Positions 1 through 64,000 of a stretch of DNA of 64,000 nucleotides are shown one piece after another. The stretch is from Rhodosorus marinus CCMP1338. Taxonomy: Eukaryota; Plantae; Rhodophyta. A program made the translations under genes and the position numbers. Position 1 is the stretch's first letter, and each line of letters starts with the position of its first letter. The notes under the pieces were generated by a model. It did not search any database, had not been told where the DNA came from, and saw only the letters and a list, made by a program, of their open reading frames with translations. The DNA lies in contig JAMWBK010000010.1 of assembly GCA_029953675.1 (NCBI GenBank), forward strand, positions 124,001 to 188,000. Reading direction: 5' to 3'.

Positions 1-40
1 GAAATAAGCTTCGGGAGACTCTTGCACGGCCTGGTATTCA

Positions 41-982
41 GCTGATGCCGTGCTGTTTTGATGCTCTCTCGGCAAGACTGATTGAGAGGGCGGGCTTCAA
101 TTTCACGTTCATGAGCGGATTTTCGAGTGCTGCTGTACATGGGTTGCCAGATACAGGTCTCATGTCTTTCGAAGAAGTTCGGCGTCACCTGCAATACCTA
201 ACGGAAACAAACAATATCCCCGTAATTTGTGATGGGGATACGGGATATGGAAACGCCCTCAATGTTAAGAGAACCATCCAAGGACTTCATTCAGCGGGCG
301 CGGCCGGGATCATGATCGAGGACCAAATCTCCCCGAAACGGTGCGGCCACACAAAGGTGAAAGGAGTAGTTTCCTATGACGAAGCAATGATGCGGATGAG
401 AGCTGCAATCGACGCTCGGGACGCCCATGCCAGCGACCTGGTCATCGTGGCCAGAACTGATGCAGCAAAAGCCATAGGTATTGATGAGGCCATAAAACGG
501 GCGAACGAGTTCCACAAGATGGGTGCTGAAGTGAGCTTTGTAGAGGCACCAGATTCCGTGGAAGCGATGCAGAGGTAATCTCCGAACGAAAACCGTCGCC
601 ATTCTCAGCAAAAAGGAACGCTACCGTGATTCCTGAACAGAAAAGCTTTTCTTTACCGAATCCTGCTCAAAATTCACTTCTACATGTACGCTGCCTCAGA
701 TTGTGCGACGGAATTGATGGATGGACAATGTGCAATTGTCTGGAGATGGGTGCCACACCAATTCTCGAACCCGCTAGGCTTGAAGAGCTTGGGTACAAGA
801 TCGCGGCGTACCCGCTCACGTTGTTATCGAGCGCAGTCAAGTCAATGGAGGAGGCTCTCGTTGTTCTTCGAGCGGGGGATGTTTCCAAGGTTAAGCCCAT
901 GCTGAAGGAATTCACCGATCTCCAAGAACTAGTCGGCTTCGACGATTATTTCCGGGAAGAGAAGCTGTACGAGGTCCCGTAG
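41..982 (+). CDS. Isocitrate lyase/PEP mutase superfamily enzyme (methylisocitrate lyase/CPEP mutase-like), 5'-partial, 2 exons visible
   Basis: Motifs DALSARLIERAGF, PVICDGDTGYGN, IEDQISPKRCGH, VARTDA and FVEAP. Intron 575-699 (GTAATC...CTCAG) joins to LCDGIDGWTMCNCLEMGATP...YPLTLL. An acceptor at ~40 implies upstream exons outside the window. Confidence 0.9.
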
Positions 983-1088
983 CGGACATGCTCGTACTGA
1001 TTGTAGCGAGTAACCACCTCACGGATATAGCACTTTGGGAGCTTAAAAGATATACAACAAGATTTCAATTCCGTAAAGCTGTCCCATT

Positions 1089-2128
1089 TCAGCTTGGAAG
1101 TACTCTACATCCGAGCGGTGCACCGATTGTAGGTGACAAAGTTAGAGCCAATGGCACACCATTCCTCATTACGGTGACGTTTAGCGAGACCCCATTGTGG
1201 TCTCGCACAGCTCCCGCCATTGCCCTGACAGCCGCAGCCGTCTCGCTGGAGAACGGGGAGGAGGGAGGGGAGAGAGCAGAGCATGTCTCAGTGCACGAGG
1301 GTGATGTACCAGAATCGAGCGGGTGGCGGGGACGTACCTGAATCTCTCCTTGCGAATTCCACCGAAGCTCATTATCAGGTCTCCTTGTTGGAGACCTCCT
1401 GCAGACGCTACCGAATTGGGAGCTACGACGTCCACAGTTGCGAACGGGGGCAGTGAAGCAATCGACCCGTTCGCTTCCTCAGTACGCCCCGTGTTCGAAG
1501 TAGAGACCTCCGGCGTCATCAACATAGGTTGAGATGTGGGGATGAGGGAAACTCGCGTCGTCGACGTTGTTGACGCGTATGATCCAGTCGTTGAATCCGA
1601 GAAAGACGTACTCCCGGAATCCCTAGGAGGTCCCATGTGCGTTGTTCCTGACGGATCTGCCGGAATTGTCTGCAGAGGCCACGGTCAAAAAGCCCAATTC
1701 AATTCGGTGAACTCAGTAAACAGATCCGAATCTTCAGTTTGCTTTTAGTGGAACAACCAGCAAGGTCACTAACCTGATGCAGCGCTCTTTCTATCTGATC
1801 CGTTATCGCCTTGTGATCGTTGTGAAGCTGAATCAGCTTCTGTCGCCATTCACGGACTTGGTGAATGTTGACATCGGCCTTTCAGCAACGACGACAAGCA
1901 AAACGCAAAGGCACGTCAGATGCCGCTCTAGGTATTCCAAGATCTTAGAGAGCATTTTGAACAGATACATACCGACGGATACCCTTCACGGTCCACCAAA
2001 GAACCTGAAATCCCAGGCATTCCATCAGCAGTTAAGGAGCTAGTAAGTGCCTCAATCTCAGCCTCAACTGCATCGCGATTGTTCATCAATCTCTTCACTT
2101 GCTCTCGCATTATCAAAGGAACTCCCAT
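1089..2128 (-). CDS. PSMD9: 26S proteasome assembly chaperone p27/Nas2 (PDZ), spliced
   Basis: Exon 1 ...IEAL...LVDREGYPS splices to ADVNIHQVREWRQKLIQLHNDHKAITDQIERALHQ (Nas2_N). PDZ exon PFATVDVVAPNSVASAGGLQQGDLIMSFG. Last exon ends LSPTIGAPLGCRVLPS*. Confidence 0.88.
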
Positions 2129-3160
2129 ACTGATAGTTTGTTAAGCCTGAGCTCAAAAACGAGTTCCCCTTACGTTCCTCACGAGGACTGCTCACCCTTC
2201 ACACCCTCTCACAACCTCAGCAATCCCCACTAACGAAAGATTGAAGCAGCTGGAACGCTGAAAACAGTCCTTCTCATAGAGAAACTGGACAACGACCAAC
2301 ATTCGTTACCAAAATATAAACGTATTTCTTGTTCATGGTCTAATATTTTTCAGAACTTTATTAATTGCAAATCAGTTGATCAATCAAAATTAATTCGATC
2401 AAGCTTATAACTGGATAATTTACTAGCTACTTTGATTGGAATGTGTGAACCACCGTTTTTTGGTCCTTTCTTCATCAGTAGAACGAAAATTGTCAATCAA
2501 TAAAAGTGTGAATGCATTAAAAAATAGAAGCAAGCGGATTGTATTGATTGGCTGCAGTTCGCTCTCGCGTTTAGCGGGGATTTAGAGCCATAGTTTCCGC
2601 CGCTCTTTTTTTTTTTTTTTGCCGTGGTCGGTTTCCGTAAAAGGAGGTTTCTGGAGTTCGGTGGTGGCTACACTTCTGGGGCTCCTTCGCTCCTGTCAAT
2701 GGTGCAGCTTTATTAGCTTTTTCCCGGATAAACTACCCGCGCCTGCTGTATAACCCAAGACTACGTAACCGTAAACTTTACTGGGCAGCCCTCGGTGCGA
2801 TGGGTGTGGCAGTCGGTAGACCGCTGAAACAGGCGCTAACCTCTCGTTCAAATGAACATATCTCCAATCAGCGTTTATTTGCATGGTTCAAGCTGTCGTC
2901 CGATCACAGACACAGCGAAGAGGATTACAGTGGAGGCATTATGTATATGTCCAATATATCATAAAAAAAGGGAGTCCCCAGAGCAGATCCGCAATATTGA
3001 GAAGCGGCTGCCATTGCAGGCTTGTACAACTCGTCCGACACAACGAGGAACGTTCATGCTTCTTTGGCCGCTCTTCAGCTCCAAGTTTGAGGCCTTCGTA
3101 AGCTATAATTTGAAGCCCTGCTTCCGTTGGCCTCCCGTCCAAACCAAGGATGTTGAAGCG

Positions 3161-3487
3161 TTACTTTTCCACCTTCACAAACCGACCCTTCGTTCTGGGT
3201 CTGTTAATCGCAGTCTGTTTCCTACACTCATATCGAATAACCTTTTTGAAATTCCTCCTCGCCCTCTTCTTCTTGTACCTTCTAAGGGCGTCCATCCTCA
3301 CTTGCGACCATGACGTCGTCGGCTGAGCTTCATCATCGTTTGAAACGTCGCTCAGAGCCGGAGAGGTGTCCCGTGCTCCTTGTGCGACAGTTGAACAAAA
3401 GTTCAGAAACATGCTCGCTCCTTCGACAGTTACGGGATCATACTCCTCCTTATGAGGGCTCCCAATTTCAGGTGTGGTCATTTCCAT
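3161..3487 (-). CDS. CCT-motif protein (CONSTANS/TOC1-type); upstream exon possible
   Basis: C-terminal RMDALRRYKKKRARRNFKKVIRYECRKQTAINRPRTKGRFVK is a complete CCT motif. Confidence 0.8.
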   Translation of the reverse strand: MEMTTPEIGSPHKEEYDPVTVEGASMFLNFCSTVAQGARDTSPALSDVSNDDEAQPTTSWSQVRMDALRRYKKKRARRNFKKVIRYECRKQTAINRPRTKGRFVKVEK

Positions 3488-6408
3488 CTTTAGCAACCAA
3501 AAACGTTCAACAAGCCACAACTGCCACACAACAACTACCACACAACCCTGCCCCCGCCCCCGCCCCCCCCCCCCCAAGAAAAAAAAACTTGCTAGTCCCA
3601 CTCACACGCCTTCCCTCCTTCTCGCAAACGCAGACCTAGTCTCAACAACAGTCGTTTCTCACACCATCGGTATATGGGATACCCTTCCCATGTCTCCTCC
3701 ATTCGTTTCTCAATCTATGTTTATATTCACTAGTGCTTGCTTCTGGCTGAAGGAGGCGTTCTTGTCGAACCGCAAGAAAACGCCAACTGATCTCGAGATG
3801 ACGCCCCATTTTTCCTCACAAAACAAATTATAGTTTTCAAGAAACTATTACATTAAGGTAAATTGGACAATATCAAAAACCCTGAAAATAAATAAAACAA
3901 ACATTACGAAATTGGAAAGTGAGTCTATGCAAGCGGAAGTAGACTCGGATTGTTTAAATAAAATAAAAAACCCGGTTTCTAGAGCTAGCAGAAAATAAAA
4001 AAATCTTCGTCATTTGTCCAAAAACATAAAAATCTAAATTCTGGAGTATACGGATTGGTTGTTGGCGACTGGAAAATCTCGGAAAAAGACGCAACTCGAT
4101 GAGCATTGGATGATTTTTAAATGTATCCAAGTATTAATTGGATAGAAGTAGATATCTATGCATCTCCTTTGCCCAATGAATGAAAATGAAAAGCAAAAAC
4201 CCCATTTGCAACCTTGTCCGTATCAAAGAAGTCAAACAACTAACTAGAACTGCAAAATCCTTTAAGGGGGGGTATGCACATATTTTAATGCGGACTAACA
4301 AAACTTGTATAATCCTCCAATTTATTCAGACAAGAAGAGATTAAAAGCTATATTCGAGTTCCCATAAGGCGTGCGGTACAAAAGCTCAAAGTGTACTCAC
4401 ACTACAACTTTCTACCCCTTGGATAGCCGTTGTCGTGGAGCAGCTCGCTGGTCGTTCGACTGCTCCATAGCAAAAAAATCCCAGTTAGCTTATTTGAGTT
4501 AGTTTTTCAAGTTCGCAGGAAACAGGTGATATTCAATTTTCAGTAGAAATCCATCGTTACGGGTATTTTATCGGCCATTGTCATAAATATCTTTCCTGTA
4601 TTGTGGAAAAAATATCTTGGAAAAATATCTTCTTCGGCACGCCAAAAGTCCGTTGATTTTCCATCATGCCAAGATCCAAAGCTGAGGAACTAATTCGATT
4701 GGTGAGCGGCGGATTGGAGTGTATGAGTGATTCGTGTGCGATCCAGCCTCTCCCCCCCTTCTACCATCCCCTCCACACAGATTCTTATTTCAGTTGCCGT
4801 TTTAGAAGGAAGATCTGTGAAGAAGACGAGCGAGCCCCTTTCTCCCCCTAAAGAAACTATTGCGAATTAGACATGGCCTTGAGCTGCGTTATCACCGTAA
4901 TGCGGAAGATGCGGTTGGGGTGGGGGTCAAAAAGAGGCTTGAAAGAGTTTTTGAGCTGTTTGTGGGTGAGGCGCGGGAGGTCCTTGACCGATTCTTATCT
5001 GGAGGTACCAAGTTGGATCACTTCGCTTTGTGGTGGCTGTTCGTAAGCTTGAGCGGCTAGATGCAAAAATCTTTTTGCAAGCTAACAGCGCAGATTGCAG
5101 TTAGGGGAAGTGGCCATTGACTTCCGCAAAGCTTGCTCTCTGAAACACGCGATTGCGGGGTTAGGCACCTGTTCGATCGGGATCCGGAAGCCACCCCGAA
5201 ATCTGACAACCTTCATTTCTCTCTACCAAAAGTTACCAAACCCACACCAGCAAACCAGCAAAATTCCTCCCCTACTATTCGCCACACGCTCCCTCCGCCT
5301 CTCTCCATCTTCGCTGCACAATCCAGACCCGAATCGCCAGTTGCAATCCTCATACATGAACTAGTCTCAGCAGCAATGTCAGGATCTCTCCCCTGCTCTC
5401 CCTATCAAAGCACACCACCACCACCTTGGCTCCTTGCAGGGAGCAGGGAGGATCGTAGAAGGAAACATCCTCCACAACCTAAAAACAACAAAAGATCTTG
5501 CAGAATTCAGAACACACCCCTCAACCCATCCATTCAAGATGCTCATTACGCAAAGAACGCCTCGCTCACATTCCCCCAAAGCCGATAACAACCATTGAAT
5601 TCCCAAATGTATCGCAATCCATTTACCTCCAATCAATAATACTCGAACGGATTTTATTTATTTTCTGATAATCAAATCCGAGCAATACTTGACACTCCCA
5701 GCCCGTCGTCTGAAGTTCTAAAAATATTTCCGAAATTCTTGGGCGCGTTTCCTAATGGAGAAAACTATGAATTCCTCGTGGTAAGCTCTTGGGTTGGTGG
5801 GGTGGAGTGGGGTTGGGAGGAGCTTGAGCTGGGTGCGAATGACCCTTCCAGAGCGGACTATACTTCTGTTATATAGAATAAGCAATCGATGCTTGAAATT
5901 TCCGGCCGTGGTTTCCGTGAGAAGAAAGCTCTCTCCAAGGACAGTCCCAACCGGATTCTCGAGTTGCGCCGCGGTTCGTCGGCTGTTAAAGACGGCGTTG
6001 TTGCATGTCCTCGAGCAGTGCTGCGATTTCCATTTTGATAAGCAGAAGTACCAAAAGGATAGCTGCATGCTGTAGTGAGCGTTCACGCTCTTTTTGATAG
6101 CTATTCTCTCCGAGACCGCATTGAGCGCGGGTGTTGGATGAAAGAGTCCATGGAGCTAATCTGCTGCTCGACGTTGGATCGTCGAGACCGGTGGATGTGC
6201 GCAAATTGGCGATCGTGCCGTGGTTCGTGAGCCCATGAGAACAGCTCTTCGTACAAAAGCCGGGTTGAACGTAGAAATAGGTGGTCAGCAAGCTGCAAGC
6301 CGAGAGCGATCGGACCTCACTGGCCGTGAAGGTCTGTCGATTGACAGTGGGTGCTCACGCCGAGCGGGACAGAGCTGAGCAAGCTTTCGCAGTATTGAAG
6401 CCTTGGAC

Positions 6409-8199
6409 ATGGGGAAGAAGAGGAAGAGACAGACCGCTGAGAACGGTAACCTGACTCGATTCCATGAAGCCGTCGCGAAGGGGAACGGATCCACTGCAGT
6501 AGAATTGCTAGAATCCCTGCATTCAGAACGAAAAGTTACCCCAACTCAACTCACGAGTGCTTTGAGCGCTCTGGGACGGGAGAGTAAGGATGATAGCAAG
6601 CTGAGCTGGAAGGGAGCCCTCTCGCTAGCCGATAAGGCGGTGGAGATGGTAAACGGCGGGCGCTCTGTGCTCGGCGAACCTGGCTTCACAGCTTTGGTTA
6701 AGATCACGGCCCTTGCTGGTATCGAAGAAAGTGAGTTTTTTCTTGGGACATGATCTGAACCGGAATATTTTTGGTGCCGAACTATGCTATCCGATCTCCA
6801 CGAAATTGAAACCTGCTCCATTCTCTCTTTAGACGATTCCTCGTACGCTGATAAAGTGAGAGCGCTTATCTCGGAGATGCGGCAAAGGAAAATCACGATC
6901 AAGAAGAGAACTTATGCTTCTCTTGTTAGTATCCTATGCGGCCTGAAGCTGACCGAGCAGGTCAAGAATGTCATCACAGTTGAGTCGCATTGCCAAACAT
7001 CGGGTTAAGCACGATGCGAGTGACGCGATCGTGGGTGAGATAAAATCTGAGCTTTTCGTCTATAAACCTGTTCACAATGCCTGGCAGGAAGCTAGCAACG
7101 ATAAGGTTGAGCTGGACGAGGAATCATATTCTTGCATTGTCGCATATCTAACGGACAACGAGACTGAAGAATCCGTCTGGGAAGTCCTGGACAAATTCCG
7201 GCACCAGAACCGAACCGTTTCCGAGCAAATGGCAGAGAGTGGTTCCGCTCTGGATAGATTTTTCAGCAAACACGGTACTGAAACGATGGTGGTAAAGCGA
7301 ATTCGGAAGGATGGAACATGTCCTCATTGCCAGATCAAACTTGATTCAGTGGACCTGACGAAGGAGCAAATAGATCAGATGATTTCTCAAGTAGAGGACT
7401 ACTTTTTCGTCAGTACGTGCGACGCCAATTCCCGTCTGCCTTGCTCCAAGCCGGTCCTTGTTCGACTAAAACAACTACCGTCGGCCGGTGTCAACCTTGA
7501 CTGAACGTTTGTGAACAGGCGAGGAACAAAAACTTGCTCTGCAAGGCCTCGCAACGTGGCTCAAAGACCTTGACAGCAACCTGGACTGCGTCATCGATGG
7601 CGCCAACGTTGGTTTCTTCATGCAACGGCCAGATCTTGGAGGCGTGCTTAGTTTTGCTCAGATTCAGCTAGCAGTAGATGCCTGCCGAGCCAACGACTTC
7701 AAGCATGTTGTTGTCTTCCTTCACGAGAAGCGTGCGATCGGACCTGAGGTAGGGAGTCCACTGAATAAATCGATGAGAGAGACTTTGCAAGTAGACAGCT
7801 CAATAGGACACCTTGCTCTGTCTCAAGGTCGATAAGCTACGTGAGTCGTGCAGAGTGTACCTGACCCCAAGGCGGATGAACGATGACTGGTTTTGGTTGT
7901 ATGCTGCCCTGCTCCCTCTTCGACAAGGCTCGAAGGCGTTTGTATTATCGAATGACCAGATGCGAGATCACGTCTTCCGGTCGCTCACAGAGTCCGCGTT
8001 TCTGCGGTGGCGGGAGAGACACCTTATTGAGTATTCTATCTCAAAGGTGAACAAATTTCGTCTACAAATACCATCTGTTTATTCTCGGGACGTGCAGAAG
8101 TCTCGATCGAACGAGCGATTCTGGCATTTTCCAATCCGCGAAGGAGAGAACGAGAGCAGCTCAACATCCTGGCTATGCTGCGCGGCTCCCTTAAAATGA
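6409..8199 (+). CDS. PRORP: Protein-only RNase P (PPR + Zn + NYN nuclease), ~5 exons, N-terminal NLS
   Basis: Spliced frame gives a helical N-terminal region, CPHC, VIDGANVG, TPRRMNDDWFWLYAA, SNDQMRDH, and C-terminal WHFP...WLCC. Introns are approximately 6731-6832, 6961-7087, 7409-7518 and 7750-7827. The protein starts MGKKRKRQ. Confidence 0.9.
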
Positions 8200-9491
8200 C
8201 TGTGTGGATGAATACGACCTTCTGGGCCAGCTCAATCGTGGATCATTGAACGTAACCGTGCTGTAGTTCAGGGTGTGAACCATCAGGACAGACGACCACG
8301 ACGGCGCAGCGGGGTCTGTTAAGATAAGCTCGCTCGTAACTGTCGAAACTGAAAAGCCTGAGTACCGGAAGCGCGTTCAGATATTGCCCAGAGTAGGTGC
8401 CCAGTTATACGTTCGTGGTCGTACAGGAGAGCTGGCCGACGATGTCAACAAGAAGCCGTCAACGGTGACAAACGGGGAGGTTGAAGGTTTTCAAAACCCA
8501 TTCCAGGATGCTCCACTGTGAACTTTTAGCCAGGGGCTCATCCAGGTCGACAACGAAGGATAACAGCAGAAAGGCGAACGTGCGAGAATATTCTCGTTGC
8601 TTGAGCAATAGGGCACACGAGACATCTAGTCGACTGCTTAGCACCAGTGGGATAAGAGTCTGCTTAGACTTAACCGCACTCTCGAACTTCCCGTAAGCCA
8701 AAAGCCTGATGTTTGCGCATATAGCGAGTTGGCCTCAACTTCACGGGATTGACTTTACCGCAATGAACTTGACACAAGAAAACTGACGCAAACTGACGAG
8801 AAACCAAATAGAGAAATAAATATCAATTCGGATGCTAGTCCGCAATATGGTCCATTCTCAACGAGAATATAGCCAAGGCATCCCTACCCGGACCCTGCTT
8901 CGTTTACTCTTCTCGTCCACAAACCGACCCATCGATGGAATGGGTTGGAACGCCCACGCTGAGCTAGAGGATGGAACAAGTTGAGCTCTTACATCAGTAA
9001 GCAGAGGTAATCAATTCATCAGGACCTCAAAACAAATATGTTGGTTGACGAGGAGTTCCAACCATCTCTCGGTCGGCGCCGCAACACACAAAGAAGTCCC
9101 TGTTATTAAAACCAGTTGTGCAAAATACTTTTGTACATACCCCCAACCAAACTCCTCCATCAAGTAAGTGTGGTTGAACCCTAAAGGGTGAGGAGCTATC
9201 GAAAGTAACAACTCGAGCTTAGCACGACAAATGTAAAGTTTTTAGGGTTTCACTTGGGACAATTTGTTTAAATATAACGGCAAACTCGGGAAAGACGAAG
9301 GCGATAAGAGATTTAGTCGGGAGGGGGTAAGGGGGGAGGTCTTGTCGCCTAGTTAAGGACCTTGAAACGAATCTGTCCTACCAACATGGGCTTTTGTTAA
9401 AATCGACTGTTGCCAAGCCTTTATTTTGTGGTTTGGCGCTTTGGTGGGCTAGGTACGGAATATAGTTGAGGAGGGATTGGTTTGAGATAAG

Positions 9492-9985
9492 ATGCATTCC
9501 TGGATTCCGAAGACTAGGCCTTCACTTTGGGATTATGGAATGAAATCTGAAGCGAAGGAGAGTTGTGGGATCAGATCAAGTGAGCTTTCTGTTCTGGAGA
9601 GAGCCCTGGAGAAGGAGGTGTGTCGTCTTAGCTGGGTTGGACCGTTGCCATATTTTGTTGGGTCTACTGATCTTCCGATTTTTACGTCGTTTACCTTGTT
9701 TTTTAGATGGAAGCCATAAGGAAAACTGAAGCTCCAAAGCCGTTGGGCGTTCGACATCGTTGGGAAGAGGAGGAGGAGGACGTCGAGCTTTTCGCGACTT
9801 ATGACAATGATGAGGAGGGCGAGGAGAACTCTTCGGATGGGCTATTGAGCAGTAACACCGACGCTGTGCTTGATGAGAGCGACGATATGGACGAAGGGGT
9901 CACAGATGACAACGACGATGACGAAGATGAGGAGCTCTACCAACAAGCTCGAACCGGAAACTGGTGGTTTTCAGGAAATCAGTGA
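9492..9985 (+). CDS. Small acidic protein, probable APC/C subunit 15 (APC15/Mnd2-like), 2 exons
   Basis: Intron 9618-9706. The product MHSWIPKTRPSLW...ELSVLERALEKEMEAIRKTEAPKPLG + long D/E tract + terminal WWF follows the APC15 layout as I recall it (P-x-x-x-x-LW, helix, PIG, acidic tail). Confidence 0.5.
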
Positions 9986-10084
9986 CGGTTGCTTGTACAG
10001 CATACAGCATACCCTCATGGCAGTCTGTGCATGTTTGGGTATGCGGGGGGTCTGTTTTACCGCAAGAATCAAATTCGTGTTAGC

Positions 10085-12254
10085 CTAGTTGGAGTTCTCA
10101 GTGGGTTCGACGTAACCACGAGGTATCCGAACGACTCCACCGGCGCTCTTTACTCGTGCCGCTGATGAGCCGACGTCGCCGTCCATTTCATAGTCTTCTT
10201 CGTAGACAAGGTCCTCAAATCCGTTTGCCGGTGATCTACGCCTCATCATTATTCGGAAGCAGAGGATGCAAAAGCATACAAGGACCAGGCACGCTCCAAC
10301 GACTGCAGAGATGAGGATAAAGTTTGGAAGCTGTGAAACCGCGTACAAAAGGCCTAGTTTTTTGGTGGGCAGAGAGGAGAAAGGGGGAAAGTTAGAAACA
10401 GGAGAAGATCTAGCCTGCTGCTCTTCGTTTTCGGTTCCATACCGCTGAATCCGGCACCTGCCCTGGCACCTGTTATTTTGCAAACCGCCGCGAAAATAAA
10501 TTAGACCATTAATATGAGTTCGACCTGAACCACGCGCAACTGTGCGCAGGGGAAGAAACTTACTTGGAGGGACGTTGAACGTAGCAAGAACTAGGTCTTC
10601 GGTGTGCGCTACCGATCCCGAAGCTATTGCCATAAAGATCTTATTCTCCCTACTGCAATACTTAGATGCGTGAACTTCAAACCACTCCTTCGGTTTGACA
10701 TCCATCTGGTACTTGGCAGCTATCTCCCCTTCTCCGTTCAGAACAATCGCGACTGGGCTTCGATCACCGCGCATGTTGATTCTCCCGTAATTCCCTTCAC
10801 TGTCTCCAACGGCTACGAAGTGCTTCGCTCCGGTCGCATACGCTCCGGCAATACTATCATCATGCCTAGAAGGTGGGGTGAAACAGGACGAGTCACAAAA
10901 AGTGCTTAAACCGAACCGGCTTCCTTCTGAGGTACAACGAGCAACGTATGCTTACCCATCCACACCGTCAGAAGCGGACCACTCCATAGCTCCTTTTGCA
11001 GAAAACGACGCCACGTAGATCTGGTTTCCTACTTCTGGAGTGTCATAGAAGATTGCCGACATCACCAACCCACCATCTCCGTCAGGCGCCATGGTCATTG
11101 GTCTAACCGATGCCTGTCCATCGTATTTGTATTCAAAGCCCTGGCGCAACAGCATCGATTCGTTTCGTTCGTTAAGAGAAAAACGCGTGTCTACCTGCCG
11201 TGTCTAGACACCTCTAAGACGCATAAAGTCGATTCAATCTCTACAGGATATGCTTACTTGGGACAAGTTCGGAAGGTGAATCTGCTTCAATGAGAATACA
11301 AATCGATCGTTCGCGTAATAAGTGCTGGCAGCAAACGCGCATTCCCCATCTTCTGAGATGGTAACCGTAACTCTCGTGATATCCTCATGATTTTCCATGG
11401 AGTATTCTCTGGATTTCAAACTGCCGTGCTTTCCGTCAACACCGAGAAGGCCGACGAACAGTTTCCTATCCGAGTCTGATCCAACGTACCGGTTTCCGGT
11501 TAGCTCCACCAGAAATCTTTCAGGACAGGACCGAACAGAGTTCTCTCACCTTTCGGTTCCGAGGAAAGGGCTCCAGTCGTTGCACCGAACAGGTAAAGGT
11601 GCTCTCCATCCTTACTCACGTGAATGTCCCATCCTTCATCCTCTGTATCCCTTGCGTGCTGATGAATCCATCGAGAATCTCCGTTCTCACTATTCAGCCT
11701 TGCAAACAAGACATCACTGGGCTTCTTATCAGATGACAACTCCTCGGTGGGATCATGCCTTTCCACCTTGCCATCCGTAGTGCCAACAACGTATACCTCA
11801 CTTCCGAACGTAGTGAGACCGCCACAGATTTCCCTTTGAGGAGAGCCCAGCAGCCTTATCCATCCCAACCTTCCATCCCTGGAAACCTATTACACCAAAA
11901 AAAAGGAAGGGAGGTTTCAGATTACCGGAGGCTTAAGTAACGAGATCTGCCCATGAATGAAATGAAGAGCACTATAACCTTTGCAATAAAAATGTCCTCG
12001 ACTCCAAGTGAAGCTCCTTCGTTAACCGCTTCACCCAGTCGATCTTCCTTGTTCAATGCCCTGGACGAGCCGCAAATATACACAAAATTATCATCCCCGA
12101 GAGCTAGGGCAGAGGGACGGTTATTCGCCCCACTGGAAGCGTAAAGTACATCCTCAAAAAACGGATCCTTCTCATCCTGCGCCTCGACGCGGCTTGAACG
12201 CCACACACAAGTAAGCACAAGAACCCACCAGATTCTCATCCCTCTATGAGACAT
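10085..12254 (-). CDS. Type I membrane protein with SBBP-like beta-propeller repeats, multi-exon
   Basis: Signal peptide MRIWWVLVLTCVW. Repeats SALALGDDNFVYICGSS...DIFIAK, GSEVYVVGTTDG...DVLFARLN and DIHVSKDGEHLYLFGATTG. TM helix ILISAVVGACLVLVCFCILCF is followed by the stop-transfer RRR. Confidence 0.75.
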
Positions 12255-13159
12255 CGAACAACCAACCACAAAAAAAACCAAACAAAAGTTTCCGCTGAGA
12301 TGATGTCCACTCCAAACAGGCACAGAAACCAATGCCAACCAGTTCGCCAACCAGAATCTCCAACGCGTACTTGCTCAAAGATCAGAAACTTCTACCATCA
12401 TCCCCAGTTTTCACATCTAAAAGAGGCCAGCCTACACAAACCCCAAAAGCACACAGATCGACAGAGTGGGTCCTCAAGGAACACAAGATCAATCTCTCAA
12501 AAATCTTCAGCACCTGCTGCGTTCAATGATGAAAGTCCCCAAAACCCTCTCGACCGAGCCACCAGTTCAGTTCAGATGTTAAAACCAATCCCTACCAAAT
12601 CCAATAAGAGACAAAACCTCTAACGACACCTCTCCACTGGTCTCATTCCTAAACTCTCAATATCAAAAGTTCGGTCTTCTCATCAGAATCCAATCCAAAC
12701 CAGTTCTAACAAGAGCAGACTAAGAGAGACATAAAGTGACCAGAGATATAAAAAGTGCAAACTAAGAAGCCTCCTAAGAAAATTCTGACCTCATCTATTA
12801 ACCAGCCAGTGGAGAATCGATCGAAACTTGTTCCCTTTCTGCTTCCTTAGAGAAGGCACCAGCAAAATCCTTTTTTCACTGAGCAGCTGTTTACTTTGCG
12901 GTAACAAAGTGTCCGAAGTTTGTTTAAAGAGCCTCTTTCTTTCAATCGAGGCTGTGAGTCTCCAAACACCTTCCCCTTTCTCTTCCTGAAGCAGGTGAAG
13001 TATCTTCATCCAAAGGCAAATACTTGGCGAGGATGAGGAATTTTTTTTCACACAATGAATTATTGGCTTTTTGAGAAAACAAAAGGTTGTGAAGAGGACA
13101 TCTTGCGCGGCTCGACTTTGCGAGCTTTGTCTGAGTCAGCCAGGACAACCTATCCGTTT

Positions 13160-13445
13160 CAGGAAGAAGACGACTTCTGTACACTGAGCGCGTTCAGGAT
13201 TTTTAAGAGGGTTTGGACTTTGGTTCTACCCCCGCAACTACGCTGAAGATGTTATCAAAGCTACTGGCTGAGTTCAGAGACATATAGTCTGGAGCGAAGC
13301 ACTGTTGATGTTTCTAAACATGTCCTTACTGGACGTAGCTAGTTCGTTCGCGAGGAAGACTTCCGTACAGTGAGCATGTTCTGGATTTTAGAAGACTTTG
13401 ACTGCGGGTTTGCCCCTGCCAACTAGGCTGAAGAGGCGTGGACGA
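13160..13445. repeat. Degenerate direct duplication (~95 bp aligned, ~190 bp period) in a decayed coding-like segment
   Basis: 13160 GGAAGAAGACGACTTCTGTACACTGAGCGCGTTCAGGATTTT...CCGCAACTACGCTGAAGA versus ~13352 GGAAGACTTCCGTACAGTGAGCATGTTCTGGATTTT...CTGCCAACTAGGCTGAAGA. Confidence 0.6.
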
Positions 13446-13729
13446 GCTGCAGGCTGAGATAAGAGACAGGTAGTCTGGGCTTGGCTTCGGAACGAAGTAC
13501 TATTGTATTTCTAAAATTGCCCTTTTTGGACACAACTATTTCCTCAAAAGTGTTTGGCAGCATTAGCGTACTATCCCAACTCGTCTCGGCATAGTAGTGA
13601 CGGTCTTGGAGGACAATGAATCGCACGCGGTGCGACGAGATGATGTTTTGGTTTACATCGGGCAATCTAGTTCTTCTCAGCAATATCATTTTCCGTCAAA
13701 GAACTGTTTTCTTTGGACCTGCATCTAAC

Positions 13730-13819
13730 CCGAGGAGGAGCACGCGAACGACAGGGTTGGAACGCAACCGTTCTCCGCCGAGGAGGAGCATGGGAACGAC
13801 AAGGTTGCTGCGCAACCAT
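13730..13819. repeat. 90-bp inverted copy of BIO2 coding sequence 14319-14408
   Basis: The reverse complement of 14319-14408 matches with one mismatch. Confidence 0.97.
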
Positions 13820-14108
13820 CAAGGTGTCGCTCTCGATCCAAGGGGCCCTCGACCGCTTTGTTTAGCAATCTGGTTCATCCCAGGCTGGCATGAGATACCC
13901 AATGCCAAATTGAAAACATTGCTTGGCGCTGCCTGCCAGCGCGCCGGGTTTAATCTTGGCTGCACGAGGATCAGCTCAGCATCAAAGGATCGAAGTTGAT
14001 GTAGGCTTTTATAAATTTTTCTGTTGAGACGCATGCACTCATTTCTTGTCGAGGTCGACAGCAACGCACAAAGCACCCATCAACAGGAAGAACTCTCAAG
14101 AAAAGTTC

Positions 14109-15551
14109 TCATAGCGTTTGAGAGTACAACTTCCGCATGTGTTTGGGGCTCAGCTTCGAGGGGTCGTTGCTCGAAGCGGAGCTCCGGGAATCACGGACCA
14201 ATGCTGACTCTTCTAGCGCGCTCTTTTCTCTGCAAATAGAAAACGTAAAATGGTCGCCCCAGGAGAGCGGCCTACCGAGCTGCAACATTCTGCTTCACGT
14301 ATTCCTCCTCGGCGAAGAATGGTTGCGCAGCAACCTTGTCGTTCCCATGCTCCTCCTCGGCGGAGAACGGTTGCGTTCCAACCCCGTCGTTCGCGTGCTC
14401 CTCCTCGGCAAATACTGGAGGCTTTCCTCGGATCCCCAAGGTTTCGAAAAGCACCTTGTCCTCGTCCATGTCGGAGTTGGGGGTGGTGAGAAGCTTGTCA
14501 CCGGTAAAGATACTATTAGCGCCAGCGAAGAAACAAAGGGCCTGTTCCGAGGGACTCAACGACACCCTTCCAGCGCTCAGGCGAACCATGCTCGCCGGCA
14601 TGATAATTCTGGCGGTAGCGATCATCCTACAGAGATCCCAGACCTTGCCCAACAGGAGTAAGCGCAACTCAGCGTCAGTAACGAGGAAAACAAGGTGGGC
14701 CTGAAGACCTTGACGTAAAATCGTAGAAAATTGAGCAAACTCACAGGTAGAGGTTTCGTGCCTTCCAAGGGAGTACCCTCATTCACAACGAGCGCATTTA
14801 CTGGAACGCTTTCTGGATGGTTCGGAAGAGTCGCAAGGGTGTGGATCATTGAAACTCTGTCTTGATGTGATTCACCAAGACCAATGATTCCGCCACAACA
14901 GACAGAAAGCCCTGCATCTCGAACATTCTGAAGGGTTTGAAGACGGTCGTCATAGTTTCGGGTTGTAATGACCTTGGGGTAAAACTCTCTAGAGGTGTCG
15001 AGGTTGTGGTTGTAGGCAGTCAGACCGGCCTCCTTGAGCATTCTCGCCTGCTCAGCATTGACCAGGCCCAATGTGGCGCATACTTCGAGTCCCATTTCCC
15101 GAACTCCCGTGACCATGTCGAGCACCCTCTGGAACTGCCTTGGGCCCACTTGCGACGCTCCTCGCCAAGCGGCACCCATGCAGAACCTCGTTGAGCCTGC
15201 GTCCTTGGCCTTCTTGGCCTGCGCCAGAACGTCATCGACTTGCATGAGCACCTCGGCCTTCACGCTAGTCTTATACTTGGAGGACTGTGAACAGTATTTG
15301 CAGTCCTCAGGACAACCCCCGGTTTTTATGCTAAGCAAAGTACACTTCTGAACCTCCTGAGGATTAAAGTTTTCCCTATGCGCAGTCGCACCCTGATACA
15401 TCAACTCAAGCAGATTCTGGCTATACACCCTCCGAACTTCATCCAAGGTCCAGTCTCGTCGAACTGGGAAACGTCCCCCGTGAGACCCATTCATGCCATT
15501 CAAGCTACTCATGAATCGCCTTATCGTCCTCTCAACCCTCACAATCCTCAT
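14109..15551 (-). CDS. BIO2: Biotin synthase, mitochondrial, with a repetitive C-terminal extension
   Basis: Radical-SAM motif [13 protein letters not shown], plus YNHNLDTS and PESVPVN. Intron 14644-14744 joins to [16 protein letters not shown]...RLSAGR...[14 protein letters not shown]. Arg-rich presequence. The end is either the TAG at 14272 or, via a 46-nt intron (14230-14275), the TGA at 14109. Confidence 0.95.
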
Positions 15552-16147
15552 TGTCGCCAATTACCACAACTACCGAATCCAATATACGTGAGACGAGCGC
15601 ACCTCTTTCTCCACCCCCGTCCCCAACCCTAATCCCTTCCGTCGCCACTCCCGCACAAGATCCTCCGCCAACACCAACCGATCACTCCCTGCCAACTCAA
15701 CCAAGAAGGCTCGGAATCTCTTCCTCCCTTTGCTTCAACCACTTTTCGTACCAACTAGAACGATTATCAACAATAGATCTTACTAACATCTGCTCACTCT
15801 CAACTCAGTCCAAGCCCAAACCATCCCATCGTTCAGGATATCAAACAACCCTACCAAACGGCCATCCATAGAGCGCTCCAAATACCTCCTCATCATTGTC
15901 ACACCACCCGAAATATCTCAAAGCAGTCAAACCTTCAAGAAAATTAAACAAATATAAATAAAATTTGTTTATTTGGTTGTAGCCCAGAGTAAGTCTAGAT
16001 CTATACACAAAATTCTATTTTGCGCTCGAATGCGGTGAAATATTGAAAAATGGGAACACCTCCTCTGAAGCGGGTGAAGTGAAAAACGAAACCCAACAGA
16101 GTCTACGGATGGTGGTTTGTCCCGTGGTTGGTTTGTATAGGACGGGT

Positions 16148-17056
16148 ACGGACGGTCTGCTTTTCTAACACACGCAGATTGGCGATGGGCATAAAAAGTG
16201 TCTATGACTCATAGTACGAGAACAGGTCGGTCTACCGATCGCGCACCTATCAGAGAGACATTCGGATCCAACTTTCATCGAACAAAAAAGAGTCGGACGG
16301 TCTGCTTTTCTAACAGCAGATTGGCGATGAGCATAAAAAGTGTCTATGACTCATAGTACGAGAACAGGTCGGTCTACCGATCGCGCACCTATCGGAAAGA
16401 CATTCGGATCCAACTTTCATCTAACGAAAAAGAGTCGGACGGTCTGCTTTTCTAACAGCAGACTGGCGATGGGCATAAAAAGTGTCTATGACTCATAGTA
16501 CGAGAACAGGTCGGTCTACCGATCGCGCACCTATCGGAAAGACATTCGGATCCAACTTTCATCTACGAAAAAGAGTCGGACGGTCTGCTTTTCTAACAGC
16601 AGATTGGCGATGGGCATAAAAAGTGTCTATGACTCATAGTACGAGAACAGGTCGGTCTACCGATCGCGCACCTATCGGAAAGACATTCGGATCCAACTTT
16701 CATCTAACGAAACGAGTCGGACGGTCTGCTTTTCTAACAGCAGATTGGCGATGGGCATTAAAGAGTGTCTATGACTCATAGTACGAGAACAGGTCGGTCT
16801 ACCGATCGCGCACCCATCGGAGAGTCATTCGGATCCAACTTTCATCTAACGAAAAAGATTCTACCGATCGCGCCTCTATCCGAGAGACATTCGGATCCAA
16901 CATTCATCTAACGAAAAAGAGTCGGACGGTCTGCTTTTCTAACGGCAGATTGGCGATGGGCATTAAAAGTGTCCATGACTCATAGTACGAGAACATATCT
17001 ATCTACCGATCGCGCCTCTCTATCGGAGAGACATTCGGATCCAACATTCATCTAAC
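16148..17056. repeat. Tandem array of a ~142-bp unit, 6 full copies plus 1 partial
   Basis: GGACGGTCTGC recurs at 16150, 16295, 16437, 16578, 16719 and 16924, with a ~61-nt partial unit near 16861. Units are near-identical and there are no unique spacers. Confidence 0.98.
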
Positions 17057-17489
17057 AAGTCATCTTCTACATTGCATTGAACATTGCAAGCTGACCCTGC
17101 CCCCTTCCGCCCCCCCTCTGCGTCCCCCCCCCCTCGCGGAATTAGGACATAATTTAATCTGAAATACATCAATAAACATCAAGAATCCCATTCTTTTATA
17201 TAATCATATGAAATTTATAGTATCATATGAAGATATCTACAGGTATAGTTAATAAATTTCGAGACTACCATAAAAATATATAAAGTTCTGAGAATATGGT
17301 TCGTGCATAATATTAAAAAATTATTTCCAGCTTTGACGGTCGATCTTGTTTCGTTCAATATTGTCCCTGATGGATCTACAATTAGAAAAATGGAGCGTTT
17401 TTATTGAAACAAAAATTTAGTGCATTTATGGAGGTTGGAGATATGAATCTGGTTCGTTAACGTCGAAGTGATTGAAATAGGTGGCAATC

Positions 17490-18111
17490 GCCTGCACCTA
17501 CTGGCAAGCTACGGTGCGATGAAGGTGGGGGTTTCGCGCTCGGCGTCACACGCGGATAAGCCGTCTTTTCTTCAGGAATCTGCGCCCAGTACTACGTGCA
17601 GGGGGGAATCGCATCGCGAAGGAACAACCCATCCAGTTTGCGCCGTGCGTCAGTAGGAATCACACCACTGAGGATTGTACGGCGGGAGCGCGCACAGTCG
17701 CGGATCTCGTCCTGGAGGATGCCAACGGGCTGCGAAACACGTTTTTGGACCTAAAGCTCCCTTGCTCTCTCGTGGGCCGGTACCTGCCTGCCGCCTCCCC
17801 CGTCGTAGGGGCGCCGCTGCGAAGACTATGCGAAGGCATAAGGAGCTAGTGTACACTGAGCTACTAAGCAACGTTTGCCGTCTGCGCTCGCTTATCGGGT
17901 CGTTCCACTTGTCATCGAGGTCCTTGGATTTGTAGATAGCGCTGGGGGTGCTTGGTTGCCGGGGTGTTACCGCGACCGTCCTGATGCTCTCTCCCGACTG
18001 TATGTTTCTTTGAGTCTGACTCTCCGGCGCTGTAATGCTACCCTAGTTTTGGAAGCGCGCTCTCTACGCCCTCCTAGAGTACCTCATTCGGGGACCTTAG
18101 CCTCCGATTAA
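17490..18111 (+). mobile_element. 5'-truncated, frameshifted CRE/R2-type non-LTR retrotransposon 3' end (RLE endonuclease)
   Basis: Joining frames gives HLLA..., GFRARRHTRIS...LRAGGNRIAKEQP, VADLVL...FLDLK (PD..D), GAAAKTMRRHKELVY (KxxxY), YRVVPLVIEVLG and SLSLTLRRCNA, the ordered RLE motifs of CRE-clade elements. Confidence 0.75.
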
Positions 18112-18128
18112 AATGATCATGAATATAA

Positions 18129-19260
18129 AAGGTTGGAGCACCCCTCGGTAGGGAAGGAAGAGGGAGGGAGCGCCCAAGGAGCGGTGGATCTTCACACCAA
18201 ATACGGAACGCAGCTTACTCTCAACAAGACAGATTACTAAAAGGCCCGTTTACGTAGCATGTAAACACTCTTGATCCTTCTTTACTGACTTCCAAAGATG
18301 TACGATTCGTTGGGCCAAGGTCAATCCTTTTTCCATTAATTTATTCGCGCTGACCACGCGCCGCCTCTTAGGGAACATGTCGCGGGTGAGCGTAAGCTGT
18401 GTTCCGTGTTTGGTGTGAAGATCCACCGCTCCTTGGGCGTCTAACTTCCTCTTTCTTCCATCACCGAGGGTTATTCAAACCTTCGGGATTGCTGTCATGG
18501 TGCTGAAAGCGTCCCTTTCGCGAACGCTTGATCGGTCGCACCAGCAAGAAAAGAAAACCAAAAGAGAGGTTCAAGGGAGGAGCGGGAAAGCCTTTCGAAA
18601 ACCTGGCAGCAACTCAAGCGAGCAAGAAGATGCATAGGTTAAAGTGCTACTATAAGCGTCCGAGTGCTTTCTCCCGGCCTCATCTGCCGTCGGTAGACTC
18701 TTGCCTAACCGGTGTCCGCGCTTTCCGCGGTCGTCGTATCATAGCTTTCTCGAAGTTCGTTCCATTGATACTTCGGGTTGTCTCCTGCGATTTTGGTCAG
18801 CGGGGGCACTTCAAGAACGAATGTCTCGAACCAGAAGAGCAGCCGACGAAGAAGTTCCAGGTCAGTATCGTGAAGGACACAGAAAACACAACATACTTCT
18901 TCTTAGCCAGTGTTGGTGTTCTTGCCAGCTTCCGGCATAATCTTCAAGACTTCTGCAGAGCATTAACCATGAGATTTTGGGGTCTCTCCATGTGTTGAGG
19001 AGGAAATCCTTAAATTCTGGTCAATGCTCGAGAGTTTTTCTCATTGTTCTCAGTCTTTCTGGATCCGTCCGAGCCTGGACGTAGATTTCTCGTATCTCGG
19101 CGAACTCCTTGTCAAGCCAGGATATCCATGTGCGAGCGCTTTCTCCCGGCCTCATCTTCCGTCGGTAGACTCTTGCCCAAACGATGTCCGCGCTCTCTGC
19201 GGTAGTCGTATCATACCTTTCTCGGAGTTCGTTTCATTGATCTTTCGGGTTGTTTCGTTT
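18129..19260 (-). mobile_element. Decayed, internally rearranged Ty1/copia gag-pol remnant
   Basis: Minus 19260-18900: NELRERYD...RKMRPGESARTWI..LDKEFAEI (UBN2/gag_2-like, with stops). Minus 18510-18250: ITLGDG...QGAVDLHTKHGTQLTL...VVSANKLMEKG (copia protease-region beta-barrel). The Zn-knuckle region lies on the plus strand at 18520-18895. Confidence 0.8.
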
Positions 19261-19469
19261 TGTTACTGAAGACAAGAGAAGGGGGAAAACGGAAACCAGC
19301 GGTGCTCGGCTGAAAGGGATCAGCGAGCTATAGGGACCTGAAGTTACCGTAAGCCTTACTGGGCAGCTGCCTACTGCAGCGCAACACTAATTCTACTACT
19401 ATCTAAGGGAAAAAGTTACGGTAACCCCGCTACCGGGGTCTCATGCTACGTTCAAAGAAACAGCAGGAA

Positions 19470-19930
19470 CCAATGGATTCGCCAACTGGTCCACTCGCAG
19501 AGCGCCTACGCAATCTCTGCGTTACCTTGCCGAAGCTTCCGGTTCATCTGAGCCCGCACGTCGCTCAGCTCGGCACTCCGGTGCAATAAATGCTTGCAAC
19601 TATCCCGCAGGAATTCCTGTGCATTATGGTCCTGTTCGCCCAAAACTCTCGATCGCGATCGGGATGAACTTGTCGTCTGGTTTCTCAACCGACATTGCTT
19701 CTTAGTAATGTGGCAGCTTCCAGCTCTCAGTAGCCTTAGCAGGATGTTGAAGATGTCGATCTCCAATGCAAACTCGAGGCAGAGATATTGCGATGGGCCC
19801 TCTGCGAGTAGACCAGTTGGCGAATCCATATGGGAGCGAGAACGGGTACGCGGCGAAGGTAGCTGAGAACTGGAAACTGGCACACTACAAAGAAGCGATG
19901 TCGGTTGAGAAACCAGACGACAAGTTGAGA
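19470..19930. mobile_element. Second CRE-type RLE remnant, present as opposed overlapping fragments
   Basis: Minus 19737-19506: KLPHY*EAM...FIPIAIESFGR...AQEFL...KLRQGNAEIA*. Plus 19766-19926: GRDIA...VDQLANPY...GYAAKVAENWKLAHYKEAM. Confidence 0.72.
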
Positions 19931-20637
19931 CCATATAGCCAAAAAACAAAACCTTTCTTGTAACCTTTCCCAAACATCGGCACCACCCTGACTCCATAAA
20001 ACAAATGCGTTCATTAGGCACTCAAATCGTTCGCACCCACCATCCACCTTGAACGGTCCTCATTCACCCAACCCTTTTGTATAGTGTTTATCCTCTATGC
20101 TACCAATATTATCTTCTACTACTACGGTAAGCTTTCTACCCCCTCGGCTAAATGCCGAAATGAATACCTTTCACCCTCCCCCCTCCTTTTCAATGCTTAA
20201 AAAACAACCAAAAAACTCCAAAATAGGAAACACGCACAGCCTTCAATAATATAATCCAACATATCATCAGTCCAAACATAGAATTTGGAGATTTACAAAA
20301 ATTCTAGGTATTCGGTTATTATATTTAAACGAAACATAAAAGTGAGTACTGCATAATTCAATTATTTTCTGACCACATTGTTGAGTCAATGAATCAATCA
20401 AATAGATCTTATTGACTGATAACTCTGATTATTCGCAAAATTCAAGAGCATGAGATCGGGATGGGGGGCGGGCAACGGTCGACGAGAAAAACGGTCACTG
20501 GGACATTTCTGTCCCAACTGCGGGTTTGGGCTTCCCCGGCACGCGCACCTCCAGTCGGGCGAATTTCGATTATTTTAAGAAGGGTTTTCGATTTGCTCGC
20601 AAGGGCGCCTAGACTTGGCGACATCGCAAAAAAAAAA

Positions 20638-20689
20638 GCAGGATGTTGAAGATGTCGATCTCCAATGGCAACTCGAGGCAGAGATATTG
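20638..20689 (+). repeat. 52-bp direct copy of 19739-19790, preceded by A10
   Basis: GCAGGATGTTGAAGATGTCGATCTCCAATG..AACTCGAGGCAGAGATATTG, 50/52 identical. Confidence 0.95.
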
Positions 20690-21746
20690 TCATGACGTGG
20701 TGTGTGTGAGTTTTTCCACGACCACCGGATTTTTTGCCGCGGTATTCTTATGAGCTCAAATTTTCACGCTCCGTTGCCGCGCTTGAAAGACGGCTGAGCT
20801 TAAATTCAAGCGATTTCGATTTGTTTACGTACGGAGTTTTCAGAAGGGCTCTACGAGCAAATTGGGGAATGTGAATTCTTGAATCTGCTCATTAGTTGAA
20901 AAAGATCAATGCAGCAAACAACAGGTCCTTGGGGACTGTCCTGCCATCGCAGCAATCTCACAGACCTAGGCTGAAGAACCAAAACCGGTTTTTGGCGTAC
21001 TACAAAAGTCAAATACCGCGGACTTGGTTCTGCCGGCACACATCTTCCAAAGGCTTTCGAGAAATACAACTCCCAGCCATTTTTGAAACCGGGCCAGGTG
21101 AGTTGCTCTTCGAATTCTCTTTCGACCCCAAGTCCCACCAGCTCCGCTTGTTCTCGAGGATGTCGAGTTGTGCGCGACAGCGAGGGAGCAAACACAATCG
21201 TTCTCCGTGGTCGCTTGTCCTGGGCTCGTCGACCCACAGACAAGCGATCTCAAAATGCAGTTGGACAGTCAGCGCAGTTTCCAATCTAAATCTGCATGCA
21301 GGAGTCTTCTTCGAGTTGGGAGATTTGATAAAATTTAATCTTGTGCTCGCTTGCTCTTGGCCCGAATATAGAACTACGAAGAATCCTTACGGTGCAAGAC
21401 ACAAAGAGGTTTAGAACTCATATCTGTACACAACTTCATTTCCTCCAGATAACAGTTGACGAAGGCAAGAAGGAATAAGAGGGACGGAAAACAACTATCC
21501 TTCCTGAACAAAAAAAAGCCTTCTGCGGCAGCATACAAAAAAAAAGAGAAACGAAACGCGGGGGTATATCTCTCCAACCGTCACGCATACCAAGCAAAAA
21601 TCTGCTCAACAGGGTATGAGCGAAGGAAGACGAAGGAAAGACATCCTGCTTACAGGATCAACCTAAAAGATATGTACGCACTGCAAACCAAGAGTCTAGT
21701 CCGCGGCTTCGCGATGCAAAGAACAACTCGAGGCCGTATGGTCAAC

Positions 21747-23206
21747 TCAGAGCGATTGCTTCCCGGGAGAGAGAGTTTTCTGCTGTGGGGAGTCGATCAC
21801 AAAGCCGAACGAACCGTCCTGGGCACAGCCATCCTCATCGTCGCTGCTGCTGACGCTCGGCATGGATACATTATCATCCTTGTCTTTCCTCTCCTCCTGC
21901 TGTACGTAGGTGAACACCAATCCAGCCGCAAGTCCCATTGAAATACCCACCCATCCAGCGACACTAATCTGGGTGTCGAAGATGAGGTAGCCCAGCAGCA
22001 CAAGAGGGATCTTCGTCGAGGCGCCGACGAACGACACATAGGACCCCCTAGTAACCGAAGTTGCCCAGTACATACAGAAGCTTATGAGGCAACCCATCAC
22101 GCCGCTCCCGAAGAACAACATCTATGACAGGCGAAAAAGCACAAACAACATTAGCACAAGGACTTTTTCGGACCCACAACTTGTGATGTACCACCAACAC
22201 CTACCTTGAACGGTGTGGAGAGCTCCACAAATGAAGATTTGAAAGTATTCAATTCTCCAAAGTAGATCGCCATTGGGAAAGTCAGCATTGCCCCAAGAAG
22301 GTTGCCCCATACTGCCTTCTCGGTTACACCCCATTCAGGTGAAATTCCGAATCTGGAAACGGAAGACGGAAGCTTTTGTTCAGACGCGCGGTCGGCTTAT
22401 AAAAGCGTTCTTTCAAAATTCAAAAGAAGCTCTCAGCGAGCTCCCCATGTACACTCCTTCCGGAGCACGAGAACAGACGAGCATCGGTCCTTACCTTAGC
22501 GAGAACAGCTGTGCAATGTTCGTGATTACGGAGCACGTAGCGGAGATGTAGCCAGCGAGGGTGGCTTCAACATCGCTCGTGATGGTTACTGCATTTGACA
22601 TAACCATGAGAAGCAGAGCGAAAAGCATCGATCGGGAGATGCCCTCATGCTTAAATATAGCCTCGCAGACGGTGATACCGAGAGGCGCAAAAGATTTGAA
22701 TATCGTCAGCATCGGAAGTGACATGTAGTGCAACGCGTAGGCGTTCGATACAAGGAACATGGTGAAGAAAATCGACGGTCGAAGAAGCTCGAGAACCAGC
22801 TGGGGATGGGCCCTAAGCGGAACCTACGATACGACGGGGGCCAAAGAGAGCTTGAGACCACATACTTCAATACCGCCTGGACCCGCGGAATCTTCCTCGT
22901 GGAATCGCTTACCTCGTATCCGAATGGTCGCGAAATCAACGCGGCTCCGGCCAATATCACAACCGACATCAGACTTTGGATGCTGATCGTCATCCATGGA
23001 TAATGAAATGTAGCGGCAGAGAACACCGCCTTATTTGCTACGTTCAGCGTAATAGAGCAGAACGCATAGCATGCGAGGGCAATCACGGGTTCCCACTTTA
23101 GGAACTGCAACCGTCCTCCAAACGACACTGGAGCCCATTTCTTCCGTCTCCACTTGCCACTCGCTTTTCTTCCACTCTTTCCATCCATAACCGCAGAATT
23201 TGACAT
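21747..23206 (-). CDS. Golgi nucleotide-sugar (GDP-mannose-type, GONST/VRG4-like) transporter, ~4 exons
   Basis: YAFCSITLNVANKAVFS, YMSLPMLTIFKSFAPL...E, and YVSFVGASTKIPLVLLGYLIFD...GISMGLAAGLVFTY, with multiple TM helices. Confidence 0.85.
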
Positions 23207-23429
23207 CTCTGCAAACGACCAATTACCGCACTCTCACAAGGTCTCTCTGGTTACCAATCCCAACACCCGTTCCCACCCAACGTAAGCGCAACAACCGTCC
23301 CAACTCTCTCCCTACTATATATCGCTACCTTCCACTCTTAGATACAAGTTCATCTAAACGGACACCGGCCTTCGTATAAGTCACAGCTTCTGCTCCAAGA
23401 TCCTTTTCTATACAGACCACTCCACACTA

Positions 23430-23461
23430 CACCGCCCTCACCGCCCTCACCGCCCTCACCG
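23430..23461. repeat. (CACCGCCCT)x3, three GC-box-like GGGCGG motifs ~230 bp upstream of the transporter start
   Basis: The perfect 9-bp triplication is seen directly; a regulatory role is inference. Confidence 0.7.
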
Positions 23462-24468
23462 ATTACTACACTGGTTAAATCGGAGTGCTCCTCAATTTTA
23501 TCTATCGATGAAAGCTCAGTGGCTCTAGGTGCGGCTGGTCAGCACCCCGGCATAGAAACATAGCACTGAGCAGATGGGCTCTGGCCGCTTGGACCAAGTC
23601 TAATCCTCCATAGAAACAGATTTTGCACTAAAAAAATGGACGACATGACTTCGACGATCAGTTGTGGATAAGGGAAGTTGACAGACAAAAAAAGAGAGGG
23701 AAAGGATAGAAAGGGGGGGGGGGGGGGTATAGGGGGTAGGGGGGAGCGGTGAGAGCGGTTTCTTGATCAATAGCATGCTCAAATTATGATATATAACCAA
23801 AAAGGATTGAAACGATGAATTCATACGTGTGAAAGGACGAGTTATAGATGTATAGAAATAATGTCAACTTCGGCGTTCAGGTAGGTGACGCTTAAATCTA
23901 TTGAAGTAATTGAAATTTATTTATATGTAGAATTTTTGAGGTAGAATCCATTTTAAGCTTCCGCCCAGTCCGTTGATTGAACTGACACCTGCAACGGTAC
24001 GCAACCCCCCTTATAGAATCTAATACTTCAATATGTGAAATCCTGCCAGACATTGACGGGGAAGAAGTGTACCCCTGACGGTAAAAACAATGGCTTATCG
24101 ACGGTGGTCTCCATACCCCTCATCCCGCACCCGTCGTCCAACGAATTAATACTATTCATTCATTCGTTCCTGATTGTTCAGTGCTATTGACGAAACCATG
24201 AAGGAACGAACTCTCCACTCGTTTTTGAGGGGTTCGACGATATCAATGGATTTCCCTTCATTTACCCCAGGGGTGAAGTCGAAAAGAAAAAGTAAAGAAT
24301 CAACACGGATGAAACCATGCATCAACCTACCCCCTTCCTGACTTATTTTGCCGCAGAAACAGAATCCGTATATTTTTGACCAGTGGACGTTTAAAATGTC
24401 TAATAATGTATGAAAAATTCCTCTCCGGTTCTGAGGAAGGTGGGCCTGCCTAACCCCTAGTCCTAGTG

Positions 24469-24558
24469 CTATGCCCGACCCCCTAACGCAGGACATCCTA
24501 TGCCCGACCCCCTAACGCAGGACATCCTATGCCCGACCCCCTAACGCAGGACATCCTA
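24469..24558. repeat. 29-bp minisatellite x3
   Basis: CTATGCCCGACCCCCTAACGCAGGACATC is repeated perfectly at 24469, 24498 and 24527. Confidence 0.97.
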
Positions 24559-24866
24559 ATTCTTCGATTGCAGTCCTAAGGGGTGCATCTCAGGCCCATA
24601 GAGTTTTCTGGAATTCAGAGTGTCAGGATCAATGCCCTCTCTTCCCGCTCAACCCTCCCCCCCCCCCCCCCCACCAAACCATGAAAGAACGTCATGCTGT
24701 AAGTCCCTGGCAGAAGTATGCTTCAAGTTCTTTGAAAGTCCAGCTTGAAGTCACTCCCAGTACAGTGATAAACTGACATTGCAACCCCTCAGCAATACAC
24801 CCGAACAGTTACGGAGTCATTTGAAAACTCGAGAGCACACTCTCCCTCCCCCCGCCCCGGCAAAGT

Positions 24867-25561
24867 TTATCGTCAACTATTATGGGGGTTAAGCAAGGGC
24901 TGATATCCAAGCGTAGATAAAGCAGTCTATGCAGAAACTAACCTGGTCCTCATATGGCCTCGGAAATTGCCAACAATCAAAAGCGAACAATCATCTTCCG
25001 AAAAAAAAATTGCAAAAAACACCTCATTGACTTCAAAGTAGTGATAAGAGCCAATACCAACTCATCAATTTTCCCTTGAAAGATATTTTGTAAACTGCTA
25101 GTGCAACGGGGGGGTAAGTCAGCGGCATTCTCTCCTTAATCAATTATACTATTGCATAGATTATCAAAGTACGCCGAATTCCCCCTATGCAAAAAGCTTT
25201 TAAATATTCATCGGCGAATACATGGGTGCTGTGTCGGTAACCGTTAAAAAACTTCTGGACCTCTCATAAATTATTCAAATTCATCAATTACTGATAATCC
25301 CATTTCCAGATTCAACTTTTAAAAAAGGAAACGTTATATACGTTGGCGCGTATTCAGTCGATTCAGGGCACCGGATAAGACTGCAAAGCGCAACTCCTTT
25401 GAAGTCAAAGGATTTTGTTTGCAATTAGCTTTTCGGAAGTTGATGTGCTTTTGATTGCTGGCAATTTGCGACGCAATATCAGAACCCTTTCTGGCAAACC
25501 TGCTTTTTACCTGCGCTTGGATATCGGCCCTTATCGTAACCCCTATACTAGTTGACGATAA
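24867..25561. mobile_element. Fold-back/MITE-like element with long degenerate terminal inverted repeats (~170-180 bp)
   Basis: Left arm TTATCGTCAACTA..GGGGTTA..AAGGGCTGATATCCAAGCG..AAATTGCCAACAATCAAAAGC..CTTCCGAAAA..TTGACTTCAAAG (24867-~25045) matches the reverse complement of ~25393-25561. Non-coding; no clear TSD. Confidence 0.75.
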
Positions 25562-28087
25562 CCCCCCCTTTTCGTGGATGTTAAAAAAGCTACCGTTTCA
25601 AGAACCCAGCGTCGCAACACGCTAAAAATTGAGTCTATCCCACGTCACGACTTTTTTCGCAAAAGGATAAATTCTAAAAATACTTTTGGAAACCATGTCG
25701 AAATTCTGGCTCCTAGACAACGTAGAATCCCCAAAAACCGCGCGGGTAATATCCAGCCTGCCCACCCCCCTCTCACAACGCCCATGACCTCCCTTTGTTG
25801 GAGCCCTAGGGGTCGACATATCTATTGCTTGGATCTATCGTACAAATTAAACGGGAGAAAGGGGGGGGGGTTTCTTCCGACAATGGAAGACTCCATAATT
25901 TTTCCCGGCGGATTTGGATTTAGTTGTTTTCAACTAATTTGCACGATTTATTTTTCGTTCGGGCGACTAGACTCAACACTACTCTCCATCATTTAGACCG
26001 TCCAAAAAAAATTCCCTTAATTTTTGTTATGCAAACTCGGAAGAATTCCTGACAGTGCTTTGAATAACATCGCACAATTCCAATCCTTGGTTTTCGTTTT
26101 GGCCTCATAGAGGCCTCTTTTACCCTCTTTCTCGTTCCATGGCATCTGACAGCACCAGCAAAAGGCGGACCTCCAATGGCAATGGAAAATACTCCCAAAT
26201 TGACCAAAAACCCCAGCTCCCAACCTCCCAGCTTCAAAAGAAACAAACTAAGAATGAGGTGATGGAGAACCTATTAAATATTCAATTTAAAAAAACCAGG
26301 ATCAATTGATGTGTGCAAGCGCCAATCGATCATGTGTTGTGTTTCCTTTCTAAAGAAATTTACTAAGAATATCAAACACGAAGAGGGGGGTGGGGGTGGA
26401 GGCGTCGGGGGATGTAGGAAGTTCAACTCGTTCTACCCCCCCACCGACCTCCACCTTTCCTTTCTTCGAACTGAAAACCCTCACTAGTTGACCAATTGCT
26501 CATTGCGATAAGCCAGAATTTGTTCTAAAACAATGACAAATTCAGGGAAACTCGCAACGAATGTAAATTCAGCTATCACCGCTACCCATTAATAAAACCA
26601 GAAAAATTCCCGAGCGTCGCTTATTATAAGCGATGATTCGTCAAAGCGATTGATCGCTCGATTGAATTGGATGAAAACGCGTTTAGTCTTATAGAATTCA
26701 CCGTTCTCGACTTTCAAATTTATTCACCGCTCTCAACCCCCCACCCCCCCTCTACACTCTCCTATCTGCTTATGTGAAACAAGTACTGAAGGAAGGGTCC
26801 CATAGGGCGGACGTTCCTGACTGGGGAAACAGATCGGCCTTCCAGCAGTGCGTGAACCAGTAACGAATTTTTTTCTTCTGGGAAATGCAGACCCTTTATG
26901 TACAAAAATAGCTGCTCGGGTAGAGTTCTTTGTCGATTGCAAAGGTTTTGGCCGGCGGTTTGGTTGGGCACAGCCACTGCTCTATGGTTTTCGCCCTATG
27001 AGTCTGATGGCTCTCGAACGATACGGACACTTCTCTGTTGCGATGTGAAGGATCTGTTCAAACGAGGACTCGTTAGAACGGGACAAACAGCAGAAGAAAA
27101 TATATCAAACGCCCGGTTACGGTCTTTGTCCTAGTTGGACATGCGCTTTGAACACCAAGGCCGAAGACTTTGAGAAAAGTTCAGAGCCCGGATGGCATTC
27201 ACTAGCTCGACTGTTCCGATCTTGCAAGCGAAGAGGCGCGGGATCTCGGAACTCTCTTTAAGTTTCTTCTGTTGACATGTCGTGGGCCTGTAAAAATGGC
27301 GAGTATACAAAGCAGTGGAAACAAGCTCTTGTAGGTTTACAGTGAAGTTTCTGTGACAATCGGTCCTAGTCCTTCTCCACCTTTTGCCATCCCTTGCCGC
27401 AATGACCGGCTGGAACGCTACTATCCACGCACAATAAGCGTATGCCAAACTTGCCCAGCCGGATATACTGCTTAAAACATTTTCACAACAACCTTCGTCT
27501 GGTTCCTGACGTCAGGTACTCCTACAATACTTCGACCCCGACAATTACTGTGGCTTTTTGCCGTAGGCAACGTATGATTCTCATTCTACGCAACTGGCTT
27601 TGTCGGGCACCCAATCTCGGCCCTTTCGTTGAGCGGTCGAAAAATGTGAGTATGCTTTATGTGCTTGGATGGAAAATTCCGCATACTCGGTTTCTGACCT
27701 GGTCTTTAAATAGAGTAGATCATCATCCGTTTATAGTAGATCTGTGTTGAGGCTATTCTTTACAGTTCCATGCCACATCCGCTCCGAGTACGATCGACAA
27801 GTCCAACGTCCCACGTACGCGTGCATGCGTTGTATGATCCACTCTGTTGGATTGCGCCTAATTGCGCGTATTCAAGAACCGTGGCATGTAGTGGTGACTC
27901 CCAAAATGCTCGTTATAATTAGCTTCCGTGCTATATACAAAACTCACTACTTCAGCCTCATGAACCGCCGCGTCATGAATGCAAATCTCCCGGCTGCCTG
28001 CCGACCTTACCACGTAGCGCCGGAGGAGGCACGCGGGCAAGCCACGCATTGCGCCTTGCCGATCACCTGTTCGTAGTGCTATTTCAT

Positions 28088-30643
28088 TCAACTCACGTTT
28101 CTGAGTACGTCCTTCAGTCTCATCAATTGTATGTATTGACCTCCACCTTGTGGACCGTCCATTTTCGCCATTTCCAGCACCATTAGAAGTTTCTTGATCC
28201 CGAAATTCATGCTCTTCAGGATATCTACAGCTTGTTTTCTCTCAGCTGGACCCTCAAACTGAAACGCGCTCATCACATTAGAGACTAGAGACGCGTCCGA
28301 ATTGCCAGCGCTAAGGGGGGACAGAGTCTCTATCTCGCACTGTCCGTTTAGAAGCATATCGATTTCGTCGTAGTCCAGGCATTTCGTTGACAGCACTGCG
28401 TTGAAGCCAGCCTTGATGTCAAGAGCTTCCATGGTCTCCACTGATGAAGTGGTAGCAAGTATCAAAAGGCGACGACCTGTTTAAAAAGAAATCATCCGCA
28501 CGTCAGATCAAAGAATATAGAGAAAGCCGTATGGTCGGACCGGACTGGAAAACTAATCCTGGACGAGTCGTTGAATGAACCATGATCGATTCTCTCAGGA
28601 CCAAGGCTCTGCCTTATGGCCTATCCAACTCTATCTTCTTTGGGGCATTTCTTACCCTTTGGGGGAACAACTTTGACCAGGACTAGGATGGTCTGTACCA
28701 CAGAGTTTGAGTACCTGGGTCCAATCGGGGCGTAGTTAATCATTCTCTCTAGATCGTCAAGAATCAATATAGAATTCGGAGACTTGTGCGCGTCATCAAA
28801 TGCCTGCGGAAACCATTCGGAACAGAAAATACCGTCAAACCTAGTTTCCGTGTGCACGTTCATACATCGCAATCCCTCCCGACGACAACACATCGGATAC
28901 GTAGAGTTGCCATGTCAATCTTACCTTTGCCAAGCCAGCGCACTTGGCCTCTTCAGAATAGCCGACGAACTGACTCGGTGTGACCATGCGCACGAACGGA
29001 AACCCGGATTCTACAGCCAGTTTCGCAGCCAGAGCAGTCTTTCCGGTTCCTGATTTCCCTTCAATTAGGACGGACATGAGGGGGTTCCTCTGCGAATACT
29101 GCACCTCCTGGCGGAATCCACGACCAGCCTCCACGATATCTTGCATTCGCGCCCCGTGGTGTATGAAACCCCCCAGCAGCGCGTTCTCAAAGTCGTCTCT
29201 TCCGATACCAAACGCCGGGGTCACTTCGGTCAGCGCATTGCGGAAATCGTCCTGCCTCACCGTGACCTGCTTCACATCAACAGCCTTGTGTATGTCCCGA
29301 AAGTCAATCTGTCGGTTCAGGGCGAAGGCAGCGGCAGACTTGCAGAGTCCTTCAATTTCTGCGCCGGAGTAGTTCTTTGTTCTGCCTGCAATTTCATCGA
29401 GGTTGACATCCCTTTCCAGAAGCGAGTTGTCACGCATGCTGGCTGTGTGAATTCTTAAGATTTGTTGCCGACCATGTTCGTCTGGAAGGGAGATCTCAAC
29501 GTGGACCTCCAATCTCCCCGGTCGAACCAGTGCTTCATCAATCATGTCCTTTCTGTTCGTCATCCCAATAACCAGGATGTTGTTCAACGCGTTGACTCCA
29601 TCGATCTTCGAAAGCAGTTGATTTACCACCGTGTCATGTACGCCCGTGCCATCACGAGTCGATCCTCTCTGCTTGCAAATTGCATCGATCTCGTCGAAGA
29701 TGATGATGTGAAGCTCGGACTCTTCTCCTCGTTGAGTGTATTCGTCCTCCGCATCCTTGAAGAGGTTCCTAACGTTCTCTTCCGATTGTCCAACGTACTT
29801 GTTGAGAATTTCTGGTCCGTTGACGACCTTGGGCTCTTTGCCGTTAAGCATCTTTCCAATTTGACGGGCGATGAGAGTTTTTCCCGTTCCAGGAGGCCCG
29901 AAAAGCAGCATCCCTTTGACGTGGGAAATCCCCAATTTCTTGATAGTGTCCGCAGGAAAAACTCGGGAAGCAAATGCCCGGCGGAAAATGTCCGAGAATT
30001 CCTTGTCGAGACCCCCAATCCCCATCCGTTCAAAGCTGAAATCAGCTTTGAAAATCTCCCGCTTCTGAGTTTGGGAACCTTTCACGCGGACAGCGGATGA
30101 TGGCGCTTTCATAAACGAAAATTCGGTCGATTCTTGCAGAGAAGCTCGCTTCACAACCTCCTCCGTCATAACGGACGCTATTTTCAGCAGCAGATTGGTA
30201 CCAAAAAAGTCGAGCACAAATCCCTGTCCGGGGGAAGCCACGAAGTTCGCTAGCCGGGATTTCACAAGCTCAGTTAGTTGCATAGCATCGATTTCTATTG
30301 GGTCCGTGCGCTTTGTTGTATAGTCCACTTCCATTGTTACAGCGGATGCGGGCCTAACAGACCCAGATCTAACGACACTCACAGGAAGCTCGTCACCCAA
30401 CGCAACTCGCAACTCTCTTCTCTGAACCGCATTCAGCCCTACACAATGCGCACCAACTCGGCTATCCACCTTCGCCAAGTACACATACCCGCCAAGATCC
30501 ACATGCACCTCCGCAACTTTTCCGAGTCCCAAACCCTCCCCATCGCCAATGTTCACAAAAACACGATTGGTCTTCGCCAAGTCCTGCGACGGACAAGACG
30601 CAACATTCATCCGGACGCCGGATGCTTTTCCCACACCCCACAT
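28088..30643 (-). CDS. NSF: Vesicle-fusing ATPase NSF/Sec18, 3 exons
   Basis: MGIGGLDKEFSDIFRRAFASR, GPPGTGKT, IIIFDEIDAICKQRG, RPGRLEVHVEI, and second Walker A EGKSGTGKT. Introns at about 28811-28919 and 28479-28657. Confidence 0.97.
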
Positions 30644-31008
30644 CCCTCTAAAAGCCTACGCACTCAACCCCACGCAAGTGTCCAACCAAAACACCCAGGA
30701 CAAACCGTGAAACCCCAAGAAATGTTCTACGACTATAATCTAAACATCAATTCTAGTCTTCAAGTCTTCAAGCCTGTAGCCTACTCTCCTAATATCTGCC
30801 GAGACCGCTACACCGTCCTCGCTGGGGGGTCAATCCCTCACAACAGCACCCGCCCAACAATGCTTTGCTTTTGAAGCGTGTGTAAACTACTTGAGAGCGA
30901 CCTGAAGACACCTACTCCGCTGGAATCATTGAGGAGTGGAGTGGTTGTTTGTTTGGAAAGAGCATCAGGCGGAAAGGATATCTTTTAATTCACTGAAGCA
31001 ATGTACAT

Positions 31009-31083
31009 CAGCCGAATGGTGGTAAAGGCGAGGTCCACCAGCCGAATGGTGGTAACGGAGAGGTCCACTAGCTGAATGGTGTA
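31009..31083. repeat. 30-bp tandem repeat x2.5
   Basis: CAGCCGAATGGTGGTAA(A/C)GG(C/A)GAGGTCCAC at 31009 and 31039, with a partial copy at 31069. Confidence 0.9.
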
Positions 31084-31865
31084 GGCAAGATCCATGAGCT
31101 GCTCGATGGTTAAGGCATAACTGTCCTAGTTTGCAGTTGAGCCTTGATTTGTTGAACGGAAATCTCTGCAAAGAATGTGGTGGATGATTCTTGACTTGCT
31201 CGAATTCTCTTCTCGATGGAGAGTTGTGACCGTCCATCGAGTAGGTAGAGTGCAAGGCCTGGTTCATTTTTCTCTGTTTTGGAATCTGTGGAGGGTTGAA
31301 CCAAGTCCGGATTGACTTTCTTCGACAAAGTCTATTTCGGGGATGATGGTCTGCAGAGATTTTGAAATAGTCCTAGGAAATCACTTGTACTCTCGGCTTC
31401 TACCCGCAGGAATAGCTCAGGCCCTCGCCACAAACAGCCAGAGGGGAGGAACATTTCCCCCCCCCCGTGGGGGATGGGAGAACAGAGCTAGGAACGCGAA
31501 GGAGCTACCTGTAGGAGCTACCTGTATCTTGTCGAAGGTCCTGAAGACTTCATCCGAACAGCATTTGAGACATGCTAATCACTCGTACGGCATTCGGAGG
31601 CTGTTAGTTTTCCCAACAAGCTCTACGGCCCAAACAAGTCAAAACCCACTACCACTCCCACCAGGAATAGTCACAACTAACCCAACTCTACAAACAGAAC
31701 CTCAAAATACCATAGATCTAGATCAATAATCCTAAATTTGAATCCTTCCTGCACTCAAAATGATTTCGTCGTTATCGTTTATTTTTAGATTCATGAAAGT
31801 CAATCTGGGATTTAGGTCAGATTTAAGGGCAGGTTTTTCGAACCGTCGAAACCGCCCGGTTTAGC

Positions 31866-32465
31866 TCAGAATCGTCTGTTGCCGTTACTTTGTTTTGTAA
31901 ATAAGTTTTCGGGGTTTCCATTCTTGCTTTGCGACTGACTATCCCGTGAATCAATGGAGTGTGCTTCGGCGATAAGCTCGGTGAACTTCAAGCAAGACGG
32001 CCAATGATGAGCACTAGAGATATCAAAACCGAATGGCTCCGAAGATATTGTTCTTTCAACTTCGCTCTGGACGCTTTTTAGCGAAGGGAGGACTTCGTGG
32101 AGGACCTGCTTATGTGAGTGAACCAACAAGGGCCTTGAGGTTAGGGAGATGAGGGCATTTGGATGCCACATCGTGTTGAAGGAGGAACAATACATGCAGC
32201 AACCATAGTGGCTGGAGGAGCCTACATGTATAGTTTCCCCTTCAACACTCCGTTCAGATATGACCTCTTGACAACTGCCCGCACCATTTCGTTCGTCTTC
32301 GTCGAACGACGATGAGACCATGTTCACAAAATTGGACTCCACAAAATTTATCCCCGAACGCGTTATCGACCAACTACCAACGACAGTGCTCTGACTACCG
32401 CAGTACCCTCTAGGGTGCCTCTTTGGATGATCCCAGAGGGCCTCCGGTCCACACTCAGAACACAT
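31866..32465 (-). CDS. Possible hypothetical protein (199 aa), no recognisable domain
   Basis: ORF length only. Confidence 0.25.
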   Translation of the reverse strand: MCSECGPEALWDHPKRHPRGYCGSQSTVVGSWSITRSGINFVESNFVNMVSSSFDEDERNGAGSCQEVISERSVEGETIHVGSSSHYGCCMYCSSFNTMWHPNALISLTSRPLLVHSHKQVLHEVLPSLKSVQSEVERTISSEPFGFDISSAHHWPSCLKFTELIAEAHSIDSRDSQSQSKNGNPENLFTKQSNGNRRF

Positions 32466-32692
32466 TCAGTAAAACTCATATCGTGTCAATCATTAATTCT
32501 GGAAGCTTCGCTGAGGACAGAAAAAGATGTGTTTGTAGAACTGCGTGAAGGAGGGGGGATGAGAGTTTCGTTAGAAGGACTGGATTGGGATTGTATGTAA
32601 AGAGGGGGAAGCTTTAGGGTATTTTGGATGAAGTGCTCGTTGTGAGAATTTATTTAGTCTGTGGTGATCGGAACGTTTTTTGTTTTTTTTTT

Positions 32693-33534
32693 ATGGCTGA
32701 CCGAGGGGGTGAAGTGAAGGAAGTAGGAGTTGTGAGGGAGGACGTGGGTGAACGGAAGAGACGTAGGAAGTCGCAGGATGAGAGGGACGTGAGGTATTTC
32801 GCAGTTGACGAGGTATTGTGTTCGAGATGCGGTCTTCGTGGGCATTTGTCCTGGGCTTGTCCCGAGCCAGAGCCGGAAGTTAGATGTTTCATATGCGGCA
32901 AGCCAGGGCATGTCTCGAAGGATTGCCAGAAGGAGGTTTGCTATTATTGTGGCGAAACTGGGCACAAGTCTAGAGAATGTCCTCAGAAGTCGAGTGATAT
33001 GGCCAAGGGAAGCGGTAGATGGACTCCGAATAGGGGGTTCTCGAAGAGGGCGAGTTTTGAACCTAAACCGGTTCCCCTGAAATGCTACGTCTGCCATAAT
33101 GAGGGACACCTGGATTGCAGCCTTTCAAATCCGTACCCGGTAGGGAAGCGCTCACAATAGTTACGATTCACCCTATGATCGTCCATTGTGTACTCACCTT
33201 TTTTTCAATTTTGTTCTCATGGCTGCAGGCCAGACTATCATGTTTCAATTGCGGCGAACTCGGCCATTCGGGATTATCCTGCACCTTGCCGAACGTTAAC
33301 AGCACCCTTCATAGTCTGAGTCGGATTATTCGAGAGGACGACCCAGACGGACAGGTTGGAGGTAGAAAACGTAGAAGATCCTCATTCGGTGAGAACCCGG
33401 AGAAACAGAAGGAAATGGCCCGGAGACTCTATGAAAGGCTAGATGAAGATCAGGGCATCGTGAGGAACGGAAACTACTATCGACGTAGCTACGGTGACAA
33501 TCGATACTCTTGGAATCCCCCCCGAGGTAGATGA
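32693..33534 (+). CDS. Five-knuckle CCHC protein, Air1/ZCCHC7-like (TRAMP), 2 exons
   Basis: RYF precedes knuckle 1. Knuckles: CSRCGLRGHLSWAC, CFICGKPGHVSKDC, CYYCGETGHKSREC, CYVCHNEGHLDC and CFNCGELGHSGLSC. Intron 33140-33228. Confidence 0.8.
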
Positions 33535-33617
33535 CCGATTCTATGAGGCAGACACAGCCCCATATACAACACCTAACTACAACCAGTTCTCGTAGTAATT
33601 ATCTTTTTAGCTACGTC

Positions 33618-34855
33618 TTAATATGAAAACCCTGAGTGGCGCCCTGCGCTTTGAAATTTGCCATTGGGGGCTCCCGCTCGTCCTATTAACAATTTCCGTA
33701 AAGACCGCTTGGCTTCGGCCTGATTACTGACAACGCCTACCCGCTCTGGAGCTGGTGCAGTTCTCGAAATTTCTATGCAAAGCATTTTGTGCAACCTATT
33801 CCTTGCTCTTACGTCCACCTTCGAGCCCCATTTCAAGAAGAACTTTTAGGAACGCAGCGCATGCGCTCTCGATGTCATCCATAACTGTCTCATTGTCAAT
33901 CGTATTGAACTGCAACAAAAGAAAAAAGATACCAGAAAGTGTAAAACAGGAAAGTTTGTACTGTCTGTTAGGATAGGCCGCGCCGCTTAGGAAGCTGGTG
34001 AATCCGGGAATGAAACCCTGACTACCTTCGAAATGTCGAGCTCCCACGCAGACTTTGTCAGTAACTGATCACCAGCGATGTCCCTTAATAACCGAATCTT
34101 AGACTCCCAGCGAGTGTAGTCTTCCTTTAGCGTCCTCGCGAGTTTTTCAGCGTCGCTCAGAACTTGACCTCTGACTCTCCTGTCCAAGCAGATGATATAG
34201 TCGTGATTCTCTAGATCGTTTCGCAGGCTGAAAGATGCGCACGGCTTCTCCTCATTTAAGTCAATACCCTTCTTCGCAGCTTCCTCGATGATCTGAAAGG
34301 GAATGGGATCACCAGGTTTTGTGTTGAAACCTTTACAGCCATGGACAATTGACGGGTTAGGAAAAGTCGAGGGTGGTGACAAAGGCTTTATCTCCGGTGT
34401 GCTTCTTCACCTGCAGACAGCGCCAGGAGACTGGCCCCAACATCTGCAGCTTCCGCCTGCTTCATCAGCTGCTTCTCCGCGAAGATTGCTCTCCAGCAGT
34501 TGTCACAAATGAACAAGACCGATAAGGTTTTCTTGCTTCCATCCAAACGAATTGGTCTAAGGTTGCGGGAGCTGTGGTGAACAAACAACAAAGTGGCGGG
34601 GAAAACGAAATTTAAACACAAACTCGATAATCTCTGGTGCTCAACCCAAGACAACTGCCACAAACAGTTCCATCAGAGGAAAGGTCAGTCTGAAAGCATT
34701 TACCTCTTCCATCTCCTCAGAGCCTCCTCAGCGCTCGACGGAACCGACGAGTCCGAAGCCAGCCTCCACCTGGACACTCTCCAGTGACCACATTCTCTTG
34801 TGCGTCTACTTCTCGTCCTTTCAAACACGAGCGTACTTCCTAAAAACCCTAACAT
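33618..34855 (-). CDS. LMW protein-tyrosine-phosphatase-like protein, probably plastid-targeted, with a degenerate active site; multi-exon
   Basis: N-terminus MLGFLGSTL. Motifs LSVLFICDNCWRAIFAE, AAKKGIDL, DYIICLDR, KIRLL and VMDDIESACAAFL. Confidence 0.65.
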
Positions 34856-35469
34856 TAGGCTTTCCAGTGCCTCAAAACCAAAACTCAGTCTCAAACCTTC
34901 TAGACGCAGTTAACCCTAAAGCTTCCCACATGTCCGCCCTCTCCAAACCCTCGAACTCTTAAATGCCGATCTCGACAAGCTAAAAAATAAACCGAAACTC
35001 AAAAAATACAAGATATGGGACAGCGTTGCCAATGTCCCGTGCAAGTGTCCCACTTGGTATTGAGTGAATCCATATTGAAAAGTGAGATTACCGTGCAGGG
35101 TGCTTTCTGATGAACTATGGGTATGACTGTGTGAGAGGGTCCAAGCAAGGTTTGAGCTTTAGGCTTTAGGCTACTGAAACTACTGTCATGTTGAAGACGG
35201 GCAATTGAGTTGAGTCAGAAGCTTGCCCGGTCGCAGGCTCGGATGACGGAAGGATTTTTTTGAGACCGCGTTCCAGATGTGAAAACGGCCACACCCATGG
35301 CCGATGAAGGATTGATTCCTCTATGGTTCCAGCTCTTGTTTACCGTCTGCAAGGGGTTGAGCTTTTGAGGCTTCGATGTGGTTGCTAGGGCCTATTGCTA
35401 TGGCAAACTGCCGCGATTGAAGGTCACCTTGGGTCTATTTACTTGTTGTTTCTGTTGAGGATATGATTT

Positions 35470-37114
35470 CTAATGTGCAGCCATGCCGACTGCAGCCTTC
35501 ATTGCTTCATCAACAACCTCACTCAAAGTGGGGTGAGTGTGAGTGATGAACGCGAGGTCGTTGACGGTGAGTCCAGCTGCAACCGCAGTAGCGCACTCTT
35601 GGATGAGGTCCGCTGCATGGAGCCCGATAATGTGCACTGCAATAATCTTGCCGTTGTCCTTTCTGTATAAAACTTTGCAGATTCCATCGCCTTCGTTCTC
35701 TGCAAGCGCTTTCGAGTTGGCTCTGAAGTGACCCAGTGATTTTCCAATCTCAAAACCTTCCTTTTCCGCGAGTTCCTTCGCCTGAGGCTCGGTAGGCCCT
35801 ACCATGGCGATCTCAGGGTGAGTAAAGCACGCTGCTGGAACCGCATCGTGGTTGACCACGTGCGGATTCCCGGTTATGTTCTCAACAGCAGAAACTCCCT
35901 GAGTGGACGCTGCGTGTGCAAGCATCATCTTGCCGTTTGCATCTCCTATGCAGTACAAATGGTCGATTACAGCACCATCTTTGTCCAACACTCTCATCCG
36001 CTCGTCTACGGGAACAAATCCTCGTTGAGCTTCCACGTTCACAGCCTCCAAGTTCAGCTCCTTGGTGTTCGGGGCTCTCCCAGTGGCCACCATCGCTGCA
36101 TCCACCTCCAGCGTATCCACTGGCTCTTTGGTGGCCGCATCGATAAGCTCGATGACAACTGGTCGCTTTCCAAGTTCTCCGGGGGTTACCTTGGCCGCAA
36201 AAACGTTTGTCACGTAATCAATCGGCCTCGGGTTGACAAGCAAACGAGTTGCCAGGCGTTGGATTTCTGGGTCGAAGCCGGGCATAATGTTCGGCATGGC
36301 TTCGACAAAGGTTACGTTCGAGCCCAAAGCAGTGTATACATCCGAGAACTCCAAGCCGATATATCCTACAGCAGATCAAACAACAGGACCGCATTTCAGA
36401 GTCAGCGCGATCTTCAAAATTCCAACCCACGCAGAAGTGGATGGCTAACTTACCACTCCCGATGATTGCGACCCAGTCCGGGACAGCTTCAAGCTTCAAG
36501 GCTTCGTCAGATGTGAAGACCGTCTTTCCGTCGATAGTGATACCCGGTGGAACGAAAGGAACGGAGCCCGGCGCGAGGATTACGTCCTTTGCAGAATATG
36601 TCTTTCCATCTGAGCCCTTGATCGACTGCGCTCCGAGCAAAGAGGCTTTCGCCGGGATGACCTCCACGCCAAGAGCCTTGAGGGAGTTGCTCATGTTCCC
36701 CCGCACCCTCGATGCAAGTCCATTGGCGTGCTCAGAGACACCCTCTCGATCGTACTCCACACTATCAACTGTGATGCCGAGTGCCTTAAGATGATGTGCG
36801 TCCTTCATTTCCCTCACTCTTCCGGCTGCCGCAAGCAACGCCTTGGACGGCACACACCCGCGATTCACGCAAGTTCCACCCACATCATCAGCCGAAAAGA
36901 TGCAAGTCTTCAAGCCCTTCGAAACCGCATGGAGCGCTGCTCCATGACCTCCAACACCTGCTCCAATCACGGCAACATCATAATCAAAACCATCAGCTGC
37001 TGCAAATAAAACCACCCTCTGCACTGCCCTCCTACTACCTCCTCGCTGCCTTACATCCAACCTCGCTCCTCGCTTCCCAAACACACCAGCCCCTCCTACA
37101 AAAGCAAAATCCAT
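35470..37114 (-). CDS. LPD: Plastid dihydrolipoamide dehydrogenase (E3), 2 exons
   Basis: [35 protein letters not shown] across intron 36366-36453, and HTHPTLSE. Transit peptide MDFAFVGG. Confidence 0.96.
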
Positions 37115-38260
37115 GATCGGATCACCAAAAATTTCTTCTTTATCCAAACTCTCTAAACCAAAAAATCTCCTTCCAAAAACCCCTCCAACACACTCTCACT
37201 TCCTCCAACGCCCCTCCTCAACATCTCCACCAGCTTCCCCAACTGTCCTCCCCTCCTAACACTCCCAACGATCCCCTCCAATTCCCACAATACATTGCAA
37301 AACATAAATAAAAAATAGGAAAGAGGCAGAGGGAGAGAGAAGGAAGGAGAAAGATCACAAAACCCTCCTCCAACCTCTTTCCCTACGTTGACTTACGCCC
37401 CAACAACTTGTTCGTTTCTTAGTGAATACTAGACCGGTACTAATTTCAATAGAACTATAATAATAAGGGCCTTTCGATGTAAACATCGGCCCGGTGTGTA
37501 CTAACAACAATCTCGTCGACCAAGGATTTCTGAGAAGAAATCCAATGCAGCTATTGGACGATCTCGACGCGATCATTTACTGATTGATTTCAGTCTTTTT
37601 GGCTAGGGGAGAAGAAGGAAGTGTTGGAAAGGAGTCCCCACCCCCCTTTGATACAACGATGGCCATTCACGAATGTGATGAAATTATTTCACTTGTTTGT
37701 TTGGTAGAGGTACGGCAAGAATACGAAAACTCTGCAGGGGGGTAGTTCGTGTAGGGATTGGCGTGTCGCGAATGATTGGTGAAAGGTGCTAATTATAGAG
37801 ACAATACGGAAAATAATTTCTCATTTATTCTTGTGAATAGTTTAATTTGCGTAATTATAAAAAAAATTTCGGAAGTTTCAAGTATTTATCCAATTAAATC
37901 TCGCCACATGCTTAGCACACTACCAATAGTGAATGGTTGTGACCTTTTACTTACCTAATCAGGTAAGTACGCGTGTCATCCTGGACAAGGGTTCTCTGTG
38001 GAGGAGAGACCGTGCACGAGCTGGTTCCCAATGACACTGTGGATAGCTAGATATAGCGAGCGCGGGTGTTCATCTTGGGTGGTAATGCATAGTGTGTACA
38101 TGCTTGTCTGGTCGTACTCCGAAGAGTTGAATTTTTTCAAGCGGTAAAGGTGGTTGGACACCCGGCGGTCTGTGGTAGAATTGAAGCCTTGCTCTTTTGT
38201 GAGCGGGAGGGTGGGTTTTAGCAGGGTTTCGCCCCGTGCCCATGGAATTGATTTTGAATT

Positions 38261-41016
38261 ATGGCTGGATTTGTAGGAGTCCCTGTGCCGAGTTCAAGAC
38301 GGGGTGCTGTCATTAGACTCTGTGACTTGGAGTATGTTTCGAAGGCAGCCAAACTTCGCAAGCGAGGGCTTGCGAGCGATGCTTTGGAGCTACTTGAGAG
38401 CAAAGGTGCGAGGAAGACGTCTAGCACCAGGGTCCTGAATGAATTGGTGCTGGCTGTCGCCGGGACAAGTGGATTCAACGCCGCGCTCTCCACTGCAGAC
38501 AGTAGTCGTGCCTCTAGGAACGCGGTTACGTACAACGTGCTTATTGGAGCTGCACGAAGGCTTCCCCCGCATGAAGCTCTCCATAGAGCACTTGCCCTGT
38601 ACAGCCGTATGATTCAGGACGAAATTGTGCCTTCGCCGCTCTCGCTTTCTCAGCTCTTCCAGCTCTGCTCGAAGACCAGGTCAGGCGATACGGCGTATGA
38701 AATATGGCGCACTGCGATCAAAGCTGGCTCCGAGATTGATCTTATCGCATATTCGGCTCTTGTCAACTGTTTCGCCAAGTCGGCGCAGGCGGACCGGGCA
38801 GAACTTGCCTATAAAGAGATGATGGATAAAGGGCTGCGTCCAAACGAGAGAACATACTCGTCGCTAATGGACGCCTTCTCAAAGGTACCCAACAGCGATA
38901 AGAAAAAAACTACCCTTTGGCTTTCACCCACTTAACCGAGTGCGGTTTTCTCTTCATGCTTTTACCTGCACACAGGCCGGACAGCCCCGTCGAACTCTGG
39001 AAATCTTTCGCAGCCTACAAAAAAACGCTTCCACAAACCTTGACTACGTATCCTACTGCATCGCGTTTCACAGCCACGCTCTTCTCGGTGATGTTGCGGG
39101 AGCTTTAGAAACAAAAGAATCTCTCATATCCTCCGAAATTCCAGTCACTCAGGTCATCTACAAATGCATCCTGGACGCCTGCTGCAAGGTACACTCAACA
39201 GAAGTTGTCATTAGATTGCTGGGCTTCGAAAGTCTAACTGAAGCTACCCTTCTTCCCAATTACACCATTCAGGCTTGTGATATGGACACGGCTGTCGCCA
39301 TCGTGAAGGAGATGGGCACGAGAAGAATAGAATTCGAGGAAGTGGACGCGATTTCATTGATTGGAGCCTGTGGGACGTGCAGGTGTGATGATGGGGCATT
39401 AGAAATCATCCAACTGTTTAAGGGTGACGAGCAGGCGCTTAGGAATCTATACAACAATTTGGTCGCATCCTATGCTTTATCTGGAGGTCCTGCAAGTGCA
39501 CTGAGAGCTTTCAACGCAATGGAAAAAGCCGGTATTAAACCGGATATCGAAGCTTACAACATTTTGGTTCGCCAACTCTGTGGAAAGGGTGAAATAGAAC
39601 AGGCGCAGAGGGTAGTGGACGCTGCGATAGGAAGCGGGATCGTCGCCAATATGGAGTCGTTCAACATGATTATCGATGCTGCTTCCCGTAAGGGTAAAAT
39701 GCAGCTTATTATAGCCGCTGTGAAGAAGATGGACGCCGTTGGGCTTAAGCCCAACGACAGAACCTGGCGTGCTGTCTTCAATGGACTGCTTGGCGCTGGG
39801 AACACTCAAAGGGCGTTGGATCTAGCGACGAGGCAGACCTGTTTGAAGAATAAGACATCGTTTAACCTGCTACTATCCAAGTGCACCTCTGCGGATGACG
39901 CCATCAAAGTGATCAAAGTGATGAAAAGTTTCGACATGCGATTGGATGCGGACGCCCTATCCGCCCTTTTGAACGTTATCAGTCGAGCGGGAAGCGATGG
40001 AGCAGAGCGACTGGGTAAGTTCCTATCGGAACAGTCATCAGACAGCGATGGTACAATTGTCGGGTCTCTTCTCGCAGCGCAACGAAAAGGAAGTCCTGCG
40101 GTATCAAGGATTGCACAAGAGGAAGTCGACTCATCGTCATATAATAGGCTCCTGTCCAAGCTCTGCTCTTCGAAGAAACTGGATGAGGTGCGCCTGGATC
40201 TAAGGAAACTTTTTCCCTCATAATTCAAACGGGCCAATGCTAAAATCGGCTCTGGTTTCCTATATCTCCAACAAAGGCTGTCGCTCTGATGGACGAGATG
40301 CGAAGTGGAGGCTTGGAGGTCGACGAAGTAGCTTACACGTCGATTGTGGCTGCACTCGGGTCGACGGGTCAGCTTGATCGAGCGTTTAGAGTCCTAGCAG
40401 CCATGGAAGAGAGGAACTGTGGGAGGGGTGATTTAGGAGCGTACGCAGCGATCATCTCTGCATGCGGAAGGTTGGGGCAGTTTGATCGCGCTTCGGAGGT
40501 GTTTAATCGAGTGCAAAAATTGGGGGTATGGTTGTCAGCGAATCCCGCGAGAGCGTTGGATCGGAATCCGCCTTTTCCTCACCCGTTTCCGTTGTCGTTT
40601 CTATTCGAACAGCTTAAGCCAACGGTCGTAATGTACAATGCTCTGCTCTACAGCACTGGTATGGGACGCCAGCCGAGTCGGGCGTTTTCTCTGTATCGCG
40701 ACATACAGGACGCTGGTCTGGAACCAGATGCTGTGACGCTTTCCGCCATGGCCAGTGTGTGCTTGAGGAACAGGATCTTTGATAAAGAAGCAAAGCTCCT
40801 TTTGAAAAGGATGGATCGGCTTGTCGACAATGAATCTAATCGCAAGGTACGCAACAGTTGCGAGGTTGAGCCTACCAGTTGCACAACCGATCGTCCTTCT
40901 CGATCGACCACTTACTTATTATGCGTCTTTCAATTGTGTGTATACTTCAGGTCCGCTTGAAAGCGAAGCGAATGCGCACCATGATAGAGCAGCAAGAATC
41001 CGGCCAAGGAAGATGA
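38261..41016 (+). CDS. Plastid-targeted pentatricopeptide-repeat (P-class PPR) protein, multi-exon
   Basis: MAGFVG transit peptide. Many PPR motifs (AVTYNVLI, IAYSALVNCFAK, PNERTYSSLMDA, PDIEAYNILV, VAYTSIV, PTVVMYNALL). Confidence 0.9.
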
Positions 41017-41422
41017 CATGCGCGTCCTAGCCTTCACTTAACACTTTTTTTAAAACTAACTATAGGAGATAGCTTAGGGCTTGATTTTGGGGATGCCGAG
41101 GAGGAAAGAGAGATCGTTCACGTCAGGGGGGTTTGGGAGTGGAAGACCTATCCGAGGTTCGTAACCCCAAGGACCATTTTAGCTGACCGGGTCGTTCTCA
41201 TGTATGGCAAAAGGCAAAGAACGATTAAAGAATGGTAGAGAGCGCTTGCATGCAGAACTGGTCAAATCTTTACACAGTCAATTAACGCCCACTCAATGGG
41301 CTGAAGGGGAATTCGAATTCTAAACGTTAATGCTTGGTGGCGGCTGGGTGAGCGCGGAGATGCTTGAATCTTCTTTGAGTTCGTGTAGTTGTCTGTCCTT
41401 GTGCGAGGAACCTTCGCATCGT

Positions 41423-42546
41423 CTACGCCATATAGTAGTTGGCTGTGTACATAGGTGGAGCCATTCCGCTCGGATAAGCTGAGTGAAGTCACAAAACGCT
41501 GTTTTTCAGTTGTTATGGGTCCGTCTCAATGATAGAAGGTGGTGGTCCTCACCATACTGCGCTTGAACTGTGGGATAGTAGCTTGTGCCTATTGGTGCAA
41601 CCACTGGAGCTGCAACGGGTTGGTAGTAGTAGCTCGGGTATCCTGTAGCACTTGCTTGCGGCGAATACGCCGCCGAAGTGCACCCATCAATAACATATGC
41701 CCCGTTTCCTTGTGGGGCATAGCATACAGATCGAGGAGGTGGTAAGGACTGATTAACTGACGAGACGGCATGATTCCCTCCCTCCCTGCTGAACACAAGG
41801 CTGCTCGCGTCGGAGTGCGACGCTTCCTCGAGAACGACGGTGGATGACATGCAGTCCTTGGCAGCTGCGCTGGGGGTTGAGATTGTTTCGCTCTCGGTGA
41901 CGGTAATCTTGCTTACGGCAGTTTTCTCTGATACGCTCTCAGACTCTGCATCATGCGAAACATTCTGCTGCAGTAGCGGAATGAGAACGGTCAGATGCGT
42001 CTCTACACAGTGAGGAATAATTACACTAACCTGCGTCTCGTGCTTCTCCGGCTCTTCCGGGTCAGATCTTTTCCCTTCTTTGCTGCTCTCAAGTCTTGAG
42101 GAGCTGAAGTTGCTGTCCGGTATCCAGTTCAATGAGTACTGATATTCACGATTTTTGCTATATCTCGGGTTTCGACACTGTTCCAGGCAGAACGTTACGG
42201 TTCCAGGCATTCGCATCTCATCGCGTAACAGCCGCTGCAGAGTCACGTCATCATGTAGCTTCCTTATCTTCCCATATATATCCCTCTTCGAAAGGTACGA
42301 AAACTTGGCCCAGTTCTCGAGGAAGGCGTCATACTTGGGATCAACAAGTGGTGTTCTCTGCAACGCATCTCGAAACTCGCACATCGTCGACTTAACCGGC
42401 AGGACAACCGCCGACAATGTGAGCGACAGTGCAGAACCCGAGCGCGTCATCAAGAGAATGCGTAGGTTGTAGTATACATTGTTCTCCTTTTCCAATGTTT
42501 CTTCTTCCATCTTGTCCTGAACCACGCAAGTTTGTTCCTCCCCCAT
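41423..42546 (-). CDS. Hypothetical protein with a Tyr/Pro-rich low-complexity C-terminus, spliced
   Basis: 346-codon ORF. GTGAG donor near 41530 and acceptor near 41478 give the terminal exon AYPSGMAPPMYTANYYMA*. Confidence 0.65.
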
Positions 42547-43878
42547 GTCGACTAAACTCTTCTCTCTTTACGTTGATATCTACACCTCCTCGTCGCCGCC
42601 CTTCCCAGTCGGAAACCCACCCCGACGTCTTGAAACAAAGGCCTCATTTTTGTGCTCATTTTGAGTAAATATGAAAGGCCAACATAAAGGCCGATGTTAC
42701 CATGTCGTCTGTCAAAAAGGATCCGTTCCCACTCCACCCCCACCCCCAACGGTTTGTCACAAACCCGAACTAAAAATATTCCTTCTCATACGCTCAGCAA
42801 ATGATTGTTACAAAATTATACACAAAAATTTCCTACCCTTGTCATAGCGAAAGGGAATCGTTTCCTTCGCGCACCTCTTCGCGAGATACCATTGATGTGA
42901 AACGCCGAGCCCTCCTCAGCCAGAATGTCATCCATCAGTTCCCATGTCAAACATCCACGGCTGACACTGAAACCCTCTCTCCCCCTCCCCCGCCAAAAAA
43001 AACAAAAAAACCTCTCAACTAAAATGTACTAAAACTAAAATAAAAAATACGATCTTGTCTAGAAACGAAGCTTTTCAGGTTTTTCCAAATAAAATGAAAA
43101 TCAGTGTTTTTACAAATATCAATCAATATTGAAACTGTTATTTCTTGGCTAAGTTTCAAAGGCCACCCATGAGATGGAAGCATATTACTAGAAAAACGAC
43201 AAAGGGGATAACCGAAGATTCTGAGAATCGGTAAGCGAGTAAAATATATTGCAATAGTAGTTGGATGAATTACTAGAAATCCAGGCTGGGGTAGTGAGTA
43301 GTTGAGAATTTTTGGGACGATTAAGTGACACGGTGGGGACTCTTCGTCGTGTCCTTTGAGGTGTCCCGAATCTGACCAGCACAGGTTTGGCGTCTTTTGA
43401 AGGAACGCTCATGGATGAACAGACCTGAGTATAGAGAAGCTTAGTGATGTACTCCAAGCGCGGGAAAGAGAGCAGAAAATGATGAGGGCTTCCTCTTTGC
43501 GTGGATCCAGGAGAACACAACTGGCTGTATTCATCCAGCCACGAATCAATCAGGACACCCTTTCCGAAATCTCTCCCCAAGATCAAAGCGCCTCAAGGAT
43601 ATTGTTTCTCGCTCTTAATGAAATAGCCGTACTACGTTACGAGTATCCATAGATTCCCGCCTTAACAGCTATTCTCACCCGCCGCAGATTCCAGTATTGA
43701 CCACTATAAAGCTGGGGTTAGTTGGCATACTGCATGACCAGTAGAATTGAACGGTTGTGAGAAGGCGTTGCGTTGCTAGCGGATTGCAAGGAGACGATGA
43801 GAAGGGTTTTCAATTGTTTGAGTATCCATGGAATGAGTTTGTAACTGTCCGTTAAGCTCGGAGGAAGGCATCTTCAGG

Positions 43879-44944
43879 ATGTTGCGGTTCTGTTGTGGGA
43901 TCAGTAGGGCATCAACTTTCACCGTGTGCTTCTACCTGCTGCTGGTCTTAAGTCTCGCAACCACTGGGAGCTTGCTCATTACTCCTCTACTTTTGGGGCC
44001 GGAAGTTGAGGACTTGAAATTGCAGCCTTTGGATATTCCGGGAAGGCTTACATCTGCTGCGCGGACGTATATCAGCGTCCTTCATTCGCACCCTCTGCGA
44101 ACTAAAGTATTGACCGCGACAGTTCTGTATTCGTTGAGTGACTGCATTGCGCAAGCAATTGAAGGAGCAGAAATGCTCAGCTACAAAAGAACTATCCGGT
44201 TCAGTTTATTCGGTAAGTGGTGCGAAACCTGACATGAGTGACGGCTTCTGCTTCGTGTTTCCTCGGTGACTCTTCTCTGAGCTTGACTCCGTTCAAATAT
44301 AGGTGGACCCTTCTGGACTCCTTTCCTACACTTCTGGTACAACTTCATAGAGGAAGTAATCCCTCAGAAAGGATTTAAATCCATAGCGGTCGCAGTTTTT
44401 GTTGACCAGGGATTCTCCACGCCCTTGTACGTCGTCGTGTATTTTACCGCCGACAGTCTGATGAAATTCCAGGGACTTCGGTCTACTACGGCTAGAGTGA
44501 GTGCTGCATGGAGCACGTTATCTCCGCAAAGAGTTGACGGCCATGGGTGTACCTAAACTATTTGCTCATTCGTTCTTGACGACCAATCAGATACGAAGTG
44601 GATTCAGAAAGGTTGTTCTTACGACATGGGCATTTTGGGTTCCAGCGCAGCTAATCAACTTCGGACTGGTGCCACTCCATCTGAGAATACTGGCAGTGAA
44701 CCTGATGGCAATTATCTGGAATGTGATATTCTCAATGATAACTAACTCGGTCCAGCCAACGAAAGCGGATTCTCTGCCGACTACAGCTACAAGCTCGTCG
44801 GCAGCAAAGTCCAAAACCCACAAACCACTGCCAAAGGCCGTTCCGATAAAGCAAGCGAACGACGATGAGCGTCGGGATATCGAAGAAGGCAGCAACGTCC
44901 AGATGGAGGCCACTCGAGCGGTGAAACAACATCACGGGGAATAA
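43879..44944 (+). CDS. Mpv17/PMP22 family membrane protein, 3 exons
   Basis: HPLRTKVLT...SDCIAQ, RTIRF.LFG/GPFWTPFLHFWY, VDQGFSTP and WVPAQLINFGLVPLHLRILAVN. Introns 44213-44302 and 44497-44590. Confidence 0.92.
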
Positions 44945-46541
44945 CTCATTATCGTAGTTCGCTTTTGAACAGATTCGGCGAGCGGCTGCCTTATTTAAAA
45001 CTAACTGAGATGTTGAAAACCATAGTTGTCGTATCCGCGGGTTGTATTTTTCTCCTCAGCCAGCCCGTGAGGAACGTGTTCATTGGCGCGCTCCGGACTG
45101 CGAACGGTCCGCTGGAGTATTTCGATAACGGATTCATCGAAGGATCCTTGTAATGCATGCTTCCTAGCTATAAAGGAAAAACCAAGCCTAGGGACCATGA
45201 GCGCAAGTCCTGGTAGTGAGTATGGCTTAGACTTTCCCAGGCGTATAAACAACGAGGCAGATCTGGCCATAACCGAGAGGGTCAGCGTCGGCTGAAGAGG
45301 CGAAGGGAATTCGTATACGGCAGAACTATTTCTGAACTGAGGCTTATGTCACCGTGCCATTCGTTCTTCGATTCATGGAGACGCAGTTGCCTCTGGAATG
45401 GTATTGCATTGGGTCTTCGATAATTAGCAACAGAGCCACGTAGCTCCCAACATTTTCGCACAAACAAGCTGCGGCAACGGACTCCCAGTGCAACGCGATA
45501 TAGCTTCGAGAGTAAAACGCATTCTGTTCTCTGCGAATAAGCCGGTAGAAGACATACAGCGAGCCTTTGTCCGTTGTTGCGTCTAGTCATCCGCAAAGAC
45601 TGAAAAGTTTATGATGACCAAAACATCTTCTCCGAACGTCTAGAGCTCACTCGTCTCGATCTGGTTACTTTGCAGCATTTCTTTATCTGTCCATCCGTCT
45701 CGTGCCGGGATTCACTTTCTTAAGACGGCAAGAAATTGCAAGTGCCATAGGTCTGCATTCAGATCTTGTGGGAGCGATTCTCTCGGAGACTAGTACAGGC
45801 CTCTGAAGCAGGCGACGCGCCCCATGACTACTAGCAATGAAAGCAAGGCTGGGAATGCGATGCTCTGAGTAAAAGATCATCACGGGTTCAACGTAGGACT
45901 TCTACTTCAAAGTAGAATGTTCAATCTCAGCAGCGCTCTTTTATCTCCAATTGCCTGCTTAGTTGGAATGCCCAAAACCATTCATTCCTGGTCCCGCGAA
46001 ATTTAGGACAGACTGTCAATTCAATTTTTTTTCTGACAAAATACGACTGAGCGATTGCCTATAGGGGGGTTTAGACTGTTCAATGTGAAAACGTAAATTA
46101 AATAATATCGAAATTTTAGGCACTTTTTGGAACTCGTTGGTTGGTTTTTACCTTAGGGTACATATGGCGATGAAAACGTTTTTCTTGGCGATGAACATCA
46201 GCGATTGAAAATTGGCCTGGAAGAAAGTACTGAAAAACTTTTGCGTTGATAGGGCTTTCGTTTTTGTGTCCGTTTCTCTTTGTTTTCGCAGCCCTGTCAC
46301 GATTTGGTTTCGATAGGGTGTCTGGGGGTCCGTTAGGGCTGGTGATAGTGTCCTCGGGAAGGTTGGGTTCTGGATGGTGGGTAGGACAGAAGGATTAGTT
46401 TTTATATATGCCAGCCAGGTGAAGGATTGCAATTCTAAAAACTTGACTGAAGTGCTTCCTGGAAGCCTGGAGGGTTTGCTAGGACCTGGCACGCGCATCT
46501 GGCATTGTGTGCGATTTGATCTGTATGGCGAGCTCCTCAGC

Positions 46542-49541
46542 ATGGCTAGCGGCGCTAGTGGTTTGCTGCTTCTTGTGTGGTATGAGAGATCAGATGTTCG
46601 CTTACTGCTACGGATAAATAACTCAATAGACGACTTCGAGATGAAACTGACTTGTGTCTTGTACCTTGCAGATTTTGGGTTTGCACAGCTTGCTGGTTTG
46701 GCTGACTATGCAGAGACATGCTTCGAGACGTCTGCACTTTGCTTTATTTCCGCTGAAACTGGTGTCACCTTCGGTTGTGGAATATGCAGTAAGATCTATA
46801 CCCTTCCACAACTGGTATTGCTCTCGTATACTAGCGTGACTTTTTGACATTCCTTTGTTACCTACAACAACTAGGCCAGGATCAGGTCAGGTTTGCACCG
46901 TTTCGGTTGGTGACTCAGCTCACAGAGCTTGAAGAGTTCCTGACTAGCTCCGCCGATGAGCAAGAGATACTTGTAATTTCTACGGAGCTCTATGTCTCCG
47001 AACAGGCCCTAAACCTGATTCAGCGCAATCCGCAAAATGTCCTCGCGGTCTATGTGGAGCAGGAAAGTAACCCATCGGACGTTTCGTTCCCGAATGATCA
47101 GGGATTCTCCCCAGCGCTTACAAGTCCAAACAGTGCGTTCTCCTCTGACCCGATGATTGAGACCGCCTGGAATCCAACCGGCAACGGGCTTCGAGAATCA
47201 CTGTTCTCTGTACCGATGTACGCGCTTCCGTCGGCGGTAGTCCAGGACCTTCTTCGGAACTCTACAAGACTGCAAGTCTTTGGAGAAGAATTCCCGAGAG
47301 CGGAAATGAAGCCCGGAGGAGTCATGTGGGCTTGTGGACAGGACGCGGGCACTTGCTTGGAGCAGAGTACTTGCCAGCCTGTTGGGGGTCATTCTGTATG
47401 GATTGCAGGGGACACGGTGAATTCAGAGGACGTACAGACTAAAGAGTTCGTGGCCGTTAGCTCGATGTTGGACAGTACGTCCTTTTTTCCGGAGCTGGGT
47501 TCTGGCGCTTGGGAGGTTACCGGAGCCGCTGCTCTGATTGCCGCAGCAGATGCTTTTGCGACGTACAAAAGAGAAGTCGCGTCTACAAGGACGATTACCC
47601 GCATACCTATCTTCTTTGGCTTCTTTGGCGAGTCTTTTGGCTACGCCGGAAGCGATCGATTTCTCGTGGACGTTCAGGAATTCACGTGCACGCAGCAAGC
47701 GGACTTCAGCCAGGGCCAGGGTTTCGGATGTGTTAGTCCATACGCTCCTTCAACCCGGTTCCTGAATTTCCGAGATGTCAATTGGAATTCGCACATCCAT
47801 ATGGGTCCAGTACGAAAAACAGCATCCTTCAAGTTATAGTCGTACGGCGGAGTCATTGCATGATCCGTTCTATGTGAACCGGTATGCTTAACAGAAACCG
47901 TGTGATCGTTCTTCTCAACGCAGGTTGGGCCTGGAGCCGATGCAAACCTGTACGGCCATACTGATGGCAAACAGGAAGACATCAATACGGCTCTTAAACA
48001 GGTTCTCGAGTCGAACTATGGAGAGGAGCTTGTGTTTGACGAGGAATTTGACGCGGAGGCTGGACTTCCCCCTTCATCCTCAAACTCGTTTGTTAGCAGG
48101 CTTCCTGAGGTACCGTCGGTGACCTTGACAAATTATCAAGAGAGCTTTGACTTCGACTTTTACCAATCAATGGTAAGTTTGAGACCCAAAAGGGGGCCAG
48201 CACCTTCTGAACCGGGCAGGAGCCGTCAGCTTTTCTTTTCTTGGAAGTGGTGGCCTAGTCGTTAGTCGTAAAGCCTAACGTGTTTTCTTAATTCTTTGCC
48301 AGTTTGATAACACGGTGAACTCGGTCGACAACATTTGCTCAGCCGCGGAAGGCCTGGCAAAGTCCGTGATCCAACTGGCTTATGACGAAGAACCTGATGC
48401 ATCGAGCGTCAACGTCAATTGCACATTGGTGGAAGAGGTGTTTGGGTAAGCGTGGAATGTCCTTATGTTCAGTTTGAAAAACTGTCGTTCGCAGTTTCAA
48501 TGGAGCTAGAAACGTAGAAACTCATAAAACGTTTGTCTTGCGGGCATGCCTTCAGGTGTTTTACTTCCGCGGAGCTCTCCGATTGCAAGATTGCTGCCGA
48601 GTACTTGCCAAAAGCTTGGCTCCAGAGTATCCTGGATTTCAATGAGGAAACTCAAGTTTCCCAATCATATCCTTCCGTATTCACTCCCCTTCCTGTCACA
48701 CAGGAGTAGGCTAACCAAATCGCTTCCTCGTCGACAAGGAAGCGCCAAGTCTCACCGAGAAAATTGTTCTGCCTTGATCTAGGCAAGCAGCTACGCGGCT
48801 CTTCAGACAGAGCCTGATGCGGTATTTTCTCGGCTACGTTAACGCTGAAGAACGCACGGAGAATACGTGCAGCAGTGACAGTGACTGCAATCAAATCATG
48901 CAGGACCTCAATGCTAATGTTGCGGACAATTCTCAGGTACGTTCGTACGCCAGCCGCCCACCTGGAAACGCATCCTTCGTCTGGGATGTGAGCAGAGCAC
49001 AGAATCTAAAATGTAGTCTTTTTTGCTGGACTCTCATCTTAAAGTGGAGAGAGGTGATATGCGCCAGGGGGGTCTGTGTCGTGACTGAGTCGTATTTCCA
49101 CCAGGCATTTGGGACAGGTATTCAGCCGAGGGACAGCGGTTTGAATACATTTCGTACTACTAACGTAAGTCAAAACATCACCAATCCACCCATACAACTG
49201 TTAGTCTACTACGGTCAGTCGCGTTCCTGTTAAGCCCTTTTGGTCGCTAGCTAATTCCCGGCGATTCGTGTTTTCCATCTCCACCGAATATTCCTACTGT
49301 CTTGACCGTGTTTTACTAGAATGGAGGAGCAGCCTTTACCGAATCCGTCTGGGGTAGCAACGTGGATAGTGTTATCGGATACTGCTTGCAAGCAGTAGAC
49401 TCTTATGATTATGGAGTGTCGATTGTTATTGCGGGAGTTTTTGTCTGGGTCGGATCCGCCTTGGTTCTGTTTGCCGCTGCGTTTTTCTTGCGAGGCAAAA
49501 TCGCAGACGATAATGAGCAAATTGGCTACAGTCCAGCCTAG
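46542..49541 (+). CDS. NCSTN: Nicastrin (gamma-secretase subunit), multi-exon; 5' end approximate
   Basis: SMLDSTSFFPELGSGA, FFGFFGESFGYAGSDRF, GLPPSSSNSF, FTESVWG, and a C-terminal TM helix ending GYSPA*. Confidence 0.85.
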
Positions 49542-49650
49542 GGAGCTCCCGTGTAAATAGAAATAGCTCCCGTTTAATCACACGTCCTGCCCTCGGCCCA
49601 GTTGGAATCACCGGAGACCTTGGTGGAACTCGATACACCTTCGTTGATGC

Positions 49651-49763
49651 TTGATGCGGGAGTTTTAACCGCGAAATTTGAACATTCCCGCCAGCAGAAC
49701 GAATATGTATTCGTTGATGTGGAAGTTTTAACGGCGAAATTTGAACATTCCTGCCAGCAGAAC
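49651..49763. repeat. 50-bp direct duplication with a 63-bp period
   Basis: TTGATG(C/T)GG(G/A)AGTTTTAAC(C/G)GCGAAATTTGAACATTCC(C/T)GCCAGCAGAAC at 49651 and 49714. Confidence 0.92.
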
Positions 49764-50594
49764 AGTTTAGGAATGTCTATGTAGCAACCTGCCCTGACAA
49801 ACTTCCTCACCAAGATTTTCCACTTTGCGCGTGACCATCACCAACCCAACGCAAAACCCCCCCGGGGCCGTGGTTTTCGATATCAACGTTTTCGCTTTCG
49901 AAGACAGCGCTCGAGAATGCTCTGCGCGTCTAATCCGCTGCGCAAATGGTGAACGCGCTCATTGCACTACCCGAACCTTTAAAAAAGAAACGGTCCACCA
50001 TAGGTTGGACCGATCCGAACACTGCCAGTAACGTCTTGCAATGGAACTGCTCGGCTAACATCTAACGCTTTTACCAACGGCCCGATGACCGGCATTAATA
50101 ACAAAACATTAACAAAAACGATTGACTCCAAATTTCCTTCAAATATTCTACAATAATTCACTAATTATAAACCAATAAAGGCATAATAACAACATTGTTG
50201 ATTGAATATGTAGACAACAACAAAAAATTAAGTTCAATATTATCCAGTAATCGACCAAGAGAATACAAATCTCATATTTCCATTCGCTCACATCGAATTT
50301 CTGGATATCGTATTGGTAATTATTTTAAAGGCAAACTCCGTTACCGGATTGTAAGCTCTTATATGATTGGCTTTTTTTTTGATTTTGCTTTTTTGAAATA
50401 TGAAAAGGACTGTTTGCTTTCTGGAACCAAAATGGCCCCCCCGGTCGAGTTTCAAGTTTGGTTCTATTAGGCAGGCTTTTGGTTGGTTTGGTTTTGGTTT
50501 GCAAGTGCGTGGAGCCCCCCTCGGGGGGTTGGCGAGTGGGAAGGGATTAGATTCAATAGTACGGGGATAGTGGTGTACTGAGAGGGTGGACGTT

Positions 50595-50641
50595 GGGGTG
50601 GTGGGGGGAAGGGGGGAAAGGGGGGGAAGGGGGGAAAGGGG
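50595..50641 (+). repeat. G-run microsatellite (G4-7 runs separated by AA/AAA), potential G-quadruplex
   Basis: GGGGTGGTGGGGGGAAGGGGGGAAAGGGGGGGAAGGGGGGAAAGGGG, ending ~90 nt upstream of the SatP-family ATG. Confidence 0.8.
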
Positions 50642-50731
50642 TGGAAAGGAGTGGAAGTCGCATGTTGTTGTAGTCTTTGGGTTGGATTTTGATATATAGC
50701 AAGTTCTGTGCTGTCATTGTTTTGGGTGAGG

Positions 50732-51641
50732 ATGAGTACTGGAAGGGGTAGTGCGGTTGCTTTTGATCTGGGTGGCAACAGGACTGCTGAATCCGGTAAG
50801 GAGCTGTTGGATGATGGTGAAGCTGGGTTTTCTTCCAGGACTACGCTTCTGTCATTGCCACAAGATTTTAGACGGAGCGATCTTCGTATGATAAAATTAC
50901 CGGCACCCGCTCCGCAGTTGGGGAATCCGTCCCCTCTGGGACTCTTGGGATTTGCGCTCGCAACGATGATTGGAGGGGCCCAAAAATTGGGATTGGATGA
51001 GGAAGGTGGCTCGTTTATCGCGGCAGTGGCCATGACTCTAGGAGGAATTGCACAAATAATCGCTGGGATTCTGTGCTTCTACAAGAACAACACCTTCTCC
51101 CTTACGGCGTTCTGCGGGTTTGGTCTTCACTGGTTTCAGATCGGGTTGACCTTAAGTCTTACCCTGTCCGGCATCTACTTGCCGAGCAGTACGTACAATG
51201 GTCTTGCTGGTGTATACTACGGGCTGTGGACCCTGTTTGCCATAATATTGACCGTTGCTACCTTCAGAATCAACAAGGTGATGACATTTACACTGGTCAA
51301 CGTCGTGTTGGTCTTCGGTTTCGACATAGGAGCGCAGTTCCAACACTGGGCAGAAAGAGCTTCCGGAGTTTTCACCGTTGGAGCAACCTTGGGAGCGGTC
51401 TATCTATTTGCGGCGGACATAATCAACGAACTCTTTGGTGAGCCAATAATACCATTATGGCCATCGGAGGCGCACAAAGACGACTTCATCGCTTCCAAGG
51501 GCTACGTCCCAAGAGTCCACTACCACAAGGTTTGTATCCGCGGTCATGTCATGTACAGGCTCTCTTTGAGGGGAATTCCGTATTCAAAGTCTGTTTTTGT
51601 TTTCGAATTCTCAGGAAGCGACCTCTTCAGCCGTGCAATAG
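50732..51641 (+). CDS. GPR1/FUN34/YaaH (SatP/Ady2) acetate/carboxylate channel, 2 exons
   Basis: LGNPSPLGLLGFAL signature, GGIAQIIAG, NNTFSLTAFCGFGLHW and six TM helices. Intron 51529-51614 gives the end EATSSAVQ*. Confidence 0.92.
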
Positions 51642-51991
51642 CCACAGAGAAACGTGTCGTTTGCGCTTGGAACACGCCCGAGTGTGAAGTCCTGCGCTTG
51701 TTGCCGAGAGCAAAGTCTAGCAGCATGCCATGATATGGTGCTCGAAAAGCTGACTTTTAGAAATTGTCGTATTTGCTTTTTTTCCATCAGCGATGTAAGT
51801 CAAAGTAAAGTAAGTTGTGGAACAGACGATGTCTGCGCCCTCTAACCCAACCTGGCGGGGTTGGGATGTGTAACTATCTCAAGTGTAATGCGTTCTAGCA
51901 GAACGAGTGGGCGCAATTTTTTGATAAGACTTTGTACAAGTTTGCAAAACCCCACCACGGCCGTTTCCGGGCAGGGTACTAGTCGTCTGAA

Positions 51992-53315
51992 TCATCGCCT
52001 GAACACCGCGAATCTCAGCCGCTTTCGAGCCATTGCCAAAAAAGAGTTCGTAAATACGTGCTCCTCATCTCTCCCGTTCTCCGGGATTAACGTGTCCATA
52101 TCGATCACCTCCAGATCAGCACCAGCGAGGTTGCGGACAACCGCGTGATTGGGTGACACGACAGGGCGTCTCCACCGCATTTCGTCGAAAACCTGATCGT
52201 AGCCCACTCTCTCGCGGTTGCATTTTTCCAATGCCAAAACTGCTGCGGATCGAGAAATTCCGCTCATACAGTGCACGTAGATGTTTCCATCGGTGTGGTG
52301 GTTAAGCAAAGTCCTCAAAGTACCAGCGGCTCGAAGCAAGTACTTCTCCAGCTCTACAGCGTCGAAGTCCTTCATTTGATACCGATAACTTTGAATACCG
52401 TCCGATAAATAGTAGTTGTTCATTGCCTCGGAGTTGACTCCGCGAACGGACAGTTCGTTGTCAGTCTGCAAGCTAAGAACGGCTTTTACTCCCAAGTCGT
52501 TTAGCTCTCTGACGTCGCTCCTCTTCTGTGGGTATGGCCCCATTAGGATTCTGTCCCAGATGAAGCTCGTTTTGAACTCGGACCGGAAAACGTGATCGTC
52601 ATAGACGACATCACGATAAACGTCGCTACCGTAACGCGTTCGATCAGGATCCTGCTCCCACCAAGTGGTTCGGTCCAGTCTGTGATTGTACAAGTACCTA
52701 ATCAACACCGCAGATTTGGTTTTGGGCTCCAGTTAAAAAAAAATAGAAAAGGCCACGCGTGGATGACCTTCTCAAGTCAAGCAAGGAAAGCGTTCGACGC
52801 ATTCGTGCACTTCGTTTGTCTCACCGATAGGGAAAACAACCAACCGTAATAGGATGAACCACGAGCTCCCATTCAGAATGGAGATCTCCATCATCAGATA
52901 TTCTCTTCATCTTCGCTGGTGCATGCCAATCGCCAATCTGCCAACAGCCGCCTGTGATCAGCATTTCACCACCCTCGTCACGATCGTCCTCGAGCAACAT
53001 CAGTTTCACCCGAAACACGACACAAGGAAAGTATACTGCCTCTGGGTCTCTGGGTAGGAAGCCCTCTGTTCGATTACCATTAAGCACCTCCCACCCGCGT
53101 AGCTCTCGCCCGTGATGCTCAGAGTTCACCGTCACAATGTACTTATACTCATAGTCATCATTAAAGGTATCCAATTCCCCACACCAGAACCCGTTTTCAT
53201 CCTTTTCAAGCTGCACACTTTCCCAGACGTTCCAACCACAAAAACTTCCGGTGATTGCCACGCCCTCGCCTTCACACACCCCTGTGCAGCTCGCTCGAAA
53301 CGTTCTTACTCCCAT
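51992..53315 (-). CDS. Glucan phosphatase: CBM48-like + CBM20-like + dual-specificity phosphatase, 2 exons
   Basis: VAITGSFCGWNVW...ENGFW...YEYKYIV (CBM48/AMPK-beta type). ITGGCWQIGDW..AKM...W / YLY...WWEQDPDR (CBM20 type). DSP with MKDFD and the intact CX5R motif HCMSGISRS. Confidence 0.85.
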
Positions 53316-55243
53316 TATCCTCCTACAAATTCATCCATCCAGATCTCAAACATCCCGTGTCCTTCCCAAAGTTCCAAACACGGCAGCCGTAAAATAGAAA
53401 TTCAAACAATACAGAAACTAGTCTTCCTCCCCACCCATTCCTCCAAACCCCTTCCCAGTCCCTCCCTCAACAAGGTCAACGCCCTCCACATCCCCACCCT
53501 CTCCCCCCTTCTCCCCATCCGCTCTATGTATACTATAAAATCCATTGCGTCAGATGTCACCGGCATTTTGACATGAGACTCTTCAAAAAGGCTCATCTCG
53601 TACGAAACCACAAAATCCCCATGTGTGAGTCACACCTCACTAAATGACGTACAACTACGACCCGTTCAAGGACGATCGATCCTCATTAGTACAAAATATC
53701 CCAATTAGTAACCAACTGTTTCTCATGACAATACCCCCAAGAATATCTAAAAACGATTCCTTTTCGTAGAAATAAGTATCAAAATATCATCTTTCAGAAA
53801 TATGGTTGTTTCTAACCCTCCTGATTTCGAGCTGACAAGAACTCTACTCTTCAACTTATTTGTTTCAGTTTGTACAGAAAAGTATTGGTATTGAGCAATG
53901 TCAACACAGCGTATTTTGCGTCCATTTTGCTCCCATTTTGCGCGCTCTGGCTGTCAGTTTAGAGAGGACCTCGGATTCTTACGAGGGAGGGGTGGGGAGA
54001 GGGGGGACGCGCTTGATGTTTGTCAGCGATACCTTTAGTAACCGTTCTGCTACTCTTTTTCCACTGTATGCTTCTTTGAGTCTGGCTCTCTAAGTCTGCC
54101 TTAGTTCTGGAAGCATCTCTCGCTGTCGACCTTCCTACCGGACCTCATTCGGGGACCTTCTGCCTCCAATTCAACCGATCGATCAACATCATATTTTGGA
54201 AAAAACAAACTATTTCAAAAAAAGGGTGTTTCGGGACATTTGGTTTTCGGTGGACGTTCCGAACGATAACCCGCAAAGCAGTTTCTTTATTTATTTTCCG
54301 AAGAATATGTTTGAGCGATGGACAAGGGGCAGGTGTAGACGCGTGGTGGTGATTAATTGGTCTTATTGACTTGCATTGAACAATGAAGGACATCATTTTA
54401 GTGTGTTAGTACAAGAGATAGTACTAGGGGACCGGGACTTGAGTGTGATTTTGATTGCCAAAAAAAAAAGTGGCTCTTTTCTATTGGATGGCAGATGGCC
54501 ATCCTATGAGTGGGAACCGCGGGACGCGGTGTGCCAGGTGTGGATTCTATTGTAAGGGTATTGTCAGATCTCATCTGATCCGTTAGAACATCAGGACTGG
54601 GACGATCAAGAGGAGCAAGCTCTCCAGAAACTCTGTGGGAGCTGGCGATGAACGTGCACGATATCGATCGTCTCGGGCTCGATGTACGAGATTTCCCTGA
54701 TCGATGCGCGTACCTGCCACAGCGAGGGTTCGACCACTAATTTCTCCCTGTGCGACGAAACTTGGATGCAAGCGATCCTCGCAAGGACGGCACGGCCGCG
54801 TGTCGGAACCCACTGCGCGAGCCTTGAAGGGCCTGGCCTCCACATCTTAAATGAAACATTATCGCAGTTTATTCTCAACCGTGATTCTGAGCCAGCGGTA
54901 CAACGGCCGTCAGAGTACAGTGAATAATTTGTCTACTCCGACCCTTTCTCAAGTTTGAAAAATTTGCGAACCAAGCTGACCCGCTTCAGTCTGGAACAAG
55001 TCATTAGTTTGAAAAAAAATGAAGAACATGCCACACAACTACCTTCAGCGGACCGTTGCGAGAGCTCCTGACATTATTCAGTCGGTGGAGCCCTCCTACA
55101 AAAAAACAGAATGCTCAGCTTAACTCTGCACGAGCTTCTTGGGGCGTCTACCTTCACCCTTAGATGGCGCACCTAATGGTAAATGACGACCCGAACGTGT
55201 GAAAACATGAACACAATTTTGAACCTCGCTTGGGAATAGCTAG

Positions 55244-56260
55244 CTAGCACTCACCATCAGTCCGTGACAGGCATTTTAAGAGATGAGTCTTCGCCGGGGT
55301 GACATTTGGGCTTGGTATTCCGTCGGCACTTCGAACGCTCTGCGGAGATATTTTGACCGTGGACCCGCAGTCTTTTATCATGCACCGCAAGCGCAGGTCT
55401 CTCGCATTGTCCGGGTTCCCGTCGATCCTTTCCACAAACTCTAGAAGCCAACCACTAGGTTCATCATGGTCGTAGGCCTCTGGCGGCAGGTTCTTACGCA
55501 GCAACTTAAGCGCTCTAGCGTGGTACGCATCCTCAGAGCTGCGCAGGAAGGGGAGGTGCGTCTTCGTCACTGTCCTAACTTTTTTGCTCTTTCCTCCCGG
55601 ATCTGAAGAGGTCTCTCGTTTTGTTCCTGCCTCCGATTTCGAAGCGGATCCGTTTCTGCCGGCCATGTCAATCGTCATCACCGGTGCTCTTCGAGGCTTT
55701 GAGTCCTCCGGCAACATTGACCCAATTTGATCGAGCACTCTGTCGAGAAATCTAAATTGTCTCATAACGGTATACGGTGCCTCCAAGTCCGTGAACCAAA
55801 GTCTTGACATATCAACTGTTAGCTTCTGGCAGTCTTCCACCTCCTTCTCTGTTAGGGAATCGAACTTTTCCACATTTTCAGCCTCGGGCCATAGCCACGG
55901 GCGGAACCGGAAAGTATTGATCGCGGTCTCTATCTCATCTACGTACTTTTCTCTGAATAAGATTTCAATGTCCTCCCATGGTTCCTGATCTACTTGAAAC
56001 CCAACACACTCCAACCCGAACAGTACATAAGTGGGCAACTTTGCCCATCTCTGGGTCACATCGCTGCTCGCGTTCTTCTTCAGCAACTTTACTCTCGCCA
56101 GAAACGGAACGACAATGGTTTTCGTAACTGAAAGATCATGCTTCCATGACCTCCAAGGCCTCTTTATTTCCGTCGTCTTCTCCGCTACAGACCTTACCTC
56201 TACCATCTCACCGTCCCCGAGTCCATCAGGTCTCTTACGAACAGTCTTTTTCGAACGCAT
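55244..56260 (-). CDS. Intronless 338-aa hypothetical protein with a C-terminal BED-like C2HC zinc finger
   Basis: Long ORF. The C-terminus is GWLLEF...LRCMIKDC...AKTHLLKC. Confidence 0.65.
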   Translation of the reverse strand: MRSKKTVRKRPDGLGDGEMVEVRSVAEKTTEIKRPWRSWKHDLSVTKTIVVPFLARVKLLKKNASSDVTQRWAKLPTYVLFGLECVGFQVDQEPWEDIEILFREKYVDEIETAINTFRFRPWLWPEAENVEKFDSLTEKEVEDCQKLTVDMSRLWFTDLEAPYTVMRQFRFLDRVLDQIGSMLPEDSKPRRAPVMTIDMAGRNGSASKSEAGTKRETSSDPGGKSKKVRTVTKTHLPFLRSSEDAYHARALKLLRKNLPPEAYDHDEPSGWLLEFVERIDGNPDNARDLRLRCMIKDCGSTVKISPQSVRSADGIPSPNVTPAKTHLLKCLSRTDGEC

Positions 56261-58069
56261 AGTGCAAAGCCGCCATCAACCCCCCCTTGAAAATCGTTAC
56301 CATAAATACGATCTATTCTCCCTTCCTTTCAGCTCTCATCAAAAGGCTTTCTAAATTTACATAGCAAACTCTTACCCACATAAAGCTCCTACAAAATACA
56401 AACACATCCTTCCACAGCCATTCCAATTCCCAACCTCCCCTCCCTCCTGGAAATCACAGGATTACAAGCCACCCACGGAAACAACAACCCCCCCTCCCCC
56501 CACCCCCCTTCTGTAAGGCTCTTCCCTTACCCTATCCACCTCCCCACAGCAACAAAACTCTCCCCCTTAAATCAATCAACGATCATCATTACCAAACCTC
56601 CTAACCCCCCTTCCCAACCCCCCCTTTCGCAACCCTCGTACTAGAACAAACTACCAAAACCTCAACTAAGTTTTCTTAAACTTGTGAAATAATTGCATCA
56701 GTATAGAGATGCTCCGCGATTGACTCCCATATTAGTCGGTACAATCACCCCCCTCCTCTCCTGCCTACTTAGTCAAAAGCCTCACAAGCTTGCATTAGTA
56801 TCATATTTAGTACACAACATACCCAACCCTGTTGGTACAAACAATGGAACGGAAAACCCGGTCAAACTATTCGAGAGGGTGGAAAGCACCCAACAACTGC
56901 CAAGCTTGACAATGAAACAAAAGGATAAAATAACGCTATTTAGTCAATCATACCCCAGCTCTCCTTAGTAGCCTTGAATAATGCTTGAAATTTCACATAT
57001 CTTACACTTTTCTTTGATTGAACAGTATCCACACTTCCCGCTGCTCCGCTCCCCCCCCTTCCTCCTTCCCTTCCCCCCCCCCCTTCTCTCTCCACCCCCC
57101 CAAAAAGCATCGATTTTCAGTTTGGCAAGTTTCAGCCTGTTTTTTTTTCCCCCCCTACAAATCTTTGGTTTCGACGAATTGCGCCATGAAGAGAAAGGTG
57201 CTCCAGTCGATTCCCTCGTCAAGCTCAAAAAATTCTCTATTCAGTCAATTGCAGAGTTTTTGATTGATATTTTTTGGTCGAAACTGAATGCTCTTGTTTT
57301 AATCAAAAATTATACGATCTAATCCAAGTATTTATTTACATAGAAAAAGTTGCTTCTTCAAAGAAACATTTCATGATTTTGATTAAAATTCTTCTACAAA
57401 TAGCAACAGAGTTGGGTTTCCGCCCTCCCTACCCCCTGCCCCTCCCCCCTTTTCACGTCCCTGACGCTTTGTGACTTTTATGATTGTGCCCGAATAGAAA
57501 TCAGATCAGCTTAATTAGACCATAAATCCACGATCTTCCGATCCGCAATAGCATCCAGCCTAATAATAATAGTATTATAGAACTCTTCAGAATTTCATGT
57601 TTTCACAGGTTAATACGTAGGAAGCTAGTTTACTATCATGCACTTTCAAAACAACTCTTGGATTTGCAACTCACCCCCCTTGGAATGAGACACTAGTTTC
57701 AGGATCGATTTCATGAGTATCGATTTTATTTCAAATTGTTAATACATTTCGACCAATAAACCATCTCTTTTCCACTTTTTAGACACGTGTTAATAGATAA
57801 TTCGTATCTTAGATCTAGACCTAGACCGGACGTTGTAGAGTAGAATACATAGGACATGGAATTTCACAGGAGAAAAAATGTATATTCAAAAACTAGCACA
57901 ATTTTAGGCATAAGATAGAACAGTATAGACCAGCTCAAGGTTTCCGGCGTGTGTGGTGTTTGTGGTCGGTTTTCTTATCACAATTGTGCTTGAGACTGTA
58001 GAGAAGCACTTGGAGAACGGATGGAGTAGTAACCAGGGCAAAGCTCTCTGGAGCGTCGACGGGTTCAAA

Positions 58070-58777
58070 ATGGGGTTTGTGGGGCCTGCGTTGTTCGGAT
58101 TAAGGCCGGAAACGGACCGGCTGACTTGCCGCTGTGCGGCTCGTGCGGACGATGAAGCGGCCAGAACGAATGCAGGAAGGCTGGCTATCGGTGCGTCAGT
58201 GGTTTCCTTCGCGTCGACGCTGACAAATCGCCTGTTTGCGTCAGGAGAGGTTGTCGATGCGCACAGTAGAGCCGACCTAATGTGCGTGGCTTCAGGGGCA
58301 ATGCTGCTGTTGTACGGTATTGCAAACGTCCAAATCGATCCGCGCGAGGAGGAGACTGTTGACCTGGAGGGAGTGGAAGTATCCGAGATCCAAAAGTCGG
58401 ATCCTGATGGCCTGTTGGGCTGGGCATCACGGTCCATAATTAATTCCATTCCAAATGTTCGATCTGTGCTTATTTATGAGGGAGGAAAAACTGTTCTTAG
58501 AGAAGGTATCATGGGAGAGTCTCCGGTAGTCGTTCCAGGTCCAATTCTCGAGAAGGCGTTAACTAGCGAAGAGAAAACCTATTTTGCTAGGCTAGAAATA
58601 CTTCCCGGGCGTTTTGAGTTCACGTACTTACCCGCAGAGACTCAAGCCGTACTTATCCAACCTCTATCCCCAACGTCAGCCCTCATCCTCGGCGCAGACA
58701 AGGTAAGACCGATTGCGTCCGTGGACTTTGGATGGATCCAAGCCATAACTCAAAGAATCTCTCAGTACGTTGGATAA
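58070..58777 (+). CDS. CCB4: Cofactor assembly of complex C subunit B (CCB4/CCB2 family), plastid
   Basis: MGFVG transit peptide, NR...SRADL, LGWAS, PGRFEFTYLPAETQAVLIQPL and D..WI..I. Confidence 0.85.
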   Translation: MGFVGPALFGLRPETDRLTCRCAARADDEAARTNAGRLAIGASVVSFASTLTNRLFASGEVVDAHSRADLMCVASGAMLLLYGIANVQIDPREEETVDLEGVEVSEIQKSDPDGLLGWASRSIINSIPNVRSVLIYEGGKTVLREGIMGESPVVVPGPILEKALTSEEKTYFARLEILPGRFEFTYLPAETQAVLIQPLSPTSALILGADKVRPIASVDFGWIQAITQRISQYVG

Positions 58778-59114
58778 AAATACACCATAAAAACGTTAAA
58801 GCCGGAAGAGAAATGCTGAGCAAGCGGTGCTGGTCACCTGCAAACTGAAGAATAAACAACTATATAATCGAATTGTACTGATCAGCCTCGACTCTTATCC
58901 CTCCAAGCCAATCCACAATATCCGCGAACCAGCTCGAAACTTGCAAAAGCACAGATCACAGATGCCGACCATCAAACACGACCCCTTTGCTCAGCGGGAA
59001 AACAAGATTCTTCTTCAAGTCCGGGAATCGTTCGGCATCGACAACTTTCCCGAAAAAAAAGACCGGTGTTGAGGATCGCTCGGTATCTACGCATCAGAAA
59101 CCTTCTTGTCGCAG

Positions 59115-59900
59115 ATGATGGCGGTGGCTGATGCTGAGACTGAGCTGTTGGATGTGGTTGATAAATTCAACAATGTCCTGAGGCAGGAGCTTCGGGGTGT
59201 TGTGCACAGACATGGTCTTTTGCACAGGTTTGCTGAGATCCCAGCACCCCCTTGAGACTACCTTCATTGTTCGCTTAATACCTTGACATTTGTGCAGGGC
59301 TGTCCACGTAGTCGTTTTCAATAGTACTGAGCAGCTGCTTCTCCAGAGACGGAGTGCCATGAAGAAGCTAGGACCTAACTGTTGGTAAGCCTGGGCCAAG
59401 TGAAGATACCTGCGCCAAGATACTGATACCTGAACAGGGATTTGTCATGTGCCGAACACCTAATGGTGGGAGAATCCTACGCCAAAGCTGCCCTTCGAGG
59501 ACTTCACGAGGAACTCAATATCAACAAACCGGAATGCGATTTACAATTGTGGGAACCAATGCTGCAGCTTATGGATTACCCGGAAGTGGATGTCAAGGAC
59601 AACGAGTTCATCGCGATGTTTGCAACGCTGTATGATGGTGGTAAGGTTTTAGAAACAGTTATGAGCGCGTATCTACCTCACAGCTTACCATCGTCTACTT
59701 AATATATCGCAGAAGTTATAGAAGACAAAGTCGAAGTCGCAGAAACCAGATGGTGTACAATCGAGGAACTGCAGGTCGAGATGAAACAGTCACCAGATAG
59801 TTTCACGCCTTGGTTTCGGAAAGACTACGACAAGCTAAACCTCGAGAGTATAATTGAACAGCTTAAAATGAAGAGAGCTCGAACGCCCGTCCTCGTATGA
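59115..59900 (+). CDS. IPP-isomerase-like Nudix hydrolase, multi-exon; first exon uncertain
   Basis: LLDVVD...RGVVHRHGLLHR/AVHVVVFN...LLLQRRS..KK.GP, and Nudix box GESYAKAALRGLHEELNI. It has LSCAEHL instead of the IDI1 TCCSHP. Confidence 0.82.
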
Positions 59901-59912
59901 TCTAGAACCGGT

Positions 59913-61860
59913 TCAAGTATTGAGCAGTCCGTTTGGATCCATCTGCTTTTTAAGCATTTCCATCAGCTCGCCATTTGTTTCACCAAAGGTATCCTGAAGG
60001 AGTTTGAGGCGGCGAGTCAAAAACACGTGATGAGGTTGAATGGTCGTATGGGGACTTTGAGAACCAGCCTTGGCGCTGACATACCTGAAGAGAGCGCTCG
60101 CGATGAAAACAAACCCCACCGCTTTCGGCAACGATGTTCTCGAATTCACTGCGTACTTCCAAACTCCTCAGTTGGGCGGAGATGAATCCTTCCGCCACTT
60201 CGACACTGATCGATGCGGAAGGATCGAAGATGCGGAGTTTTGTAAGGATGTCTGCAATGACGGCCATGGGAACGCTCCTGTGAAATTCCACGGCGCGGAA
60301 TGAAAATGAATCGAAGGCACTGGATGATCAGTTCGTAAAGAAACATGCCGGGGGGCATGAAACTACTACGGAGCTGAATTCCTACGCGTATGTCAGTGCC
60401 CCATCATCAATTGGCCGAATTTGGCCTTTCACAGACTGCCCCTTCTCAGCGAGTTCATGAGCAATGGACGCCTCTTCTTCAGAGTTGGGTCCATGAAACT
60501 CCAAATCCAACACCCAGGGCAGGTCGTCATTCCCCAGCTGCGTTGCCAAGCACGTCTGTGCCGGACGAAGCCCGGAGGAGATCACGTGTGAAGAGAGCTC
60601 AACAGCATCTTCCGCAGACTTGAACAAGTACCGCTGGTGCTGAATGGACGACGGATATGAGTACAACCGAACGCAAACTTCGGTAACGATACCGAGCCTC
60701 CCCATGGATCCAAGGTATAGCCTAGTAAGATCATAGCCTACGCGATTCCAAAGTCAGAAATGACTTGCAATGAGCCTCACCCACCACAAGGGCAGAGCAA
60801 ATCTCACCGGCAGAAGATTTACGAGCTCTTGTGCCAGTTCGAAAGAGTTCTCCAGTAGCACTAACTACGGTCAGACCAAGGACGTTTGTCCGAGGTGAAT
60901 TGTACTTCGCTGAACCAGGATTAGGAATGTTGGCGTTGACGACGTCTCCGATGCTGAGATTTTGTCGATTTGGCATTGGGAAGAAAAGCCCAGTTTCAGG
61001 GAGCTTCTCAAATAGGCTCTCACGAGTTACACCTTTCGTCACGCAATGATGGTAGTGGAGCTTTCATTTTAAGCGCCCAGAGTCTTTGCCGATCGTCCTG
61101 GGAGTAACTGGTTTACGGTGGACTTACCACATTCGACTCTCAGGTCCATGTCATCGTCGTGTTTTTCAACCCATCGATTGAGCCCCGAGAGATCAACTCG
61201 AAGCGCATCTCTTTCGTCGAGCGCTCCAAATGTTGTTGTCCTCATCCTCTGTCCAATAGCTAATTGAATGGGAGAGCGTTTTTCAGTTCCAGCAACGTTC
61301 GAAGCCCTCAGCAGGGACTCTCACCATTGCAGTATTTTACAAGCTCGCACAGCTCAACTTGAGATTCTACCGCGACGACGCTCGAGGCTCTTCGAGCCTG
61401 CTCAATGAGCTCGGCCATCGCGGATCTCACTTTAGTCGTTCTCATGCTTCTCACAAGAGTCTCCTCAAGCAAAGTCTCGCTTCACTCCAAGCCCGTGGGG
61501 ACCAGCATCAACGATCCGCTGTTGGCTCCGGCGCACAACCTCGTTTCCTACTTGGGTGTGGAGGCTGACCTAGTCACATCTTTTGCTCTCGCAACCAACA
61601 AACACCGTAGAGCACCTATCCGCTCGAATCGATGAGCTTGAGGTAATCTCAATAATGATAGTGTTTGTACAAGAGGTGTCGCTCCTACCCGCACTACGAC
61701 TTGCAGACTAACGAACCACAGACTTACCCAACCCCAGACTAATCAAGAATCTTGCTCGAGGTGAAGAGAGCGCGGTGTACCCTGAGCTATGATCGTGGTC
61801 GTCGATGAGGTGAGGTATCCTCTCCTCGAGTGGCTCTGGAAGTATCCTCTCCTCGAGTCG
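59913..61860 (-). CDS. FAD-linked oxidase, D-lactate dehydrogenase-like, divergent; multi-exon, 5' end approximate
   Basis: VDLSGLN...DLRVECG/VTRESL, NVLGLTVVSATGELFRTGTRARKSSAG/YDLTRLYLGSMGRLGIVTEVCVRL, and C-terminal LKKQMDPNGLLN. Confidence 0.8.
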
Positions 61861-62893
61861 TTGAGATGCTTCTGGTTAAGACATGAGGTCGGGTGACGTT
61901 AGTCTGGGGTTACTAGAAGAGTCGATCTCGTAGCTCTGGAGATCAGATCGGAGGACCTTTTTTTCGAGTCGCACTATCAGTAGCAGCGCATTTCGCTTAA
62001 ACCACCAGAGCAATCCGCCTCGGGAGTATCGAGAGTTCCCAGGTGGAAGGGAAGCAAAATAGCGAAAAAAGGCTGTTCAGCTTTGGCACTAAGCATCTTG
62101 CTTTTTTGCAGAACAGGATTCATTCAAAACTTCTGTTAACGTTTACCAACTGATAATCATCCGCAGGGAATAGACTCACACCAGTCCGGCACCACATCTC
62201 CTCCAATCGCTATGGCTTAACCCCCCAGGTTTCTTTCCAAAATATAACAGTACCGAATAGTATTCAGTATTTTGTAAAAGTACGAGAGCTCTGAGCTCAG
62301 TTTCCATCGGCTGGTTTAGAGCTTTTGAGATGTGCAAGTAGGTTAGCTAGCAGCTACCTGAGCTATCCTAGTTCATCTTCGAAGGCAATGATTAAGCCAG
62401 AGATACTAGTTGCTCATTCCTAAACTCTAGGATGTAGGCGGCGTAGCAGGATCAAGATTTTCTCTCGATCGTCGCACTATCGCTAGTGATTCCCTCCACA
62501 ATTGTGGAAGGAGGTGACATATCTTAAGAGCTACTCTTTAAGTGGTAAGGCGGATGTGACAGATGTAGAGACTTTATTGGAGTTCGGAGCCCGAATTAAA
62601 CATGGCAACATTTATCGTTATACAACTCTGTACTATTTGAAGAGGAAGAGCTGATGAGCAAGCAGTGAGCTCAAGGTCATAGGCTGGGTTTCTTCTTATC
62701 TCATGTGTCTGAGGACCTGAGTGAGGTACATTGGATTTGGAGAGATCTGAGGTCGTTCTGGATGAGGACGGTCGCGTGAAAGGCTTCTACGCATTGGACC
62801 AGATGTTAGACCGACTCTTTATTTGACGCCAAGTGAAGTTGTTCAGAGGCTCAATTCTGGACTTGGACAAGTCTTGAGTTAAAAAAAATCTAA

Positions 62894-63217
62894 ATGAGCA
62901 TCATGAGCATTTCGCTACTTTCTATTTCGAGTTTGCTGCTGTTGTGTTTTGTCCTTGCGGAATCTGTATGTGAAAGTGGTATAGGGGGGACATGTGATGC
63001 TGGCAACGGCGAAGAAGCTCTGAAAGTGACATACATAGTGTTGCTAAAGGCAGGAGTCGATATTGAAGAGGCTGCCAAGAGGTGTGACGCCGTTGTGGAC
63101 ATGAAGCTGCCCAACCTCGGCGGCTTCGTGGCAAAGCTTTCTGAAGAGCAAGTAGACTGTTTGAGACCAGACACCGACGTTTTCGAAAAAGATGGCCCGA
63201 TATGGGCCGCCAAGTAG
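62894..63217 (+). CDS. Secreted stand-alone peptidase inhibitor I9 (subtilisin-propeptide-like) protein
   Basis: Hydrophobic signal peptide, then TYIVLLK...GGFVAKLSEEQVDCL...VFEKDGPI. 107 aa, with no catalytic domain following. Confidence 0.72.
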   Translation: MSIMSISLLSISSLLLLCFVLAESVCESGIGGTCDAGNGEEALKVTYIVLLKAGVDIEEAAKRCDAVVDMKLPNLGGFVAKLSEEQVDCLRPDTDVFEKDGPIWAAK

Positions 63218-63919
63218 GCATCGCTCTTTGCCAGTGAATGTACGATATTGCTTAAGCAGATCTGCAGAGACCTCGGCAGAGATTCTTATGACCCTATTCA
63301 ACTACTTATCAAGCCAAAACCTCGTTATAACCCCCACAGTCCAGCTTAACTTACCTAGCTCTTTAGGAGCACTACTCTTTTTAGCTGTCCTCCTCGCGCT
63401 GGCTGGCTGAAGTGAAGCTCTTCTAGACCGGCCTGGAGATTGCACGTTCACCTCGTTTCAGAACGTTCTCTCCTAGTCCGGCTTCAGGCACCCAAATGTA
63501 CAGCTCCGAGCAAGGTGGCGGTCTGCCGGTTGATATTGAAGACTAGTAAATCGAATGAAGAGAGATTTGGTTGACCTAGTGTGGTTTCCTCCTAATCATG
63601 CTTGAACCTTTATCAAGTCCAAAGAGTCGTCGATTGGGTGAGGTCATAGAAGCTATTTCGCGAAGGTCGAGGGGGAAGGGGATCTCTCAATGATCGGAGG
63701 TTTCAACAACCCGTCGGAGAATACCACAAGAAGTTGAAACTTCTCTGAATGTAAGGACGAGAGGTTTTGGATGAAGCTCTCCATGAGAGTCTTGCTGCTG
63801 ATCTGTGTGCTGGTGTGTTTGAGGAAGGCGGTGGTTGGGGTTTGAGAGACTGGAGTGGATTGGAACTGGAGCTCGTTTGTTCTTTTTGGTTTTTGTTTTT
63901 TTTGATTTGGTGATGTAGG

Positions 63920-64000
63920 ATGGCGTTTTTGAAGAAGGCGTTAAAAACTGCCGAGAGTATTTTGGACCAAGTGGATGAAGGCGTGGTTAAGGGGTCGAGG
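63920..64000 (+). CDS. Start of a golgin-84 (GOLGA5)-like protein, 3'-partial
   Basis: MAFLKKALKTAESILDQVD resembles the golgin-84 N-terminal motif (K.AE.+L..+D). Only 27 codons are visible. Confidence 0.55.
   Translation, partial: MAFLKKALKTAESILDQVDEGVVKGSR

Follow-up and report, generated by a model that had tools for sequence, protein, structure and literature searches.

Genes and repeats at the locus

The window, by which we mean the whole 64-kb stretch of DNA analysed, carries on its minus strand the biotin synthase gene BIO2 (14272–15560), which has two exons separated by one short intron (roughly 14668–14700) and encodes a protein with 90% amino-acid identity to the Rhodosorus marinus BIO2. 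The acidic C-terminal extension of this protein is encoded by a 48-nt (16-aa) tandem repeat (14279–14422, minus strand), with three units in the window and two in two other Rhodosorus lineages; the third unit is a lineage-specific tandem duplication. Between BIO2 and its convergent neighbouring gene lies an intergenic segment (P1 copy, 13730–13819) that is the reverse complement, at 99% identity, of BIO2 coding sequence located 500 nt away in the last exon (P1 template, 14319–14408, minus strand). The template spans units of the tandem repeat, and the copy includes the additional (third) unit, while a small palindrome, GGTTGCGCAGCAACC (14321–14335, 6-bp stem), adjoins the start of the template. 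A preliminary description of this DNA had suggested that copying spills over onto BIO2, and this is correct insofar as the copy was templated by coding sequence. The gene itself is not disrupted, because the copy sits ~180–270 nt past the end of the spliced sister-strain transcript (L002), and probably past the poly(A) site.

Beyond BIO2 is a repeat-rich intergenic island, the left part of which is a 142-bp satellite (16149–17058; ~5–6.5 units, ~96% identity). Further along is a dispersed element (17975–18137, plus strand) with a 73%-identical paralogue at 54041–54200, and its homology stops where the left arm of an inverted repeat, P2, starts (18129–18223, an inverted copy of 18387–18483). 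This arm caps the truncated end of a degraded Ty1/Copia-type Pol beta-barrel domain (Pol_BBD) remnant (18253–18543, minus strand, one in-frame stop), which matched PF22936 at an E-value of 4.8e-5 and 24 bits (cutoff 27) over 70 of 81 profile positions. Both the right arm of P2 and its loop lie within the remnant, and in a snap-back configuration position 18223 pairs with 18387 across a loop of 163 nt. An ORF with a degenerate CCHC-like motif holds the first copy of a direct repeat, P3 (18658–18784, plus strand), the second copy of which (19130–19256, plus strand) lies 472 nt downstream at 88% identity; since their 15 nucleotide differences cause 10 amino-acid changes, P3 is free of coding constraint.

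Pfam searches of nine ORFs (seven in the 17.6–20.7 kb island and two beside the P1 copy) and of all six frames of 17101–20800 returned the weak Pol_BBD match only, with no matches to reverse transcriptase (RT), integrase or gag in the six-frame translations of 17101–20800. No homologues were found for the ORF at 18528–18998, and HMMER, searching 1.84 billion representatives with the 74-aa remnant, returned one spurious repeat protein. A metagenome scan with a gag-like plus BBD-like peptide yielded no relatives, and a second, with a DNA pattern of two blocks taken from the dispersed element, gave no matches; self-comparison of the window revealed no LTR-size direct repeats bounding the island, and a tRNA scan gave nothing. 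The retroelement identity proposed earlier for this sequence thus finds weak support in one near-threshold Copia-type Pol_BBD remnant, and the other ORFs and frames showed no family or homologue. As a reference, the long-read Rhodosorus marinus nuclear assembly comprises 15% repeats and many NUMTs, and minicircles have tandem repeats in their constant regions (PMC10250338), which makes a NUMT origin of the island conceivable.

Local repeat pairs and their clustering

Repeat finding and blastn self-comparison, followed by pairwise alignments, recovered all six repeat pairs listed in the preliminary description at their coordinates and in the orientations it had counted, namely four inverted (P1, P2, P4 and P5) and two direct (P3 and P6). 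The arms are identical at 89/90 positions in P1, at 86% over 97 nt in P2 (with a 31-nt exact core), at 88% over 127 nt in P3, at 89% in P4 (19473–19518/19783–19829), at 86% over 74 nt in P5 (19667–19740/19853–19926), and at 93–96% in P6 (19738–19790(95)/20637–20689(94)). A further inverted pair, P7 (arms 24867–25042/25393–25561, span 24867–25561, 77% identity), lies outside the range described earlier. In the six listed pairs, the copied tracts measure 47–127 nt (47–97 nt for the inverted ones) and lie 0.1–0.9 kb from their templates, and P1 and P2 both have a snap-back geometry with the loop-proximal ends paired. Identities had initially been given as ~80–99%; the upper end holds, and the lower end does not, as the ~80% pair (13730/14279) was ruled out as a separate old event: it results from the 48-nt tandem repeat matching itself out of register.

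With local pairs defined as scoring at least 50 bits and having the partner within 1 kb, the shuffled control that the preliminary description had called for, run here on the 64-kb window, gave 0 pairs in 20 dinucleotide-preserving shuffles versus 8 non-tandem pairs in the real sequence. Six of these eight fall within 7 kb, or 11% of the window (binomial 4e-5), and when events rather than pairs are counted, 4/7 are found in the same 11% (4e-3).

Templated copies at P1 and at 19738–19926

Among P1–P7, P1 is the only pair for which an orthologous empty site is known. The sister-lineage contig L001 represents this site without the P1 copy and is colinear with the window on both flanks, its alignment covering 15603 to 13828 and picking up again at 13725, such that 27 nt of L001 stand opposite 102 nt of the window, and ~20 nt opposite ~94 nt (the 90-nt copy plus 3–4 extra bases) at P1 proper. 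The comparison shows P1 as an apparent lineage-specific deletion plus inverted templated insertion, in which ~20 nt would have been replaced by ~94 nt in a single event. Evolutionarily, the insertion would be derived rather than ancestral, because the copy holds the window-specific third repeat unit; we infer the same polarity from the arms, which differ at 1/90 positions (1%) versus 20% divergence between the flanking non-coding DNA of the L001 and window lineages. This polarity has one outgroup, L001, itself 20% diverged in the non-coding flanks, with L002 stopping ~180 nt short of the site.

The second site is a patch chain (19738–19926) that comprises, in this order, a direct copy of 20637–20689 (C copy, 19738–19790), the reverse complement of segment A (19473–19518; A', 19783–19829), 23 nt of no traced origin (19830–19852), and the reverse complement of segment B (19667–19740; B', 19853–19926), the end of segment B being also the start of the chain. 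Segment C (20637–20689, plus strand) probably supplied the direct patch: the C homology begins and ends at patch borders (the ends of B and A') in the mosaic, and its limits match nothing at the 20637–20689 locus. A check of junction microhomology, as advised in the preliminary description, identified AGC (B/C) and GCAGAGAT (C/A') at the switch points of the mosaic, each common to the adjoining patches, and when templates were sought for the segments between patches, the 23-nt filler among them, nothing rose above shuffled controls. This arrangement indicates that the chain probably arose by serial template switching. Taken together, the orthologue comparison at P1 and the chain with its junction microhomology bear out the earlier proposal of short-range templated copying, as opposed to chance similarity.

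Could such features derive from the assembly instead, the inverted P1 copy or the mosaic having been created by chimeric reads or mis-joins? P1 is short and 99% identical, which would suit that origin, yet five of the six pairs, as well as P7, are 4–23% diverged and not of a kind that artefacts produce, P1 is embedded in colinear orthologous sequence on both flanks, and long reads underlie the Rhodosorus marinus genome assembly (PMC10250338). We regard an artefact as extremely unlikely.

Ages of the copies

Arm divergences distinguish at least three ages (23%, ~12% and 1%), with P2–P6 homogeneous (chi-square p 0.69), P1 younger (p 7e-4) and P7 older (p 1e-3) than that group. Because at least three ages can be told apart, the copying process recurred, as had been claimed; the claim does not extend to a spread of ages within the island, where the divergences of P2–P6 are statistically indistinguishable and these pairs may therefore go back to a very small number of events, not to many. 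The number of events in the 64 kb is a handful, possibly as few as five.

Transposable-element architecture as an alternative

The arms of P2–P7 might alternatively be MITE or foldback-element terminal inverted repeats, overlapping fragments from multiple copies of a single Copia-like family that inserted in both orientations, or products of reverse-transcriptase template switching before integration. A Copia-type Pol_BBD remnant is present on the minus strand with the CCHC-like motif on the plus strand ~300 nt away, so that fragments of opposite orientation abut, P7 resembles a 695-bp foldback with 175-nt arms, and the divergences of P2–P6 are alike, all of which would agree with such an architecture. 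We nonetheless hold it to be rather unlikely, as neither P2 nor P7 has target-site duplications, the arms have no further copies in the 64-kb window, the right arm and loop of P2 form a colinear coding remnant with no inserted element, the coincident borders and common microhomology of the mosaic patches are unexpected for nested insertions, and P1 involves no TE at all. A MITE reading of P2 and P7 was ruled out, there being no target-site duplication and the P2 arm being colinear with the coding remnant. P2–P6 could nevertheless be due in part to TE-internal structure, nested fragments or reverse-transcriptase template switching.

Hairpin-RNA function as an alternative

Functionally, the preliminary description had interpreted the copies as a dedicated system, with the hairpins forming an siRNA cluster that acts as a TE trap, and a corresponding hypothesis is that they constitute an endogenous small-RNA locus whose BIO2-derived hairpin would act back on BIO2 itself. 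If transcribed, the inverted pairs would fold into long stems (z −8.6 to −22.8), and read-through RNA may exist, since L001 spans the entire intergenic region between BIO2 and its neighbour, with the proviso that this transcriptome-derived assembly may merge convergent transcripts. Some mesophilic red algae are, moreover, reported to have small RNAs (PMC12026948). However, the arms have decayed without bias towards pair-preserving changes (transitions/transversions 6/6 in P2, 6/4 in P5 and 9/19 in P7, with no consistent G:U bias); there is no evidence that selection has maintained pairing. Further, no Rfam match was obtained at the gathering threshold or at E-values up to 1, a single TE-like fragment was identified in place of an assortment of TE families, the spliced L002 transcript ends before the P1 copy is reached, the events are few for 64 kb, and a literature search found no Rhodosorus data on small RNAs or on Dicer/AGO. 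We therefore find a small-RNA locus very unlikely, and the missing pair-preserving bias and Rfam match argue against the dedicated system, siRNA cluster and TE trap as originally put forward; a functional system is unsupported, and the copies look like neutral scars.

piRNA and siRNA clusters that act as TE traps extend over tens of kilobases. The locus here is similar in being a repeat-rich intergenic island with TE-derived fragments in both orientations, but differs in its size (~5 kb), its single recognisable TE fragment and its lack of TE-family diversity. Young plant MIRNA or hairpin-RNA genes are said to originate from inverted duplication of their target genes (reportedly Allen et al. 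2004), whereby an inverted gene copy and the gene's own sequence make a long near-perfect fold-back. P1 has this form, although one of its arms is the BIO2 gene itself, in cis. We give scarcely any credence to the related idea that P1 is a newborn cis hairpin, in which read-through from BIO2 or its convergent neighbour would produce a perfect 90-bp duplex and, by dicing, siRNAs tuning BIO2, the older island hairpins having been born in the same way and being now in decay; if true, this would be the first documented birth of a gene-derived hairpin RNA via template switching in a red alga.

Probable short-range template switching and related repair pathways

We posit that the region is probably neutrally decaying intergenic DNA beside BIO2, in a nuclear genome of the Rhodosorus type, that bears the scars of generic short-range template switching. 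The substrate would be the 142-bp satellite, the Copia-like remnant and further sequence of no assigned origin, in which the 3' end left at a break, or at a fork that has stalled, would anneal, by microhomology of a few bases, to the same molecule 0.1–0.9 kb away and copy 50–130 nt, giving an inverted copy where it folds onto its own strand and a direct copy where the pairing is with the other side. The copying end may switch again before the final rejoining, which would usually entail the loss of some original bases. P2 and P3 would have arisen the same way, and the hairpin-forming potential would be a by-product, not a function. Enzymatically, a replicative template switch, Pol-theta/SD-MMEJ snap-back or MMBIR could each be responsible.

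The pattern at P1 appears to fit published four-point template-switch and fold-back repair. In the four-point model (Loytynoja & Goldman 2017, PMC5453318; Monttinen & Loytynoja 2022, PMC8794818; Monttinen et al. 2023, PMC10710096), replacement in one step by a nearby reverse complement creates a perfect hairpin arm and is seen against a close relative. P1 matches this point by point, being the reverse complement of a nearby stretch at 89/90 positions (86–89% in P2, P4 and P5) and, by comparison with L001 as the outgroup, a single-event replacement. In contrast to the model, the tracts here are longer (47–97 nt, inverted), the templates are up to 0.5 kb away and there is one outgroup, and the direct patches (P3 and P6) and the multi-switch chain exceed a single switch-and-return.

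Deletion plus templated insertion at one site, found at both P1 and 19738–19926, also characterizes SD-MMEJ or polymerase-theta templated insertions of the snap-back and trans types (PMC2943611, PMC5728401, PMC4912351), as well as the fold-back inversions that form at double-strand breaks in yeast (PMC11724301), and the likeness extends to the use of cis (inverted) and trans (direct) templates, to repeated copying rounds joined at short microhomologies in the patch chain and to a small hairpin-forming sequence at the priming site. However, experimentally induced fold-back or Pol-theta inserts are mostly about 5–34 nt, with templates no more than tens of bases from the break (PMC11724301), versus 47–127 nt from 0.1–0.9 kb here. 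No POLQ gene lies within the 64-kb window, and a literature search on Rhodosorus POLQ found nothing. Serial microhomology switches in MMBIR/FoSTeS produce chains of direct and inverted patches like that at 19738–19926. The described cases usually involve kilobase-to-megabase segments, relative to which this site would be a 190-nt micro-scale version. MMBIR/FoSTeS complex rearrangements have been named as outside the four-point model (PMC5453318).

What is new here is a red-algal instance of a known mutational process, and the feature is real: it provides a red-algal example of a polarised 90-nt inverted templated insertion, plus a multi-switch patch chain. Template-switch processes known from primates, yeast, flies and plants would then also shape a small (~31 Mb) rhodophyte genome. 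Template-switch mutations arise at random and can supply raw material for hairpin RNAs (PMC5453318, PMC8794818, PMC10710096). Such events turn coding or TE sequence at once into long, perfect hairpins, the proposed starting point of new hairpin-RNA genes; they are also a known cause of alignment and variant-calling errors.

Separately, the sister lineage L002 has, in the BIO2 3'UTR, a small hairpin extension of the classic template-switch type, which likewise matches the four-point model point by point.

Genomic setting and clustering of the repeat pairs

The local repeat pairs analyzed here are a real feature of this genome, and a known mutational process accounts for them. The window comes from the nuclear genome of a red alga closely related to Rhodosorus marinus, a species with a published long-read nuclear assembly (strain CCMP1338; 31 Mb, 15% repeats, unusually numerous NUMTs; PMC10250338). 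Exon 1 of the biotin synthase gene BIO2 corresponds to the ORF at 14622-15560 (minus strand), which shares 90% identity with an R. marinus BIO2 from transcriptome data (P0001) and 88% with another Rhodosorus-like sequence (P0002). The remainder of the window is dense in genes, of the ordinary housekeeping type.

All six pairs of the preliminary description (P1-P6) were recovered with coordinates matching to a few bases and in the claimed orientations, four inverted (P1, P2, P4 and P5) and two direct (P3 and P6). The claimed identity range of ~80-99% held at its upper end (P1, 89/90 positions) but not at its lower end, where the ~80% match is an off-register alignment inside a 48-nt tandem repeat, which rules it out as a separate event. 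Local pairs of ≥50 bits within 1 kb numbered eight in the real window outside tandem arrays, versus zero in 20 dinucleotide-preserving shuffles of the window, and a 7-kb interval holds six of the eight (p 4e-5) or, counted as events, four of seven (p 4e-3). An exact-run scan confined long local runs to 13.7-14.4 kb, 18.1-20.7 kb and 24.9-25.6 kb, with just chance 12-13-mers in the rest of the window. Outside the 7-kb interval, a further inverted pair, P7 (24867-25042 and 25393-25561, 77% identity), represents an earlier event of this type or, alternatively, a foldback element; its 695-bp fold-back (24867-25561) has 175-nt arms and no visible target-site duplication.

A recent inverted copy templated by BIO2

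P1 (13730-13819 and 14319-14408) could be compared with a sister lineage through L001, a 2257-nt transcriptome-derived contig that carries BIO2 and 965 nt of its 3′ flank. L001 is colinear with the window from 15603 to 13828 and then again from 13725 on, with 27 nt at the P1 site versus 102 nt in the window; in a finer alignment, ~20 nt of L001 gives way in the window to the 90-nt reverse complement of 14319-14408 and 3-4 additional bases. The template lies in an acidic, lineage-specific C-terminal extension of Rhodosorus BIO2, composed of 16-aa tandem repeats (QPF.AEEE..., 14279-14422, minus strand), with three units in the window, two in both P0001 and P0002, and none in other red algae. The insertion appears derived and recent, because its arms differ at 1/90 positions versus 20% divergence between the window and L001 lineages in the surrounding non-coding flank, and because the copy contains the third, window-specific repeat unit. 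P1 matches exactly the outcome of a four-point template switch, in which fragment 1→4 is replaced by the reverse complement of 2→3 (PMC5453318), and equally fits fold-back (snap-back) priming at a break, in which geometry the loop-proximal arm ends pair (13819 with 14319); the template start adjoins a palindrome with a 6-bp stem. The ~2 kb that can be compared with L001 contain just one further large indel, a 45-48-nt tandem duplication in the same BIO2 repeat, so that the 48-nt repeat, involved in both, is a local hotspot of copying errors.

The suggestion that copying had spilled over onto BIO2 stands insofar as BIO2 sequence served as the template of P1, but the coding sequence was not touched: the copy sits between BIO2 and a convergent neighbor, the last exon of which stops near 13215-13246. 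L002, a spliced transcript from a sister strain, ends ~273 nt past the BIO2 stop (equivalent to ~14000 in the window), 180-270 nt before the P1 copy. L001 itself keeps the BIO2 intron and continues across the entire intergenic sequence into the convergent neighbor, a pattern that suggests read-through or overlap of convergent transcripts, or else carry-over of genomic DNA.

Independent support for template switching comes from the same BIO2 3′UTR. A conserved stem (CTCTCAA...TTGAGAG; ~14085-14135 of the window, minus strand, and ~1349-1386 of L002) is a weak 8-bp stem that, in L002, is flanked on both sides by clustered changes that make it a perfect 15-bp hairpin, with a folding energy of −27.9 kcal/mol versus −13 and −8 for the two remaining lineages. 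This hairpin is a textbook case of a small template-switch mutation and bears the classic signature that Monttinen and Loytynoja reported (PMC8794818).

Composition of the 16.1-20.7 kb island

Upstream of BIO2, the island comprises a 142-bp satellite, two AT-rich blocks, and ~2.6 kb without a conserved ORF. The satellite (16149-17058; ~5-6.5 units, ~96% identity, with a 62-nt sub-repeat) lies immediately upstream of BIO2 and, by analogy with the tandem repeats in constant regions of R. marinus mitochondrial minicircles, in a genome where NUMTs are abundant (PMC10250338), could be a NUMT; parts of the island may share that origin. Pfam searches of seven island ORFs, two ORFs beside the P1 copy and all six frames returned no family but one weak match, to PF22936 (Pol_BBD), the beta-barrel domain of Copia-type Pol polyproteins, at 18543-18253 on the minus strand with one internal stop (scanned alone, E 4.8e-5 and 24 bits, cutoff 27 bits). 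The opposite strand carries a degenerate CCHC-like motif, and homologue searches with island sequences found no relatives. Given this single weak match and the lack of homologues, the retroelement identity previously assigned is probable for this one fragment only, and not for the rest of the island. A dispersed 160-nt element occurs at 17975-18137 and 54041-54200 (73% identity, invariant 17-mer CCTCATTCGGGGACCTT), with no match in Rfam.

Fold-back and patch-chain structures

P2 (18129-18223 and 18387-18483) has its right arm and loop inside the Pol_BBD remnant, whose reading frame stops ~30 nt short of the left arm. The left arm repeats, in inverted orientation, sequence located 163 nt further inward, and on its outer side it is followed by the dispersed element, whose homology to 54041-54200 ends at the arm. 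A truncated TE end that folded back, copied 97 nt of its own sequence and was then joined to other DNA would be expected to leave this geometry.

The segment at 19738-19926 is a mosaic that involves P4, P5 and P6. After B (19667-19740) come a direct copy of C (19738-19790, matching 20637-20689; P6), A′ (19783-19829, the reverse complement of 19473-19518; P4), a 23-nt filler whose source was not found, and B′ (19853-19926, the reverse complement of B; P5); a template search for the remaining mosaic segments found none. The C homology has one border at the end of B and the other at the start of A′, and the sequences common to both templates at the switch points are AGC and the exact 8-mer GCAGAGAT (11/13 bases). 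Such coincident borders would be natural if 19738-19926 were a chain of patches from serial template switching, whereas taking the 20.6-kb locus as the copy leaves them unexplained.

Relative ages of the events

Arms differ at 1/90 positions in P1, 14/97 in P2, 15/127 in P3 (18658-18784 and 19130-19256), 5/47 in P4, 10/74 in P5, 4/58 in P6 and 41/179 in P7. Divergence is homogeneous across P2-P6 (chi-square p 0.69, pooled 11.9%), with P1 younger (p 7e-4) and P7 older (p 1e-3); scaled to the 20% divergence of the flank between lineages, the age of the island events is ~0.6 that of the split, and the age of P1 ~0.06. Thus, the proposal of repeated events over time is borne out to the extent of at least three episodes (P1, P2-P6 and P7), but the four island events are not separable in age, and could represent a single period or even very few events.

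Hairpin RNA and the proposed TE trap

Functionally, each inverted pair would form a long stem if transcribed (z −8.6 to −22.8), as repeats make such stems automatically. Transversions are as many as transitions among the arm differences and wobble bias is not consistent, which speaks against a selected hairpin locus; the absence of a target-site duplication speaks against a MITE. The 15 nucleotide differences between the P3 copies cause 10 amino-acid changes. Rfam gave no match, and we found no literature on small RNAs, Dicer/AGO or POLQ for Rhodosorus. Nothing points to selection for hairpin RNA, and the notion of a dedicated system or TE trap is unsupported, with arms lacking pairing bias and no Rfam match.

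Relation to known mutational processes

The closest kinds of event, all with the defining outcome observed here, include template-switch mutations (PMC5453318, PMC8794818, PMC10710096), synthesis-dependent MMEJ with Pol-theta snap-back and trans-templated insertions (PMC2943611, PMC5728401, PMC4912351), yeast fold-back inversions (PMC11724301), and MMBIR/FoSTeS at micro scale. Compared with typical experimental inserts, the events here are longer (47-127 nt) and their templates farther off (0.1-0.9 kb). What is new is an instance of the known template-switch process in a red alga.

Elsewhere in the window, at 24469-24558, an intergenic 29-nt sequence (CTATGCCCGACCCCCTAACGCAGGACATC) occurs as three perfect tandem copies. 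Homopolymer runs of G or of C, 10-16 nt long, occur at 3563, 17124, 23713, 24657, 25861, 31457 and 57073, several of them bordering repeat-rich intergenic islands; such tracts, which can stall replication, could seed the breaks.
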